Source: a virus
Length of the DNA stretch: 64,000 nucleotides
Direction: 5' to 3' (one strand)
UHGV virus genome: UHGV-0300374
The notes under the pieces were generated by a model that saw nothing but the letters and a program-made list of their open reading frames with translations, had not been told where the DNA came from and made no database searches. The position numbers and the translations under genes are program-made. The stretch's first letter is position 1, and each line of letters begins with the position of its first letter. Below are positions 1-64,000 of this stretch, one piece after another.

Positions 1-2885
<2,885 letters not shown>

Positions 2886-2886
<1 letters not shown>

Positions 2887-3125
2887 TACATTTTTCCTGC
2901 TCTTCTAAGTTCGTTGTAAGCAATTTCCTCTTTATACGACCTCTGAATTTCAAGAAATTGTCTCAATGATAATAAATCAGAGAATGTCATAGCAAAGAGT
3001 TGGTCAAGTGTTTCTTTACACCCTTCCATACCATAAATAGCAAGCACAAATTTCATCTCGTCTGCTTCTTCATAGGTTGCCTCTACAGCAGCATCAGTTA
3101 GTGGTGTCTGTAGAGTGTTACCCAT
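2886..3125 (-). CDS. putative tail assembly chaperone
   Basis: 79-aa acidic ORF immediately upstream of tape measure; assigned by position only. Confidence 0.3.
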
Positions 3126-3127
3126 GT

Positions 3128-3526
3128 TTACTGAGAAGTTAGGCTTTTGAAAATGCTTGCTTCGAAAAAACTTCCGAAGTTTGCCTCCAGCGCAAATGCT
3201 AAGTAATCAATAAACTCACCGTAGTTTGCTTGGAAGTACGTATCAATATTAAGTGGGAAGTCGTCAACAGTTGCCCCTTGAAATAATAAGGTAGCCATCT
3301 CTTCAAGGTTAATTTCTTCAATTCTGTCAAAACAAGCTTCAACAAGTTCTTTAAATGGAACCATTGGAGCTTCTTTCTTACCCTTGTCAGTCAGACTTGA
3401 CAGCATCTGTGCAAAAGTTGGAACAATAATTTTACCCAACTTCATAGACATCTTAATACCATCTCTTGCCCCAAGCAGAACGATATTTACTTTCTTACCA
3501 TTAATTACTCTAAATTCTGTTTTCAT
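3128..3526 (-). CDS. putative tail assembly chaperone
   Basis: 132 aa, between tube-like gene and tape measure; position only. Confidence 0.3.
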   Translation of the reverse strand: MKTEFRVINGKKVNIVLLGARDGIKMSMKLGKIIVPTFAQMLSSLTDKGKKEAPMVPFKELVEACFDRIEEINLEEMATLLFQGATVDDFPLNIDTYFQANYGEFIDYLAFALEANFGSFFEASIFKSLTSQ

Positions 3527-3554
3527 TGTGATTCCTTAATACTTTTAAAAGAAA

Positions 3555-3586
3555 CAAAAAAGGGGAAGACCTTTTAAAGTCTCCCC
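3555..3586 (-). terminator. intrinsic terminator-like hairpin after tail tube gene
   Basis: Imperfect GC-rich stem (ggggaagac / gtctcccc) followed on the minus strand by a U-run (plus a-run 3556-3561). Confidence 0.4.
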
Positions 3587-3599
3587 CTTATAGGATTTA

Positions 3600-4046
3600 T
3601 TAAACACTTGACGCTGGAATTGTAGAAGTGTAGTCTAGCTTCTCACAACCAAAAATCCAAGTTTTAGAGTTCTGGTCACGACCAAGTTCAATCTGTGGTA
3701 ATTCCTGCAACCAAGCATTAATACCAGTTGCCAGAACAGAGCCTGATGGGTCGTAGATTACGAAGTTAGAAGAGATATCTTCTTCAAGTTCCATATTGTC
3801 TTGTTTAGCTTGAATTGCAGAAAGCATCTGGTTAGAGAGAGAAGTCTGCATTAACTCAATCTCAATAGTACCTGTCTTGTCTGCATTTCTCGTCAGAGCA
3901 ACTTGACCACCTGCACCAACAACTGGTGTCACAAGTGGTGATGTTCTCTGTAGACGCAAGAATGAGTCTGGAGCAAAGCCTTCAATGGCAATACCATTCC
4001 AGCTACATACAACGTCTTTAGGGGAATATTGCTGATACATAGCCAT
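3600..4046 (-). CDS. putative tail tube protein
   Basis: 148 aa directly downstream of sheath-sized ORF and followed by terminator; position/size only. Confidence 0.4.
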   Translation of the reverse strand: MAMYQQYSPKDVVCSWNGIAIEGFAPDSFLRLQRTSPLVTPVVGAGGQVALTRNADKTGTIEIELMQTSLSNQMLSAIQAKQDNMELEEDISSNFVIYDPSGSVLATGINAWLQELPQIELGRDQNSKTWIFGCEKLDYTSTIPASSV

Positions 4047-4061
4047 TCCAATTTACCTCTA

Positions 4062-5414
4062 TTATTCGTAAGCCACTGTACCTTTCAAGTCAACATCCAA
4101 GATAGCACCTGCTAAGATACCTGCGAAGGTAACGTCTTTCAGGATACGTGCTTTCTTGTCTGCTAAAGCAACTTGAGAGGCTTTAGGAACATTAACTGTG
4201 TAAGATGACAGGAAGTTTCTGTTGACTGCTCTTTGCAGAGAGGTTTCAATGACTTGACGAATACGGGTAATACCAGTATCATCATAAGTAATCTTACCAC
4301 CCTTCTGATTAATTAGCAAGTCTCTCAGAGAAGTTTTCAGGTCTGATTCTAACCAGTCAACACCACGGACGATATCAATCCATTCCCCACCAGAAGTAAT
4401 CCCTCTACGAACCACTGGAACACCACCATCAAGGTCAATAAAGTTACAGTGACGTGCATCTAAAGCTGACTTCTGAATACTTGTCAGAGGTCTCTTATTA
4501 GCTGGCTGTAGAGAAGCAGCTACACCAGTTAGCTGAGCATTACCCCAAGCAATTGAACCTGCATCATATGGAGCACCATAAGCAATGTATGCCATCTCTG
4601 GATAATCTTCTGCCGCTGTGTGATGCCACAAGCAAACTGTGCGAGTATACATACTCTTAGCAAGCTGTGCTGGAACATCATTTGCACTGTTTAATTCTGT
4701 ACCTTGTAGGGCTGTTACATCAGAGTTAGCTGTAAAGAAAATCTTCTTACGCGCTTGAATCTCAGAAGCCATTGCTAAGACAAACTGTTGAGTTCTATCT
4801 TCTGCTGCAATGAAATACCAGTCAGTAGAATAAGCTTCAATAGCTGCCAGAGCAGTTGATGCTGTATCGGCAGTTGTACTTGCAATATACACAGTCTGTG
4901 CTGTAGTTGTTACTTTCACAAAGTCATTATCACCCGCTTTGGTAATAACCATTGTGGCAGAACCGTTGCTACCAGTAACATTAACTGAGACTTTATCTTT
5001 AATTGATTGGTCAGCTTCAATCTGTGTTTTAAACTGTTGTAATACATTCTCGGCAGTATCTTCACCTTGTGAGGTGTACTGGAATGGTTGTGACATTCCC
5101 CCACTGACAGCTACAGTAATTGAGTAGTCTGTACTTTCGGTAACGGCATCAGGAATTGATACAGTGTACTGCATAGCACGTCTACCAATATAAAGCTGAG
5201 TTACTTTAGGAGTCTGACTCCAAAGTTGTTTAGCAGCCTTATATGCAGCAGAGTTTTCATCGAAATCTTCAGCAACTTCAGTTAAGGAAGTGTAACCACG
5301 GACTCTTTCTTCAAAGTTATCTGTTGAAGCTAAAAATAGTGGCAGCCCAAAACCTTCTCTTGTAGTTCCTGCGGTGTTCAATGTAATATCTACATTAACA
5401 ATTGGATTCCACAT
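4062..5414 (-). CDS. putative tail sheath protein
   Basis: 450 aa, sheath-tube-chaperone-TMP order typical of contractile tails; position/size only. Confidence 0.45.
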   Translation of the reverse strand: MWNPIVNVDITLNTAGTTREGFGLPLFLASTDNFEERVRGYTSLTEVAEDFDENSAAYKAAKQLWSQTPKVTQLYIGRRAMQYTVSIPDAVTESTDYSITVAVSGGMSQPFQYTSQGEDTAENVLQQFKTQIEADQSIKDKVSVNVTGSNGSATMVITKAGDNDFVKVTTTAQTVYIASTTADTASTALAAIEAYSTDWYFIAAEDRTQQFVLAMASEIQARKKIFFTANSDVTALQGTELNSANDVPAQLAKSMYTRTVCLWHHTAAEDYPEMAYIAYGAPYDAGSIAWGNAQLTGVAASLQPANKRPLTSIQKSALDARHCNFIDLDGGVPVVRRGITSGGEWIDIVRGVDWLESDLKTSLRDLLINQKGGKITYDDTGITRIRQVIETSLQRAVNRNFLSSYTVNVPKASQVALADKKARILKDVTFAGILAGAILDVDLKGTVAYE

Positions 5415-6014
5415 TTATTTTACCCCTTTGGAGTCTACATCTAGATGGATAGTATATTCTGGTGGCTCTTGTCCTTCTTCGTAAACTAATTCACCATCAA
5501 CAATGACACGTTCAATAATACATCCACGTTCATCTTTCAGGACTGAATTTTTTACAAGAGTTACAACAAGAGGCGCAGAATTTTCGAAATCTGTATTAAG
5601 ATAAGTATAGTCATTTGGGATAGCTCCAGTGTCTAAAACTGTAGCTCCTGTTTCTTCAAGAATTAAATCCCTGACTGAACTCATCTCTAATCGTTGTTTA
5701 AGCTCAAGCATGATGCTGTGAGCACCTTTACCATTCACCGTAATTAGTACAGGAATCTGAAAAGCAATTCTGTAGCAAACTACATCATCCTCAACAAACT
5801 TATCAAGAACCCAACCATAAGGTGTTGCAGCATCTTGACAATATACGGTAATAAATGGCTGGTCAGGTTTTAAACCTTTGTCATTTGAGTTATCAGAAGG
5901 GTAAGCTCTAATTACGTTTGGTCTATTATTTTTATCACGAGCTAGTCTGTGACCAATAACATCCACTAAGGTTCTAACTAGACCTTTTTCAAGTTCTGCT
6001 GTTTCTAACTGCAT
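5415..6014 (-). CDS. hypothetical virion protein (neck/tail module)
   Basis: ORF track; tightly packed in structural operon. Confidence 0.3.
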   Translation of the reverse strand: MQLETAELEKGLVRTLVDVIGHRLARDKNNRPNVIRAYPSDNSNDKGLKPDQPFITVYCQDAATPYGWVLDKFVEDDVVCYRIAFQIPVLITVNGKGAHSIMLELKQRLEMSSVRDLILEETGATVLDTGAIPNDYTYLNTDFENSAPLVVTLVKNSVLKDERGCIIERVIVDGELVYEEGQEPPEYTIHLDVDSKGVK

Positions 6015-6390
6015 TCATTTTATCCCTTCTAATAATTATATATTCATAATGGGACGTATGGGCTAATTGCTGTGACCAATCCATAGTCATAAATACTTCA
6101 TACTCATGACCATCAATCATAACAATATCAGACTCATTCCACTCTACATCATCTGAAGTTCTAAGTTTATATGTAGTATACAGGATTCTTGTATCGGTAA
6201 GCCTAATACCTTCCGGTAAAGCAATCTGTGTACCATTCTTTACAGAACCTTTGATATATGGCTGGATATTACCTTTGCAGTTAACCTCTACAATATCTTG
6301 TGAAGCTACCCAATCACCATCATCATTATAATAACCGTCTTCAGAGACTTTACGCTTTACTACAAAGCTGTGTCTGTTTAAGAGTCTCAT
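5989..6390 (-). CDS. hypothetical virion protein (neck/tail module)
   Basis: ORF track; overlaps neighbours in operon fashion. Confidence 0.3.
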   Translation of the reverse strand: MRLLNRHSFVVKRKVSEDGYYNDDGDWVASQDIVEVNCKGNIQPYIKGSVKNGTQIALPEGIRLTDTRILYTTYKLRTSDDVEWNESDIVMIDGHEYEVFMTMDWSQQLAHTSHYEYIIIRRDKMNAVRNSRT

Positions 6391-6869
6391 TTCTTAATAC
6401 CCTTCTTAGTAGAAATTTTATAAGCAAGGTTATCTCTTAAGTCACCTGTCTCAACAAGAGGTGCATTAAAGCCTTTTTTCTTGACTGTGGAAGGTGCGTT
6501 AGGAGGGAGGATAGCAGAATTACCAAAACCCCTTTTAATTGCCTTTTGAGTATTCTTTGCAAATGCTTCTAAGGTATTTGAAGGGTCTGTGTTGAGACTG
6601 CTAAGTTGCTTATATAGATTCTTCTTAGTCTGCTCTAACAAGGTCTGTTTGTTTAGCATCATAGTGATTTCAAACAACCTACGATATACTTTACCAGAAG
6701 CTGAAGGAACCCCAATAACTTCTTGTAAATACATTAAAGCAGGATAAGAAAAACCAGAGCTATGTTGACCTTGTTCTTGAAAATACCCAACTTGAGCATT
6801 AGCCGTTTGCAAGTTCTTCATAGCCCCGACTAATTTTGCTCTCGCGGGGTGAATAACCCTTTTAACCAT
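6387..6869 (-). CDS. hypothetical virion protein (head-tail joining candidate)
   Basis: ORF track; 4-nt overlap with upstream gene. Confidence 0.3.
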   Translation of the reverse strand: MVKRVIHPARAKLVGAMKNLQTANAQVGYFQEQGQHSSGFSYPALMYLQEVIGVPSASGKVYRRLFEITMMLNKQTLLEQTKKNLYKQLSSLNTDPSNTLEAFAKNTQKAIKRGFGNSAILPPNAPSTVKKKGFNAPLVETGDLRDNLAYKISTKKGIKK

Positions 6870-7318
6870 TATTCATCTCGCTCGATAATAAATACGCCAT
6901 TAACACGGTTGCAGTAATCTCTGCCTTCGTATCTGGCAGCATCACCATATTCTGTGTATTTCTTGACAGAGCAAGGATTCTGACGACGCATGTCAATATC
7001 ACACTGATTAATACCACCTGCATAGGGCAGTCCTGAAACAGAGCTTTTAACAAGGTCGTCATAAACAGCTTTCAGAGATTTGAATCTGGAAGAGTTACGT
7101 AAGTAAACACCACCAACCTTCTCATCTCCCATCTTGGCTACTTGAAAGAGTAAATATTTAAGAGCTTTGATGGCTGCTTTCTTTTCATCCTTTCCAGATT
7201 CTAGATAGAACCACTCTAGCACAGACTGTTCAATAAGAATCTCATCATTATTGGTGTCTGTGCAGAGGATTCTTACTCTATCAAGAGGGTTATTGGCTGG
7301 GTCGCCTGTATAACACAT
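6869..7318 (-). CDS. hypothetical virion protein (head completion candidate)
   Basis: ORF track; immediately downstream of capsid gene. Confidence 0.3.
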   Translation of the reverse strand: MCYTGDPANNPLDRVRILCTDTNNDEILIEQSVLEWFYLESGKDEKKAAIKALKYLLFQVAKMGDEKVGGVYLRNSSRFKSLKAVYDDLVKSSVSGLPYAGGINQCDIDMRRQNPCSVKKYTEYGDAARYEGRDYCNRVNGVFIIERDE

Positions 7319-7339
7319 TCATAACCCTCCTTAAGAATA

Positions 7340-8449
7340 TTATTCTTGAGCGTCAGAACGAACGTCTACCAGCAACTGAGGACGAGTACAGTATGGCAGC
7401 ATGTAAGAGTGAGCTTCAAAGTCGATACCTTCGTCACGGTCTTTTTCGTATTCGAATACGTACAGTTCCTGACCAAGTGTATTTGCATAACCCATCTTAG
7501 GACATGGGCCATATGCCACTTCGAAGATGTTGTTTGCTTCACCAAGCATAGCAACGTTAGGGAAAGCGTGCCCTACACCTACAGTTCCATCCTGAGTAAC
7601 ACCATCAATGCTCACCAGAGTGTGAACCTTACCACGCTTGTCTTTGAACTTACCGTTGTACTGGACAAACTTAACACCACCGTAGTAGAAAGTGTTCATA
7701 TGAGCCTGAACGCCGTCAGAACCACCAGTTCTCAGAGAACCAGTAATCTGTTGCCAAGCCAGCGGAGTCTGCTGTGCAAGATAAGCGTCACGAATCTTAG
7801 GATGCTTAACCAGCTTGCTGAAGAATACACGGTCAACAACTACGTGAATTTCTTCACCGTTGATTACAGTGCCAGTCTTAGCTTCGTCTTCCATGTGCAT
7901 ACGCAGTTCTTCAATAGAAGCGTCGATGTCAGCATTAGGGTTGTCAAGGTCGAAGTAAACAGTCTTCTTCTGAACGTCGAACTGCTGGTACAGGTCAGCA
8001 TACAGAGTACCACGAGCATCAACAACTTTACCCTTCAGAGCTTGCATAAACAGGAACTCACGAGTAATATCGAACTTGGTACGAATCTTCATCAGCTTCT
8101 TAGCACGTACTACAGCTTCAGTAGTAAGTTCGTTTGCAGTGCCTGGCTGACGTACACCCTGAATCTCATCAGGAGTAATGCTTTCAACTTCTTTGAAGTA
8201 CATCATTGGGAAGCTGATTTGACGAACACGCTCAGGTGCGCTAGTCTCTGCTTTACGGCTATCACGGTCTACCGCATCAAGCAAGCTAACATCCCAATCA
8301 GTCAAGTCCATAAGGAAAGTAGTTTGGGTGATTGGTGCTGAACGGAACAGACCTAAGTTGGAAATATACCCATAAGTATTAGGGATAGACTGGACTTCAC
8401 CAGTCAGGTCAGCAAGGAAAAATCTGCTTTTTTCAGAATTAGTCAACAT
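7340..8449 (-). CDS. major capsid protein
   Basis: 369 aa; position between protease/scaffold and neck genes; GGAG RBS 9 nt upstream; call by size, context and family resemblance. Confidence 0.6.
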   Translation of the reverse strand: MLTNSEKSRFFLADLTGEVQSIPNTYGYISNLGLFRSAPITQTTFLMDLTDWDVSLLDAVDRDSRKAETSAPERVRQISFPMMYFKEVESITPDEIQGVRQPGTANELTTEAVVRAKKLMKIRTKFDITREFLFMQALKGKVVDARGTLYADLYQQFDVQKKTVYFDLDNPNADIDASIEELRMHMEDEAKTGTVINGEEIHVVVDRVFFSKLVKHPKIRDAYLAQQTPLAWQQITGSLRTGGSDGVQAHMNTFYYGGVKFVQYNGKFKDKRGKVHTLVSIDGVTQDGTVGVGHAFPNVAMLGEANNIFEVAYGPCPKMGYANTLGQELYVFEYEKDRDEGIDFEAHSYMLPYCTRPQLLVDVRSDAQE

Positions 8450-8482
8450 TGTAAAATTCTCCAGAATGTCTTATTATTGTTA

Positions 8483-8860
8483 TTACAGGCCAGTTGGTAC
8501 GAAATCAATACCTTTAGCAGCCAGAGCTGCCTTAACACTATCAGCATTAACACTTGCTTCAAGAGTAAGCATGTCTTTCAGTTCTGCATCGCGGTAGATG
8601 CCTACCACTTTCAACTGACCATGATAAGACAGTTGTGAGTCTGCGTAGAAGTTAACGATACATACAGAGTCAGCCTGAGCTTCTTCCCCTGCTGCAACTT
8701 TAGTACCGTCTGCTTTCAGAACTTCACCTACACGGTATTCTGTTGAAGCAACTGGAGTGTACTCTTTACGAGAGTGACCTGTTGGGGTAATCTGTTCCCA
8801 AAGAATGATATCATTTAGAGGTTCTCTGTTACCTAACTTAGTAAAACCTTGATATGCCAT
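8483..8860 (-). CDS. hypothetical protein (possible capsid decoration protein)
   Basis: 125 aa between protease and major capsid genes; position only. Confidence 0.25.
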   Translation of the reverse strand: MAYQGFTKLGNREPLNDIILWEQITPTGHSRKEYTPVASTEYRVGEVLKADGTKVAAGEEAQADSVCIVNFYADSQLSYHGQLKVVGIYRDAELKDMLTLEASVNADSVKAALAAKGIDFVPTGL

Positions 8861-8871
8861 TATTGTGTTCC

Positions 8872-10218
8872 TTATTTGATAAGAGATTTTAGAGCATTCT
8901 GGAGAGCCAGTTTGCGTTGTTCAGCGGTGTCTTCGGAAGCATTCTTAGCTGGTTCTTTTTCTTCTTCAACCAAATCAGCTTCGCCGTCATTACCCATTTC
9001 TTCCATAGCGTTGGAATGTTCAAGAACAGCACCAGCAGTTTCTTTCAGCTTGGTAATTTCTGATTCTTTTTCTTCCATTGCAGAAGCATGGGACGCGATA
9101 GTTTCATTAAGTTTCTGGTTAGCACCTTCCATAGCATTCATAAACAGAACACTCAGAGGGTTATCAAGACCAGCACCTAAAATAGTCGTTGCAGCTTCTT
9201 TTGCATCAAATCCAAAAGATTCAGCAGAAGCAGAAATCTTATTAGTCAAATCTGACAAAGCAGCTTCCTGTTCTTTAGCTTTCATTTGAGCAACCTGAAG
9301 ACGCAAAGCTTCTAGTTCTTGCTTTTCTTGTTCAGTCATTTCTTCACCTGAATTGTTAACGTTTAAACTTACAGGAGCCTCTTCAGAACCTTGTAAGTAA
9401 TTTAAGAAATCATCTTGAGACATGATTGAGTTAATTAAACCAAGTTCAAGAGCTTCCTGAGCAGAATAAACATTCGCCTCAGTATTCTTTACAGCTTCTT
9501 CAGAGAGATTACGAGATTCGGCTACAAAACCTGTAAAGGTTGCGTAGGTATCATTAATTCTCTTTTGAAGTCTTTCTTTGCTTTCTTCTGAGAGTGCTTG
9601 GAATGGTGAACCCATACCTTTAAACTCACCAGCTTTGATGACGTTAATTGTTACGCCATTCTTTTCAAATGCCTTAGTTAATTCCTGATGAACCATAATT
9701 ACACCAATAGAACCAACATCTGCATCTGGTGATGCAATAATTTCTTCAGCAGAAGATGCAAGAGCATATGCAGCGGAACAAGCGAACTCATCTACATAAG
9801 CAATAATTTTCTTTTGGCCTCTTGAAGCCATAATGTGACGTGCTAATTCAAAGCAACCTGAAGCTTCACCACCACCAGAATCAATGTGCAGAACAATAGT
9901 CTTAATTGACTCATCTGCTAAAGCTTCGTCAAAGCCTCTACGCAAACCTTCATAAGAGCTTAGTCCACCTGTACACATTGCATCAATGAATGTCATACGA
10001 TGGGTTAAACCACCCATAATAGGGATAATAGCAATGTCATCTTTTACTTTTAAAAGACTTCTTGCTTCACCTTTGGGTTTATCAAAGTTTACTGCTGCTT
10101 GGACATCACCCAGCAATCTGTTATTCACATAGGTTGCTGCTGAGTGAGCTAATGATTCAGTGGCTAGTAAAGGTTGGTTGAATAATCTATCAGCAAGTCT
10201 GAAGATATTCGAACTCAT
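8872..10218 (-). CDS. prohead serine protease (S49/ClpP-like) fused to scaffold-like C-terminal domain
   Basis: Motif ...IVLHIDSGGGEASG... plus later Ser-containing segment typical of S49 peptidases; C-terminal charged coiled-coil region. Confidence 0.6.
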   Translation of the reverse strand: MSSNIFRLADRLFNQPLLATESLAHSAATYVNNRLLGDVQAAVNFDKPKGEARSLLKVKDDIAIIPIMGGLTHRMTFIDAMCTGGLSSYEGLRRGFDEALADESIKTIVLHIDSGGGEASGCFELARHIMASRGQKKIIAYVDEFACSAAYALASSAEEIIASPDADVGSIGVIMVHQELTKAFEKNGVTINVIKAGEFKGMGSPFQALSEESKERLQKRINDTYATFTGFVAESRNLSEEAVKNTEANVYSAQEALELGLINSIMSQDDFLNYLQGSEEAPVSLNVNNSGEEMTEQEKQELEALRLQVAQMKAKEQEAALSDLTNKISASAESFGFDAKEAATTILGAGLDNPLSVLFMNAMEGANQKLNETIASHASAMEEKESEITKLKETAGAVLEHSNAMEEMGNDGEADLVEEEKEPAKNASEDTAEQRKLALQNALKSLIK

Positions 10219-10229
10219 TTTTACTCACC

Positions 10230-10562
10230 CTATTTGTTTAAATCTACAGAGACTGAAGAGATAACATAGATACCTTCTTCAGCAAAGAATTGAGGTTTGC
10301 TAAGAGCACCAGTTGCCACGCATTTATCGTTAGCATCCCACAAGCTATAGTGTGAGACCGTTGCAGAAGCTGGAACAGTAATATTAACTGCATCTTCTGA
10401 GGCAATTAAGCCATTATCCGGTTCAGAAAAATAAATAGCCACTGGCTGAGTAACCTTATTTGCTGTAGGGTCTGCCGTTGGGTCTACATTGTGTAAAATA
10501 ATAGTCGTTGGGGTTAGCGTGGCGAGGATTTTATTCTTACCATCAATAGTTAATGTTCCCAT
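10230..10562 (-). CDS. hypothetical protein
   Basis: ORF track, 110 aa. Confidence 0.3.
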   Translation of the reverse strand: MGTLTIDGKNKILATLTPTTIILHNVDPTADPTANKVTQPVAIYFSEPDNGLIASEDAVNITVPASATVSHYSLWDANDKCVATGALSKPQFFAEEGIYVISSVSVDLNK

Positions 10563-11062
10563 TAATTAAACCTTACTTTTTGTTTAAGGACTGTTGAATG
10601 GTTACCAGATTCATCTACCACATTTACAATCATATCATATACTTTACCTTTGACAAGTACTTTGTAATCATTTTGTGAAAAAATGTATTCAAGTCTGTTT
10701 GTTTCTTTATTAACTGTCATTGGAGATTGAAATGCAGTGTCGAGGGTAATGAAAGCGGCTTCAATGCTATTAACATTGATACGTTTATTCTCGCAGTTAT
10801 ATAACTTTACACCCAAAAGGCATGAACTGTCAAATGGAATTTTAACAATTTCACTACAATTTCCTGAAATAAACGGTTTTCCACTCATTGGTGCATCAAG
10901 TAACCTACAAATAGTGAAAACGTCAGAGATTCCACCATCACTAACATAACCTGAAAGGCTGACCCTTGAGCCAGCCTCTACAGATAGCCTATCAGTAATG
11001 ATAAGAACACCTCTATACGAATGCACTCGTGCAGCATTTGAAATAGAGATAACTTCAGCCAT
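10562..11062 (-). CDS. hypothetical protein
   Basis: ORF track, 166 aa. Confidence 0.3.
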   Translation of the reverse strand: MAEVISISNAARVHSYRGVLIITDRLSVEAGSRVSLSGYVSDGGISDVFTICRLLDAPMSGKPFISGNCSEIVKIPFDSSCLLGVKLYNCENKRINVNSIEAAFITLDTAFQSPMTVNKETNRLEYIFSQNDYKVLVKGKVYDMIVNVVDESGNHSTVLKQKVRFN

Positions 11063-12528
11063 TATTTATTTGCCTTATTTGCTGTGCTTGGGTCTTTCGC
11101 TGAAGGTGTCTTTGCAGTACCTTCTCCAGCGGTCTTATAACCATCTCCTGAACGGCTTTGGCTATTCGGAGAAAGCTTTTCAGATACTGGCTGAGACTCA
11201 TCAGCAGGAGGAAGACCAATATGCTCTCTAAGTTTGTTAGATAGCTCTTTGTCAACTTCCAAAGCACCTACTGCAACAGTCTTCTGAATATAAGAACCAA
11301 TTGCTTCAAGGTCTGGAGTTTCGATATCATCATATGTGATTTGTACATGTTCTTCATCATCCCACATATTAAGAGCATAAGTCTGTGCAACTAAGTCACG
11401 GTTAATTACGTTCTTAATTTGCTTCAGCAGAATATCTACTGACATTGCTAATAGACTTGTCTTAGAATCTGCAAGAGAGAATGAACCGTACTTTGACTGA
11501 CCCATAGCAAGAACATCTGACATAAATGCCATCATAATCTGCTTAGAATATCTGTCAATGATAGAGCCTGTGTCATATGCTTTAGCACCCTGTCTAGAAA
11601 CTAATGAGAACTCAAAGATATCCTCTTTAGTTTCTGGGTCGATATATCTAGGCCAGATTAAACCTGCTCTGTCATTAGCAATCATATCATTAACAACAGT
11701 TTTGCAGTATTGTACGAAAGCTTTCTTTTCAGGTTCTGCATTTTCATCCAGATAATCTGGTGGTAAACCAATCTTTGGCATACCTACTAAGTCTCTTGAA
11801 ACACCAACAGCTTCGTACTCTTCAATCTGTACTTTATACTTCCACGGTACATAAGCATTAAGTAATGGTGAACGACCTTCTGGATTTCCATATTCATCGT
11901 CATACTTAAACAGCATGAATTTAGCTCGTGGAAGTTTTCTTGTCAGTGGTCTTTCTCCGAGATTAATTGCTCCAGCAATATGTGAAACATTTCTCAGATT
12001 TTGTCTGACACCAGTAACTTTTCTAAAGTCTTCGTCAAAATACCACTTATCAAGTGTTGATTGGTTTCTGATTGGTAATTTAGCCCATCCAATTAAACCG
12101 TCATCAAATTTTGACTGGTACTTTCCTTTCTTACCCTGACGTTTCTTATAAACCTTTTCATTAACACAGAACCCATAAGTGCAGAATGACATTACAGAAT
12201 TAATAAAATCTGCCCAATCATGCTCCATGTCATCCATTAAAGAATTAAAGAAGTCTGCTCTTTCAAGCATTTTAGGGTCTTGCTCTTTTCCCTTTGGAGG
12301 TACGAATCTCCAGTTGACTTTTCTGACAAACATCTTAATAATATTTACAGATGCTGCTACAGCAGGGTCACGCATCATTAATTGGAAAGTTTTAATACTT
12401 TCAGGGAACCTTAGTGCCTGACGAGGTTCTTCATAGATTCTTCCATTCTTAACCTTCAGACCCAAAGAACCTACTTCACCCATCCTAAATGGTGGTAAGC
12501 TTTCTTGTGTTTCTGTAATATCTGCCAT
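11062..12528 (-). CDS. portal protein
   Basis: 488 aa ORF directly downstream of large terminase; size and position. Confidence 0.55.
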   Translation of the reverse strand: MADITETQESLPPFRMGEVGSLGLKVKNGRIYEEPRQALRFPESIKTFQLMMRDPAVAASVNIIKMFVRKVNWRFVPPKGKEQDPKMLERADFFNSLMDDMEHDWADFINSVMSFCTYGFCVNEKVYKKRQGKKGKYQSKFDDGLIGWAKLPIRNQSTLDKWYFDEDFRKVTGVRQNLRNVSHIAGAINLGERPLTRKLPRAKFMLFKYDDEYGNPEGRSPLLNAYVPWKYKVQIEEYEAVGVSRDLVGMPKIGLPPDYLDENAEPEKKAFVQYCKTVVNDMIANDRAGLIWPRYIDPETKEDIFEFSLVSRQGAKAYDTGSIIDRYSKQIMMAFMSDVLAMGQSKYGSFSLADSKTSLLAMSVDILLKQIKNVINRDLVAQTYALNMWDDEEHVQITYDDIETPDLEAIGSYIQKTVAVGALEVDKELSNKLREHIGLPPADESQPVSEKLSPNSQSRSGDGYKTAGEGTAKTPSAKDPSTANKANK

Positions 12529-12545
12529 TCTTCTTCACCTAGCTA

Positions 12546-14162
12546 TCAACGTCTAAGCCCCTCATATGGGTTTCCTCTCACTAAGTCTGTGTGAGCACCC
12601 ATTGATGGTGGCTTGAATAATTTAACTTCGTTAAGACTGTTGAAAGCATCACTGGTAGCATCCACTTGGTCATCTTTAGTTTTGCCATCACCACAAAAGC
12701 CTTCAAGCTCTTGAAAGTAAGCTTCGTTCCAACTACCTCTCAAGACTTTTACAAGTCCAGCTTCAGAAGCAGCAGAAAATCCCGCAAAGCGGGTAACTTT
12801 ATCTTTATTTGTTGGTTTAGCTCTTGCACGATAGCCTTTCTCGGCAAGTTTCCTGATGAGGGATGTTGCGTAGGATTTACCAGCAGCGCCTGGGTCTTGA
12901 GGGATAAAAATACCAGTTCGCTTACCGTCACTTTCAGCAGTCAAATTAATTTGTGTTTCGACTCCAGAGGGTCTATCTCTAAATCTTACTACATCAATGA
13001 TATAATAGCAACCGTCTTTTTTAGATTTACCCATCTTAACACCTGCTGTCCAGTCTGGATTAGGGTTAACCTCAGATGGTAAAGTTGCTGCTAAGTCCCA
13101 TGCTCTAACATCAAATACATCTTCTGGGAGTGAATCAACAATCTCACACCATTGTCTTTGCCAATAGTTTGAACCTTCTGCACGAGCCTTCCAGTTACCG
13201 AAACGAAGTCTTGCAACGTTTACAGGAGTGTTGTTTTCCAACTTACCGCGATACTTTGGTTCTAAGAAGTCAAGAATTGGGTTATCATCAATCGTACCAG
13301 AGATGAAGGTGTATGTTTGAGGAATCTCAAGAGGGAACATTTCAAGAATCTTGTCTCTCTCCCAATCAGAAACCATCACACCATCATTCATTACATACCA
13401 ACGAATACGACCACACTTCTCAGGGTCTGGATAACCTTCTTCATCTAAGAATGGTTCTACCCAATCGTAAATAAAGTGGTCTCTATCTGGGTTCATGGAA
13501 ATCTTCATGTATGAATCACCTTCAGCACCAGAACGTAGACGGGTTTGTAGGTATGAAATCTGTGAAGCAGAGAAGTGTGTACCTTCGTCAAAGTAAATAG
13601 CTGAGTATTCAATACCCTGATGACCTTCAGCGTGCTTTTCAAGTTCTAGGTAGGTAAACTTGATAGTTGCCCCAGAAGGGAATGTGATAGTCATTTTCTG
13701 CTCGTGAGGAATCCCACCAAACTTACCAAATAGTTTCTTTGCAGCAGGCCATAAACCACCTTGTAGCTGTGTTGTATTTCGACGGAAATATACAGCATTA
13801 TAGTTAGGGTCTTCAATAAATCTTAAAGAGTCCATTAACAATGCAGCAGTTTTACCAGCACCAGCAGCACCACCATAAAGAACCAAGTCAGCATTAGTGT
13901 TTAAAAAGACCTCTTGAGAACCCGGCTGAGGGGCTACATAGTTCTTATCAGTCATCAATTTAAAGATAAGGCGAACTTGGTCTGGTGTGTATCTTAATAA
14001 AGTCAGAATTTGAGTTGGAAGGAATTTAGAGGGGTCTTTACCGAATGATTTGATAATTTCTTTTACTTCATCAGAAAGCCCCAACTCTCCAGCTAGGACT
14101 TTCCTAACATCTTCCACTCGCTTCTGCTTAACAGCATTTAAGTCCATTAAGCACCTCCGCAA
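12546..14162 (-). CDS. terL: terminase large subunit
   Basis: Walker A motif VLYGGAAGAGKT near N-terminus; 538 aa; followed by portal. Confidence 0.85.
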   Translation of the reverse strand: MRRCLMDLNAVKQKRVEDVRKVLAGELGLSDEVKEIIKSFGKDPSKFLPTQILTLLRYTPDQVRLIFKLMTDKNYVAPQPGSQEVFLNTNADLVLYGGAAGAGKTAALLMDSLRFIEDPNYNAVYFRRNTTQLQGGLWPAAKKLFGKFGGIPHEQKMTITFPSGATIKFTYLELEKHAEGHQGIEYSAIYFDEGTHFSASQISYLQTRLRSGAEGDSYMKISMNPDRDHFIYDWVEPFLDEEGYPDPEKCGRIRWYVMNDGVMVSDWERDKILEMFPLEIPQTYTFISGTIDDNPILDFLEPKYRGKLENNTPVNVARLRFGNWKARAEGSNYWQRQWCEIVDSLPEDVFDVRAWDLAATLPSEVNPNPDWTAGVKMGKSKKDGCYYIIDVVRFRDRPSGVETQINLTAESDGKRTGIFIPQDPGAAGKSYATSLIRKLAEKGYRARAKPTNKDKVTRFAGFSAASEAGLVKVLRGSWNEAYFQELEGFCGDGKTKDDQVDATSDAFNSLNEVKLFKPPSMGAHTDLVRGNPYEGLRR

Positions 14163-14168
14163 ATAGAA

Positions 14169-14369
14169 TTATTCAGAGTCTGTAGCAGTCTCTTCTTTCT
14201 TAACTTCGAACTTTGCATCAACAGCATCAAGAAGTGCATCCATAGATGCTTCTTTAATATCAATACCTGTTGCTACAGACAATCTGTCTGCAATTGCCAT
14301 GATAGTATTCTGCATAAATTCTAGCTTCTTATTAGCTTCATAAAGTTCTTTATAAACGGTCTCGCTCAT
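14169..14369 (-). CDS. hypothetical small protein upstream of terminase
   Basis: ORF track, 66 aa; too small to call small terminase. Confidence 0.3.
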   Translation of the reverse strand: MSETVYKELYEANKKLEFMQNTIMAIADRLSVATGIDIKEASMDALLDAVDAKFEVKKEETATDSE

Positions 14370-14404
14370 TATGTTTTCTCCAAATAGTTAATCATGTTTC
14401 CCCT

Positions 14405-14430
14405 TAAAAAAGACGGTACAGAGACCGTCA
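14405..14430 (-). terminator. intrinsic terminator at the downstream end of the tRNA array
   Basis: Perfect stem gacggt-acagag-accgtc followed on minus strand by U6. Confidence 0.55.
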
Positions 14431-14582
14431 AGGAGAAACCACAATGTACGTCAGAGACATACTGTATAAGGCTTCTTATAAAGTATAACTCTGTAAAAAA
14501 GCCCTGTCTAAAAATACTCTTCGGTAGCGAAAGGAAGAATACTGATAGCAGGGCATTATTATTATTTTAATTGAGAGAGAGT

Positions 14583-14658
14583 AAAATAACTTGGAGAATC
14601 CGAAGGGACTCGAACCCTTATAAACCTGTTTTGCAGACAGGCACATAGCCATTTCTGT
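14583..14658 (-). tRNA. tRNA-Cys (GCA)
   Basis: Acceptor GAATCCG/CGGATTC, T-arm GGGTTCGAGTCCC, anticodon loop CTGCAAA, CCA encoded. Confidence 0.7.
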
Positions 14659-14662
14659 CACG

Positions 14663-14755
14663 GATTCAAATTGGAGGAAGATACCAGACTTGAACTGGTA
14701 CACCGATTTCTCAGCTACTGGCAGTTTAGCAAACTGCTCCCTTACCTTTTAGGGT
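14663..14755 (-). tRNA. tRNA-Ser (GCU), long variable arm
   Basis: Acceptor GGAAGAT/ATCTTCC, anticodon stem GCAGT/ACTGC with loop TTGCTAA, about 93 nt. Confidence 0.6.
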
Positions 14756-14766
14756 TAATCTTCCAT

Positions 14767-15501
14767 TTATTTCTGTAATGCGCTCTTCATTTCTGGTGTT
14801 GCAATAGTGTCAATCACACCAGTTTTACAGGCATCATCAAACCAGTCTGGTAAGATACCTGCTAAGAACCCATTGATATTCGTTCTAAGGTACTCTGCAA
14901 TAAGGGCAGCTTCTTCTTCAATCATCTGCACAACTTCATCTGCATAAGCTGTAATCTTTGAAATACCTTCATTAATCTTACTAACAGCCTGATTAGCTAA
15001 ATCAGAAACAGTATCAAGACCCTCATCAATAGCGTCTTGTAAGTCACTTAACACACCATTAACACTATCTAGTGTACTGTTAATCATGTCAATAGCTTTT
15101 TGACCATACTCTGTAGCAACACCCATAATACCACTGAATGGTGTACAACCAACTTGTTCTCCTGCTGCACCCATAACATTGGAGTATCCCTTTGCTACCT
15201 GCATACGTGATGAAAACTCATCAATAGACTTTTGACCGTAGTCTGTCAGGGTCTTAGTAGTTGCTGTAGTGCTTGTAAGGCTTGTTGTAAAGCTGTTTAG
15301 AAGGACTGTTGTAAGTCCAGCAGCAACAAGCTTATCTTTTACTGTAGGGTCTGATACAGAACTAATAGAGCTTACAAGTGATGTAGAGGCAGCTACGGTT
15401 CCACCGAGAACTGCTGCACCAGTAATAAGGGGGTTAGAAAACCCTTTACCAGTTTTTAAGAGATTAAAAATCTCCTTACCTTGTTCTGTCATCTCTTTCA
15501 T
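14767..15501 (-). CDS. hypothetical protein (Ser/Thr-rich N-terminal half)
   Basis: ORF-track start 15564 overlaps tRNA-Phe; internal ATG at 15501 has RBS aaaggtg and avoids the tRNA. Confidence 0.45.
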   Translation of the reverse strand: MKEMTEQGKEIFNLLKTGKGFSNPLITGAAVLGGTVAASTSLVSSISSVSDPTVKDKLVAAGLTTVLLNSFTTSLTSTTATTKTLTDYGQKSIDEFSSRMQVAKGYSNVMGAAGEQVGCTPFSGIMGVATEYGQKAIDMINSTLDSVNGVLSDLQDAIDEGLDTVSDLANQAVSKINEGISKITAYADEVVQMIEEEAALIAEYLRTNINGFLAGILPDWFDDACKTGVIDTIATPEMKSALQK

Positions 15502-15517
15502 TAAGCACCTTTGAAAT

Positions 15518-15594
15518 TGGTAGTCCAGTGGGATTTGAACCCTCTTCTCATGTTTTTCAGACACGCGCTTTAACCATATAAGCTACTTGGACTA
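15518..15594 (-). tRNA. tRNA-Phe (GAA)
   Basis: Anticodon stem CGTGT/ACATG with loop CTGAAAA; T-loop TTCAAAT; acceptor TAGTCCA/TGGACTA. Confidence 0.6.
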
Positions 15595-15599
15595 TAAAT

Positions 15600-15675
15600 T
15601 GGGGTGACCTACGGGATTTGAACCCGTATAGACCATGTTCACAGCATGGGTCATTACCATTTATGATAAGGCCAC
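15600..15675 (-). tRNA. tRNA-His (GUG)
   Basis: Anticodon stem CCATG/CATGG loop CTGTGAA; discriminator C; T-arm ACGGGTTCAAATCCCGT. Confidence 0.7.
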
Positions 15676-15706
15676 ATTTAAGGACTCTCGTAAGAATCCT
15701 TAGAAG

Positions 15707-15782
15707 TGGCAGCGGCATAAGGATTTGAACCTTAATAAGACAGCTTCAGAGACTGCTGCATTGCCAGTTATGCTATACCGCT
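15707..15782 (-). tRNA. tRNA-Gln (CUG)
   Basis: Anticodon loop CTCTGAA; T-arm TAAGGTTCAAATCCTTA; acceptor AGCGGTA/TGCCGCT. Confidence 0.6.
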
Positions 15783-15787
15783 AAATT

Positions 15788-15866
15788 TGGTACTCCATAT
15801 CGGATTCGAACCGATACATAACACAGATTTTAAGTCTGGCCTCTCTGCCAATTGGAGTAATGGAGC
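15788..15866 (-). tRNA. tRNA with Leu anticodon UAA (class-I-like short variable arm)
   Basis: Anticodon loop CTTAAAA, discriminator A, T-arm ATCGGTTCGAATCCGAT; variable region only about 7 nt. Confidence 0.5.
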
Positions 15867-15868
15867 AT

Positions 15869-15944
15869 TGGCGGGGGATGTTGGAATTGAACCAACTTCT
15901 TCGATTTCAAAGACCGAGGTTTTAACCTTGTAAACTAATCCCCT
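15869..15944 (-). tRNA. tRNA-Gln (UUG)
   Basis: Anticodon stem TCGGT/ATCGA loop CTTTGAA; T-arm GTTGGTTCAATTCCAAC; 1:72 mismatch. Confidence 0.6.
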
Positions 15945-15952
15945 TTAAATCT

Positions 15953-16510
15953 TTACTTTCTCAGTGGATGAATAAAGAATGCCAACATAACTCTTTCCCT
16001 TGAGAATGCTCTTTCTTCTGGGACAACACTTTTTAGTTTCCATCCAATATAAATTCTCCAGTAAAATTGTTTACCAAAGATTTTAATTGATGGGATAAAA
16101 GCGAATAATCCCCAAGCATTCCTGTTCCACATTAGGAGATAACCAGTCTGATTATCTTCAGGGTCAGAACTTACGTTGATATTACCTTTCCACTTAGTAA
16201 CATCTTTTACATCTCTTCCTAATACATGGTAAGAGAAGTTATAAGCTTTGTTTCTCCAGAGCCATCCGACTCTTTGCATGTAGACACCTAGTTTACCAAT
16301 CCATCTAATATTAGCCCATCTTTTAACGTGACCTTCATCACCATCAATTGGGTTGTCATATGTCTCCATCCATCTGAACCCGAAAGGTAAGTGTCCTTTC
16401 TTCTCACTGTAGAATGGAACTACAAAAGGTGCTAAGATAACTGCTAGTATTGCTGCAAGTGGTTCTAGCAAAGCTAAGAAAATCCATGAAGCATATTTTA
16501 AGTATCTCAT
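15953..16510 (-). CDS. hypothetical membrane protein embedded in tRNA array
   Basis: 185 aa; hydrophobic N-terminus WIFLALLEPLAAILAVILAPFVV. Confidence 0.45.
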   Translation of the reverse strand: MRYLKYASWIFLALLEPLAAILAVILAPFVVPFYSEKKGHLPFGFRWMETYDNPIDGDEGHVKRWANIRWIGKLGVYMQRVGWLWRNKAYNFSYHVLGRDVKDVTKWKGNINVSSDPEDNQTGYLLMWNRNAWGLFAFIPSIKIFGKQFYWRIYIGWKLKSVVPEERAFSRERVMLAFFIHPLRK

Positions 16511-16749
16511 TGTCTAACCCTCGTAAGGAGGTAAGCATTATTACTTGTTTCTGAGCTTTCTGGTAACATTGTCTCAAAATTGACACTTTTAAGTTGTCTT
16601 CCACCAAAGCAATGACCAATAAATCTTTCTACTTTTATTGGGTCGCATTCCCATCCGACTTTTAAGAAAATGTGGGTATCTATAGTGGGAACCCTTACAA
16701 ACTCAATACTATTGGGATTTTCATGTTCAACGACGATTAATGTTTGCAT
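16507..16749 (-). CDS. hypothetical protein embedded in tRNA array
   Basis: ORF track, 80 aa, 4-nt overlap with downstream ORF. Confidence 0.4.
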   Translation of the reverse strand: MQTLIVVEHENPNSIEFVRVPTIDTHIFLKVGWECDPIKVERFIGHCFGGRQLKSVNFETMLPESSETSNNAYLLTRVRQ

Positions 16750-16767
16750 AAATTCCTCTTGCTTATC

Positions 16768-16843
16768 TGGCGCAGGATAAGGGATTCGAACCCCTATTAA
16801 CAGTTTCGTAGACTGTTGCTCTATCCATTTGAACTAATCCTGC
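16768..16843 (-). tRNA. tRNA-Arg (ACG)
   Basis: Anticodon stem ACAGT/ACTGT loop CTACGAA; acceptor GCAGGAT/ATCCTGC; T-loop TTCGAAT. Confidence 0.7.
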
Positions 16844-16848
16844 AAAAT

Positions 16849-16926
16849 TGGTGTTCCAAGACGGATTCGAACCGTCACTAATACAAGGTTTGAGCTTGCA
16901 TCCTCTGCCAATTGGGATACTGGAAC
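16849..16926 (-). tRNA. tRNA with Leu anticodon CAA (class-I-like short variable arm)
   Basis: Anticodon loop CTCAAAC, discriminator A, T-arm GACGGTTCGAATCCGTC. Confidence 0.5.
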
Positions 16927-16927
16927 A

Positions 16928-17002
16928 TGGTACTCACTAAAGGACTTGAACCTTTTTCTTCATCTTGTAAGGGTGGTGTTTTACCATATAAACTAAGCGA
17001 GT
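16928..17002 (-). tRNA. tRNA-Val (UAC) candidate, weak anticodon stem
   Basis: Acceptor ACTCGCT/AGTGAGT, D-arm GTTT..AAAC, T-arm AAAGGTTCAAGTCCTTT, loop CTTACAA but only 3 of 5 anticodon-stem pairs. Confidence 0.4.
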
Positions 17003-17098
17003 GTGAAAGAGGTCTGAAGTTGTGCCGCTAACTCAACTCCGTGGAATTTGTTACGGTCTTCAGTTGACTCAAAGCGGTCTTTCACTTGACCTCTGAAT

Positions 17099-17174
17099 TG
17101 GTGCTCCCACAAGGATTCGAACCCTGATAAGTTGCTTACAAGGCAACCGTAATAGCCAATTATACGATAGGAGC
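17099..17174 (-). tRNA. tRNA-Thr (UGU)
   Basis: Anticodon stem GTTGC/GCAAC loop CTTGTAA; T-arm CAGGGTTCGAATCCTTG. Confidence 0.7.
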
Positions 17175-17181
17175 ATTAATT

Positions 17182-17256
17182 TGGAGCATCCAGAGGGAAT
17201 CGAACCCTCAACCTCAGTTTGGAAGACTGTAATTTTCCCGTTTAAACTATGGATGC
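17182..17256 (-). tRNA. tRNA-Gly (UCC)
   Basis: Anticodon loop CTTCCAA; T-arm GAGGGTTCGATTCCCTC; acceptor GCATCCA/TGGATGC. Confidence 0.65.
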
Positions 17257-17262
17257 ACTAAT

Positions 17263-17338
17263 TGGTGGAGTCACTGAGAATTGAACTCAGTTCCCAAGTT
17301 TGCAAAACTCGAATTTTAACCATATAAACTATGACCCC
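17263..17338 (-). tRNA. tRNA-Ala (UGC)
   Basis: Acceptor GGGGTCA with G3:U70 wobble; anticodon loop TTTGCAA; T-arm CTGAGTTCAATTCTCAG. Confidence 0.7.
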
Positions 17339-17344
17339 ATTGTT

Positions 17345-17420
17345 TGGTACAGGTGGAGGGAATTGAACCCATCGTCTTACTGATTAAGAGTCAGCCGCAT
17401 AACCATTTTGCTACACCTGC
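17345..17420 (-). tRNA. tRNA-Lys (CUU), copy 1
   Basis: Anticodon stem GCTGA/TCAGT loop CTCTTAA; acceptor GCAGGTG/CACCTGT; T-stem weak. Confidence 0.55.
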
Positions 17421-17427
17421 ATTAATT

Positions 17428-17505
17428 TGGTAGGAGACAAGGGATTCGAACCCTCAAACACCAACTTCTAAGGATGGTAGGTTTACCAATTACCGTCAAT
17501 CTCCC
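17428..17505 (-). tRNA. tRNA with Leu anticodon UAG (class-I-like short variable arm)
   Basis: Anticodon loop CTTAGAA, discriminator A, acceptor GGGAGAT/GTCTCCT with wobbles. Confidence 0.45.
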
Positions 17506-17761
17506 ATTAAATCTTTTTAGAGAACTTCTAAGAACCTAAGCAACAAGGTTCCACAACAAGCTGTAATAACCTTAGAAGCCCTCTAAAAAGACCTAAAAAG
17601 GTCTTTGCATAGTCTTGTTTAATCCGGTGACTAGAACCTTTGGAGAGCTTGATATTATCTCTTCTCCGTGACACCTACTAGGTGCTTTATCAGTGTGTAC
17701 GACAATACACGAGGGATACCAAAGCAACATCCGAATGAAGCTTGGCTTTAAAATCTTATTA

Positions 17762-17851
17762 GGCGGTAAGTAAAGGAGTCGAACCCTCACCGTATCTCTA
17801 CAGTGGCAACTGTTTTCAAGACAGTTTGGCTACCATTAGCCGCTACCTACC
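17762..17851 (-). tRNA. tRNA-Ser (UGA), long variable arm
   Basis: Acceptor GGTAGGT/ACTTACC, anticodon stem ACTGT/ACAGT loop CTTGAAA, about 90 nt, CCA not fully encoded. Confidence 0.55.
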
Positions 17852-17864
17852 CCTAATAAGACTT

Positions 17865-17947
17865 TGGCATGGGACGGAGGAGTTGAACCCCTTTGAAACG
17901 GTGTTGGAAGCCGTTGCTCATGCCTTAGAGTCTTAACATCGTCCCAT
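17865..17947 (-). tRNA. tRNA-Trp (CCA) candidate with extended D region
   Basis: Perfect acceptor ATGGGAC/GTCCCAT, T-loop TTCAACT, hairpin AACGG-CTTCCAACA-CCGTT carrying CCA; D region about 7 nt longer than canonical. Confidence 0.4.
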
Positions 17948-18089
17948 ACTATAATTCGAAGCTTACCGTATTATCTCAACACTGTAAAGCCCCTTCTCAG
18001 ATTATTTACATGTTCTGGAAAACATGAGATACAGACCACCTCCCTACAGGAAGACCCGCTTAGGTCGTCTAAGTAATCTGCTAACTAAT

Positions 18090-18166
18090 TGGCACACCCT
18101 ACAGGATTCGAACCTGTAACTAACGATTTAGAAGACCGTTGCTCTATCCAATTGAACTAAGGGTGC
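18090..18166 (-). tRNA. tRNA-Arg (UCU)
   Basis: Anticodon stem ACGGT/ATCGT loop CTTCTAA; D-arm GTTCAATTGGATAGAGC; T-arm ACAGGTTCGAATCCTGT. Confidence 0.7.
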
Positions 18167-18413
18167 ATTAATCTTTAAAGACTCTCTTAGAAAGCCCTTA
18201 AAGATGCCCACCTTATTAATCATACCGTGGGCTAGTACGCCAAATTCTTTGATGAGGGATTGGAAGACCTCACTGGTGTTTAGCCTATCAAGCTACTGCC
18301 AGAAAAACATTGTCGTTTGCATTTATTTTAAATTTGCAAAATAGACGCTACGCAACGAAAACTAAGGTTACTATAAAGTAGTCACATCTCAATGTCAACA
18401 ACTTTATTGAAAT

Positions 18414-18489
18414 TGGTACTGGTAGGTGGAATCGAACCACCAATGTTCCCTTATCAGGGGAGTGTTATAACCTTCTTAACTATACCAGC
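18414..18489 (-). tRNA. tRNA-Ile (GAU)
   Basis: Anticodon loop CTGATAA; T-arm GGTGGTTCGATTCCACC; acceptor GCTGGTA/TACCAGT. Confidence 0.65.
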
Positions 18490-18490
18490 T

Positions 18491-18567
18491 TGGAGGTTCA
18501 GATGGGAATCGAACCCACATTCATAGGGCTTATGAGACCCTTGCATTACCTTATCTGCGACTGAACC
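18491..18567 (-). tRNA. tRNA-Met (CAU)
   Basis: Anticodon stem AGGGT/GCCCT loop CTCATAA; acceptor GGTTCAG/CTGAACC. Confidence 0.65.
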
Positions 18568-18571
18568 ATAT

Positions 18572-18647
18572 TGGTAGAAGTGGAGGGAATTGAACCCATC
18601 GTCTTACTGATTAAGAGTCAGCCGCATAACCATTCTGCTACACTTCC
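18572..18647 (-). tRNA. tRNA-Lys (CUU), copy 2
   Basis: Anticodon/T-arm identical to copy at 17345-17420 but acceptor GGAAGTG/CACTTCT. Confidence 0.55.
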
Positions 18648-18653
18648 ATTAAA

Positions 18654-18793
18654 TTATCTTTGTAGATAAGCTACCCAGACTTGCTTAAGGTCTGTAGCGA
18701 TGTGCCTTTTTGGGTTTAAATCTAGAATTTACCCTTTCACCCTTTGTGGTCGCATACTCACAGGTAAGCTTAATAACTTATCTACAAAGATAA
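18654..18793 (-). ncRNA. structured spacer bounded by perfect 17-bp inverted repeat (candidate small RNA/processing element)
   Basis: ttatctttgtagataag at 18654-18670 and its exact reverse complement at 18777-18793, 106 nt apart; no tRNA fold, no credible ORF. Confidence 0.35.
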
Positions 18794-18829
18794 TTACCAG
18801 ACCGTTGTTTATCATCTTAAGTGCTACCA

Positions 18830-18878
18830 TTACACCAACTCGACATCTGCCGAGTGAAGGAATCGAACCTTCGCCTTT
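18830..18878 (-). ncRNA. tRNA-like minihelix/tRNA fragment (T-arm plus closed acceptor hairpin)
   Basis: GAAGGTTCGATTCCTTC T-arm followed by ACTCGGC-AGAT-GTCGAGT hairpin then a D-arm-like GGTGTAATGGTAGCAC; no matching 5' acceptor strand upstream. Confidence 0.35.
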
Positions 18879-18907
18879 TCTTTACCGAGAAATAGATTGT
18901 TTAAGTT

Positions 18908-18935
18908 TTGCTGTAAACGGTCTTCTGTAAATTTG
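18908..18935 (-). repeat. conserved 28-nt tRNA-spacer motif, copy 1
   Basis: ttgctgtaaacggtcttctgtaaatttg; identical copy at 19390 and variants at 18996 and 19566. Confidence 0.5.
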
Positions 18936-18995
18936 TTGAGCCAGACCAAGTTTTAAATTTTTCAAAATTAAATTGGCTTGAAATTTTAAGTAACT

Positions 18996-19015
18996 TGCTG
19001 TATTTGGTCTTCTGC
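18996..19015 (-). repeat. conserved tRNA-spacer motif, copy 2 (variant)
   Basis: ttgctgtatttggtcttctg. Confidence 0.4.
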
Positions 19016-19075
19016 TCCTTTAAAGGATACTCGTAAGAACCCTTTAAGGGAGGGGCTAAATAGCCCTCTCAAAAT

Positions 19076-19152
19076 TGGCGGTTACGAAGGGATTTGAACC
19101 CTCATCATCTCCCGTGACAGGGGAGTATTTTAACCAAATTAAACTACATAAC
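19076..19152 (-). tRNA. tRNA-Asp (GUC)
   Basis: Perfect anticodon stem CTCCC/GGGAG loop CTGTCAC; acceptor GGTTATG/CGTAACC. Confidence 0.7.
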
Positions 19153-19157
19153 CTTTA

Positions 19158-19246
19158 TTGGTGTGCCGTGTAGGAGTCGAACCTACCGAGTCTCAATGAC
19201 AAGGGATTTACAGTCCCCACCGCTACCATCTACGGGATAACGACAC
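19158..19246 (-). tRNA. tRNA-Tyr (GUA), long variable arm
   Basis: Anticodon stem GGGGA/TCCCT loop CTGTAAA; 89 nt; T-arm GTAGGTTCGACTCCTAC. Confidence 0.65.
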
Positions 19247-19255
19247 ATTTAAATT

Positions 19256-19332
19256 TGGCGGTTAGTCAGGGATTCGAACCCTGTGCCATTCGCTTAACAG
19301 GCGACCGCACATACCTTATGTGCTTCCTAACC
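19256..19332 (-). tRNA. tRNA-Asn (GUU)
   Basis: Anticodon loop CTGTTAA; D-arm GCACA..TGTGC; T-arm CAGGGTTCGAATCCCTG. Confidence 0.6.
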
Positions 19333-19389
19333 ATGTTTAGCATTACCAGACCGTATATTTCAATTTTTCCGCTAAAAATTTAATAAATA

Positions 19390-19418
19390 TTGCTGTAAAC
19401 GGTCTTCTGTAAATTTGG
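19390..19418 (-). repeat. conserved 28-nt tRNA-spacer motif, copy 3
   Basis: ttgctgtaaacggtcttctgtaaatttgg abutting the 3' end of the tRNA at 19416. Confidence 0.5.
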
Positions 19419-19492
19419 AGGCGGGTGCAGGAGTCGAACCTGCCGATACCATGCTAATGAGACATGTGAGACGCCCTTTCTCTATACCCGCA
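19416..19492 (-). tRNA. tRNA with CAU anticodon (second Met, initiator or Ile-lysidine type)
   Basis: Anticodon stem CATGT/GCATG loop CTCATTA; T-arm GCAGGTTCGACTCCTGC; 1:72 mismatch. Confidence 0.5.
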
Positions 19493-19565
19493 ATTCTTAA
19501 TGACCAGACCAAATATCTTCTTTGTCCGATTAACTTTCAGATGAGTAGATTAAGTTTGCTGTAAT

Positions 19566-19595
19566 TGGTCTTCTGTCAAAACTGGCGTTCCAGAA
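19566..19595 (-). repeat. conserved tRNA-spacer motif, copy 4 (variant)
   Basis: ttgctgtaattggtcttctgtcaaaactgg; minus-strand reading contains TTGACA. Confidence 0.45.
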
Positions 19596-19670
19596 GGGAT
19601 TTGAACCCTCAAATATCCACTTTGAAAGAGTGGTGACTTTACCATTTTGTCTACTGGAACATTAATTTGG
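19593..19670 (-). tRNA. tRNA-Glu (UUC)
   Basis: Perfect anticodon stem CCACT/AGTGG loop CTTTCAA; acceptor GTTCCAG/CTGGAAC. Confidence 0.7.
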
Positions 19671-19677
19671 TCTCTGT

Positions 19678-19754
19678 TGGAGGACTTGAACCTCCGGCCT
19701 TACCGCCCCAAACGGAACGCTCTACCAAGCTGAGCTAAACAGAGATAAACTTTT
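19678..19754 (-). tRNA. tRNA-Pro (UGG)
   Basis: Anticodon loop TTTGGGG with G37; D-arm GCTCAGCTTGGTAGAGC; T-arm GGAGGTTCAAGTCCTCC. Confidence 0.65.
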
Positions 19755-19909
19755 CAAACTCTATGTAACCACTTTAACATTATTTTTTAGTGGTTGTCAA
19801 GAACTTTTTTAAAATATTTTTCAGTATCTTAGAAAAGCTCTCGTTTCGTTTCTATGTAGAACATATTAAAGGGTATCAAACACATTGTCAATACCCTTTT
19901 TAAAACTTT

Positions 19910-21325
19910 TTACCAGATATAACGGTCAATCATTACTGCTTTGAGCATTACACTGATTGGGTCAAACTTCTCACCACCAAGCAGAGCTTTTAAAGTGGCT
20001 GGAGAGAACCCTGATACCATTGCTACACCATTATCCTTAACAGATACTTCGCAAGTACCATTACGGTTTGCTAAGTACCAGAATACCAGTTGTGGCATCT
20101 CATATCCAGCTTTTTTGTACTTACTCTGAATTGCTTCAAAGTTTGTACGACCGTTAGCTCCATCAACCTGATTGAACTCCATATCGGAGAAGATGATAAG
20201 CTTACTTGGCATATCTTTCTGAGTCAAGTTGTTTCTTTTACCTGTTTCAAGAATGCGGTCAAAAGCTGCTTGTAAGTTAGTTGAGCCATATTCAACGTGT
20301 CGCATCACCTGACGATGACGGTTTCGTAAATCACCACTCAGTTCGATGAAGTGAGGGTTTGTTGAATAAACCATTAACTCATTCTTAAAGCAACCTGTAT
20401 TGCGTTCTGCTACATACAAGGCAAGTGATACACCAATATCCAGAGCAGTAATGGAGCCAAAATTCACCCAAGACATCGAACTTGATACATCAGACATACA
20501 CAAGATGTTTTCACCTTCTGCCATCCAGTTTGGTAGTGCTTTCCACTGCTCATTAGCAACATCTGCATTACCATACTTGACAGATTTAATCACATCGTAT
20601 GGGTAAACAGCACCAGCGTTAATCTTAGTCTCACCTTTTGATAAGGACTCGATGTAAGCTTTGTAACGTTCTCCATCCTTACGGTTAAACAGTTTTTGGT
20701 AACGTGCAGCAGCAAGTGAAGGAACCTTACTGTAGTCAATCTTGCCAAACTCATTAGCAGAGATTTTTTGCTCAACTGTATCAGATAGTGCAGACAACAG
20801 TGTGCGGTACTCTTTCTCATTCAAGTTGGCAAACTTGCAGAAACGTTTTACAAACTGCTTATGACGTGGTTTGACTCGTGGTAGCCACTTGGCTGCCAAA
20901 CCTGCTGTTGCAGGGTCTAGTAATGCTGCTTCTAAATGTTTGAAGGCATCTGTCTCGAAACGAGTACCTACGAAGATTTTGAAGTCATCAAAACGACCAA
21001 GTTCTGCAATCTTATCCATAATGCGAAGAACCTGTGTAGGCTCTAAAACTTTATCTTCAATTGCTTGAAGCAAAACAGTTCTGAAGGCTTTACGCTCACC
21101 CATACCTTCTCGTACATCTCGCATATGCAGTAAAATACGAACTGCAACATCAACATCCTCATGCAAAGCTTTGTAGAACAGGTCTGGTAAGATTTCTACG
21201 TTGCTACGGCTTGAACCAGCAGCTTTGTAAAAGTCTACAAGAGCAGACATTGATGAAGTATGGTTTACAGCACCATTTTCAGTTCGACCTGCATGAAGGT
21301 GCGCATGTTTAAATAATTCGCTCAT
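19910..21325 (-). CDS. von Willebrand factor A (MIDAS) domain protein, possibly TROVE/Ro60-like (DUF2828-type)
   Basis: 471 aa; motif ENILCMSDVSSSMSW matches vWA MIDAS DxSxS after a hydrophobic strand; alpha-helical N-terminal part; immediately upstream of tRNA array. Confidence 0.5.
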   Translation of the reverse strand: MSELFKHAHLHAGRTENGAVNHTSSMSALVDFYKAAGSSRSNVEILPDLFYKALHEDVDVAVRILLHMRDVREGMGERKAFRTVLLQAIEDKVLEPTQVLRIMDKIAELGRFDDFKIFVGTRFETDAFKHLEAALLDPATAGLAAKWLPRVKPRHKQFVKRFCKFANLNEKEYRTLLSALSDTVEQKISANEFGKIDYSKVPSLAAARYQKLFNRKDGERYKAYIESLSKGETKINAGAVYPYDVIKSVKYGNADVANEQWKALPNWMAEGENILCMSDVSSSMSWVNFGSITALDIGVSLALYVAERNTGCFKNELMVYSTNPHFIELSGDLRNRHRQVMRHVEYGSTNLQAAFDRILETGKRNNLTQKDMPSKLIIFSDMEFNQVDGANGRTNFEAIQSKYKKAGYEMPQLVFWYLANRNGTCEVSVKDNGVAMVSGFSPATLKALLGGEKFDPISVMLKAVMIDRYIW

Positions 21326-21406
21326 ATTTTACTCTCTTCTCTCATTTGTTGTTTGATGTGACAGACTTTAGAGCAACTTTGAAGAGTCTGTCAACACCTT
21401 TTAAAA

Positions 21407-21778
21407 TTATTTTTTAAGCGTTGCTACAGCAGAGAACGTTGGTTTGTTATCTGTCTGAGACTGACCGCCGTTATCAGGGGTCTTCTTAGTGTCTGCTGCA
21501 ATTGCTTTCATCTCACCTGCTGAGTGAGTCATGATAGTTTTACCGACCTCAATCATGCTCTTGATGGTTACGTCGTCTGTGTTTAACCCGAACTCTGCAA
21601 GCTTAGCAGCGTCCCTTGTAACAATCGCTTCAAACAACTTTGCAGCAAACTCAGCAGAATTATCAATGGTCAGTTGAGCTTTTACAAGTGAGCTTTTGTT
21701 ACGAGAGCCTTTTGGTCTTCCAGATGGGTTTCCAGATTGGCCTTTTTTAAACTGGCCTTTGTTTGTTCTGTTTTTCAT
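21407..21778 (-). CDS. small basic protein with N-terminal GNPxGRPKG motif
   Basis: 123 aa; N-terminus KGQFKKGQSGNPSGRPKGSRNKS, a motif recalled from phage DUF5681-type proteins. Confidence 0.4.
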   Translation of the reverse strand: MKNRTNKGQFKKGQSGNPSGRPKGSRNKSSLVKAQLTIDNSAEFAAKLFEAIVTRDAAKLAEFGLNTDDVTIKSMIEVGKTIMTHSAGEMKAIAADTKKTPDNGGQSQTDNKPTFSAVATLKK

Positions 21779-21826
21779 TGGTATGCCTCTTATAAGACCT
21801 CTTAAAAGGCTTTTAAGATAAAAGAT

Positions 21827-21846
21827 AGATATCCAGAAAGATATCT
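21827..21846. promoter_or_regulatory. palindromic operator-like site in divergent intergenic region
   Basis: AGATATC-cagaaa-GATATCT inverted repeat between divergently oriented gene blocks. Confidence 0.3.
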
Positions 21847-22027
21847 GTTTAAATAGCCTTTTTAGAGGAACCTTTTAAGTTATCTTCTAAGTATTTATAA
21901 GCCTACACCTTGTCAAGTACTTTGTCAACAACTTTTTTAACTTGCAATAGTTCTTGACTTGTTGTATGGATTACTGTACCATCTTACTTAAAGCTGTAGG
22001 TCTGCCTTGTTCTACAAAGGAGACTTA

Positions 22028-22189
22028 ATGAGAAAATCAAATAAACCGAAGAAAGGTAAGAATACCAATCACTGTAAGGAATCAAAAAGGGTAGAATTAA
22101 TCTACTATTCATCCTCTGAAATTGGTCTGTACCTGTTCTTTCAAAATTACAGAAGACAAGAGGATTATCTATGTGTAGTTCCCAATTAG
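22028..22189 (+). CDS. hypothetical small basic protein (first gene of plus-strand block)
   Basis: ATG at 22028 preceded by AAGGAG 6 nt upstream; ORF-track start 22007 lacks RBS. Confidence 0.4.
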   Translation: MRKSNKPKKGKNTNHCKESKRVELIYYSSSEIGLYLFFQNYRRQEDYLCVVPN

Positions 22190-22404
22190 AAATCGCAGAT
22201 ATTATAGATTTATATCAAACTGCAAAGAGTCATGGCTATATAACCTCAATTGGAAAGAATAGTCACTATGATGCTTTGACTGGAATGTATTTCAGGGCAA
22301 TGGCTCAATCTAGTGAACAACACTTAATGGTTTCTTCCAGTGAGTTTACTTCGTTTCTCTATTGCAGCAAAATTATAAATCGCAGGAGAACTGAAAAATG
22401 TTAA
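22171..22404 (+). CDS. hypothetical protein
   Basis: ORF track, 77 aa, RBS aagagga. Confidence 0.35.
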   Translation: MCSSQLEIADIIDLYQTAKSHGYITSIGKNSHYDALTGMYFRAMAQSSEQHLMVSSSEFTSFLYCSKIINRRRTEKC

Positions 22405-22988
22405 CAGTAAGTTTTAATTACAATAGTGATGGCTCTGTATCAATTAATTCGCCATATGCAAATGACCTGCTTAAAGAGCTAGTCAATCAGTGTGATAGAG
22501 GTCTTCACTATGTTCAAAATTCTTTTAAACAGAAGACTATTGCTAATAACTTGATGCGTGTAACAGTAACGGCATCGAATCCAAATTATGACTTTGATAG
22601 TGAAAGTCCGTACTCATTAGTTGCGCTTGGAGAGAGCAGCCAATTCAAACTTGTTTGCCACGACTCAGAAACATTCCTTAAGGTATTTTCAAACCTTATC
22701 CATAATAATAAGTACAGCTACGTTGACGGTAGTGTAAATTTCTATCCAGCAAACTATACATGTTTGTTGGTTGATAATATGAGAAAAAGTAAGCAAGAGC
22801 CTACAGAAATTTCATTTGATGTGAACTCTAGTCCAGACGCAGAAACAAGTAAGAACTTTGATATGAGTTACGCATTGTCACTCAGTAAGAAATCCGAGTT
22901 CATTGATTATGTCAATGGATTTGGTTTTAAGTTTGATGAGAGTATGAATCTTAAAAAACTTAAGAACCTGCTTAAGACCAAAGCTTAA
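22398..22988 (+). CDS. hypothetical protein
   Basis: ORF track, 196 aa. Confidence 0.45.
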   Translation: MLTVSFNYNSDGSVSINSPYANDLLKELVNQCDRGLHYVQNSFKQKTIANNLMRVTVTASNPNYDFDSESPYSLVALGESSQFKLVCHDSETFLKVFSNLIHNNKYSYVDGSVNFYPANYTCLLVDNMRKSKQEPTEISFDVNSSPDAETSKNFDMSYALSLSKKSEFIDYVNGFGFKFDESMNLKKLKNLLKTKA

Positions 22989-23035
22989 GTGTGAATAGGG
23001 GCTGATGCCCCTTTAACTATTTATAAGGATATTTA

Positions 23036-23407
23036 ATGAAAGCTAAGAGTGCAAAAGACTTTTATTGCTTCCTACAATCCTATATCAATTCCGTGCAAAA
23101 TGGTGAAAGGTACAACCTTAATGATGTTATCCCAACACCTTTGACATGGAGACTCAGTAAATGGCCTGAAGAAGATATTACACCAACAATCGAACAACGC
23201 ACCTACAAACCTGAAATCAATATTCCAGATTCTGAGAACCTATTATATCCAATGTTCCATATTGTTGGACTTGGAAGATTCCTTATGGATATCCAGTATG
23301 TAATTGGTAAAGGTTATAAGGTTAAAGGCATTGTTGTTGGTGATGTATCTCCGCATCACAAAGGTTATTTTAGACTAAACGCACATTTAGAGGCTAAAAA
23401 GAAATGA
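23036..23407 (+). CDS. hypothetical protein, paralog of N-terminal domain of next gene
   Basis: 123 aa; shares Y..F.....V..G.RY......P.T......WPE.DI......YKP architecture with residues 1-120 of the 23404 ORF. Confidence 0.5.
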   Translation: MKAKSAKDFYCFLQSYINSVQNGERYNLNDVIPTPLTWRLSKWPEEDITPTIEQRTYKPEINIPDSENLLYPMFHIVGLGRFLMDIQYVIGKGYKVKGIVVGDVSPHHKGYFRLNAHLEAKKK

Positions 23408-24789
23408 TTAAAGCAAAGACTTACCCAGACTTCAAAGAGTTTGTGAAGGGCTTCGTTGCAAATGTAAAGGCTGGTAAGAGATATGATTTTAGAACATATC
23501 AAGAGGCTATTTTACCACTCACATATAGTTCATATTGGCCTGAAGCTGATATTGCAGAAGTTGAGAAGTTTGACTACAAACCAGACTATAAAGTCCCATT
23601 TAGTGATGAGTTGCTTTACAGCATCGGTGCTCAAATGAGAACTTCTGACTTCTTCATGGACTTACAATATGCAATTATCAATGGTAAAGACGTTGACACA
23701 GTTTATTGTGAATGGCTGGCAAGAGTTAAACCGTTCTCAATGTTGAATGCTAAGTTGAAGGATGCTATCAAGCCACCATCAATCACTCAGCAACCAACCA
23801 ATCAAACAGTAAATGAAGGTGGCACACTTACCCTAAGCGTTATTGCAACTAATGCCACTGGATATCAATGGAAAAAAGATGGTGAGGATATCACTAGCGC
23901 CACATCTGCAACCTACACAAAACAGTCTGTAGCACCTTCTGATGCTGGTTCTTATACTTGTGTTGTTTCTGGAGAGGCTGGTACAAGTGTTACCTCAGAT
24001 GCGGCAACAGTTACTGTCAACGCACTGCCTGTGATTACACAGCAACCTTCTAGCCAGACCATCAATGAGGGTGGAAACATCAGCTTGGAAGTGACTGCAA
24101 CGGGTGCAACGGGTTACCAGTGGAAGAAAGATGGCTCTGACATTCCTTCGGCTACAGAGGCTACCTATAGCAAGTCTGGTGCGCTGCCAGCAGATGCAGG
24201 TTCATACACTTGCGTTGTAACAGGTGCAGGTGGTTCTGTTACTTCTAGCCCTGCAACTGTCACAGTAAATGCTTTGCCAGTTATTACCAAGCAGCCAACC
24301 AATCAGGTAGTTAATGAGGGTAACTCTTTGACACTGAGTGTTGAGGCTACAGGTGCAGAAGGTTACCAATGGAAAAAGGACAATGTGAACATCCCTAGCG
24401 CAACTGGTGCGACTTACACGAAAGCTAACGCAGTTCCTGCCGATGCTGGTTCATATACCTGTGTAGTTACTGGCGCTGGTGGTACAACAGTCACATCCAA
24501 TGCAGCAACAGTTACTGTGAATGCACTTCCAGTAATCACTCAGCAACCAACCAATCAAGAAATCAATGAAGGTGAGACCTTAACGCTGAATGTTGTGGCA
24601 ACAGGTGCGACAGGTTACCAGTGGAAGAAAGGTGAGGAAGACATCCTCGATGCAACTACTGCAACTTACACCAAAGAAGGTGCAACCGCTGCTGATTCAG
24701 GAAGCTACACTTGTGTAGTTACTGGTGCAGGTGGCTCTGTAACATCTAATGCGGCAACAGTTACAGTTAACCCAGCAGGGGAGGCATAA
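23404..24789 (+). CDS. Ig-like repeat protein (four tandem Ig-like domains after an N-terminal domain)
   Basis: Four about 80-aa repeats of form ITQQPTNQxVNEGxxLTLxVxATGATGYQWKKDGxDI...AGSYTCVVTGAGGSVTSxxATVTVNALPV. Confidence 0.6.
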   Translation: MIKAKTYPDFKEFVKGFVANVKAGKRYDFRTYQEAILPLTYSSYWPEADIAEVEKFDYKPDYKVPFSDELLYSIGAQMRTSDFFMDLQYAIINGKDVDTVYCEWLARVKPFSMLNAKLKDAIKPPSITQQPTNQTVNEGGTLTLSVIATNATGYQWKKDGEDITSATSATYTKQSVAPSDAGSYTCVVSGEAGTSVTSDAATVTVNALPVITQQPSSQTINEGGNISLEVTATGATGYQWKKDGSDIPSATEATYSKSGALPADAGSYTCVVTGAGGSVTSSPATVTVNALPVITKQPTNQVVNEGNSLTLSVEATGAEGYQWKKDNVNIPSATGATYTKANAVPADAGSYTCVVTGAGGTTVTSNAATVTVNALPVITQQPTNQEINEGETLTLNVVATGATGYQWKKGEEDILDATTATYTKEGATAADSGSYTCVVTGAGGSVTSNAATVTVNPAGEA

Positions 24790-25253
24790 TGCAACTCTCA
24801 CAGAAAGGTTTAGAAGCTATTAAGTTCTTTGAAGGTCTTAAGCTGGAGGCTTACGAAGATTCTGCTGGAATCCCCACAATTGGGTATGGGACTATCCGTA
24901 TTGCTGGTAAACCTGTTAAGATGGGTATGAAAATTACGGCTGAACAAGCTGAACAGTATCTTCTTGCAGATGTTGAAAAATTCGTTGCAGCAGTTAACAA
25001 AGCTATCAAGGTTCCAACTTCTCAGAATGAGTTTGATGCACTTGTAAGTGAAACATACAACATTGGTATCACGGCTATGCAGGACTCCACATTTATCAAG
25101 CGCCACAATGCTGGTAATAAGGTTGGTTGTGCAGAAGCTATGCAGTGGTGGAACAAGGTCACAGTCAAAGGTAAGAAGGTCACTTCAAACGGCCTGAAAA
25201 ACAGACGTAGAATGGAAGCTGACATTTATCTTGACAGTGTATATCCAAAGTAA
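24789..25253 (+). CDS. endolysin, T4-lysozyme-like muramidase (GH24)
   Basis: N-terminal FEGLKLEAYEDSAGIPTIGYGT motif with catalytic Glu/Asp spacing; 154 aa; start overlaps upstream stop (TAATG). Confidence 0.75.
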   Translation: MQLSQKGLEAIKFFEGLKLEAYEDSAGIPTIGYGTIRIAGKPVKMGMKITAEQAEQYLLADVEKFVAAVNKAIKVPTSQNEFDALVSETYNIGITAMQDSTFIKRHNAGNKVGCAEAMQWWNKVTVKGKKVTSNGLKNRRRMEADIYLDSVYPK

Positions 25254-25263
25254 TATCTTCATA

Positions 25264-25290
25264 GGCTCCTTCGGGAGCCTTTTTTATTTT
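25264..25290 (+). terminator. intrinsic terminator after endolysin
   Basis: aggctcc-ttcg-ggagcct stem-loop followed by tttttatttt. Confidence 0.6.
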
Positions 25291-25304
25291 CTAAGGAGAA
25301 AACT

Positions 25305-25703
25305 ATGAAACTTTGGGCTAGTGACTTTGGAACTTTTAAGTACACTCGTAATGGCTCGCTTGTACGCATTGTCGGGAACAATGTGGTTTCAAGAGGTGAC
25401 AAGGTATATACACGGTTTACTGTAGAGCTTGTTGAGTTGTCACCTATTGAGTCTGTGAACAATGGCCTGTTCAAGTTTGAGACTTACAATGTCAACGAAC
25501 ATGGACAATTCAACCCTCTTGGTGAAAGTGGACTTGATATTATTTCAGAGCACCCATTGACAAAAGAGCAACTTGCAGGTTACTATAAATCTGTTCTGGA
25601 AAGGCAGTTAGCAACACATGAACAAGAAGCTAACTACCATCTACAGCATTGCGAAACTTTAAGAGCAAAAATCGAACAAGCAGAGAGAGGTTTTTATGAA
25701 TAA
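25305..25703 (+). CDS. hypothetical protein
   Basis: ORF track, 132 aa, RBS aaggaga. Confidence 0.45.
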   Translation: MKLWASDFGTFKYTRNGSLVRIVGNNVVSRGDKVYTRFTVELVELSPIESVNNGLFKFETYNVNEHGQFNPLGESGLDIISEHPLTKEQLAGYYKSVLERQLATHEQEANYHLQHCETLRAKIEQAERGFYE

Positions 25704-26103
25704 AGATGTTAGAGATATTCAAGTAAAGGTTGACACATTTGGTCATGATGGTCGAGAAGACATCGGTTTTGCCGACGCAGTAATATTCAAGTGCAACGGA
25801 GATTTATTCCTTCGTTTTACAGGGTCTGGAAGCACCCTTCATCGGGTGCGAGATGATGAAGATGGCTGCCCTGTATTTGGTTGGTTTAACACAGAGTTCC
25901 CTCTCTACGTAATCCACTATCCAGATGGTGGAGAAGACTGGACAACTCAATCAATCTTTGATGAGCTTAATGGTGTTCCAGTTGAGCAAGAAGAGCAAGA
26001 AGAGCAAGAACCTGTTGAACTCACCTTCACTTTTATCAAAGAAGAGAAAGTGGGTGATTTGTCAGTAACTGAAGCAATTCAAGTCTCACAGGTTATTCGT
26101 TAA
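25696..26103 (+). CDS. hypothetical acidic protein
   Basis: ORF track, 135 aa. Confidence 0.45.
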   Translation: MNKDVRDIQVKVDTFGHDGREDIGFADAVIFKCNGDLFLRFTGSGSTLHRVRDDEDGCPVFGWFNTEFPLYVIHYPDGGEDWTTQSIFDELNGVPVEQEEQEEQEPVELTFTFIKEEKVGDLSVTEAIQVSQVIR

Positions 26104-26396
26104 TGAGTAAAGTACAGGTTGTTTTCCCTATTTGTGACTTCTCACTAGAGCGTGAACTAGACCTGTACGAAGAAATTACTGACGAAATTATCTGGTCTGT
26201 TGTAGAAGAGGCTATCAAGAAGCTGTATGGTGGCCTCTTAAACCCATCAAGTAAGAAGTTAAGCACTAAGCAAGTAGCTGACCCATATGTTTCATATGAT
26301 GCCTACAACAAACCTTTTGAGAATACCTGCTTTGACCTTATGGTAGGTAATAACAAAGTCAACTATTTCTTCGTCAGAGAGTTTAACGATGAGTAA
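26103..26396 (+). CDS. hypothetical protein
   Basis: ORF track, 97 aa. Confidence 0.4.
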   Translation: MSKVQVVFPICDFSLERELDLYEEITDEIIWSVVEEAIKKLYGGLLNPSSKKLSTKQVADPYVSYDAYNKPFENTCFDLMVGNNKVNYFFVREFNDE

Positions 26397-26733
26397 GCTC
26401 CATGTCACAGTGTACAAAAACTTCTCAGATATCAAAGAGTCTTTAACAAATAAGCTTGACTTACAACGTAAAAGACTCTTTTTAATGTACGACATAGACA
26501 ACTACAACCATCCTAAAGAGTTTAACTACAAAGATGGTACAAAGGTCGTTGAATTTGAAGATTCTGTGACGGTGTATGTCAAGCATGACTTACCAGCAAA
26601 GTACATAGGGATGTTAGAGTACTACATATTCAAACATACAGGTATGCGTGGTGAAGCTGTTAAGATATCTTCTATAGAAGTTTTTGAGAAACCTAACACA
26701 CAACTTAAAAAGTATTTAATGAGGAAACTGTAA
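26389..26733 (+). CDS. hypothetical protein
   Basis: ORF track, 114 aa. Confidence 0.4.
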   Translation: MSKLHVTVYKNFSDIKESLTNKLDLQRKRLFLMYDIDNYNHPKEFNYKDGTKVVEFEDSVTVYVKHDLPAKYIGMLEYYIFKHTGMRGEAVKISSIEVFEKPNTQLKKYLMRKL

Positions 26734-27314
26734 TGTCCGAAGAGCAACAGAATATTACCCCACAAGTAACATTAGTCCAACATTTTGGAAATATTGAAGG
26801 TTGTATTGCACTTTTTCAACCAAATATCAACTCTCCTGTAAAAGTTTGCAAGTTGACTATGAATGTCAACAATATCAGTGTTTGCCTTGTTGAAGAGGTT
26901 CAATATTTCAAGTTCAATGACAGAGAGGTTGATGCTGCACTATTGAAGTATCGAGCAAACCTCGAAAAAGATATTGACCACAAAGAACTAGTAACACTGT
27001 TTGGTGACCTTCACAAGCTTCTTGAAAAGGTTATGAAGCGCACATATTACATGAACAACGGTTCAATCATCACCACTTTGATTTCACCATGTATTTCAGA
27101 GCCAATTTTAACTGATGACGGTGGATACTACGTGGTAGCATCAGCAGATTCTGATTGGTGGATGAAGAACACAGCACTTAAGACAGTGATTGAGGCTATC
27201 CGCGAACATATCCCTTCATTCAGCCCGTGGAAAGGTAAAAGTGATGATTTCATTGCACTATTGAGTGAAGAGAGTAACAAGCGCAGTGCATTACTGCCTA
27301 AAAAATACTCTTGA
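26733..27314 (+). CDS. hypothetical protein
   Basis: ORF track, 193 aa. Confidence 0.45.
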   Translation: MSEEQQNITPQVTLVQHFGNIEGCIALFQPNINSPVKVCKLTMNVNNISVCLVEEVQYFKFNDREVDAALLKYRANLEKDIDHKELVTLFGDLHKLLEKVMKRTYYMNNGSIITTLISPCISEPILTDDGGYYVVASADSDWWMKNTALKTVIEAIREHIPSFSPWKGKSDDFIALLSEESNKRSALLPKKYS

Positions 27315-27386
27315 CCGAGTATACAATATTGCTTATGATGGGAGCTATCGAGAGGTAGTTCCCTTTTTAGTTTCTGGAGAATAGAT

Positions 27387-27932
27387 ATGGCTAAAGTGAA
27401 AGAGCACGATAAAATTATTTTGTATGTTAAACAGAATCCTTCAAAGAGTGTTGAGGCTGTTGTAACATACATCTCACACAATGGTACAGTTTATTTCCGA
27501 CCACTGAAGAACTTAGACTTTGACACAACACCAAACCACACATTCACTACTTCTGCAAGACTGTGTGCAGGGACTGTATACTCAACTGCTGAGATTGAGT
27601 CCTTATCTTTCACAGGTGCTTACAAAAACTTTATAGGGATTGCTCTAAAGGACTCTGAAGAATCTTTTAAATTTTTCATGGAGACTAATAAAGGTTGCTA
27701 CGCACATGTTATGCCAGTCTATAAGAAAGTTGACACAGAGCTTACCAGTAAGTGCGAAGAGCTTAGTAGTGACCTGAAGGAGCGTAAAACAGCTACTCAG
27801 AATGCTATTTACATCATTGAGAGGAACCATTTAGAAGTTCTTTTCAGAGATATGCTAAAAGCAGGGTTTACTCCAAACGAAATTACAAGAGAAACACAAC
27901 GCCAGTTCAGAAATGCTATGGTGAAAGAATGA
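27387..27932 (+). CDS. hypothetical protein
   Basis: ORF track, 181 aa. Confidence 0.45.
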   Translation: MAKVKEHDKIILYVKQNPSKSVEAVVTYISHNGTVYFRPLKNLDFDTTPNHTFTTSARLCAGTVYSTAEIESLSFTGAYKNFIGIALKDSEESFKFFMETNKGCYAHVMPVYKKVDTELTSKCEELSSDLKERKTATQNAIYIIERNHLEVLFRDMLKAGFTPNEITRETQRQFRNAMVKE

Positions 27933-28147
27933 AAAAGTTAACTACAGTTGAAGATTACTACAAACTATCCCTGTTAGAGCAGTATCGCAGAAGCCAGAAT
28001 ATCAGAAAATGCTATGGTAAACACGCTGAAGGTGACTTTTACCGTTGTTACGATGCAGATTTAAAAGGTGTAACACCTAGAGGGAAAGTCCTGCAAAGAC
28101 TTGTTGACCTTGAGTGGAACAAACGATTGAGAGGGTTTGGAAAATGA
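27929..28147 (+). CDS. hypothetical protein
   Basis: ORF track, 72 aa, ATGA overlaps on both sides. Confidence 0.4.
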   Translation: MKKLTTVEDYYKLSLLEQYRRSQNIRKCYGKHAEGDFYRCYDADLKGVTPRGKVLQRLVDLEWNKRLRGFGK

Positions 28148-28647
28148 TTTACGAAGAAAGATACAAAATAGATTACCAGAAGACTGGTCATCATACTTCT
28201 CTTAGAGTAACCAAACCGAATGGAGATACCGGTATCATAGCACATTTTGGTGGTGATTATTGGTACGGTACAGGTTGCTTTGAGGGCTACAGTCAAGAAT
28301 ACTTGAAAGCTTTCTACAGAGACTTTACAAACGACTACAACAGGGTTGTTGACGAAAAGAACAAGTGCATTAAGCATGAATATCATGCCAGAGGCTGCCT
28401 AAATATTGTTATGATACTAGTGTTCTTCTTAGCAACATTACTAGCTGTATCAGCAATCAGCTACATAGCTCAAGACTTGACAATTACACAGATTACTGCA
28501 AAGCTACATGATATCTGGTACTTGTATGTTGTTCCTTTAGCTGGTATCATCATCTCACTAATGAGGTTCAGAGTTCATAAGAAACGACTTAAGGATTCTG
28601 AGGTTAAACTTGAAGAGGTAAGTAAAGAATGCAACCTACAATTATAG
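28144..28647 (+). CDS. hypothetical membrane protein
   Basis: Start moved to ATG 28144 (ATGA overlap with upstream stop); C-terminal helices LNIVMILVFFLATLLAVSAISYIA and YLYVVPLAGIIISLM. Confidence 0.45.
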   Translation: MIYEERYKIDYQKTGHHTSLRVTKPNGDTGIIAHFGGDYWYGTGCFEGYSQEYLKAFYRDFTNDYNRVVDEKNKCIKHEYHARGCLNIVMILVFFLATLLAVSAISYIAQDLTITQITAKLHDIWYLYVVPLAGIIISLMRFRVHKKRLKDSEVKLEEVSKECNLQL

Positions 28648-28723
28648 CTGTATGTGTTCGTTTTGCAATCGCTGAAATGATTAACAAGGCAATCTTAAAA
28701 GATGCCTATGGAGAGACTAAGTA

Positions 28724-28948
28724 ATGATTAAGACACCTGTACCAATTTTTGGATTTCCTTCTATAGAAGAGTTCAAAGTTTATCTTGACAAAAACTTCTA
28801 CAACGAGCAGCCTGTTACTTTGCTGAAGAGTGACTTATCAGAGCTTCTTGATATGGTTATTAAGGCAACTTCTGAGAAGGAGCCTGAACAGAAAGCTGAG
28901 AAGAAGACTAGTAAGAAATCCGATAAGAAGACTGAAAAGTCTGAGTAA
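28724..28948 (+). CDS. hypothetical protein with Lys/Glu-rich tail
   Basis: ORF track, 74 aa. Confidence 0.4.
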   Translation: MIKTPVPIFGFPSIEEFKVYLDKNFYNEQPVTLLKSDLSELLDMVIKATSEKEPEQKAEKKTSKKSDKKTEKSE

Positions 28949-29000
28949 TAACTTAGGGGTTACTTGATAGCCCCTTTGTAGAAACTTAGAAGGTAGCGAA

Positions 29001-29450
29001 ATGAAAGAGCTTATTGGTAAAAGATTGACAGTTTACTGCTCTAAAACAAAGAAACCACTCACTTCTGTGAAGGTTTTTGATGTTGACACCACTGGTGTAG
29101 AGTACCCAATCCAATGCACAATAATTACTCCATTCAATGCAGATGATATGGACTTTAAAGAGTGTGAAGTGATATCTTTTAATGCTGATGGGTATTGGAG
29201 AGGTAAGTTAAACAAGCAATCAAAAGATTTTGATATGCAAATCCTTATCAATGAAGGCTATATCGGTGTAAAAGATATCCTCGTAGAAGCCTATGAAGAG
29301 GGTATAATAGATGTTGTGCATGATGTTGAAGAAGCTTTAAAGCTCATTATGCCACATTTAGAATCTGGAAAGCTGACTTTAGAAATGTTTAATAGGGTTA
29401 TTCGGAGAGCTTATGAAAGTAAAAGAGATAGTGCAAAGAGCAATGCTTGA
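29001..29450 (+). CDS. hypothetical protein
   Basis: ORF track, 149 aa. Confidence 0.45.
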   Translation: MKELIGKRLTVYCSKTKKPLTSVKVFDVDTTGVEYPIQCTIITPFNADDMDFKECEVISFNADGYWRGKLNKQSKDFDMQILINEGYIGVKDILVEAYEEGIIDVVHDVEEALKLIMPHLESGKLTLEMFNRVIRRAYESKRDSAKSNA

Positions 29451-29877
29451 CAACTCAACTAAAGATGAGATGTACACAGAAATTTGTGATAAGTTGAACT
29501 GTTCAAGACATGCTGCTAAGGTTCTTGTACATTGTTTTATCTGGGAATGCTCAGAAGCTTATATGAAACACGTAGCTTTTGAGAGTTCTCATTTACTCGG
29601 TGATGCAAAAATAGGTGTAGCACTAAAAGAGCCTGAGATGAAAACAGTACCTAAAGTTGGTAATGTGTATAAACTAAAAAATTTTATTACAGGCGAGATT
29701 GTTGCAGAAGGTGAAGTGCAACAGGTTTATCATGATGGTAAATATCTGTTTAAGATATTCGAGTATGATAGTCGTTACAGACACTTATGTGGTATTACAT
29801 TTTTAGTTTCAGAGGATGACCTCATAAAGAACAATAGTAATAAATTCGCAGTACCAGAATATCAAGTTTTACGATAA
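29413..29877 (+). CDS. hypothetical protein
   Basis: ORF track, 154 aa. Confidence 0.4.
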   Translation: MKVKEIVQRAMLDNSTKDEMYTEICDKLNCSRHAAKVLVHCFIWECSEAYMKHVAFESSHLLGDAKIGVALKEPEMKTVPKVGNVYKLKNFITGEIVAEGEVQQVYHDGKYLFKIFEYDSRYRHLCGITFLVSEDDLIKNNSNKFAVPEYQVLR

Positions 29878-29881
29878 TGGT

Positions 29882-30439
29882 GTGATAGATATGGAAAAAG
29901 ATAACTTAAAAGATGTTGAAGGTAACTATCTAGTCCTTGACTGGAAGGATGTTCGGGAAGCACTCTCCGAAGAAAATCTTGACTGGTTCGAACAAATTAT
30001 CTTTGCAGTACGGCATAACCGAGAAGTTGAAAATGGTAAAGAGCCATTAGAAGGAATCTTTGTAGAGAGGTCTTATCCGTTCTATGAAGACACTTTGCAG
30101 AAAGTTAAGATGTACTTTAAACAGAAGAACCGTAAAGTGGTCACTATGGTATCTCTTGGTGGACAGAGTATGTCTGTGATGGAAGATATCAACCCTAAGA
30201 GACCGAGTAAAGGCGTTTGTATAAAAATCACAGGACATGAAGAGTATATCTCAGTTGATGACTTTAGTGCATTCTGTAATGGCTCTTGTGTCTTTAATGG
30301 TTTTCACTATGATATCCGAGTGTACCCAATCAAGGGAGATGATATCATGATGCAGGTATTTGATAACAACAATGGCTTTACTCATTTTTATCAGACAACC
30401 AAGTCATCACTAAAAACAGTTCTGGAAACACTGATTTAA
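29882..30439 (+). CDS. hypothetical protein (last gene of plus-strand block)
   Basis: ORF track, 185 aa, followed by terminator. Confidence 0.45.
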   Translation: MIDMEKDNLKDVEGNYLVLDWKDVREALSEENLDWFEQIIFAVRHNREVENGKEPLEGIFVERSYPFYEDTLQKVKMYFKQKNRKVVTMVSLGGQSMSVMEDINPKRPSKGVCIKITGHEEYISVDDFSAFCNGSCVFNGFHYDIRVYPIKGDDIMMQVFDNNNGFTHFYQTTKSSLKTVLETLI

Positions 30440-30450
30440 AATATCTTAAG

Positions 30451-30476
30451 AGCCTCCTTAATTGGGGGCTTTTTAT
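30451..30476 (+). terminator. intrinsic terminator closing plus-strand block
   Basis: agcctcc-ttaatt-gggggct hairpin followed by ttttt. Confidence 0.5.
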
Positions 30477-30479
30477 TGA

Positions 30480-32060
30480 GTAAAATTTACGAAATTTATA
30501 TTTTTATAAAATTTTATCGGTTGTCCCAACCTCTGGGTCACCATCATATGTGAACAAAATATCTACCCTTCTTAACAACCTTCTTAATCTTACTCTCTAT
30601 ATAGTTATATAGTACTATATAGTATCTTAGTAACTATCTAGTGGTCTTAATAGCCCTCTGTATAGCCCTTCTAAATAGCCATCTAAACACTCTTCTAACA
30701 AGCCTTCTAAACAACCTATACAATCATCTTAACCATCTCTCTACACACTCTTAGAAGCTCCTATACACCTCTTAATCTCTATGTAAGCTATGATACTCTC
30801 TATAGGTGTTCACTAGGTATTACTAAGCCTCTATATAGACTGTTTTAGCCAACTTAACAGGAATATCTTTACAGACCTTATCTCACAAGGTCTAACACGG
30901 TACTAACAAGGTATCTTATAAGCCTGTTTCTACCTGTATTTTAGAAAGACTGTATAGGTAATTATTCAGAATTTTAAAATTTTTATAAAATAGGACTATC
31001 AAGTCATTTTTTAGGGTCTTTGAAGGAACTGAAAAATATCTGATTAGGATGTATATCTGCTTGGTAGCCCTTAACAGCTCCCTTACAAGTACTTTGCAAA
31101 ATTTTAAAATATCCTTAACAATCTCTTAACAGTTCTCACATCTTCTTAACAACTCTTCAAAGGTCTTAACAGATTCTTAACAAGTCTAACAAGGTTGTAA
31201 CAGTTTTCTAACAAGACTTAATAGGGCTTTACAGAATCTTAACAGATGACTAACAAGAGCTAACAAGTTAATTTTAAAGAGTTATTTTGTTAAGATAATT
31301 AACAAGTTTCTAACAAGTGTTTAATCTTTTTAACAAGCTATTAACATGGTCACTATCTCTTTCTTATCGTTCCCTTTCCCTTCTTAGTGATTCCTTAAAC
31401 ATACCTCTTAAAAGCTCTCTATAGCTCTCTATAGCTCTTTATAAGCCCCTTTAAGCCTCTTCCTAGTATTTACCCCCCAACTGTACAGATAGCTCTTTAT
31501 AGGTCTTTACAGGAGCTTTTAAGGCTATGTCAAAGACTCTTACAAGGCTTTTACGTGGTCTTAACAGAGATTTAACAAGGGGCTAACAAGTTGCTAACAA
31601 GTGCCTTAAAAGCATAACTATGTAGGGTTTGTTAAGAAATTGTTAAGAAAATGTTAAGGGGGCTAGCATTTACGTAACTTTATAGCCTCTTTTACGTAAC
31701 TTTGAAGTAACTTTATAGCCCCTATAACATGTTTTTTAGTGACTAGCAAGGGGGTTGTTTAACCATTCACAAGATACTAACCAGCCTATAAGCTTACACC
31801 CTTATAAGATTCTTTTAAGCCTCTATAAAGCCCTGTAAAGAGCTTTTTAAGATAGGTTAATGCAATCCCTTAAGTTAGGTTGATAAGGCTGTTATAGAGC
31901 TTTATAGAGCGTTTAAATGGGCCATCCCCTTTCTGGGGTTATTGGCTTTTATTTAAGTTGATTTGATAAAAGGTTATAGAGTAGACTATAGAGTTATTGC
32001 TTTTAAGGTCTGATAAGATTCTGGAAAGGAAAGGGAAAGGGATTGTATAAGGATTCGATA
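30480..32060. repeat. 1.6-kb ORF-free block of phased degenerate short repeats (CTTAACAAG / CTAACAAG / CTCTATAG families, both orientations)
   Basis: No ORF of 60 aa or more on either strand; between 31083 and 31330 about 20 copies of nnCTTAACAr every 10-12 bp; inverted copies tgttaagaaa x3 near 31620; tacgtaactttatagcc x2 near 31670. Confidence 0.7.
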
Positions 32061-32063
32061 GAC

Positions 32064-32090
32064 GTAAAAAAGCCCCTATTTAAAGGGGCT
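32064..32090 (-). terminator. intrinsic terminator closing the minus-strand small-gene array
   Basis: agcccct-atttaa-aggggct hairpin with U6 on minus strand; a second hairpin ggggctatttagcccc sits at 32103-32118. Confidence 0.55.
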
Positions 32091-32128
32091 GTTCAGGTAT
32101 CTGGGGCTATTTAGCCCCGCTGCGTCGA

Positions 32129-32377
32129 TTAGTTATAATCTTGTTTGTTGTAGTACAGGGAGACGATTTTTTCTCCCCAATAGTGATAAGTATAACCATC
32201 CTTGAGAACTTCTTGTTTTGTTTCCTCCCAGAACTCATCCGAAGGATTATAATCTTTGATGGTCTGACTGATAAGACCTTTCACCATTTCAAAGGCGTTA
32301 TCAGTGCCTGCAATGTCAAATTTAACATCCAGAGAGGAAAAACCGAACTCGTTAACAGTAGCGCGGATAGTTGCCAT
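32129..32377 (-). CDS. hypothetical small protein (leader-cassette gene)
   Basis: ORF track, 82 aa; ATG directly preceded by conserved leader. Confidence 0.5.
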   Translation of the reverse strand: MATIRATVNEFGFSSLDVKFDIAGTDNAFEMVKGLISQTIKDYNPSDEFWEETKQEVLKDGYTYHYWGEKIVSLYYNKQDYN

Positions 32378-32469
32378 TTTTGAATCTCCTAGTTTAAGGG
32401 TTTTATTTAATGGGGAGGTTATCGCCTCCCGTTGATTAGTAATTTACTGCATATTGGCGTATGTTGCAA
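32378..32469 (-). promoter_or_regulatory. leader cassette, family B (promoter / stem-loop / RBS)
   Basis: Minus strand: TTGCAA-N17-TAAATT, then hairpin GGGAGGCG..CCTCCCC variant, then CTAGGAGATTCAAAATG. Confidence 0.45.
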
Positions 32470-32707
32470 GCCTTTTTTCGTTGTATTTTGTAAGAATCTC
32501 ACAAGATAAAACATCATATTTTGTAACAGCTTTGCCTTTGTCGAGGTCAAAGAATCCAAATGATTTACCATCTTTGAATCCGACAACTTCGTAAGATTCT
32601 TTAATGATTTCACCATTGAACAAATCGCTTTCGATACGGTGGAATAATGCTACATCCTCTTTGTCGGTTGCAATTTGTAAAAGAGTGGTCAGTTCGACGT
32701 GTTCCAT
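32444..32707 (-). CDS. hypothetical small protein (leader-cassette gene)
   Basis: ORF track, 87 aa. Confidence 0.5.
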   Translation of the reverse strand: MEHVELTTLLQIATDKEDVALFHRIESDLFNGEIIKESYEVVGFKDGKSFGFFDLDKGKAVTKYDVLSCEILTKYNEKRLATYANMQ

Positions 32708-32794
32708 TTTGAATCTCCAGTTTAGGATTTTATTTAGTGGGGGAGGTCATCCCCCGTTGATTGACAATTTACAGACTTTTGATTGTCTCGTCAA
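32708..32794 (-). promoter_or_regulatory. leader cassette, family B
   Basis: Minus strand: TTGACG-N17-TAAATT, hairpin GGGGGATGACCTCCCCC, ...CTGGAGATTCAAAATG. Confidence 0.45.
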
Positions 32795-33299
32795 TATCTT
32801 TTTCAATTTCTCTTAAAGTTTTTTCTAAGTTCTTGATATTCAGCATTAACCCCTCTCCCAGTGTCTTAGCGTAACCATTTGGGCGATGGTCATAAAGCTC
32901 GATTTCTTCCACTTCGTAAAGGCTGACATTGAAGCCCCCTACCCCGTAGGCTGTGGATGAAGTGCCTTCCGGTGCTTTGTAGTACTTATTGAGATTCTTT
33001 AAAGAGCGCTCGTAAGCCATACGATAACCGTTTAACACTGTTTTAGTGCAATCTCGTACACCTTCACACTGTACCGCATACTTTTCTAAGAACAGCGGGA
33101 GGAGTTCCGCTACCGCTTGCATGAAGTTCGATACTACAACGGTAGAAACATTACGACGATGAACGTAATAAGCCCCGTTTTCTGATTTAGTGATAGTTGC
33201 GAAATGTTCACCATTGCAACGGAATTCATAGGTATCTTTTACAGGCTTTGACATGACATGAATTGAACGGATGTAGTTGATAGCTTTGAACTTGTTCAT
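32769..33299 (-). CDS. hypothetical protein (leader-cassette gene)
   Basis: ORF track, 176 aa. Confidence 0.5.
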   Translation of the reverse strand: MNKFKAINYIRSIHVMSKPVKDTYEFRCNGEHFATITKSENGAYYVHRRNVSTVVVSNFMQAVAELLPLFLEKYAVQCEGVRDCTKTVLNGYRMAYERSLKNLNKYYKAPEGTSSTAYGVGGFNVSLYEVEEIELYDHRPNGYAKTLGEGLMLNIKNLEKTLREIEKDIDETIKSL

Positions 33300-33393
33300 T
33301 TTAGAATCTCCTAGTTTAAGGGCTTTGTTTAGTGGGGAAGTTCATTCCCTCCCCGTTGATTAGTAATTTACTTGTTTTGATATCTGATTGCAA
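33300..33393 (-). promoter_or_regulatory. leader cassette, family B
   Basis: Minus strand: TTGCAA-N17-TAAATT, hairpin GGGGAGGGAATGAACTTCCCC, ...CTAGGAGATTCTAAAATG. Confidence 0.45.
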
Positions 33394-33523
33394 GCAATTT
33401 TTTAAGCTTATCTATAAAGAAATCTTTTAAGTGAATCCCTTTTAGATAAACCCCCTCGAACAAAGTTACCAATGTCAATGGGTATTGTCAACACTTTTTT
33501 AAAAGTTTTTTATAAGTTATTGA

Positions 33524-33865
33524 TTAACTGATGAATATTTTTTCAGGCTTTACATAGCTGATACGCTGACTTTTTAGCAGGTCATCCCAGATTAACGCGG
33601 CGATATGGGCATAACCGGATTCACGTAAAAGTTTCATTGTTTTACTTCTCGTTTCAAAACGGCTTGCATAGTACTCACTATTCAGTGTCGTTTTATTCCC
33701 TTCGTTGTCTACATGGATAATCTGCATCACTTGAAAGGGGCTTGTGTCCTCGCCTTTATTCCACTGTTCAAAGTATTTTAGGCACTGCATAGGTGACATC
33801 TTATCACTGACCTGAGTTGACCAAGATGCGCCAGCTTTATCGGTAATTACGGTTACATAAGCCAT
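33524..33865 (-). CDS. hypothetical protein (leader-cassette gene)
   Basis: ORF track, 113 aa. Confidence 0.5.
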   Translation of the reverse strand: MAYVTVITDKAGASWSTQVSDKMSPMQCLKYFEQWNKGEDTSPFQVMQIIHVDNEGNKTTLNSEYYASRFETRSKTMKLLRESGYAHIAALIWDDLLKSQRISYVKPEKIFIS

Positions 33866-33958
33866 TTTTAGATTCTCCAGTTTAGGACTTTATTTAGTGG
33901 GGAAGGTCATTCCCTCCCCGTTGATTGACAATTTACAGATTTTTATCAGGCTTGTCTA
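33866..33958 (-). promoter_or_regulatory. leader cassette, family B
   Basis: Minus strand: TAGACA-N17-TAAATT, hairpin GGGGAGGGAATGACCTTCCCC, ...CTGGAGAATCTAAAATG. Confidence 0.45.
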
Positions 33959-34189
33959 GTCTTTTTCAATGATAATTTCATACTGACCATCAACACTATC
34001 GAAATAGATTCCGTCGTCATCTTCTGTCTTAAAGTAACACTGAATATCATCACTTGCGGGGTAGTCTTGCCTTGCTATCTGGCAAACTTGAATAGCATTT
34101 TCTTTACTTCCTGTAAACTCTTCAAGCCCTTTAAAATCGCATGAATGACCGTTACAAATAGAAAGGATGAGGTAAACGGTTGTAAGCAT
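33956..34189 (-). CDS. hypothetical small Cys-rich protein with hydrophobic N-terminus
   Basis: ORF track, 77 aa; N-terminus MLTTVYLILSICNGHSC; own leader with GGGAGG RBS, no cassette. Confidence 0.45.
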   Translation of the reverse strand: MLTTVYLILSICNGHSCDFKGLEEFTGSKENAIQVCQIARQDYPASDDIQCYFKTEDDDGIYFDSVDGQYEIIIEKD

Positions 34190-34211
34190 GATTTAAGCCT
34201 CCCAAAAGCCC

Positions 34212-34232
34212 CTGTAAGGGGCTAAATAGTGT
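34212..34232 (-). terminator. terminator-like hairpin between cassette genes
   Basis: agcccct-gtaa-ggggct hairpin followed on minus strand by UUUUGGG. Confidence 0.35.
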
Positions 34233-34255
34233 TTATAAGGTGATTGCATAGGTTT

Positions 34256-34798
34256 TTAGAAAAAGCTCTTTAAATCCTCTTCTGTGATGTTTCCTGTTAG
34301 TGTATCCATGATGTCACAAAAAACCTGAATACTGTCCGACTGTTGAACACTTTTAGCAAGAAGCTCCAGAGACTCATCAAGATAATTTAAATTTGGGTTA
34401 TCCAATGAAGGAAGACAAAAAGGTGAAAACATGGCATTAAATTCAGTGATGTAAACCTTTTTAATCCAGCTTATATCAAAATACTCTGTAAAACTTGCCA
34501 CGCTCGACATATTATCACAAGAATAATCATCATTCAACTCATCCTCTGGAATATCAAGTTCCAAGATAACAATATTTTGAGTTTTCATCTGAAAAGCTGC
34601 CGTTATAGTGGCATTGCCAAGAGCTTGCTGGATACCTTCAGAGATTATTTCTTCCTCATCGTCGCCATAGATTTTATTTTCTGGATACACGTAAAAATTG
34701 CCGTCCATATCCGAACAATTCCATGCGCCTGATGGTTTATCACCGTTATTAATCAGGTTGAGGAAATTTTCTTGAGTAGTACCGTGAAAACATTTCAT
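34256..34798 (-). CDS. hypothetical acidic protein (leader-cassette gene)
   Basis: ORF track, 180 aa. Confidence 0.5.
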   Translation of the reverse strand: MKCFHGTTQENFLNLINNGDKPSGAWNCSDMDGNFYVYPENKIYGDDEEEIISEGIQQALGNATITAAFQMKTQNIVILELDIPEDELNDDYSCDNMSSVASFTEYFDISWIKKVYITEFNAMFSPFCLPSLDNPNLNYLDESLELLAKSVQQSDSIQVFCDIMDTLTGNITEEDLKSFF

Positions 34799-34885
34799 TT
34801 TTGAATCTCCAGTTTAGGATTTAGTGGTAAAGCTCTTTATCTGGGGCTTAAGATATCAACTTTTAAGCCCCTTGTAAAGTACTTT
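34799..34885 (-). promoter_or_regulatory. leader cassette, family A
   Basis: Minus strand: TTTACA-N17-TATCTT spanning perfect 9-bp hairpin GGGGCTTAA..TTAAGCCCC, then CTAAACTGGAGATTCAAAATG. Confidence 0.45.
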
Positions 34886-35087
34886 ATTTGTTATTTTTGA
34901 CAACTTTTAAAACTGCAAGATAACCTAAGCAATAAGAATCCCCGAAGAGAGTTCTACCCATGAAAGAGTCCTCTTTGATATCCTTTGCAGTGACAGTTTT
35001 TTCTACGCCGTGGGAAAGGACTACATCACCGACTTTAATATCTTTGATGTGTGCAGTCTCGATAGATACGCCGTTAATAATAGCCAT
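34884..35087 (-). CDS. hypothetical small protein (leader-cassette gene)
   Basis: ORF track, 67 aa. Confidence 0.45.
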   Translation of the reverse strand: MAIINGVSIETAHIKDIKVGDVVLSHGVEKTVTAKDIKEDSFMGRTLFGDSYCLGYLAVLKVVKNNK

Positions 35088-35172
35088 TTTAGAATCTCCA
35101 GTTTAGGATTTAGTGGTAAAGCTCTTTATCTGGGGCTTAAGATATCAACTTTTAAGCCCCTTGTAAAGTACT
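35088..35172 (-). promoter_or_regulatory. leader cassette, family A
   Basis: Near-identical to 34799-34885 copy. Confidence 0.45.
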
Positions 35173-35421
35173 TTATTGCGTCTTCTTCGTAAATATTAGT
35201 TTTACAGCGATTGTTGGAAGCTCTTCGATATTTGTAAATAGTGTTACTTTTTGAGTAGTAACCTTGTAACCGTTTTTTGCAGCGTAACCCGTAAAGCGGT
35301 TAACCGTGTAGCTATATGTTTTTGGTGTATTGTCTGGCATATGGTACAGGAAAGGTTTGCCTAAATTTTCTGGTTGCGTCAACAGTCGGCAAGTATCAGG
35401 GATATTTAAAAAATTCATCAT
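35173..35421 (-). CDS. hypothetical small protein (leader-cassette gene)
   Basis: ORF track, 82 aa. Confidence 0.5.
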   Translation of the reverse strand: MMNFLNIPDTCRLLTQPENLGKPFLYHMPDNTPKTYSYTVNRFTGYAAKNGYKVTTQKVTLFTNIEELPTIAVKLIFTKKTQ

Positions 35422-35513
35422 TTTAGAATCTCCAGTTTAGGACTTTATTTAGTGGGGAAGGTCATTCCCTCCCCGTTGATGTGTAATTTAATCTATCTAA
35501 AAATCAGTGTCAA
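35422..35513 (-). promoter_or_regulatory. leader cassette, family B, with consensus -35
   Basis: Minus strand: TTGACA-N17-TAAATT, hairpin GGGGAGGGAATGACCTTCCCC, ...CTGGAGATTCTAAAATG. Confidence 0.5.
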
Positions 35514-35522
35514 CAAAATTTT

Positions 35523-35927
35523 TTAAAGTTCTGCATAAATTGCATCACAGATATTACGGAAGTCATGATTAGTCAAATTACGCTGCAACCAAGTGGCGAA
35601 AAAGTCAGCGATTGCAAAGTTAGCATCATACTCGACAGATAGCCACACTTTAACAGCAAATCGGAACATTTTCAAATCTAACTCTTTATTCATTACCTTA
35701 GATTTGCCTAACATGTCGGACATTTCATATTGCGCACCGTCTAGCGTGATACCTGCTGCAACGTCAGCCAATGAATTTTTTACGTTTTCAACGTCTAAAA
35801 TAACGCTTTGAATCTTCCCGATAATGTTGTGCAATGTCTCATCAGGTGCTGATGACGTAATAACATTAATCCGGTTGACGGTCAAACGTGCTTTTAAAAT
35901 TGATAATTCACGGTTATTAATAGCCAT
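35523..35927 (-). CDS. hypothetical protein (leader-cassette gene)
   Basis: ORF track, 134 aa. Confidence 0.5.
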   Translation of the reverse strand: MAINNRELSILKARLTVNRINVITSSAPDETLHNIIGKIQSVILDVENVKNSLADVAAGITLDGAQYEMSDMLGKSKVMNKELDLKMFRFAVKVWLSVEYDANFAIADFFATWLQRNLTNHDFRNICDAIYAEL

Positions 35928-36012
35928 TTTAGAATCTCCAATTTAGGATTTAGTGGTAAAGTTCTTTATCTGGGGCTTACTTTATCGAACTATAAGCCCC
36001 TTGTAAAGTACT
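35928..36012 (-). promoter_or_regulatory. leader cassette, family A variant
   Basis: Hairpin GGGGCTTATAGTTCGATAAAGTAAGCCCC; TTTACA-N17-TAAAGT; RBS TTGGAGATTCTAAAATG. Confidence 0.45.
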
Positions 36013-36285
36013 TTATACTAAATGCAGCTTTTTACCTTTTACTATAATGTAACTCGATGCGCTATTGCTTTGCACATCCTGATAAATTCTGCGCAAACGT
36101 CCTTCGTAGTATACTTTCCAACTGGTTGGAATCTTTTTCCCGTATCCTGTAGCAGTTTTTTGGAGTCCTGCAACTTGCCAATCCAAAATGTGCTGTTCAG
36201 CTTGTAAATCCTCGAAGTGCATTACACCGTTCACATAGTGGCGTAGGGTTACGTTTAAGGTGCGACCGTTGTTAGTAGTGTACAT
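36013..36285 (-). CDS. hypothetical small protein (leader-cassette gene)
   Basis: Start moved to internal ATG 36285, which is followed by the conserved leader start (cat-tttaaaagctcctagtttaaggg); ORF-track start 36327. Confidence 0.4.
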   Translation of the reverse strand: MYTTNNGRTLNVTLRHYVNGVMHFEDLQAEQHILDWQVAGLQKTATGYGKKIPTSWKVYYEGRLRRIYQDVQSNSASSYIIVKGKKLHLV

Positions 36286-36310
36286 TTTAAAAGCTCCTAG
36301 TTTAAGGGTT

Positions 36311-36469
36311 TTATTTTGACAGTTCACTAATTAAGACATCAAAGATTATATCATTATCTGCTACAGTTGCAACACCAGTGATATAATCAATTTCTAGGAT
36401 AACAACAACTTTCGTACATAAACCGTCATCTATATCATTCCAGACAACTTTATCACCTGCACAAAACAT
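36311..36469 (-). CDS. hypothetical 52-aa protein (leader-cassette gene, below ORF-track cutoff)
   Basis: Hand-translated MFCAGDKVVWNDIDDGLCTKVVV...; ATG sits exactly at the end of a family-B leader. Confidence 0.35.
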   Translation of the reverse strand: MFCAGDKVVWNDIDDGLCTKVVVILEIDYITGVATVADNDIIFDVLISELSK

Positions 36470-36562
36470 TTTCAGAATCTCCAGTTTAGGACTTTATTTA
36501 GTGGGGAAGGTCATTCCCTCCCCGTTGATGTGTAATTTAACCTATCTAAAAACCAGTGTCAA
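36470..36562 (-). promoter_or_regulatory. leader cassette, family B, with consensus -35
   Basis: Near-identical to 35422-35513 copy; TTGACA-N17-TAAATT. Confidence 0.5.
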
Positions 36563-36891
36563 CAGTTTTGTTTTCGTTTGCTCAATTCTTGAACAATTAC
36601 AGCATGATAGTCTTTTAAATCACTGATATTTAAAGCATTTATCAGAGAGTTATAATCATCGACTAACTGAAAATTATCTTTGAAGATGTCACTTATCTGA
36701 TAGGTTTTCGCTTTATATCTGAAGCTCATCTCTAGCCGCTTTATTTGCTCATCACTGAGGCGCCCTAGAAAGCTTTCTACAAGGTTATTACTAACCTGCT
36801 GTGTGATTGACTTATTTGCTAGATTATAGGCTTTATATGCCTTATATAGCGCGAAAATGGCAATGATTGCAGTGATACCAGTCATTAACAT
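36559..36891 (-). CDS. hypothetical membrane-anchored protein
   Basis: ORF track, 110 aa; N-terminal helix MLMTGITAIIAIFALYKAY; RBS AGAGGAAA; overlaps upstream stop. Confidence 0.45.
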   Translation of the reverse strand: MLMTGITAIIAIFALYKAYKAYNLANKSITQQVSNNLVESFLGRLSDEQIKRLEMSFRYKAKTYQISDIFKDNFQLVDDYNSLINALNISDLKDYHAVIVQELSKRKQNC

Positions 36892-37181
36892 GGTGTTTCC
36901 TCTTTACGTGATACTTTGCCATTTACAGTTATCTCATAGGATTCTAATAAATCGCTTTTAGACTTTACAGGACTTTTAAAAGTATCATCATAAATATTAA
37001 CTTGCAATACAGGCTTTTTATATTCCCTACAACTATTCCATAAGCAAATCACTACACGACGGCCTTTTATTTTGCCGTGTAACCATTCCATAACATCATG
37101 ACTATTCCTTGATGTTTCAATGAAATCAATTTTGTTGAGTAATTTGCTTATACTTTCACGGACTCTATTTGATAATTTCAT
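36885..37181 (-). CDS. hypothetical small protein (leader-cassette gene)
   Basis: ORF track, 98 aa. Confidence 0.5.
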   Translation of the reverse strand: MKLSNRVRESISKLLNKIDFIETSRNSHDVMEWLHGKIKGRRVVICLWNSCREYKKPVLQVNIYDDTFKSPVKSKSDLLESYEITVNGKVSRKEETPC

Positions 37182-37271
37182 TTTGAATCTCCTAGTTTAA
37201 GGGTTATTTTGATAAATCTCTTTATCTGGGGCTATCATATCAGCTTGTTAGCCCCGTGTAAAGAGGTCTAT
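37182..37271 (-). promoter_or_regulatory. leader cassette, family A divergent variant
   Basis: Hairpin GGGGCTAACAAGCTGATATGATAGCCCC; RBS CTAGGAGATTCAAAATG. Confidence 0.4.
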
Positions 37272-37784
37272 TTAGTTCTTAAAGATATTCATCACTGAAT
37301 CTTTTAATGCTTCCAAGCGTTCTAATACTTCAGTTTCTGCGTCTGAATTGTTCACCTCTTCTTTTAGTCTATCCTCTAAATCATCGCCGTCACTATAGCA
37401 CCAATCAAAGGCATATCCTAGATAAAAACTCTCTAAAACCGTGTTGCCATTTGCATCGATAACTTTCGCGGCAAGGTTGTATTCTGAAGCCTCTAAATCT
37501 CTTTCTAGTTCTTTCTGTAAGCTGGTGTAAGCCTCTTTTGATGGGTTTTCCCGGCCTTGTTTTGCATAGTCACTTGAAAGCTGTTTAAGGCTGTAATGCA
37601 AAGGGATTGCATATTTAAAATCATTATGCTGACAGTTAGGATTTTTAACAGTCACACCGCCTTGATGGTCGTTTGTAAACTCCCAATTATCGAGATTATG
37701 GCTTGCTTCGTAGCAATTTACCGCTTCGTAGATGATGGAAAATTTTTCTTTTACAACTTCAAAGGTAGCGTCTACAGTTTTCAT
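37272..37784 (-). CDS. hypothetical acidic protein (leader-cassette gene)
   Basis: ORF track, 170 aa. Confidence 0.5.
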   Translation of the reverse strand: MKTVDATFEVVKEKFSIIYEAVNCYEASHNLDNWEFTNDHQGGVTVKNPNCQHNDFKYAIPLHYSLKQLSSDYAKQGRENPSKEAYTSLQKELERDLEASEYNLAAKVIDANGNTVLESFYLGYAFDWCYSDGDDLEDRLKEEVNNSDAETEVLERLEALKDSVMNIFKN

Positions 37785-37869
37785 TTTAGAATCTCCAGTT
37801 TAGGATTTAGTGGTAAAGCTCTTTATCTGGGGCTTAAGATATCAACTTTTAAGCCCCCTGTAAAGTACT
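37785..37869 (-). promoter_or_regulatory. leader cassette, family A
   Basis: Near-identical to 34799-34885 copy. Confidence 0.45.
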
Positions 37870-38163
37870 TTATTTGTTAATTTTCAGCTTTGCATAACTT
37901 CTCATTGTACGAATGGGGGATGTTAATGCTACGCGTCTAATGTATGCCTTTTTCGTGTATACATTTGTCTTCCCGATAGTGTTTACACATGTAAAAAGGT
38001 TTATCGGTGAATTTTTTAACTTCAACTGTTTATCAACCTTCACGCCCCACCTTACAGCAGATTGTTTTCCGTTGTCAACCACTTTCCCGCATAACTTTTT
38101 AGCCATGATACGAGCGTCATCACGAGTCTTTGCGGTAATTACAACGTTTTTGATAATAGCCAT
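37870..38163 (-). CDS. hypothetical basic small protein (leader-cassette gene)
   Basis: Start moved to ATG 38163 (MAIIKNVV...), which abuts the conserved leader; ORF-track start 38178 lies inside the leader. Confidence 0.45.
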   Translation of the reverse strand: MAIIKNVVITAKTRDDARIMAKKLCGKVVDNGKQSAVRWGVKVDKQLKLKNSPINLFTCVNTIGKTNVYTKKAYIRRVALTSPIRTMRSYAKLKINK

Positions 38164-38249
38164 TTTTAAGTTCTCCAATTTAGGATTTAGTGTTAAAGCT
38201 CTTTATCTGGGGCTTACTTTATCGAACTATAAGCCCCTTGTAAAGTACT
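38164..38249 (-). promoter_or_regulatory. leader cassette, family A variant
   Basis: Hairpin GGGGCTTATAGTTCGATAAAGTAAGCCCC as in the 35928 copy. Confidence 0.45.
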
Positions 38250-38633
38250 TTATTTGTTAATTTTGAAGATAGTTACATAACCATCGCTGCCGATGATTTG
38301 TGATGCTCCAGCTTTTTCTACTTGATAGCCCATATTTTCAAGATGGTAAACAGCATCATCATAACCATATGCGCCGCCCTGATAACGTCTCTTATCACAT
38401 CTTACTAATACCTTTCCACGTCCTGCCAGTGCATTTAGTACGGCTTTTTCACTTGAAAGTGTACCATCTAACATGGTTGCCGTGTAATGGTTGATTCTAT
38501 TCCCGTTTACATCATACTTAAAATTGAATGCGTGAACAACGATAATGTTACCTTTAAAATTTTCATCAAGTGACTTCTCCAGTGCGTTGCGAAAGTTGTC
38601 TTTGTTGATGAATTTAGGTGCACGATATGCCAT
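38250..38633 (-). CDS. hypothetical protein (first gene of leader-cassette array)
   Basis: ORF track, 127 aa. Confidence 0.5.
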   Translation of the reverse strand: MAYRAPKFINKDNFRNALEKSLDENFKGNIIVVHAFNFKYDVNGNRINHYTATMLDGTLSSEKAVLNALAGRGKVLVRCDKRRYQGGAYGYDDAVYHLENMGYQVEKAGASQIIGSDGYVTIFKINK

Positions 38634-47421: not shown

Positions 47422-49203
47422 TTAAAGCTGCTTGTCAATATTATTTCGAATATCACCAAGAGTTGTGTAGCCGAACTGCTCAGAGTCACTAAAGACTAGA
47501 CGTAAAGCACAAGCTGGGTGTTCAAGTGCATCTGCAAAGCTCTGGAACCCATAGCCATCTACAGCTTTCAGCTTATCACCATCCCACATAGGCGCTACAC
47601 CACCAAAGGCAGATTTCTTAACACCACTATCTGTTTTAGGGTCTTTTGCAAGCATAATCTCTTTACCACCAATGCTTGCAAGAGTTGCTTTGACAGCAAA
47701 TGCAAAGGTGTCACGAGTCATGTACTGGTAAGTGTAAGAGCCTACACCAAACACTACGTTAGAGCTTGCAAAACCCATTTCATACAGACGCTTCAGGATT
47801 TCGTTTGCACGTTCCAGCGTGATAGAGTCGCCATAAATAAGTCCAATATGCTCATCCAGTACTTTAAAGCCTTTAGAGTTAATAGTTCCCCCAAAGATGT
47901 TGTACAGTGTCTTAATAGCTCCATCAATCTCAGCTACAGGACGTGTTACAACGTTTGCAGAACCAACCATATAAGCATTTTTCAACATCACTGTATCAGC
48001 AACTTCAAAGTCTTCTCTGTCAACAACCATCTCGTAGCCTTCTGACAGTAGCCATCCAGCAATACCATAGTTGATGTTCTCAAGCTTCATGTTCAGAACA
48101 GCATTCAACATTGTGTCACTGGCTTCCAGCTTGCTTAGGTGCTCGTAATAAGCCTTCTTAGCACATTCTAAGTGGATTGCTTTATAACCTGTGACAATAT
48201 GTACAGGGTCTCCAGAGTCAGGACGAATTACCAGTTTGCCATCACGTTCCATAATTTCTTTACGGAGTGCTGGTAAAATTTCTGACACAGTTCTCCAGAA
48301 GTTATAAGTGTCTGAAACAACACTTGCAATACCAGTTGGGTAAGTTTCTGTTAAGAAACGACGGAAGGTTTGTAACTCACCTTTAAAGCGTCTTTCTTCT
48401 TCAATCAACTCATTACCACCTTCCCAAGCAATGTTTGCACACATTACAGAGTGTTCAGTGGCTGGTACAGAACTACCAATATCAGAGATTGGGTAAGACT
48501 GTCCATAGATGCGTTTAGCCGTGTATACAGCAGGGAAGCTATCGGTTCCTTTAAAGCTGGTTAAGTGACCTACAGCGTTAAATGCGTCATCAGTAAAGCC
48601 GGACATACCACGCATAGCAAAGTCGTGACACTGATAAGGTAAATGTAGGTCGTTGTCACAAGTAAGGTCAGCCCACTTCTTACATATACGTTTGTAGTGC
48701 AATGCAATAGTCGCAATGGTGCAAGCCTTCCAAATCTCAGCAGAGAAAGCATCTTCCAGATAACCTGCTACCCAATGGAAGCCTGAAACAGTGTTCTGGA
48801 AGACAATCATTGGGACACGCATCGGGACAACTGTACCTTCTTCTACAGCATATACTTCAACTGGTAGATAACCTAAATCGTGGAGTGCTTCCCAATGCTC
48901 TCGACCGATAGCATCTTTGCCCAGAACACCATTCATGACTTCTAAGATTTCGTCAATTGCTTCTTTTTTGTCACGTTCAAAGAACGTAGCATTCCAGTGG
49001 TCTATCAAGTAATCTTTAACAAAACGTTGAATACCAAAAGCGACTACACCATCAATTGCTAATGGACTGTTAAACCATTTGTTGCTACGTGGTGTCAGGT
49101 TGAACATCAAATATTCTGTTGCACTAGGGTACTGGTAAACATGACCAGATTTGTAAGCATCTGCGTTTAAACCTGCTGGTACTGCATAAAGTGATTTAGT
49201 CAT
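47422..49203 (-). CDS. nadV: nicotinamide phosphoribosyltransferase family protein (NadV/NAMPT-like)
   Basis: 593 aa, N-terminus MTKSLYAVPAGLNADAYKSGH and length fit the NAMPT family; recognition from memory, no search run. Confidence 0.6.
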   Translation of the reverse strand: MTKSLYAVPAGLNADAYKSGHVYQYPSATEYLMFNLTPRSNKWFNSPLAIDGVVAFGIQRFVKDYLIDHWNATFFERDKKEAIDEILEVMNGVLGKDAIGREHWEALHDLGYLPVEVYAVEEGTVVPMRVPMIVFQNTVSGFHWVAGYLEDAFSAEIWKACTIATIALHYKRICKKWADLTCDNDLHLPYQCHDFAMRGMSGFTDDAFNAVGHLTSFKGTDSFPAVYTAKRIYGQSYPISDIGSSVPATEHSVMCANIAWEGGNELIEEERRFKGELQTFRRFLTETYPTGIASVVSDTYNFWRTVSEILPALRKEIMERDGKLVIRPDSGDPVHIVTGYKAIHLECAKKAYYEHLSKLEASDTMLNAVLNMKLENINYGIAGWLLSEGYEMVVDREDFEVADTVMLKNAYMVGSANVVTRPVAEIDGAIKTLYNIFGGTINSKGFKVLDEHIGLIYGDSITLERANEILKRLYEMGFASSNVVFGVGSYTYQYMTRDTFAFAVKATLASIGGKEIMLAKDPKTDSGVKKSAFGGVAPMWDGDKLKAVDGYGFQSFADALEHPACALRLVFSDSEQFGYTTLGDIRNNIDKQL

Positions 49204-49248
49204 CTTTTAATCTCTCTCAAAATGGGGCTTTCAAGCCCCTATAAACTT

Positions 49249-50145
49249 TCAATCAAGGTTTGCTACAGTAACTTGACCATAATGTGTTAAGCCACGGTCT
49301 TTAGCTTCGCCTAAAGAGTTTGTAGTGTAAATATGGTCGATACCATTGTCAAGAAGGTTTTCAACACCTTTAGAGAAGATACCATGTGTTACATAAAGCT
49401 CAACACGTTTTGCACCTGCTTCACGAAGATGTTTAGCTGCTTCTATGAAGGTTCGACCACCATCACAGATATCATCAAGAATCATAACAGTTTTATCTGT
49501 CAAATCAACATCATCAAGGATTCGCATACCAGTAATTTCTCCAGTCTTAAGATTTCGCACCTTAGACATTGTGATATATGGTTTATCCACCTCTTTAGCA
49601 GTCTCTGCAATCTTCTTAGAAGCACCTGCATCTGGGGCTACTAAGTAATCAACCAGTGGGTCATTTGCATAGTGGACTGCAATTTCCTTTTGAGGAATAC
49701 TCTGGAAGCAGTTAAACAGGTTATCTGGTGCATAACTGTGAGGGTCAACTGCACAGACTGCACCAAACCCCATTGCATTGACCTGTTTAGCAAAAACCTT
49801 TAAAGCTGCTGCATCACCTTTAAACATGTGACGGTCGTATCGTGCATTTGGCAAGTAGTAAAAAATGACAGTCTTCAGGGCATAATCATGAGGAACTAAA
49901 TCGTCAATTGCTTCTTTAGCCAGTGCCACAGCAAACAGTGTGTCTTTGTCATAACCCTTTACAATCATAACCACATTGTTAATAGATGATGCTGCATAAG
50001 CAGTAAAATCAACAAGCTCTTGTGAAAAGTGGCCACCAATCTCACCAGAAGGGAATTGGATGATGTTAAACTCTTCTTCATGAGTTCCTTTAGTCGGTGA
50101 ATGAATTGTGACACGGATAGATGTTTTCATAGTTTCCTCTCTCAA
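49249..50145 (-). CDS. ribose-phosphate pyrophosphokinase family protein (Prs-like)
   Basis: PRTase signature VMILDDICDGGRT and Prs-like architecture; adjacent to nadV-like gene. Confidence 0.55.
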   Translation of the reverse strand: MREETMKTSIRVTIHSPTKGTHEEEFNIIQFPSGEIGGHFSQELVDFTAYAASSINNVVMIVKGYDKDTLFAVALAKEAIDDLVPHDYALKTVIFYYLPNARYDRHMFKGDAAALKVFAKQVNAMGFGAVCAVDPHSYAPDNLFNCFQSIPQKEIAVHYANDPLVDYLVAPDAGASKKIAETAKEVDKPYITMSKVRNLKTGEITGMRILDDVDLTDKTVMILDDICDGGRTFIEAAKHLREAGAKRVELYVTHGIFSKGVENLLDNGIDHIYTTNSLGEAKDRGLTHYGQVTVANLD

Positions 50146-50420
50146 TCAAAAGTTACGTTTGTTACTGCCATTGCAGATTTGCATTTTACAGGGTCTACAA
50201 CGTGGTAAAGTACACTACAGTTACCTGTGCTGTCTGGTACAGGCTTTACCCATTGCTGCTTTATAGTTGGCTCTCCTAAGTCTTTGTAAGAACCATCTGT
50301 AAAGTTGTTTACCATCTCAAGTGCAATTGGTTCTGGAACATGACCACGTATCATGTACATCTCACAACCATTACCTCCTTCACTGACTAATGGTAAAATC
50401 TCCCACTTTTCTTTAGCCAT
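50142..50420 (-). CDS. hypothetical protein
   Basis: ORF track, 92 aa. Confidence 0.4.
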   Translation of the reverse strand: MAKEKWEILPLVSEGGNGCEMYMIRGHVPEPIALEMVNNFTDGSYKDLGEPTIKQQWVKPVPDSTGNCSVLYHVVDPVKCKSAMAVTNVTFD

Positions 50421-50928
50421 TATAAGTTGCCCTATAAACTGTCTCGAACTTCAACAGGAGAGATATTGCCAAATCTGTATAGTTGTTGTCAAGCACATCT
50501 GGCATATTATTTTTGATATATTTCTCTTGCTCTTCATAGGTCATCTTAGGGATGCTTAGAAGGATATCTCCTTGCTTCTGGTTATCAGCTTTAGTTTGGA
50601 TAAACCAGTTCGCACAGTGATGTTCACCACCTTTTGTAACAGGCTTGTGGTGGCCTAGTGTAAATGTTTGCTTACCCGTATACCTGCAAAGATTGTTCAG
50701 TGTTGCAATGGTGTTCTTCACAACACACCATTCATACAGGTTATCTATTGTGTAGTATGGGTAATAACGGACAAGTGCTCTTTCACGGAAGTTATCATGA
50801 TTCCAAAGAACCATGTGATTAGAATTTGAAGGGTCATATTTGTGGGAGTCTATAAACTCTTGACGCTCATCAAAGCTGAGTCTTAGAACTGACATTGCAA
50901 CCGAACGTTTCAGGTTTGACAGGTACAT
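50413..50928 (-). mobile_element. HNH endonuclease gene (homing-endonuclease-like)
   Basis: Motif LGHHKPVTKGGEHHCANW (HH...N...H with Cys). Confidence 0.5.
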
Positions 50929-50947
50929 TTTACCTCCAAAATAAAAA

Positions 50948-50966
50948 GGGAACCTTTACAGTTCCC
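50948..50966 (-). terminator. terminator-like hairpin
   Basis: gggaac-ctttacag-ttccc with A-run on plus side. Confidence 0.4.
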
Positions 50967-50979
50967 CTATAGTATCTGT

Positions 50980-51300
50980 TTACTGAGCTACTTTCAAGAT
51001 GCTTGTGAATGAAATCTCACTCTCATCCATAAACTCTTTTGCTTCTCCAGTAACTTTCACAAAGTTATCTAGGCAGATAATCTTCTTATCTTTCTTGCTG
51101 TAGGTTAGCTTAACCTTTTCAATATCTTTCTTAGAGCTTTTCTCTTCATTAAAGAGCTTCACAGCTTCTTTAAATGGTAGGTATGAACCATCATCGTCGC
51201 TAATAAAACCTGTGCCGCAATAGTAGAAGTTATATTCTTTAGCCATAAACTGGCACAGTACGAAAATCTGTAATTTGCGAGTGTTATAAACTTTGCTCAT
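50980..51300 (-). CDS. hypothetical protein
   Basis: ORF track, 106 aa. Confidence 0.4.
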   Translation of the reverse strand: MSKVYNTRKLQIFVLCQFMAKEYNFYYCGTGFISDDDGSYLPFKEAVKLFNEEKSSKKDIEKVKLTYSKKDKKIICLDNFVKVTGEAKEFMDESEISFTSILKVAQ

Positions 51301-51302
51301 GA

Positions 51303-51560
51303 TTATTTAGCCTTCTTATTACGTTTACGGTTACGAGCTTTCTTAGCTGCTCGTTTAATAGCTGCTGCACCAGACGGACGGTGGGCTTGTTTCTTACCAC
51401 CTTTACCACGGCCTACATAGATACTTTTCATAATCTCATTAGCCAGCTTCTCATCCATCTTGAAGTTCTGCATAAGGTGAGTCACATCAACACCAGTGAG
51501 CATACCTAATGAAGCTAGTGCGGCTTTTACTTTTGATTTAAAACTATTCCAGAGTCCCAT
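51303..51560 (-). CDS. hypothetical protein with highly basic C-terminal tail
   Basis: ORF track, 85 aa; C-terminus AAKKARNRKRNKKAK. Confidence 0.4.
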   Translation of the reverse strand: MGLWNSFKSKVKAALASLGMLTGVDVTHLMQNFKMDEKLANEIMKSIYVGRGKGGKKQAHRPSGAAAIKRAAKKARNRKRNKKAK

Positions 51561-51684
51561 TTCATATCTCTCTCAATCTTTTCACAAAATGTTTTAAGTT
51601 CTTTTTCAGTGACACAAACGGTTAAGTTTGTTCTGTAGAACATTGTAAAGTGCCCTTTACCAATAACCTACTTTACGACGAGAC

Positions 51685-52170
51685 TTACTCGGCTCTCCAT
51701 TGACAATCGCCTTGCCACCCATACTCTTTTCTCCAGAGGTTTTGGTTATCAGAACCACGATATGGTTTAACTGTTGGTTTAGATGAATCATACTTACCAT
51801 CAATCACCACGTCAACATATTTCATTACATCTAGGTGAATTTTTTCGTGTAACTGAAAACCTGTCCAGAGCCAGATAGATTTTTCTGGGTAAACGGTTTT
51901 AATACGTTTGCATATGTTGGTAACCTCTTGAATGTTTCTATCATCCAGAGGTTCTCCACCAAGTATTGACAGCCCACTGATGGCATTATCATCCATTAAC
52001 TTAATGATGCCATAAAGGTTTGCATAAGTGAACTCTTTACCAGCATTAAACTTCCAAGATTCCTTATTAAAGCAACCTTCACAGTGATGCTTACAACCAG
52101 CTACGAAGAGGCTTACACGAACCCCTTCACCATTAGCTGTGTCAAATGGTCGAATCTCCATGTAATTCAT
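51685..52170 (-). CDS. nrdG: anaerobic ribonucleotide reductase activating protein (radical SAM)
   Basis: CKHHCEGC (Cx3Cx2C) cluster near N-terminus; 161 aa; adjacent to nrdD. Confidence 0.7.
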   Translation of the reverse strand: MNYMEIRPFDTANGEGVRVSLFVAGCKHHCEGCFNKESWKFNAGKEFTYANLYGIIKLMDDNAISGLSILGGEPLDDRNIQEVTNICKRIKTVYPEKSIWLWTGFQLHEKIHLDVMKYVDVVIDGKYDSSKPTVKPYRGSDNQNLWRKEYGWQGDCQWRAE

Positions 52171-52179
52171 CTAGTTACC

Positions 52180-52479
52180 TCACCAATACATATAAGTGTT
52201 CTTAGCGGATTTCTTTGGAGACTTGCTATCAATATCAAAATCTTCATCTAAGAAGGATGTCTTAGAAAGCTGCCTTATTTGTGTTCTTGTAAGACGTTTA
52301 GTGGCCTTCTTAATCTCTCTACAAGGCTGGCTTGTGAAGTCGTAAGAGCCACCTTTTCTGGACATCATATCAGAATGGAAGTAGACATCTGAAGCATTTT
52401 CTCTGTTACGTACCTCATTTCTCCACTCATAGAGTCCATGAACGTTCTTTAAACCTTTTCTTCGAATTGTTTTACTCAT
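52180..52479 (-). CDS. hypothetical protein
   Basis: ORF track, 99 aa. Confidence 0.35.
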   Translation of the reverse strand: MSKTIRRKGLKNVHGLYEWRNEVRNRENASDVYFHSDMMSRKGGSYDFTSQPCREIKKATKRLTRTQIRQLSKTSFLDEDFDIDSKSPKKSAKNTYMYW

Positions 52480-52871
52480 TCAAACACCACCTGACAAGGA
52501 ACCTGTTTAGTAATAAATTCTTCACAGTGCTCTTTAATGAAGTTTTGTAATGGTACACAATCTTGTGCGCAAGTCATTAACATAATGTACTCTGGATTCA
52601 TGATGTTTTCAAGACTGTAGAAGACAACATCATCAGATAGTTCGTGACCATCTTCTTCAGACCAAGTTCCAGTGACTACAGCTAATTTGTCAAGCAATTC
52701 ATTAGGCAATGCTACACCATCTTCTACAGAATCACTTAGAACATTGTCGCCGATATACAATGTGAAGACCGTGTGGAATGTTGAGTATCTTACGTGATTC
52801 TTTTCACAAGAGCCACACTCTGAGGCATAATCTTTAATCCACTCTAACTGTTTTTGGCTCAACTTAATCAT
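52476..52871 (-). CDS. hypothetical protein
   Basis: ORF track, 131 aa. Confidence 0.4.
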   Translation of the reverse strand: MIKLSQKQLEWIKDYASECGSCEKNHVRYSTFHTVFTLYIGDNVLSDSVEDGVALPNELLDKLAVVTGTWSEEDGHELSDDVVFYSLENIMNPEYIMLMTCAQDCVPLQNFIKEHCEEFITKQVPCQVVFE

Positions 52872-53068
52872 AATTTCACCTTAGTTGGTAATGCACTGAA
52901 TGCTATGACTAACCCTAAAAATGGTTTGAAGCATGACCATAAATCCATCTGACCATGATATGAGAAACTCCATTGTGGGTCTGAAAAACCCCATACCATA
53001 ACACTAACCCCAAAGAAGAAGACTAGAATATGGAGTATGTATATCAACGCTTTTGATATCTTAAACAT
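52868..53068 (-). CDS. hypothetical small membrane protein
   Basis: ORF track, 66 aa; hydrophobic ALIYILHILVFFFGVSVMVWGF. Confidence 0.35.
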   Translation of the reverse strand: MFKISKALIYILHILVFFFGVSVMVWGFSDPQWSFSYHGQMDLWSCFKPFLGLVIAFSALPTKVKL

Positions 53069-53221
53069 TTTAACTTACCTTTCAATTCACAATAAGAGAG
53101 TCCTAAAAAGAACCCTAGTAAGACAGAACCTATGAACAACCCAATAATACTCTCTGCCATATCTAACATCCAATAAAAAGGTGATGTAAGCCTATCAAGA
53201 CTCACACCACCATGTCAAGTT

Positions 53222-55366
53222 TTACATAGAAACTCTGTCACGAATCTCAGCGATTTTTGCATCGTTCATTCGGGATTCACCTTTAATCTTAGTCCATCCA
53301 AGATACCCACACACCCTGTTAATCACAGAGATATCATGTGAGTGACAAACTTCACATTCTTCAACATCAGCCTTTGGCCTGTTACCACAATGTTCACAGA
53401 TTGCTAAGTCAAAGTTAAGTCCCTGATAGAAACCTTTCAACATTCCTCTTGTAATACAGCTCTTAAGTGCTGATAAGTTTTCTGGGTTAGCTACTCTTAC
53501 ATACTGGATTCTACCGCCTCTACAGATATGGAAGAATGGCTCTTCTAAGTCCTGCTTCTCAAATGGTGAGATGTCTGCTGCAACATTCATATGGAAACTG
53601 TTTGTAAAGTATTCCTTATCGGAAACACCTTTGATAACCCCAAACATATCTCTGAACTGTTTTAGCTGAGTCCCACATAGTGATTCTGCTGGAGTACCAT
53701 AGACGGCATATAAGAAGCCATCTTCATTTTTAAACTCTTCGGTTTTCATGTTAATGTATGCCAGAACATCATATGCAAAACTATAGCTTCCAACTTCATG
53801 AAGTCGTTTACCTTCAGCAAGAACAGACAACTCATCAAGCGCAGTAACACCAAAAGAAGCTGTGAAGGACTTCACAATATCCCAACCAACCTTGTCAGTA
53901 GGTTTCTTAGTTCCTTTGTACAGACCACCTTGTGTGAACGCAAGAGGGTTAGAACTTGCTGGCATATTAGCAATCATTTCGTAGCGTTTCTTGTGGAAGT
54001 TGCGAATCATCTCTAGGTACTTATCAAGCTCTTTCCAGAAATCTAAACCATTCTCTTTAGAATACTGGTAAATCATTGGTAAGTTCAAAGATACAGCACC
54101 AATATTAGCACGACCAACGTAGAACTCTTCTCCATTCTCGTTAAGATATGGGGATAAGAAAGCTCTGCAACCCATCGGTGAAATTACCTTGCCAGAACGC
54201 TCAAAAGCTTCTGCTACAGCACCATGACCAGATACACTTAAGAAATCTGGATACATCGCTTTAGAGCAACACTCAATAGCTTTGCTGTACAGTTGGCCTT
54301 GACAGATATTCTCATCGTGTCTCTTCTGGTCATGAATATAAACCAGTTTAGGGAATACAACAGGCTTCTTACTCTTACCTTGTCCATTCATGCGAACATC
54401 AAGAATGGTGTTTGCAATCATGTATTGCAGTCGGTTGTCTTCATTAGACATATCTGAGTCAAGTAATCCAAATGTCAAAGTTGTAAATGCAAAATCACCA
54501 CGGCTACAAGGTACAGTATTTAGTTTCATTTCGAGTGACTGGAAACCCTGAGTTAATTCAAGCTGTAGCTGCTCCATGACATAATTGTGGTAATGTTCTT
54601 TAGGAATACCATAAGATGCTGCTTTCTCAGCATGATAGCGTAGAGACTTCTTAGCATACGGCACAAGTACCTTATCAATCTCTGCTAAAGTAAAACCACC
54701 AAATTGCTGTGCAGTTGCTGAAAGAACTACGTCACCAATAACCTGTAAGGCCGACAGCACAGACTTCGGTTCACAATATTCGATGCCAGACATTTCAAAG
54801 CCACCTTTCAGGACTTTACCAATGTCAAACAGGCAACAGTTGATACCACCAAAAATTAGGTCTCTTAAATCATGGATATAGATAAACCCTTTTTCAATGG
54901 CTTCAAGTTCCTCTGGTGTTAAATGGTACTGTTTAAAGATTTCTTTAGTCAGATAACCACGAATAATTGAACCTTTTGTAGAAATTAAACTGCTGTCAAA
55001 GTTAGCATTCTCTCTGTCACCTAAGAAGAGTGTATCTCTGGTCTTCTGGTAGAGTTCATCCCAATTTTGAGCAACTTCTTTACGGTAATTTCTATATGTT
55101 GAGTAAGACTCATAGATTTCGTGATTGACTTCTGCCAAAGCACCCTCAACAATACTGTGAATATCATTTACCGAAATTAGCAAATTATTCTGCTTAGTGG
55201 ACTTTACCAGAATCCTCATAAATGCTGACTCAAGAGCTTGAGTAACATCTGGTGGAAGCTCTTTATAACCAACTCTGTTAGCTGACTTTGTGACTGCTGC
55301 TAAAACTTTTTTGATATCAGGTTCTTCAAGTGAGCCATTCTTTTTAATAATCTGTACTTTGTTCAT
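53222..55366 (-). CDS. nrdD: anaerobic ribonucleoside-triphosphate reductase (class III)
   Basis: C-terminal glycyl-radical motif NRVCGYLGW preceded by Cys cluster CEHCG...CEVC; 714 aa. Confidence 0.75.
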   Translation of the reverse strand: MNKVQIIKKNGSLEEPDIKKVLAAVTKSANRVGYKELPPDVTQALESAFMRILVKSTKQNNLLISVNDIHSIVEGALAEVNHEIYESYSTYRNYRKEVAQNWDELYQKTRDTLFLGDRENANFDSSLISTKGSIIRGYLTKEIFKQYHLTPEELEAIEKGFIYIHDLRDLIFGGINCCLFDIGKVLKGGFEMSGIEYCEPKSVLSALQVIGDVVLSATAQQFGGFTLAEIDKVLVPYAKKSLRYHAEKAASYGIPKEHYHNYVMEQLQLELTQGFQSLEMKLNTVPCSRGDFAFTTLTFGLLDSDMSNEDNRLQYMIANTILDVRMNGQGKSKKPVVFPKLVYIHDQKRHDENICQGQLYSKAIECCSKAMYPDFLSVSGHGAVAEAFERSGKVISPMGCRAFLSPYLNENGEEFYVGRANIGAVSLNLPMIYQYSKENGLDFWKELDKYLEMIRNFHKKRYEMIANMPASSNPLAFTQGGLYKGTKKPTDKVGWDIVKSFTASFGVTALDELSVLAEGKRLHEVGSYSFAYDVLAYINMKTEEFKNEDGFLYAVYGTPAESLCGTQLKQFRDMFGVIKGVSDKEYFTNSFHMNVAADISPFEKQDLEEPFFHICRGGRIQYVRVANPENLSALKSCITRGMLKGFYQGLNFDLAICEHCGNRPKADVEECEVCHSHDISVINRVCGYLGWTKIKGESRMNDAKIAEIRDRVSM

Positions 55367-55384
55367 TATTGCCCCTTTACATGC

Positions 55385-55406
55385 TAAAAAGGTCTCCGAA
55401 GAGACC
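55385..55406 (-). terminator. intrinsic terminator-like hairpin
   Basis: ggtctc-cgaa-gagacc hairpin with flanking A/T runs. Confidence 0.45.
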
Positions 55407-55414
55407 CTTTCATT

Positions 55415-55621
55415 TTAAATCTTTTTAGAAAACTTTGAAACGAGTTTTCTTAGTTTTTCAGTGATGCCTAGCTGTATCTCTAATATTTCAAAGATAACCC
55501 ATAGTAACATGGCTCCAAACAATGAACCTTGTTCAAAATCAGTAAATAGGTTAACAACAAGCATACCAATCACAATAGCTGGTGCATCAACAACCAAACC
55601 TTCCCAAAGGCGTTTAAGCAT
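55415..55621 (-). CDS. hypothetical small membrane protein
   Basis: ORF track, 68 aa, two hydrophobic segments. Confidence 0.35.
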   Translation of the reverse strand: MLKRLWEGLVVDAPAIVIGMLVVNLFTDFEQGSLFGAMLLWVIFEILEIQLGITEKLRKLVSKFSKKI

Positions 55622-55856
55622 TATTCACCTCTGCCATAAAATTCTGTAGCGTTCCAACAGGTTTTAGGTTTTGACCGTCAGTTTTCATGATGAATGGCAT
55701 CTGACGAACTGGCATCTGTGCAATATCCATCAGGTCTGGCAGTTCATAATCCTGCCCTAACATTCTCACAACATGGTCAATACCACGAGCTTTCGCAAAA
55801 TTCTTTGCAGTCTCACACTGAGGGCATCCAGTTTTGGAGTAAATTACATAAGTCAT
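55614..55856 (-). CDS. nrdH: glutaredoxin-like protein (NrdH/Grx)
   Basis: CPQC active site in MTYVIYSKTGCPQCETAK; 80 aa; next to nrdB. Confidence 0.65.
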   Translation of the reverse strand: MTYVIYSKTGCPQCETAKNFAKARGIDHVVRMLGQDYELPDLMDIAQMPVRQMPFIMKTDGQNLKPVGTLQNFMAEVNNA

Positions 55857-56929
55857 TAAGGAACCTCTAAAAATCCACTATTCAAATCATCTACAACAGT
55901 ATTCAATAAATACGCACCGTTCTGTTGCTCCTGATTAGCATTCTGCTCTTTATCAATTTCCATCTTCTTAATCATATACTTCAAAGGTGGTTCTTTAGGA
56001 GCTACAAAATCTCTGGGAATGCCAAACATATCATACAGTGGGGCAGCATTATAGTAAACCCACTCATGAAGAAGCTTTGTATTTAACCCAACTACAGCAC
56101 GTCCTTCGGAGAAGATATAATACGACCATTTCTCTTCACTTTCAACTACTTCATCTAAGATTACTTTAATCTCTGGAAGAATTTGTTGGAAAGCTTTTTG
56201 CCACTCATCATCTCTTAAAGTTTCTTTTAAAACTTCAATATCAATTTTAGTGTGAAGGATTTCGTCAAGCATAATTTTCTGGACAGCTTGAGCAATACCC
56301 TGAAATTTATCTTGAGCATCAAGTGCAAAAGTACATGCAAAGGATGCCATAAAAGATATACCTTCAAGTGCAGTCACTGCAAACAACCCTTTTAGAATCA
56401 CTTTATGGAAGTGTAAAGGGTCTTTGTCCAGAAGTGAGTCACGCACATAACTCAGACGATAGTTTATACCTTCATCCAGTAATTCTTCAAGAACACGATT
56501 CACAGTTTTTAATCGGTCTTGCACAGCAACATTCTGGTTAATCTCATCTAAGATTGTTTCAGGGTTTTTAATACATTGTCTTACAATCTCTGAGTAAGTA
56601 AGAGCATGTAGGTTTTCAATCTCAGATTGCTTCATAATTGCAGTTGCATAGATGTCATCAGAGATAAAGGGTGCAAAGGCAAATGCCAAGCTCTTAGCAA
56701 CTTGAGTGTCTGCTTCCCATTGCCACTTAAGAATCTCAAGCATTACACCTGACATTGATGCTGGGACACTCTCAAAATCAAGACGTGATTGTTCAAAAGG
56801 GAACTCATCTTCTGACCAGTCTTGTGCTTTTTGTTGTTTATAAAGTTCAAAGATTTTTGGGTAGTGCTTATTGAGTGAGTCAAAAGTTTTTCTCTCACCA
56901 CCTAAAAAGATTGGGTGCTGGTTAATCAT
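55856..56929 (-). CDS. nrdB: ribonucleotide reductase class Ia beta subunit
   Basis: Start at ATG 56929 (MINQHPIF...) forming ATGA overlap with upstream stop; di-iron-site-like EILH segment; adjacent to nrdA. Confidence 0.65.
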   Translation of the reverse strand: MINQHPIFLGGERKTFDSLNKHYPKIFELYKQQKAQDWSEDEFPFEQSRLDFESVPASMSGVMLEILKWQWEADTQVAKSLAFAFAPFISDDIYATAIMKQSEIENLHALTYSEIVRQCIKNPETILDEINQNVAVQDRLKTVNRVLEELLDEGINYRLSYVRDSLLDKDPLHFHKVILKGLFAVTALEGISFMASFACTFALDAQDKFQGIAQAVQKIMLDEILHTKIDIEVLKETLRDDEWQKAFQQILPEIKVILDEVVESEEKWSYYIFSEGRAVVGLNTKLLHEWVYYNAAPLYDMFGIPRDFVAPKEPPLKYMIKKMEIDKEQNANQEQQNGAYLLNTVVDDLNSGFLEVP

Positions 56930-57183
56930 AGCGTGATTTCTCCTTTCTTTATCATTTCTAAGGCTTGTTTTCTGTCTAAAACTTCCCAATTCTCTTTGTT
57001 AAACATCTCATAAGGTCTTGCGTAGATTTTACCATCTGATGTAGAGATGTAAGAGGCTCCAGTGACCCATAAGTCATCATTCTGCTTTATCATGATACCT
57101 GTGCTGCTCACATAGTATAATGTTTTGCGGGGTTTGTAGAGCAAGTATATTGGTCGCTCATGTTTTTCTATTAAATCTTTCAT
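56926..57183 (-). CDS. hypothetical small protein between nrdA and nrdB
   Basis: Start at ATG 57183 (MKDLIEKHERP) with GGAGAG RBS; ORF-track start 57267 would overlap nrdA. Confidence 0.4.
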   Translation of the reverse strand: MKDLIEKHERPIYLLYKPRKTLYYVSSTGIMIKQNDDLWVTGASYISTSDGKIYARPYEMFNKENWEVLDRKQALEMIKKGEITL

Positions 57184-57238
57184 GGTCTCTCCAAAGTTAT
57201 TTTTAGAGGGTCTTTTACGACCCTCATAGTTATTAAAA

Positions 57239-64000: not shown

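Follow-up and report, generated by a model that had tools for sequence, protein, structure and literature searches.

Several known packaging sites consist of short repeats that flank the position of cleavage and are bound by a small terminase or by a pac protein, which bends the DNA or wraps it. Examples are the pac hexamers of P1, the R sites of lambda cosB and the pacL and pacR boxes of SPP1. Such sites span about 100-300 bp with 3 to 7 repeats, and the ends they generate are permuted headful ends in P1 and SPP1 and cohesive ends in lambda. In T7 the ends are unique, the genome carries a short exact direct terminal repeat (DTR) of 160 bp, and in and beside this repeat there is a one-strand array of heptamers with 13 copies of CCTAAAG and no inverted copies. 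The ends of Felix O1-like phages have also been determined. Those of UAB_Phi87 were mapped by Bal31 digestion and run-off sequencing (Bardina et al.) and its 608-bp repeat is given in Figure S1 of that study (PMC4837284), whereas PhageTerm analysis gave a DTR of 613 bp in Ro111lw (PMC6454146) and of 581 bp in Pr103Blw (PMC8303462). In Hafnia phage SPARTY, which belongs to Kolesnikvirus, a 439-bp DTR was mapped by PhageTerm (PMC8928762). The Felix O1-like terminal repeat has been known since 2016 from a supplement and from several record annotations and, therefore, the identity of the block that is described below was already known.

The window in this study is the whole stretch of 64,000 nucleotides from the virus genome UHGV-0300374 and, judged by its matches, it is a Felixounavirus (Felix O1-like myovirus) genome. 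When ORFs of at least 60 aa were listed on both strands, the largest ORF-free gap in the window was one of 1,689 bp at 30440-32128, bounded by the stops of the plus strand ORF 29882-30439 and the minus strand ORF 32129-32377. The next three gaps were 843-979 bp long, at 16.7-19.9 kb, and they align with the tRNA cluster annotated in the relative D4. It had been claimed in the earlier note that this block is free of ORFs and lies between convergent intrinsic terminators. Both claims are borne out, as no ORF of 60 aa or more was present on either strand between 30440 and 32128, and terminator-like hairpins close the plus strand and the minus strand gene clusters (Table 1) at places where terminators are annotated, on both sides, in the relatives ASO1A and Mordin. 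GC skew tracks gene orientation only. In relatives an ORF-free gap of 1.6-1.7 kb is kept between the same two flanking genes. The block matched 256 phage records with 75-93% identity, and nearly all of these were Felixounavirus (Felix O1, wV8, VpaE1 and others) or the sister genera Mooglevirus and Suspvirus.

The genome ends of the relatives map inside this block. In D4 an exact 581-bp repeat at both ends of the record maps to 31063-31663, and in Pr103Blw the annotated DTR, with identical 581-bp copies at both ends, has the same boundaries as here. The annotated 618-bp DTR of UAB_69 maps to 31061-31665 and the experimental 608-bp DTR of UAB_Phi87 maps to 31061-31655. The records of D4, ZX4221, and CRP22 begin at the equivalent of 31663, and among the matches listed in a search with 801 bp, Pr103Blw, ECP2307, H12, NBEco004, and NBEco005 start or end exactly at this position while ECOH1 and GE_vB_7A start or end within 2-6 bp of it. 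Thus, the run-off ends, the PhageTerm analyses of several phages, and the independent records agree within 2-8 bp, and from this agreement we conclude that one collapsed copy of the DTR lies at 31063-31663. For the phage in the window itself this position is inferred from relatives that are about 90% identical and have identical boundary sequences. The DTRs of UAB_Phi87 (608 bp), Ro111lw (613 bp), Pr103Blw (581 bp), UAB_69 (618 bp), and D4 (581 bp) are orthologous to it, with about 85-93% identity, and share its boundaries and its flanking genes. Their lengths differ by whole units of 10, 11 or 22 bp, and the 601-bp repeat in the window has one extra CTCTATAGCT unit compared to the Felix O1-like relatives. 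In these orthologous genomes an equal sequence of several hundred bp is found at both ends, which is the short exact DTR of the non-permuted T7 type. A headful pac site with circularly permuted ends was rejected since the ends of the relatives are fixed at one nucleotide in many independent records. Bearing on cohesive ends, no heat-sensitive restriction fragment was found in UAB_Phi87 (PMC4837284). The earlier note had considered a replication origin, a partition site, a packaging or genome-end signal, and a nucleoid-protein sink to be indistinguishable. Of these the packaging or genome-end signal proved right because the physical ends of the relatives lie inside the block, and the partition site and the nucleoid-protein sink found no support.

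Table 1. Features of the junction block and the terminase gene, with positions in the window
Feature	Position	Strand	Description
Large terminase subunit (TerL)	12546-14162	minus	PHROG 979, E = 1e-233; Pfam Terminase_6N and Terminase_6C; expected to cut the DTR boundaries
Left flank of the DTR, 623 bp, ORF-free	30440-31062		Degenerate 10-12-bp units CTATATAGTA, CCCTTCTAAACA, ACAAGGTACTA (TRF arrays)
Intrinsic-terminator-like hairpin and T-run	30454-30478 (hairpin 30454-30468)	plus	Closes the plus strand gene cluster, last ORF 29882-30439
13-mer TGTATATCTGCTT	31050-31062	plus	Abuts the left DTR boundary; candidate terminase cleavage context
Direct terminal repeat (DTR), 601 bp	31063-31663		Single collapsed copy in the window; in both ends of virion DNA by homology
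Array A	31072-31346	plus	16 exact and about 6 degenerate TCTTAACAAGT units; phased at 10.3 bp, 31-bp super-period
Central DTR, second unit family	31347-31555		CTCTATAGCT x3 at 31413-31443; CTTTATAGG and CTTTACAGG at 31489-31513; 10-bp period
Array B	31562-31605	plus	Four direct TAACA units, spacing exactly 11 bp
Array C	31629-31663	minus	Three inverted units TTGTTAAGAAA x3, 11-bp spacing, ending GGGGGC at the right DTR boundary
Right flank of the DTR, about 410 bp, ORF-free	31664-32070		11-bp units: TTTACGTAACTTTATAGCC x2, TTATAGAGC, CTATAGAG, GGAAAG
Two hairpins, T-run after the second	32071-32120 (terminator hairpin 32090-32071)	minus	Closes the minus strand gene cluster, last ORF 32129-32377; conserved in relatives

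In virion DNA of the relatives the ends are unique and fixed at two positions, ...TGTATATCTGCTT^GG... and ...ATGTTAAGGGGGC^TAGC..., where the caret marks the boundary. In the window the left boundary reads ...ATATCTGCTT^GGTAGCCCTTAACA (atatctgctt^GGTAGCCCTTAACA) and the right boundary reads ...ATGTTAAGGGGGC^TAGCATTTACG (^tagcatttacg), and both are identical to those of Pr103Blw. The left word TGTATATCTGCTT is unique in the window and is invariant in Felixounavirus, Mooglevirus, and Suspvirus and in SPARTY. The right boundary, with the consensus ATGT(T/A)AAGGGGGC^TA(G/A)C, is as conserved as the left word in Felixounavirus, Mooglevirus, and Suspvirus. With Kolesnikvirus included, both cut-site words are conserved across four genera of the Ounavirinae. 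Covariation between the heptamers at the left and the right boundary in Mooglevirus and Suspvirus was considered and rejected because the changes are not symmetric. A hairpin across the right boundary (31645-31665 with 31716-31736) was likewise rejected as a general feature, as its DNA fold z was only -1.9 and other genera do not conserve its right arm.

Inside the boundaries the DTR is filled with short phased repeats. When k-mers were counted and phased, as had been proposed in the earlier note, TAACA was present in the block in 26 copies on the plus strand and 5 on the minus strand where about 2.6 would be expected from its density in the rest of the window, and CTAACAAG was present in 9 copies against 0.03 expected. 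A PWM built from the TAACA sites gave the consensus TCTTAACAAGT with 23 plus strand sites scoring at least 9, compared to 0.6 expected, and 3 strong sites on the minus strand. Each unit measures 11 bp, of which 7 bp form the core. Between 31072 and 31342 there are 16 exact cores, which are separated by 9, 10, 11, 20, 31, 39 or 44 bp and fit a period of 10.3 bp (Rayleigh R = 0.84), and degenerate copies such as CCCTTACAAGT at 31083 occupy several of the empty slots of the phased array. About 20 copies recurring every 10-12 bp, as claimed from the first inspection, is therefore a fair description of exact cores and slot-fillers together. The array had been placed at 31083-31330, and while the array itself is real these limits are not, since it starts at 31072 and runs to 31342. 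Array A has a single orientation except for one inverted copy at 31288, and its super-period of 31 bp shows a self-match of 49% (z = 8.6). The three inverted copies that had been noticed near 31620 were found at 31630, 31641, and 31652, and the other short families that had been mentioned are present as the CTCTATAGCT array in the central DTR and as a 22-bp unit, TTTACGTAACTTT..., at 31669-31714 in the right flank. Array A begins 9 bp inside the left boundary and Array C ends 5 bp from the right boundary, and the DTR is bracketed by imperfect terminal inverted repeats (31068-31100 and 31628-31660). In the central DTR the lag-10 autocorrelation was 0.45 (z = 6.2), and over the whole 1.5 kb the autocorrelation at lags 10 and 11 gave z of about 9 compared to the rest of the window. 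The long-range periodicity in composition is nearer to 11.1-11.6 bp than to 10.5 bp and, therefore, strict same-face alignment holds only within the arrays. It is reasonable to suppose that a protein may bind the arrays cooperatively along the same face.

The two flanks are periodic too. In virion DNA the left flank adjoins the copy of the terminal repeat at the end beside the plus strand gene cluster and the right flank adjoins the copy at the end beside the minus strand gene cluster. Autocorrelation at lags 10-12 gave z = 3.4-5.0 in the left flank, and at lag 11 it gave z = 4.7 in the right flank, where the AA/TT periodicity was 11.2 bp and was above that of all 300 background segments. The right flank also has a GC-rich hairpin at 31924-31939. 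Conservation of the left flank in segments of 50 bp among 8 relatives was 0.80-0.94 from 30540 on and 0.67-0.69 for 30440-30539.

Compared to Mooglevirus and Suspvirus the block showed 80-82% nucleotide identity whereas the two flanking protein genes showed 67-70%, and the flanking 185-aa protein had only 44-55% amino-acid identity to its counterparts in these genera. Thus, the block is better conserved than the genes that flank it. Within Array A, conservation to these genera was 93% in the TAACA columns and 68% in the other columns. When indels of at least 5 bp were examined, 22 out of 26 were of 10-13 or 21-25 bp, and inside the DTR all seven were of 10, 11 or 22 bp. These sizes show that the arrays gain and lose whole units while the phase is kept.

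The junction of SPARTY, from a distant genus, provided an independent replication. When the ends of the SPARTY record (GC 43.7%) were joined, a 1,454-bp ORF-free junction was formed, with the left word tgtatatctgctt^ as in the window and the right boundary ...AAATGTAAAAGTGGC^taac. The SPARTY DTR has nine TAACA units with spacings of 22, 11, 20, 20, 20, 9, 11, and 11 bp, phased at 10.2 bp (R = 0.89), and inverted TAACA copies lie toward the right boundary. The right-flank units of Felixounavirus are TATAGAG and CTTTATAG whereas the flank in the equivalent position in SPARTY consists of 12 copies of TTAGAAG. Because SPARTY shares the arrays and the boundary words and differs in the right-flank unit, the junction architecture is a feature of the subfamily and the flank units are specific to the genus.

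From these data we conclude that the block is very probably the Felixounavirus concatemer junction, that is, a collapsed DTR of about 600 bp with 0.4-0.6 kb of non-coding DNA on each side, and that its arrays are probably recognition sites for packaging. Its most likely function, by analogy with T7, would be to provide the cis-acting recognition and cleavage signals for terminase. What suggests that the arrays are sites for the packaging machinery is that they abut both cut sites, are orientation-specific, and have a helical phase that has been preserved by selection, and that they resemble the repeat clusters of lambda cosB, P1 pac, and SPP1 pac and the T7 junction. Replication of Felix O1-like phages gives head-to-tail concatemers, and each packaged genome carries the 601 bp between the two cut positions at both of its ends. 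The one-strand TCTTAACAAGT arrays, with at least 16 copies on one helical face inside the left boundary and four direct and three inverted copies inside the right boundary, would be bound by a small-terminase-like protein or another pac-binding protein, which would either occupy a single face of the double helix in a cooperative manner or wrap the DNA around itself. The bound protein would then position the large terminase at the two cut sites. The differing unit families of the flanks may serve the left-end and the right-end steps, namely cutting and duplication of the repeat, and the convergent terminators would hold transcription away from the site of assembly.

Grouping of TerL with the Felix O1 DTR cluster has been reported earlier (PMC4837284). 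No recognisable small terminase was found by Pfam, PHROGs or the Pharokka annotation. The only positional candidate is a 66-aa ORF (14169-14369) just upstream of TerL, of which only seven close homologs were found although the TAACA motif is conserved subfamily-wide. It was not accepted, as it had no match in Pfam or PDB and the seven homologs are nearly identical and too few for structure prediction. Two other candidates were dropped: the 265-aa DUF7217 protein appears to be helical and of low complexity, and nothing useful was obtained for the flanking 185-aa and 82-aa proteins.

The junction is like that of T7 in having a short exact DTR, unique ends and a T7-like replisome, and in having a heptamer array, both in the DTR and in the non-coding DNA beside it, that lies mainly on one strand (23 strong sites on the plus strand and 3 on the minus strand). 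However, there is no sequence homology between the two, the core being CTTAACA here and CCTAAAG in T7, and the T7 heptamers are spaced at about 13 bp, which is not helical (lag-13 match 0.60), whereas the spacing here is 10.3-11 bp. With its length of about 0.7 kb and its internal promoters, the T7 junction differs from the one here, which is 1.7 kb long, is walled by terminators, has three inverted copies at one boundary, and belongs to a myovirus with a T4-type TerL. The relation to T7 is therefore best regarded as an analogy and not as family membership. In comparison with the general picture of the P1, lambda, and SPP1 sites, the phage here has exact direct repeats as its ends, and its array exceeds theirs several-fold. 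Known terminase sites need much less than some 1.5 kb of phased units, so that a portion of the block may have a different function. It is possible, although we consider it doubtful, that the 1.5-kb block, with about 140 helical turns in position-specific units of 10-11 bp that surpass the adjacent genes in conservation across four genera, is the scaffold of a large ordered nucleoprotein assembly that is built by an unrecognised DNA-binding protein and duplicates the DTR during packaging, perhaps coupled to the initiation of replication.

Another explanation is a replication origin in or beside the DTR with the arrays as its iterons, serving instead of or besides packaging, where an initiator of the phage or the host would open an AT-rich stretch. 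The many repeats in the same orientation at helical spacing are like those of iteron origins, AT-rich segments such as 30960-31000 and 31097-31112 adjoin the arrays in a block that is AT-rich throughout, conservation of the block exceeds that of the neighbouring genes, and the secondary origins phiOL and phiOR of T7 adjoin the T7 junction. However, the block contains no DnaA boxes and no IHF consensus sites. The unit of 11 bp with a 7-bp core is shorter than typical iterons, which are 17-22 bp. There is no initiator-like gene among the flanking genes, which had no Pfam match and only PHROGs of unknown function, or in the annotated D4 genome, and the replisome is T7-like with a PolA-type polymerase, a primase-helicase, an exonuclease, and a ligase. 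A GC skew that follows only gene orientation also counts against an origin, and packaging, unlike an origin, accounts for why the arrays end exactly where the genome ends. We therefore think it unlikely that the arrays are iterons.

The arrays could also bind a protein, other than terminase, that protects or tethers the DNA ends, either against RecBCD or at ejection or concatemer formation. They come as close as 10-40 bp to either physical end, the terminal inverted layout would let a protein meet its sites in one orientation at each end, and the related phage Bas63 is without a RecBCD inhibitor according to the PhageMaP preprint. On the other hand, no candidate protein is known, Chi is not enriched in the block, and the much larger Array A is at one side of the DTR only, which fits directional packaging better than symmetric protection, so that this role is quite improbable.

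That the block serves as a partition or centromere-like site, or as a sink for nucleoid proteins of the host, readings for which only the phased and AT-rich repeat structure speaks, is extremely improbable, since the phage is virulent, no ParA- or ParB-like genes are annotated in the relative D4 (81 kb), the genome ends map to the block, and the motif is conserved at the single-base level across genera for which Escherichia, Salmonella, Shigella, Citrobacter, and Hafnia are recorded as hosts, which points to a specific binder encoded by the phage. Host-factor sites were considered and rejected, as no IHF consensus, DnaA box or Chi was found in the block. Equally hard to credit is the block as a source of non-coding RNA or small peptides: some relatives annotate ORFs of 25-49 aa inside it, but in a comparison of 9 genomes there was no positionally conserved small ORF and no period-3 substitution bias, the Rfam search gave just two weak matches (E about 0.4, none below 0.35) that were far under the gathering scores and lay over the left terminator region, promoter-like sites were no more frequent than in shuffled sequence, and the terminators at both sides point inward. 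Small ORFs and non-coding RNA were both rejected on these grounds, and the conserved small coding genes in homologs that the earlier note had set against its own reading were thus not found in the 9 genomes. The stretch is non-coding across the block.

In the papers on Felix O1, wV8, UAB_Phi87, and PhageMaP/Bas63, and in keyword searches, we came upon no account of the TAACA arrays and their phasing, of the boundary words and flanks that are conserved, or of their unit-wise evolution. These features add usefully to the description of the junction but do not constitute a new kind of element. In practical terms, the terminus is what appears as the largest empty region in genomes of Felix O1-like phages, and collapsed assemblies should be reopened at ...GCTT^GGTAGCC with the 601 bp repeated at the far end. 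To our knowledge, how the DTR is duplicated when concatemers are cut in phages with a short DTR has not been settled, even for T7. With two invariant cut-site words and large arrays that keep their phase and are orientation-specific, the cis requirements of packaging in the Felix O1-like phages could be tested by mutagenesis, and the arrays could serve as bait for the missing small terminase or pac-binding protein and would give a handle on duplication of the repeat.

When the junction block of the window (30440-32128) was compared with its copies in eight aligned relatives (L001-L004 and L009-L012), 22 of the 26 indels of at least 5 bp in these nine copies were found to be 10-13 or 21-25 bp in size, and within the direct terminal repeat (DTR) all seven were exactly 10, 11 or 22 bp. 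One such difference is at 31413-31422, where the window carries one additional CTCTATAGCT unit compared to all eight relatives. These sizes indicate that the arrays evolve by gain and loss of whole units, and this accounts for the range of reported DTR lengths, from 581 to 618 bp.

The two genes that border the junction (see table) are syntenic across Felixounavirus, Mooglevirus and Suspvirus and have diverged more rapidly than the non-coding block that they enclose; neither has a Pfam family or a convincing PDB match. The next-largest ORF-free gaps of the window, which are 843-979 bp long and lie within 16750-19909, were placed by alignment at the tRNA gene cluster of the relatives (positions 10.8-16.5 kb in phage D4).

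No small terminase gene could be recognised in the window. Upstream of TerL, the large terminase subunit gene, are a 66-aa ORF with only seven close homologs and a DUF7217 protein with weak tape-measure-like matches.

Features near TerL and around the junction
Feature	Coordinates	Strand	Description
66-aa ORF	14169-14369	-	acidic, helical; 7 nt upstream of TerL; PHROG 4397, unknown function
DUF7217 protein	14767-15564	-	265 aa; further upstream of TerL than the 66-aa ORF
Junction-bordering gene	29882-30439	+	
Inverted repeat	31645-31665 and 31716-31736		21 nt; spans right DTR boundary; 81% complementary
Hairpin	31919-31945		GC-rich, then T-rich run; right flank of DTR
Junction-bordering gene	32129-32377	-	

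The inverted repeat at the right DTR boundary is kept within Felixounavirus, but conservation of its right arm does not extend to Mooglevirus or Suspvirus, and its DNA fold z-score is only -1.9. The right-flank hairpin has two distinct alleles, CCCCTTTCTGGGG in the window and phage ASO1A and GCCCTTCCCTTTCGGG in the other relatives, and a GC-rich palindromic stretch is likewise present in the right flank of the Hafnia phage SPARTY (Kolesnikvirus). In that flank TTAGAAG occurs 12 times, on one strand only (positions 1010-1310 of the SPARTY junction); the units found there in Felixounavirus are TATAGAG and CTTTATAG. The repeat families of the flanks are genus-specific, and the TAACA unit of the DTR arrays is common to Felixounavirus and Kolesnikvirus.

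What the first reader, a model, noticed from the sequence alone, without database searches (positions are those of the whole stretch)
47422..50145. Adjacent NadV-like and Prs-like genes: NAD salvage or an NAD-reconstitution counter-defence pair
A NAMPT-family gene and a PRPP-synthetase-family gene (VMILDDICDGGRT) are adjacent and co-oriented, and no NMN adenylyltransferase is evident nearby. Classical interpretation is PRPP supply plus nicotinamide phosphoribosylation. From memory of recent literature, phage Prs homologs can instead pyrophosphorylate ADP-ribose and NAMPT homologs condense it with nicotinamide to rebuild NAD+ after depletion by host immunity. Which chemistry applies cannot be decided by eye. 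A macro-domain gene (39154-39939) sits 8 kb away.
Basis: partly seen in the sequence, partly recalled or inferred. Interest (0 to 1): 0.6.

Follow-up and report, generated by a model that had tools for sequence, protein, structure and literature searches.

The report
Known phage NAD-rebuilding gene pair (NARP1)
These two adjacent genes are the already-described phage NARP1 pair (Adps + Namat), which rebuilds NAD+ from ADP-ribose and nicotinamide after a bacterial defence has destroyed it. They are near-identical to the genes of coliphage Bas63 in which the pathway was discovered, so the finding is real but not new.

Summary
Two co-oriented minus-strand genes encode a PRPP-synthetase-family protein (49249..50130; the ORF runs to a TTG at 50145) and a NAMPT-family protein (47422..49203).

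The window is a Felixounavirus coliphage. The NAMPT-like protein is 585/593 identical to Bas63 gp80 (Namat). The Prs-like protein is 77% identical to Bas63 gp79 (Adps), in the same gene order. Bas63 genes 79-80 are the operon in which NARP1 was discovered:
- Deleting them sensitises the phage to SIR2-HerA.
- ADPR-pyrophosphate appears in infected cells.
- The effect does not need host NadR or PncC.

The window's exact Adps allele is already listed as Adps in that paper's tables (phages Alf5, XTG1).

Sequence features agree. The protein carries the Namat adenine-clamp motif GSYTYQYMTRD, whereas KVP40 Nampt has GGGLLQQLDRD. The catalytic residues are intact, including the Adps lysine. No NMNAT or Nudix domain was found in any window ORF of 140 aa or more.

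Verdict: already known, low interest.

The one open point is the Poa1p-like macro-domain gene 8 kb away. It is homologous (30% identity) to the Adpp phosphatase of the extended NARP1-AP pathway, but it is not operon-linked and not listed as such. Whether it feeds NARP1 is undecided.

The parts
49249..50130 (-). adps: ADP-ribose pyrophosphokinase (Prs-family), 293 aa. The ORF extends to a TTG at 50145, but the ATG at 50130 has a GAGAGG ribosome-binding site.
   Evidence: ORF and sequence. It is 77% identical to Bas63 gp79, 37% to River4 Adps, 34% to SPbetaL1 Adps and 29% to E. coli Prs. K190-x-R192 aligns with the SPbetaL1 Adps catalytic K162. It falls below every NCBIfam Prs equivalog cut-off. 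The same allele is listed as Adps for phages Alf5 and XTG1 in the Osterman 2024 tables.
49224..49239 (-). Intergenic hairpin GGGGCTTGAAAGCCCC followed by ATTTTG, lying between adps and namat; its role is not known.
   Evidence: Sequence. It is identical in Bas63. The RNA fold energy is -14.3 kcal/mol for the 57-nt stretch from the last bases of adps to the namat start. It does not meet the terminator scan's T-run criterion.
47422..49203 (-). namat: nicotinamide ADP-ribose transferase (NAMPT-family), 593 aa.
   Evidence: It is 585/593 identical to Bas63 gp80. The closest solved structures are SPbetaL1 Namat 9W5W/9W5X at E 2.6e-128, against 4e-41 for the best NAMPT chain in the list. The clamp motif GSYTYQYMTRD sits at aa 488-498 and the clamp-loop residues are K42-W43. 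Catalytic residues D15, Y17, F195, R198, D221, H251, R327 and D329 are all present.
47387..47410 (-). Terminator-like hairpin plus T-run, starting 12 nt after the namat stop codon; probable end of the transcription unit.
50142..50928 (-). Two small upstream genes that appear to be in the same transcription unit. They are homologues of Bas63 gp77 (50413..50928, 88% identical) and gp78 (50142..50420, 99% identical).
   Evidence: Identities. A terminator-like site at 50946-50968 lies just upstream of them. gp77 of Bas63 is reported to counter the Ec67 retron (10.1101/2024.10.10.617714). That they share a transcript with adps-namat is inferred, not shown.
39154..39939 (-). Poa1p/TARG1-like Macro-domain protein (261 aa) with a C-terminal domain of unknown function. 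It is a possible, unproven accessory enzyme (ADPR-1''-phosphate phosphatase) and is not part of the operon.
   Evidence: Pfam Macro. 97% identical to Bas63 gp95. hhalign against Vibrio phage Gary Adpp gives probability 99.8% at 30% identity. AF2 model pLDDT 89.7. Foldseek best hits are TARG1, DarG and Poa1p. Poa1p H23 corresponds to H25 here.

Best explanation
The pair is NARP1 (NAD+ reconstitution pathway 1) of a Felixounavirus coliphage.

Proposed mechanism:
1. A host defence such as SIR2-HerA/Nezha, type I Thoeris, DSR1/2 or SEFIR cleaves NAD+ into ADP-ribose and nicotinamide.
2. Adps, a diverged Prs-family enzyme, uses ATP to pyrophosphorylate the free ribose of ADP-ribose, giving ADPR-PP.
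3. Namat, a diverged NAMPT, displaces the pyrophosphate with nicotinamide and regenerates NAD+ directly. No NMN intermediate or NMN adenylyltransferase is needed.
4. The phage can then replicate despite the defence.

What is shown here: orthology to Bas63 genes 79-80, intact catalytic and specificity residues, strong purifying selection, and no NMNAT or Nudix Pfam hit in the window ORFs scanned.

What is shown in the literature for the Bas63 orthologues: the in vivo anti-defence phenotype, ADPR-PP in infected cells, and independence from host NadR/PncC.

What is shown only for more distant homologues (SPbetaL1, and by report DyoEdafos and Gary): the in vitro chemistry.

What is inferred: that this window's proteins, in particular the divergent N-terminal half of Adps, perform the same reactions.
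For: - Namat is 585/593 identical and Adps 227/293 identical to Bas63 gp80/gp79. The flanking genes are the same: NrdG, gp76-78 upstream and gp82-83, rIIA, rIIB downstream.
- Bas63 lacking genes 79-80 loses the ability to overcome SIR2-HerA. An ion of m/z 720.010, assigned as ADPR-PP, appears only with the operon. The counter-defence persists in a pncC nadR double-deletion host (10.1101/2024.02.11.579819).
- An independent study found a 10^4- to 10^6-fold plating loss for g79 or g80 deletions on Sir2-HerA, rescued by complementation (10.1101/2024.10.10.617714).
- The window's exact Adps allele (MKTSIRV...) is listed for phages Alf5 and XTG1 in that paper's Adps table with a 'Yes' flag, and their Namat proteins are labelled 'Adps-associated'.
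[quoted passage not shown] KVP40 Nampt (NARP2) has GGGLLQQLDRD and Xanthomonas Nampt has GGALLQKVDRD.
- The clamp-loop residues K42-W43 match the Bas63 arrangement described in that paper.
- Adps scores 111 bits against River4 Adps and 97 bits against SPbetaL1 Adps, but only 61 bits against host E. coli Prs. It fails all NCBIfam Prs equivalog cut-offs.
- Purifying selection is strong: Namat omega 0.03, Adps omega 0.05-0.18.
- No NMNAT or Nudix Pfam hit was found in the window ORFs of 140 aa or more that were scanned or in the Bas63 annotation.
Against: - No enzyme from a Felixounavirus has been characterised in vitro. The Bas63 Adps 'did not purify well', so SPbetaL1 proteins at 34-43% identity were used instead.
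- The N-terminal 180 residues of this Adps are only 66% identical to the Bas63 allele that was tested in vivo.
- Namat enzymes keep some PRPP-dependent NMN-forming activity in vitro (PMC12774641), so a minor classical side reaction is not excluded.
- About 23 kb of the phage genome lies outside the window. It was checked only through the annotation of the related Bas63 record.
Confidence: 0.93

Rival explanations
1. Classical salvage. The Prs homologue makes PRPP from ribose-5-phosphate, the NAMPT homologue makes NMN from PRPP and nicotinamide, and host NadR or PncC/NadD/NadE complete NAD+ synthesis.
For: Pfam, PHROG and GenBank annotations all name the proteins this way. E. coli has NadR and PncC routes from NMN. 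Namat retains roughly half the NMN-forming activity of human Nampt with PRPP in vitro.
Against: Bas63, with 99% and 77% identical proteins, still overcame SIR2-HerA in a pncC nadR double-deletion host. SPbetaL1 Adps gave no product in the Prs-type reaction but converted ADPR. With both substrates offered, Namat made only NAD+. The window protein has the adenine-clamp motif that PRPP-preferring Nampt enzymes lack. Adps fails all Prs equivalog thresholds.
Confidence: 0.04
2. NARP2-type pathway. The NAMPT homologue is a true Nampt and works with a phage NMN adenylyltransferase encoded elsewhere in the genome, as in Vibrio phage KVP40.
For: About 23 kb of the genome is outside the window. Namat and KVP40 Nampt are homologous at 28-30% identity.
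Against: No NMNAT or Nudix domain was found in the scanned window ORFs of 140 aa or more. None is annotated in the complete genome of the close relative Bas63. The published tables label the Felixounavirus proteins 'Adps-associated'. The clamp motif is of the Namat type, not the KVP40 type.
Confidence: 0.01
3. General nucleotide-precursor booster. The Prs-like enzyme raises PRPP for phage DNA synthesis, fitting the neighbouring ribonucleotide reductase genes, and the NAMPT gene is only loosely associated with it.
For: The pair sits downstream of the nrdA/B/D/G genes in a nucleotide-metabolism region.
Against: In the published survey, 97% of Adps-clade genes have Namat next to them. Single deletions of Bas63 g79 and g80 both cost 10^4- to 10^6-fold in plating on Sir2-HerA. 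A PRPP-synthetase role is not supported by the Prs equivalog scores or by the biochemistry of the homologue.
Confidence: 0.02

Closest known systems
NARP1 of Escherichia phage JohannRWettstein (Bas63), genes 79-80 (Adps/Namat); Osterman et al., bioRxiv 10.1101/2024.02.11.579819
   Same: Same genus, gene order, protein lengths (293 and 593 aa) and intergenic hairpin. Namat is 99% identical. The Adps C-terminal 113 aa are 96% identical. All catalytic and clamp residues are identical.
   Different: The Adps N-terminal 180 aa are only 66% identical. This is an old, recombined allele under purifying selection (dS 1.26, omega 0.18). Bas63 gene 81, just after Namat, is absent from the window.
NARP1 of Bacillus phage SPbetaL1 (biochemically and structurally characterised; PDB 9W5W/9W5X)
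   Same: Two-gene adps-namat operon. The Adps catalytic Lys is conserved (K162 there, K190 here). The Namat catalytic core and clamp-helix motif are conserved (GSFTYQYNTRD there, GSYTYQYMTRD here).
   Different: Identity is 34% for Adps and 43-47% for Namat. The clamp loop uses K42-W43 instead of R40. The window Namat carries an insertion of about 85 aa (roughly aa 343-427) and one of 15 aa (aa 261-275) that SPbetaL1 Namat lacks. By tblastn, the large insertion is found only in Ounavirinae.
NARP1-AP of Vibrio phages Gary and River4 (Adps-Adpp-Namat; Osterman et al., bioRxiv 10.64898/2026.01.28.702374)
   Same: Adps and Namat are homologous at 37% identity each. A Poa1p-like Macro protein homologous to Adpp is encoded in the same genome (30% identity, hhalign probability 99.8%).
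   Different: Here the Macro gene lies 8 kb from the operon rather than inside it, and it has an extra C-terminal domain of about 95 aa. It is at least as similar to the macro proteins of T4-like phages, none of which appeared among the listed Adps hits. No Escherichia or Salmonella phages appear in that paper's NARP1-AP table.
NARP2 / NadV-NatV of Vibrio phage KVP40
   Same: A NAMPT-family enzyme used by a phage to restore NAD+.
   Different: KVP40 Nampt prefers PRPP, lacks the aromatic clamp motif (GGGLLQQLDRD) and works with a phage Nmnat. Neither feature applies here.
Canonical ribose-phosphate pyrophosphokinase (E. coli Prs)
   Same: PRT fold, the DD-x-x-D-x-G-x-T ribose-phosphate loop and the K-x-R catalytic loop.
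   Different: Identity is 29% over 195 aa. The protein lacks the N-terminal and regulatory-loop segments present in E. coli Prs in the alignment. It scores 91 bits against the 297-bit cut-off of the E. coli-type Prs model.

Membership tests
NARP1 (Adps + Namat) | A Prs-family gene and a NAMPT-family gene adjacent and co-oriented in a phage genome | tested here: met
   49249..50130 and 47422..49203, both on the minus strand with a 45-nt gap. The window is a Felixounavirus.
NARP1 (Adps + Namat) | The Prs-family member belongs to the Adps clade rather than to canonical Prs | tested here: met
   77% identical to Bas63 Adps. It scores 111 and 97 bits against River4 and SPbetaL1 Adps, versus 61 bits against E. 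coli Prs. It is below every NCBIfam Prs equivalog cut-off. The same allele is listed in the published Adps table. No full tree was built here.
NARP1 (Adps + Namat) | Adps catalytic lysine (SPbetaL1 K162, B. subtilis Prs K197) present | tested here: met
   K190 in MSKVRN aligns with K162 in GHKQRN, and R192 is invariant in the alignment.
NARP1 (Adps + Namat) | [quoted passage not shown] | tested here: met
   GSYTYQYMTRD at aa 488-498. The control KVP40 Nampt has GGGLLQQLDRD.
NARP1 (Adps + Namat) | Namat clamp loop supplying an adenine-stacking residue (Arg at position 3, or Lys/Tyr followed by a stacking residue) | tested here: met
   S40-N41-K42-W43, the same K-W pair as Bas63 Namat. The stacking itself is inferred from the published AF3 model of Bas63 Namat.
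NARP1 (Adps + Namat) | Intact NAMPT-type catalytic core (residues corresponding to SPbetaL1 D13, Y15, F189, R192, D215, H245, R306, D308) | tested here: met
   D15, Y17, F195, R198, D221, H251, R327 and D329 are all present. S190 of SPbetaL1 Namat is A196 here, as it is in Bas63.
NARP1 (Adps + Namat) | ADPR + ATP gives ADPR-PP, and ADPR-PP + nicotinamide gives NAD+ | not testable with these tools
   Shown in vitro for the SPbetaL1 enzymes. ADPR-PP was detected in Bas63-infected cells. No Felixounavirus enzyme has been assayed in vitro.
NARP1 (Adps + Namat) | Confers escape from NAD+-depleting defence systems | not testable with these tools
   Shown for the Bas63 orthologues by two groups.
NARP2 (Nampt + Nmnat) | A phage-encoded NMN adenylyltransferase accompanies the NAMPT homologue | tested here: not met
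   No CTP_transf_like or Nudix hit in the window ORFs of 140 aa or more that were scanned. None is annotated in Bas63. ORFs shorter than 140 aa and the 23 kb outside the window were not scanned by profile.
Canonical Prs (ribose-phosphate diphosphokinase) | Reaches the curated score of an NCBIfam Prs equivalog model | tested here: not met
   The best equivalog, NF002095, scores 104.5 bits against a cut-off of 296. The E. coli-type subfamily model NF002320 scores 91.1 against 297. Only the broad subfamily model TIGR01251 passes, at 120 against 113.
NARP1-AP (Adps + Adpp + Namat) | A Poa1p-like Macro-domain phosphatase gene inside or adjacent to the NARP1 operon | tested here: not met
   The only Macro gene found (39154..39939) lies about 7.5 kb downstream of namat, with rIIA, rIIB, the PNK homologue and other genes in between.
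NARP1-AP (Adps + Adpp + Namat) | The Macro protein is homologous to Adpp/Poa1p and keeps the catalytic His | tested here: met
   hhalign against Gary Adpp gives probability 99.8%, E 6.4e-29 and 30% identity. Poa1p H23 corresponds to the invariant H25 in HGCNC. The fold matches Poa1p with a TM-score of 0.75, but TARG1 and DarG match at least as well.
NARP1-AP (Adps + Adpp + Namat) | ADPR-1''-phosphate phosphatase activity and escape from aRES | not testable with these tools
   No data exist for any Felixounavirus. Bas63 is not mentioned in 10.64898/2026.01.28.702374.

The most novel reading that the evidence does not exclude
The unlinked Poa1p-like Macro protein (39154..39939, homologue of Bas63 gp95) may act in trans as an ADPR-1''-phosphate phosphatase that feeds NARP1. 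That would give Felixounaviruses a 'split' NARP1-AP able to overcome RES-type (aRES) NAD+ phosphorolysis. Operon-based surveys would have missed this arrangement. The extra C-terminal domain could add a further, unknown function.
Probability: 0.3. Interest if true: 0.4.

Novelty: already known. Interest (0 to 1): 0.15.

Why it matters
For genome annotation, it confirms that 'ribose-phosphate pyrophosphokinase' and 'nicotinamide phosphoribosyltransferase' are misleading names in roughly 250 Ounavirinae records. The two genes should be called Adps and Namat, an anti-defence module.

For phage therapy and host-range prediction, the pair predicts resistance to SIR2-, TIR- and SEFIR-type NAD+-depleting defences.

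It adds nothing conceptually new, because the pathway was discovered in this genus. The modest open questions are:
- whether the distant Macro protein extends the pathway against aRES;
- what the Ounavirinae-specific Namat insertion does;
- why two deep Adps N-terminal alleles persist.

Tried and rejected
- I guessed the Bas63 accession from the alphabetical order of the BASEL records. MZ501111, MZ501081, MZ501084 and MZ501085 were wrong; MZ501086 was right.
- I assumed PDB 9KE8 was KVP40 NadV. tblastn showed it is not from any phage in the collection (best hit 55% identity), so I dropped it as a comparator. KVP40 nadV was instead located through the cloning-primer sequence in the paper's supplement.
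- I considered diversifying selection as the cause of the divergent Adps N-terminus and rejected it. dS is near saturation (1.26) and omega is 0.18, which points to an old recombined allele.
- I considered the intergenic hairpin as a terminator. It lacks a sufficient T-run under the scan's criteria.
- I tried to separate a phosphatase role from a de-ADP-ribosylase role for the Macro protein by sequence profile and by fold. TARG1, DarG and Poa1p all match comparably, so no decision was possible.
- I did not run the large protein-database searches, a full phylogeny or a structure prediction for Adps or Namat. The 99% and 77% identity to the experimentally studied orthologues already settles the assignment.
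Full report
**Observation**

The stated interval holds two minus-strand ORFs. One is 47422..49203 (593 aa). The other is 49249..50145 (298 aa from a TTG).

The second gene most likely starts at the ATG at 50130, which has a GAGAGG ribosome-binding site just upstream. That gives 293 aa.

Family assignments are secure:
- Pfam places the 593-aa protein in NAPRTase/NAMPT_N and the 293-aa protein in Pribosyltran/Pribosyl_synth.
- PHROGs 448 and 619 match at E 4.8e-202 and 1.6e-96.

**Where the window comes from**

Megablast of the region finds 261 phage records, almost all Felixounavirus and related Ounavirinae. The best matches are 95-97% identical over the whole stretch (Alf5, XTG1, warpig and others). 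They are annotated everywhere as 'ribose-phosphate pyrophosphokinase' and 'nicotinamide phosphoribosyltransferase'.

**What is known about this operon**

The paper that defined NAD+ reconstitution pathway 1 (NARP1) started from genes 79-80 of the Felixounavirus JohannRWettstein, also called Bas63 (bioRxiv 10.1101/2024.02.11.579819). Its main results were:
- Deleting the two genes made Bas63 sensitive to SIR2-HerA.
- An ion assigned as ADPR-pyrophosphate (m/z 720.010) appeared only when the genes were present.
- The counter-defence persisted in a pncC nadR double-deletion host, which rules out the NMN route.
- The Bas63 Adps 'did not purify well', so the chemistry was shown with the SPbetaL1 homologues: ADPR + ATP gives ADPR-PP, and ADPR-PP + nicotinamide gives NAD+.

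An independent knockout screen confirmed that g79 and g80 are each needed on Sir2-HerA hosts, with a 10^4- to 10^6-fold plating loss that complementation rescued (10.1101/2024.10.10.617714).

**Direct comparison with Bas63**

I fetched Bas63 (MZ501086).
- The window's NAMPT-like protein is 585/593 identical to gp80.
- The Prs-like protein is 227/293 identical to gp79, with no gaps.
- Gene order is the same: nrdG, gp76, gp77, gp78, adps, namat, gp82, gp83, rIIA, rIIB and on to the Macro gene gp95.
- Bas63 gene 81 is the one gene missing from the window.
- The 16-nt intergenic hairpin is identical in both phages.

The supplementary tables of the NARP1 paper already list the window's own Adps allele (MKTSIRVTIHSPTKG...) for phages Alf5 and XTG1. 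Those entries sit in the Adps table with a 'Yes' flag, and the Namat proteins of the same phages are labelled 'Adps-associated'.

**Specificity determinants in Namat**

The crystal-structure paper on SPbetaL1 Namat (PMC12774641; PDB 9W5X/9W5W) defines a 'selectivity clamp' that recognises the adenine of ADPR-PP. It has two parts:
- a loop that supplies a further stacking residue.

The window protein has GSYTYQYMTRD at aa 488-498 and K42-W43 in the loop, exactly as in Bas63. Two PRPP-type enzymes serve as controls: KVP40 Nampt has GGGLLQQLDRD and a short loop, and Xanthomonas Nampt has GGALLQKVDRD.

All catalytic-core residues are present: D15, Y17, F195, R198, D221, H251, R327 and D329.

By sequence score, the nearest solved structures are SPbetaL1 Namat at E 2.6e-128. 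Xanthomonas Nampt scores 4.8e-52 and the best NAMPT chain in the list 4e-41.

**Adps versus canonical Prs**

| Comparison | Score or identity |
|---|---|
| Bas63 Adps | 480 bits |
| River4 Adps | 111 bits |
| SPbetaL1 Adps | 97 bits |
| Host E. coli Prs | 61 bits, 29% identity |

- The protein fails every NCBIfam Prs equivalog threshold, for example 104.5 bits against a cut-off of 296.
- The catalytic lysine that was mutated in SPbetaL1 Adps (K162A) aligns with K190.

The divergence from Bas63 is concentrated in the N-terminal 180 residues, which are 66% identical. The C-terminal 113 residues are 96% identical. Synonymous divergence in the N-terminal part is near saturation (dS 1.26) and omega is 0.18. 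This is an old allele brought in by recombination and kept under purifying selection, not a fast-evolving or decaying segment.

tblastn shows two allele classes among Ounavirinae: 155 records at 90% identity or more, and 94 records at 60-80%. Namat as a whole has omega 0.03.

**No NMNAT partner**

I scanned most window ORFs of 140 aa or more against Pfam. None gave a CTP_transf_like or Nudix hit. The rest were not scanned; most match genes named in the Bas63 record (rIIA, rIIB, NrdA/D/G, endolysin, an Ig-like protein), and three plus-strand ORFs lying opposite minus-strand genes were left unassigned. The complete Bas63 annotation has no NMNAT either.

**Transcription unit (inferred)**

- A terminator-like hairpin at 50946-50968 precedes the gp77 and gp78 homologues.
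- A second terminator-like hairpin at 47387-47410 follows namat directly.
- The unit therefore appears to be gp77-gp78-adps-namat.
- gp77 of Bas63 is reported to counter the Ec67 retron, so this may be a small anti-defence cluster.

**The Macro gene, 8 kb away**

A 2026 preprint (10.64898/2026.01.28.702374) reports three things:
- RES-domain defence (aRES) cleaves NAD+ to ADPR-1''-phosphate, which Adps cannot use.
- About 15% of NARP1 phages carry a Poa1p-like Macro phosphatase, named Adpp, in the operon. This extended pathway is called NARP1-AP.
- Adpp restores the ADPR substrate for NARP1.

The evidence on the window's Macro protein is as follows:
- Vibrio phage River4 shows the Adps-Macro-Namat layout.
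- The window's Macro protein is 30% identical to River4 and Gary Adpp, with hhalign probability 99.8%.
- It keeps the invariant HGCNC motif, whose His corresponds to Poa1p H23.
- It has Q90 and G131 at the positions that align with the residues I recall as TARG1's catalytic Lys84 and Asp125 (alignment; the identity of those residues is from memory and was not checked).
- The AF2 model is confident (pLDDT 89.7), but it matches TARG1, DarG and Poa1p about equally well.
- The protein is at least as close to the macro proteins of T4-like phages, none of which appeared among the listed Adps hits.
- It has an extra C-terminal domain of about 95 aa with no structural match.
- No Escherichia or Salmonella phage appears in the preprint's NARP1-AP table.

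A role as a trans-acting Adpp is plausible but undecided. A de-ADP-ribosylase role is a live alternative.

**Verdict**

The finding is a correct identification of a known system. It is a member of NARP1 at essentially the type locus. Novelty is 'already known' and interest is low. The residual curiosities are listed under Noticed in passing.

Noticed in passing
window 39154..39939 (-): Two-domain protein. An N-terminal Poa1p/TARG1-like Macro domain (aa 1-160) is homologous to the NARP1-AP phosphatase Adpp at 30% identity. A beta-rich C-terminal domain of about 95 aa has no structural match. It is unlinked to the NARP1 operon, and no Escherichia or Salmonella phage appears in the published NARP1-AP table. 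It could be a trans-acting ADPR-1''-phosphate phosphatase or a de-ADP-ribosylase.
   Followed up: partly
window 47422..49203 (-), Namat aa ~343-427 and 261-275: The Felixounavirus Namat carries an insertion of about 85 aa and another of 15 aa relative to the crystallised SPbetaL1 Namat and to KVP40 Nampt. By tblastn, the large insertion is found only in 254 Ounavirinae records, always inside this gene. River4 Namat has a shorter, unrelated-looking insert at the same place. I found no discussion of the insertion in the text of the Namat structure paper.
   Followed up: partly
window 49591..50130 (-), Adps aa 1-180: Among Felixounavirus and related Ounavirinae phages, the N-terminal half of Adps exists as two deep allele classes: 90% identity or more to the window, versus 60-80%. 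Against Bas63 this half is 66% identical with dS 1.26 and omega 0.18, while the adjacent C-terminal half and Namat are 96-99% identical. This is a recombination mosaic within the gene.
   Followed up: yes
window 49224..49239 (-): A perfectly conserved GC-rich hairpin (GGGGCTTGAAAGCCCC, then ATTTTG) lies between adps and namat and is identical in Bas63. It could be a partial terminator or an RNA-stability element that sets the Adps:Namat ratio.
   Followed up: partly
window 50413..50928 (-) and 50142..50420 (-): These are homologues of Bas63 gp77 (88% identical), reported to counter the Ec67 retron, and gp78 (99% identical, unknown function). They sit directly upstream of adps, between two terminator-like sites, which suggests a four-gene anti-defence transcription unit.
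   Followed up: partly
window 47368..47421 (junction after namat); relatives: Bas63 gene 81 (345 bp) is absent here. Alf5 has an extra segment of about 350 bp in this region. Several relatives (ASO1B, phiWec174, dune, Mushroom, VSe11 and others) have a span about 470 bp longer than the query across the adps-namat region and an HNH endonuclease annotated under the match. The region is a hotspot for small insertions and deletions.
   Followed up: no
window 60151..60906 (-): A 251-aa protein with a MazG-like PRA-PH pyrophosphohydrolase domain (Pfam PF01503, E 8e-6). In Proteus phage J3S a MazG-like gene sits next to the Adps homologue (H157).
   Followed up: no
window 34256..34798 (-): The homologue of Bas63 gp107, by matching ORF length and position only (180 aa; identity not computed). 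The PhageMaP preprint describes gp107 as having slight structural similarity to the NAD-binding domain of RNA 2'-phosphotransferase. No Pfam hit was found here. Together with the polynucleotide-kinase homologue (41968..42663) and the Poa1p-like Macro protein, this hints at an RNA-repair/ADPR-1''-phosphate link that was not explored.
   Followed up: no
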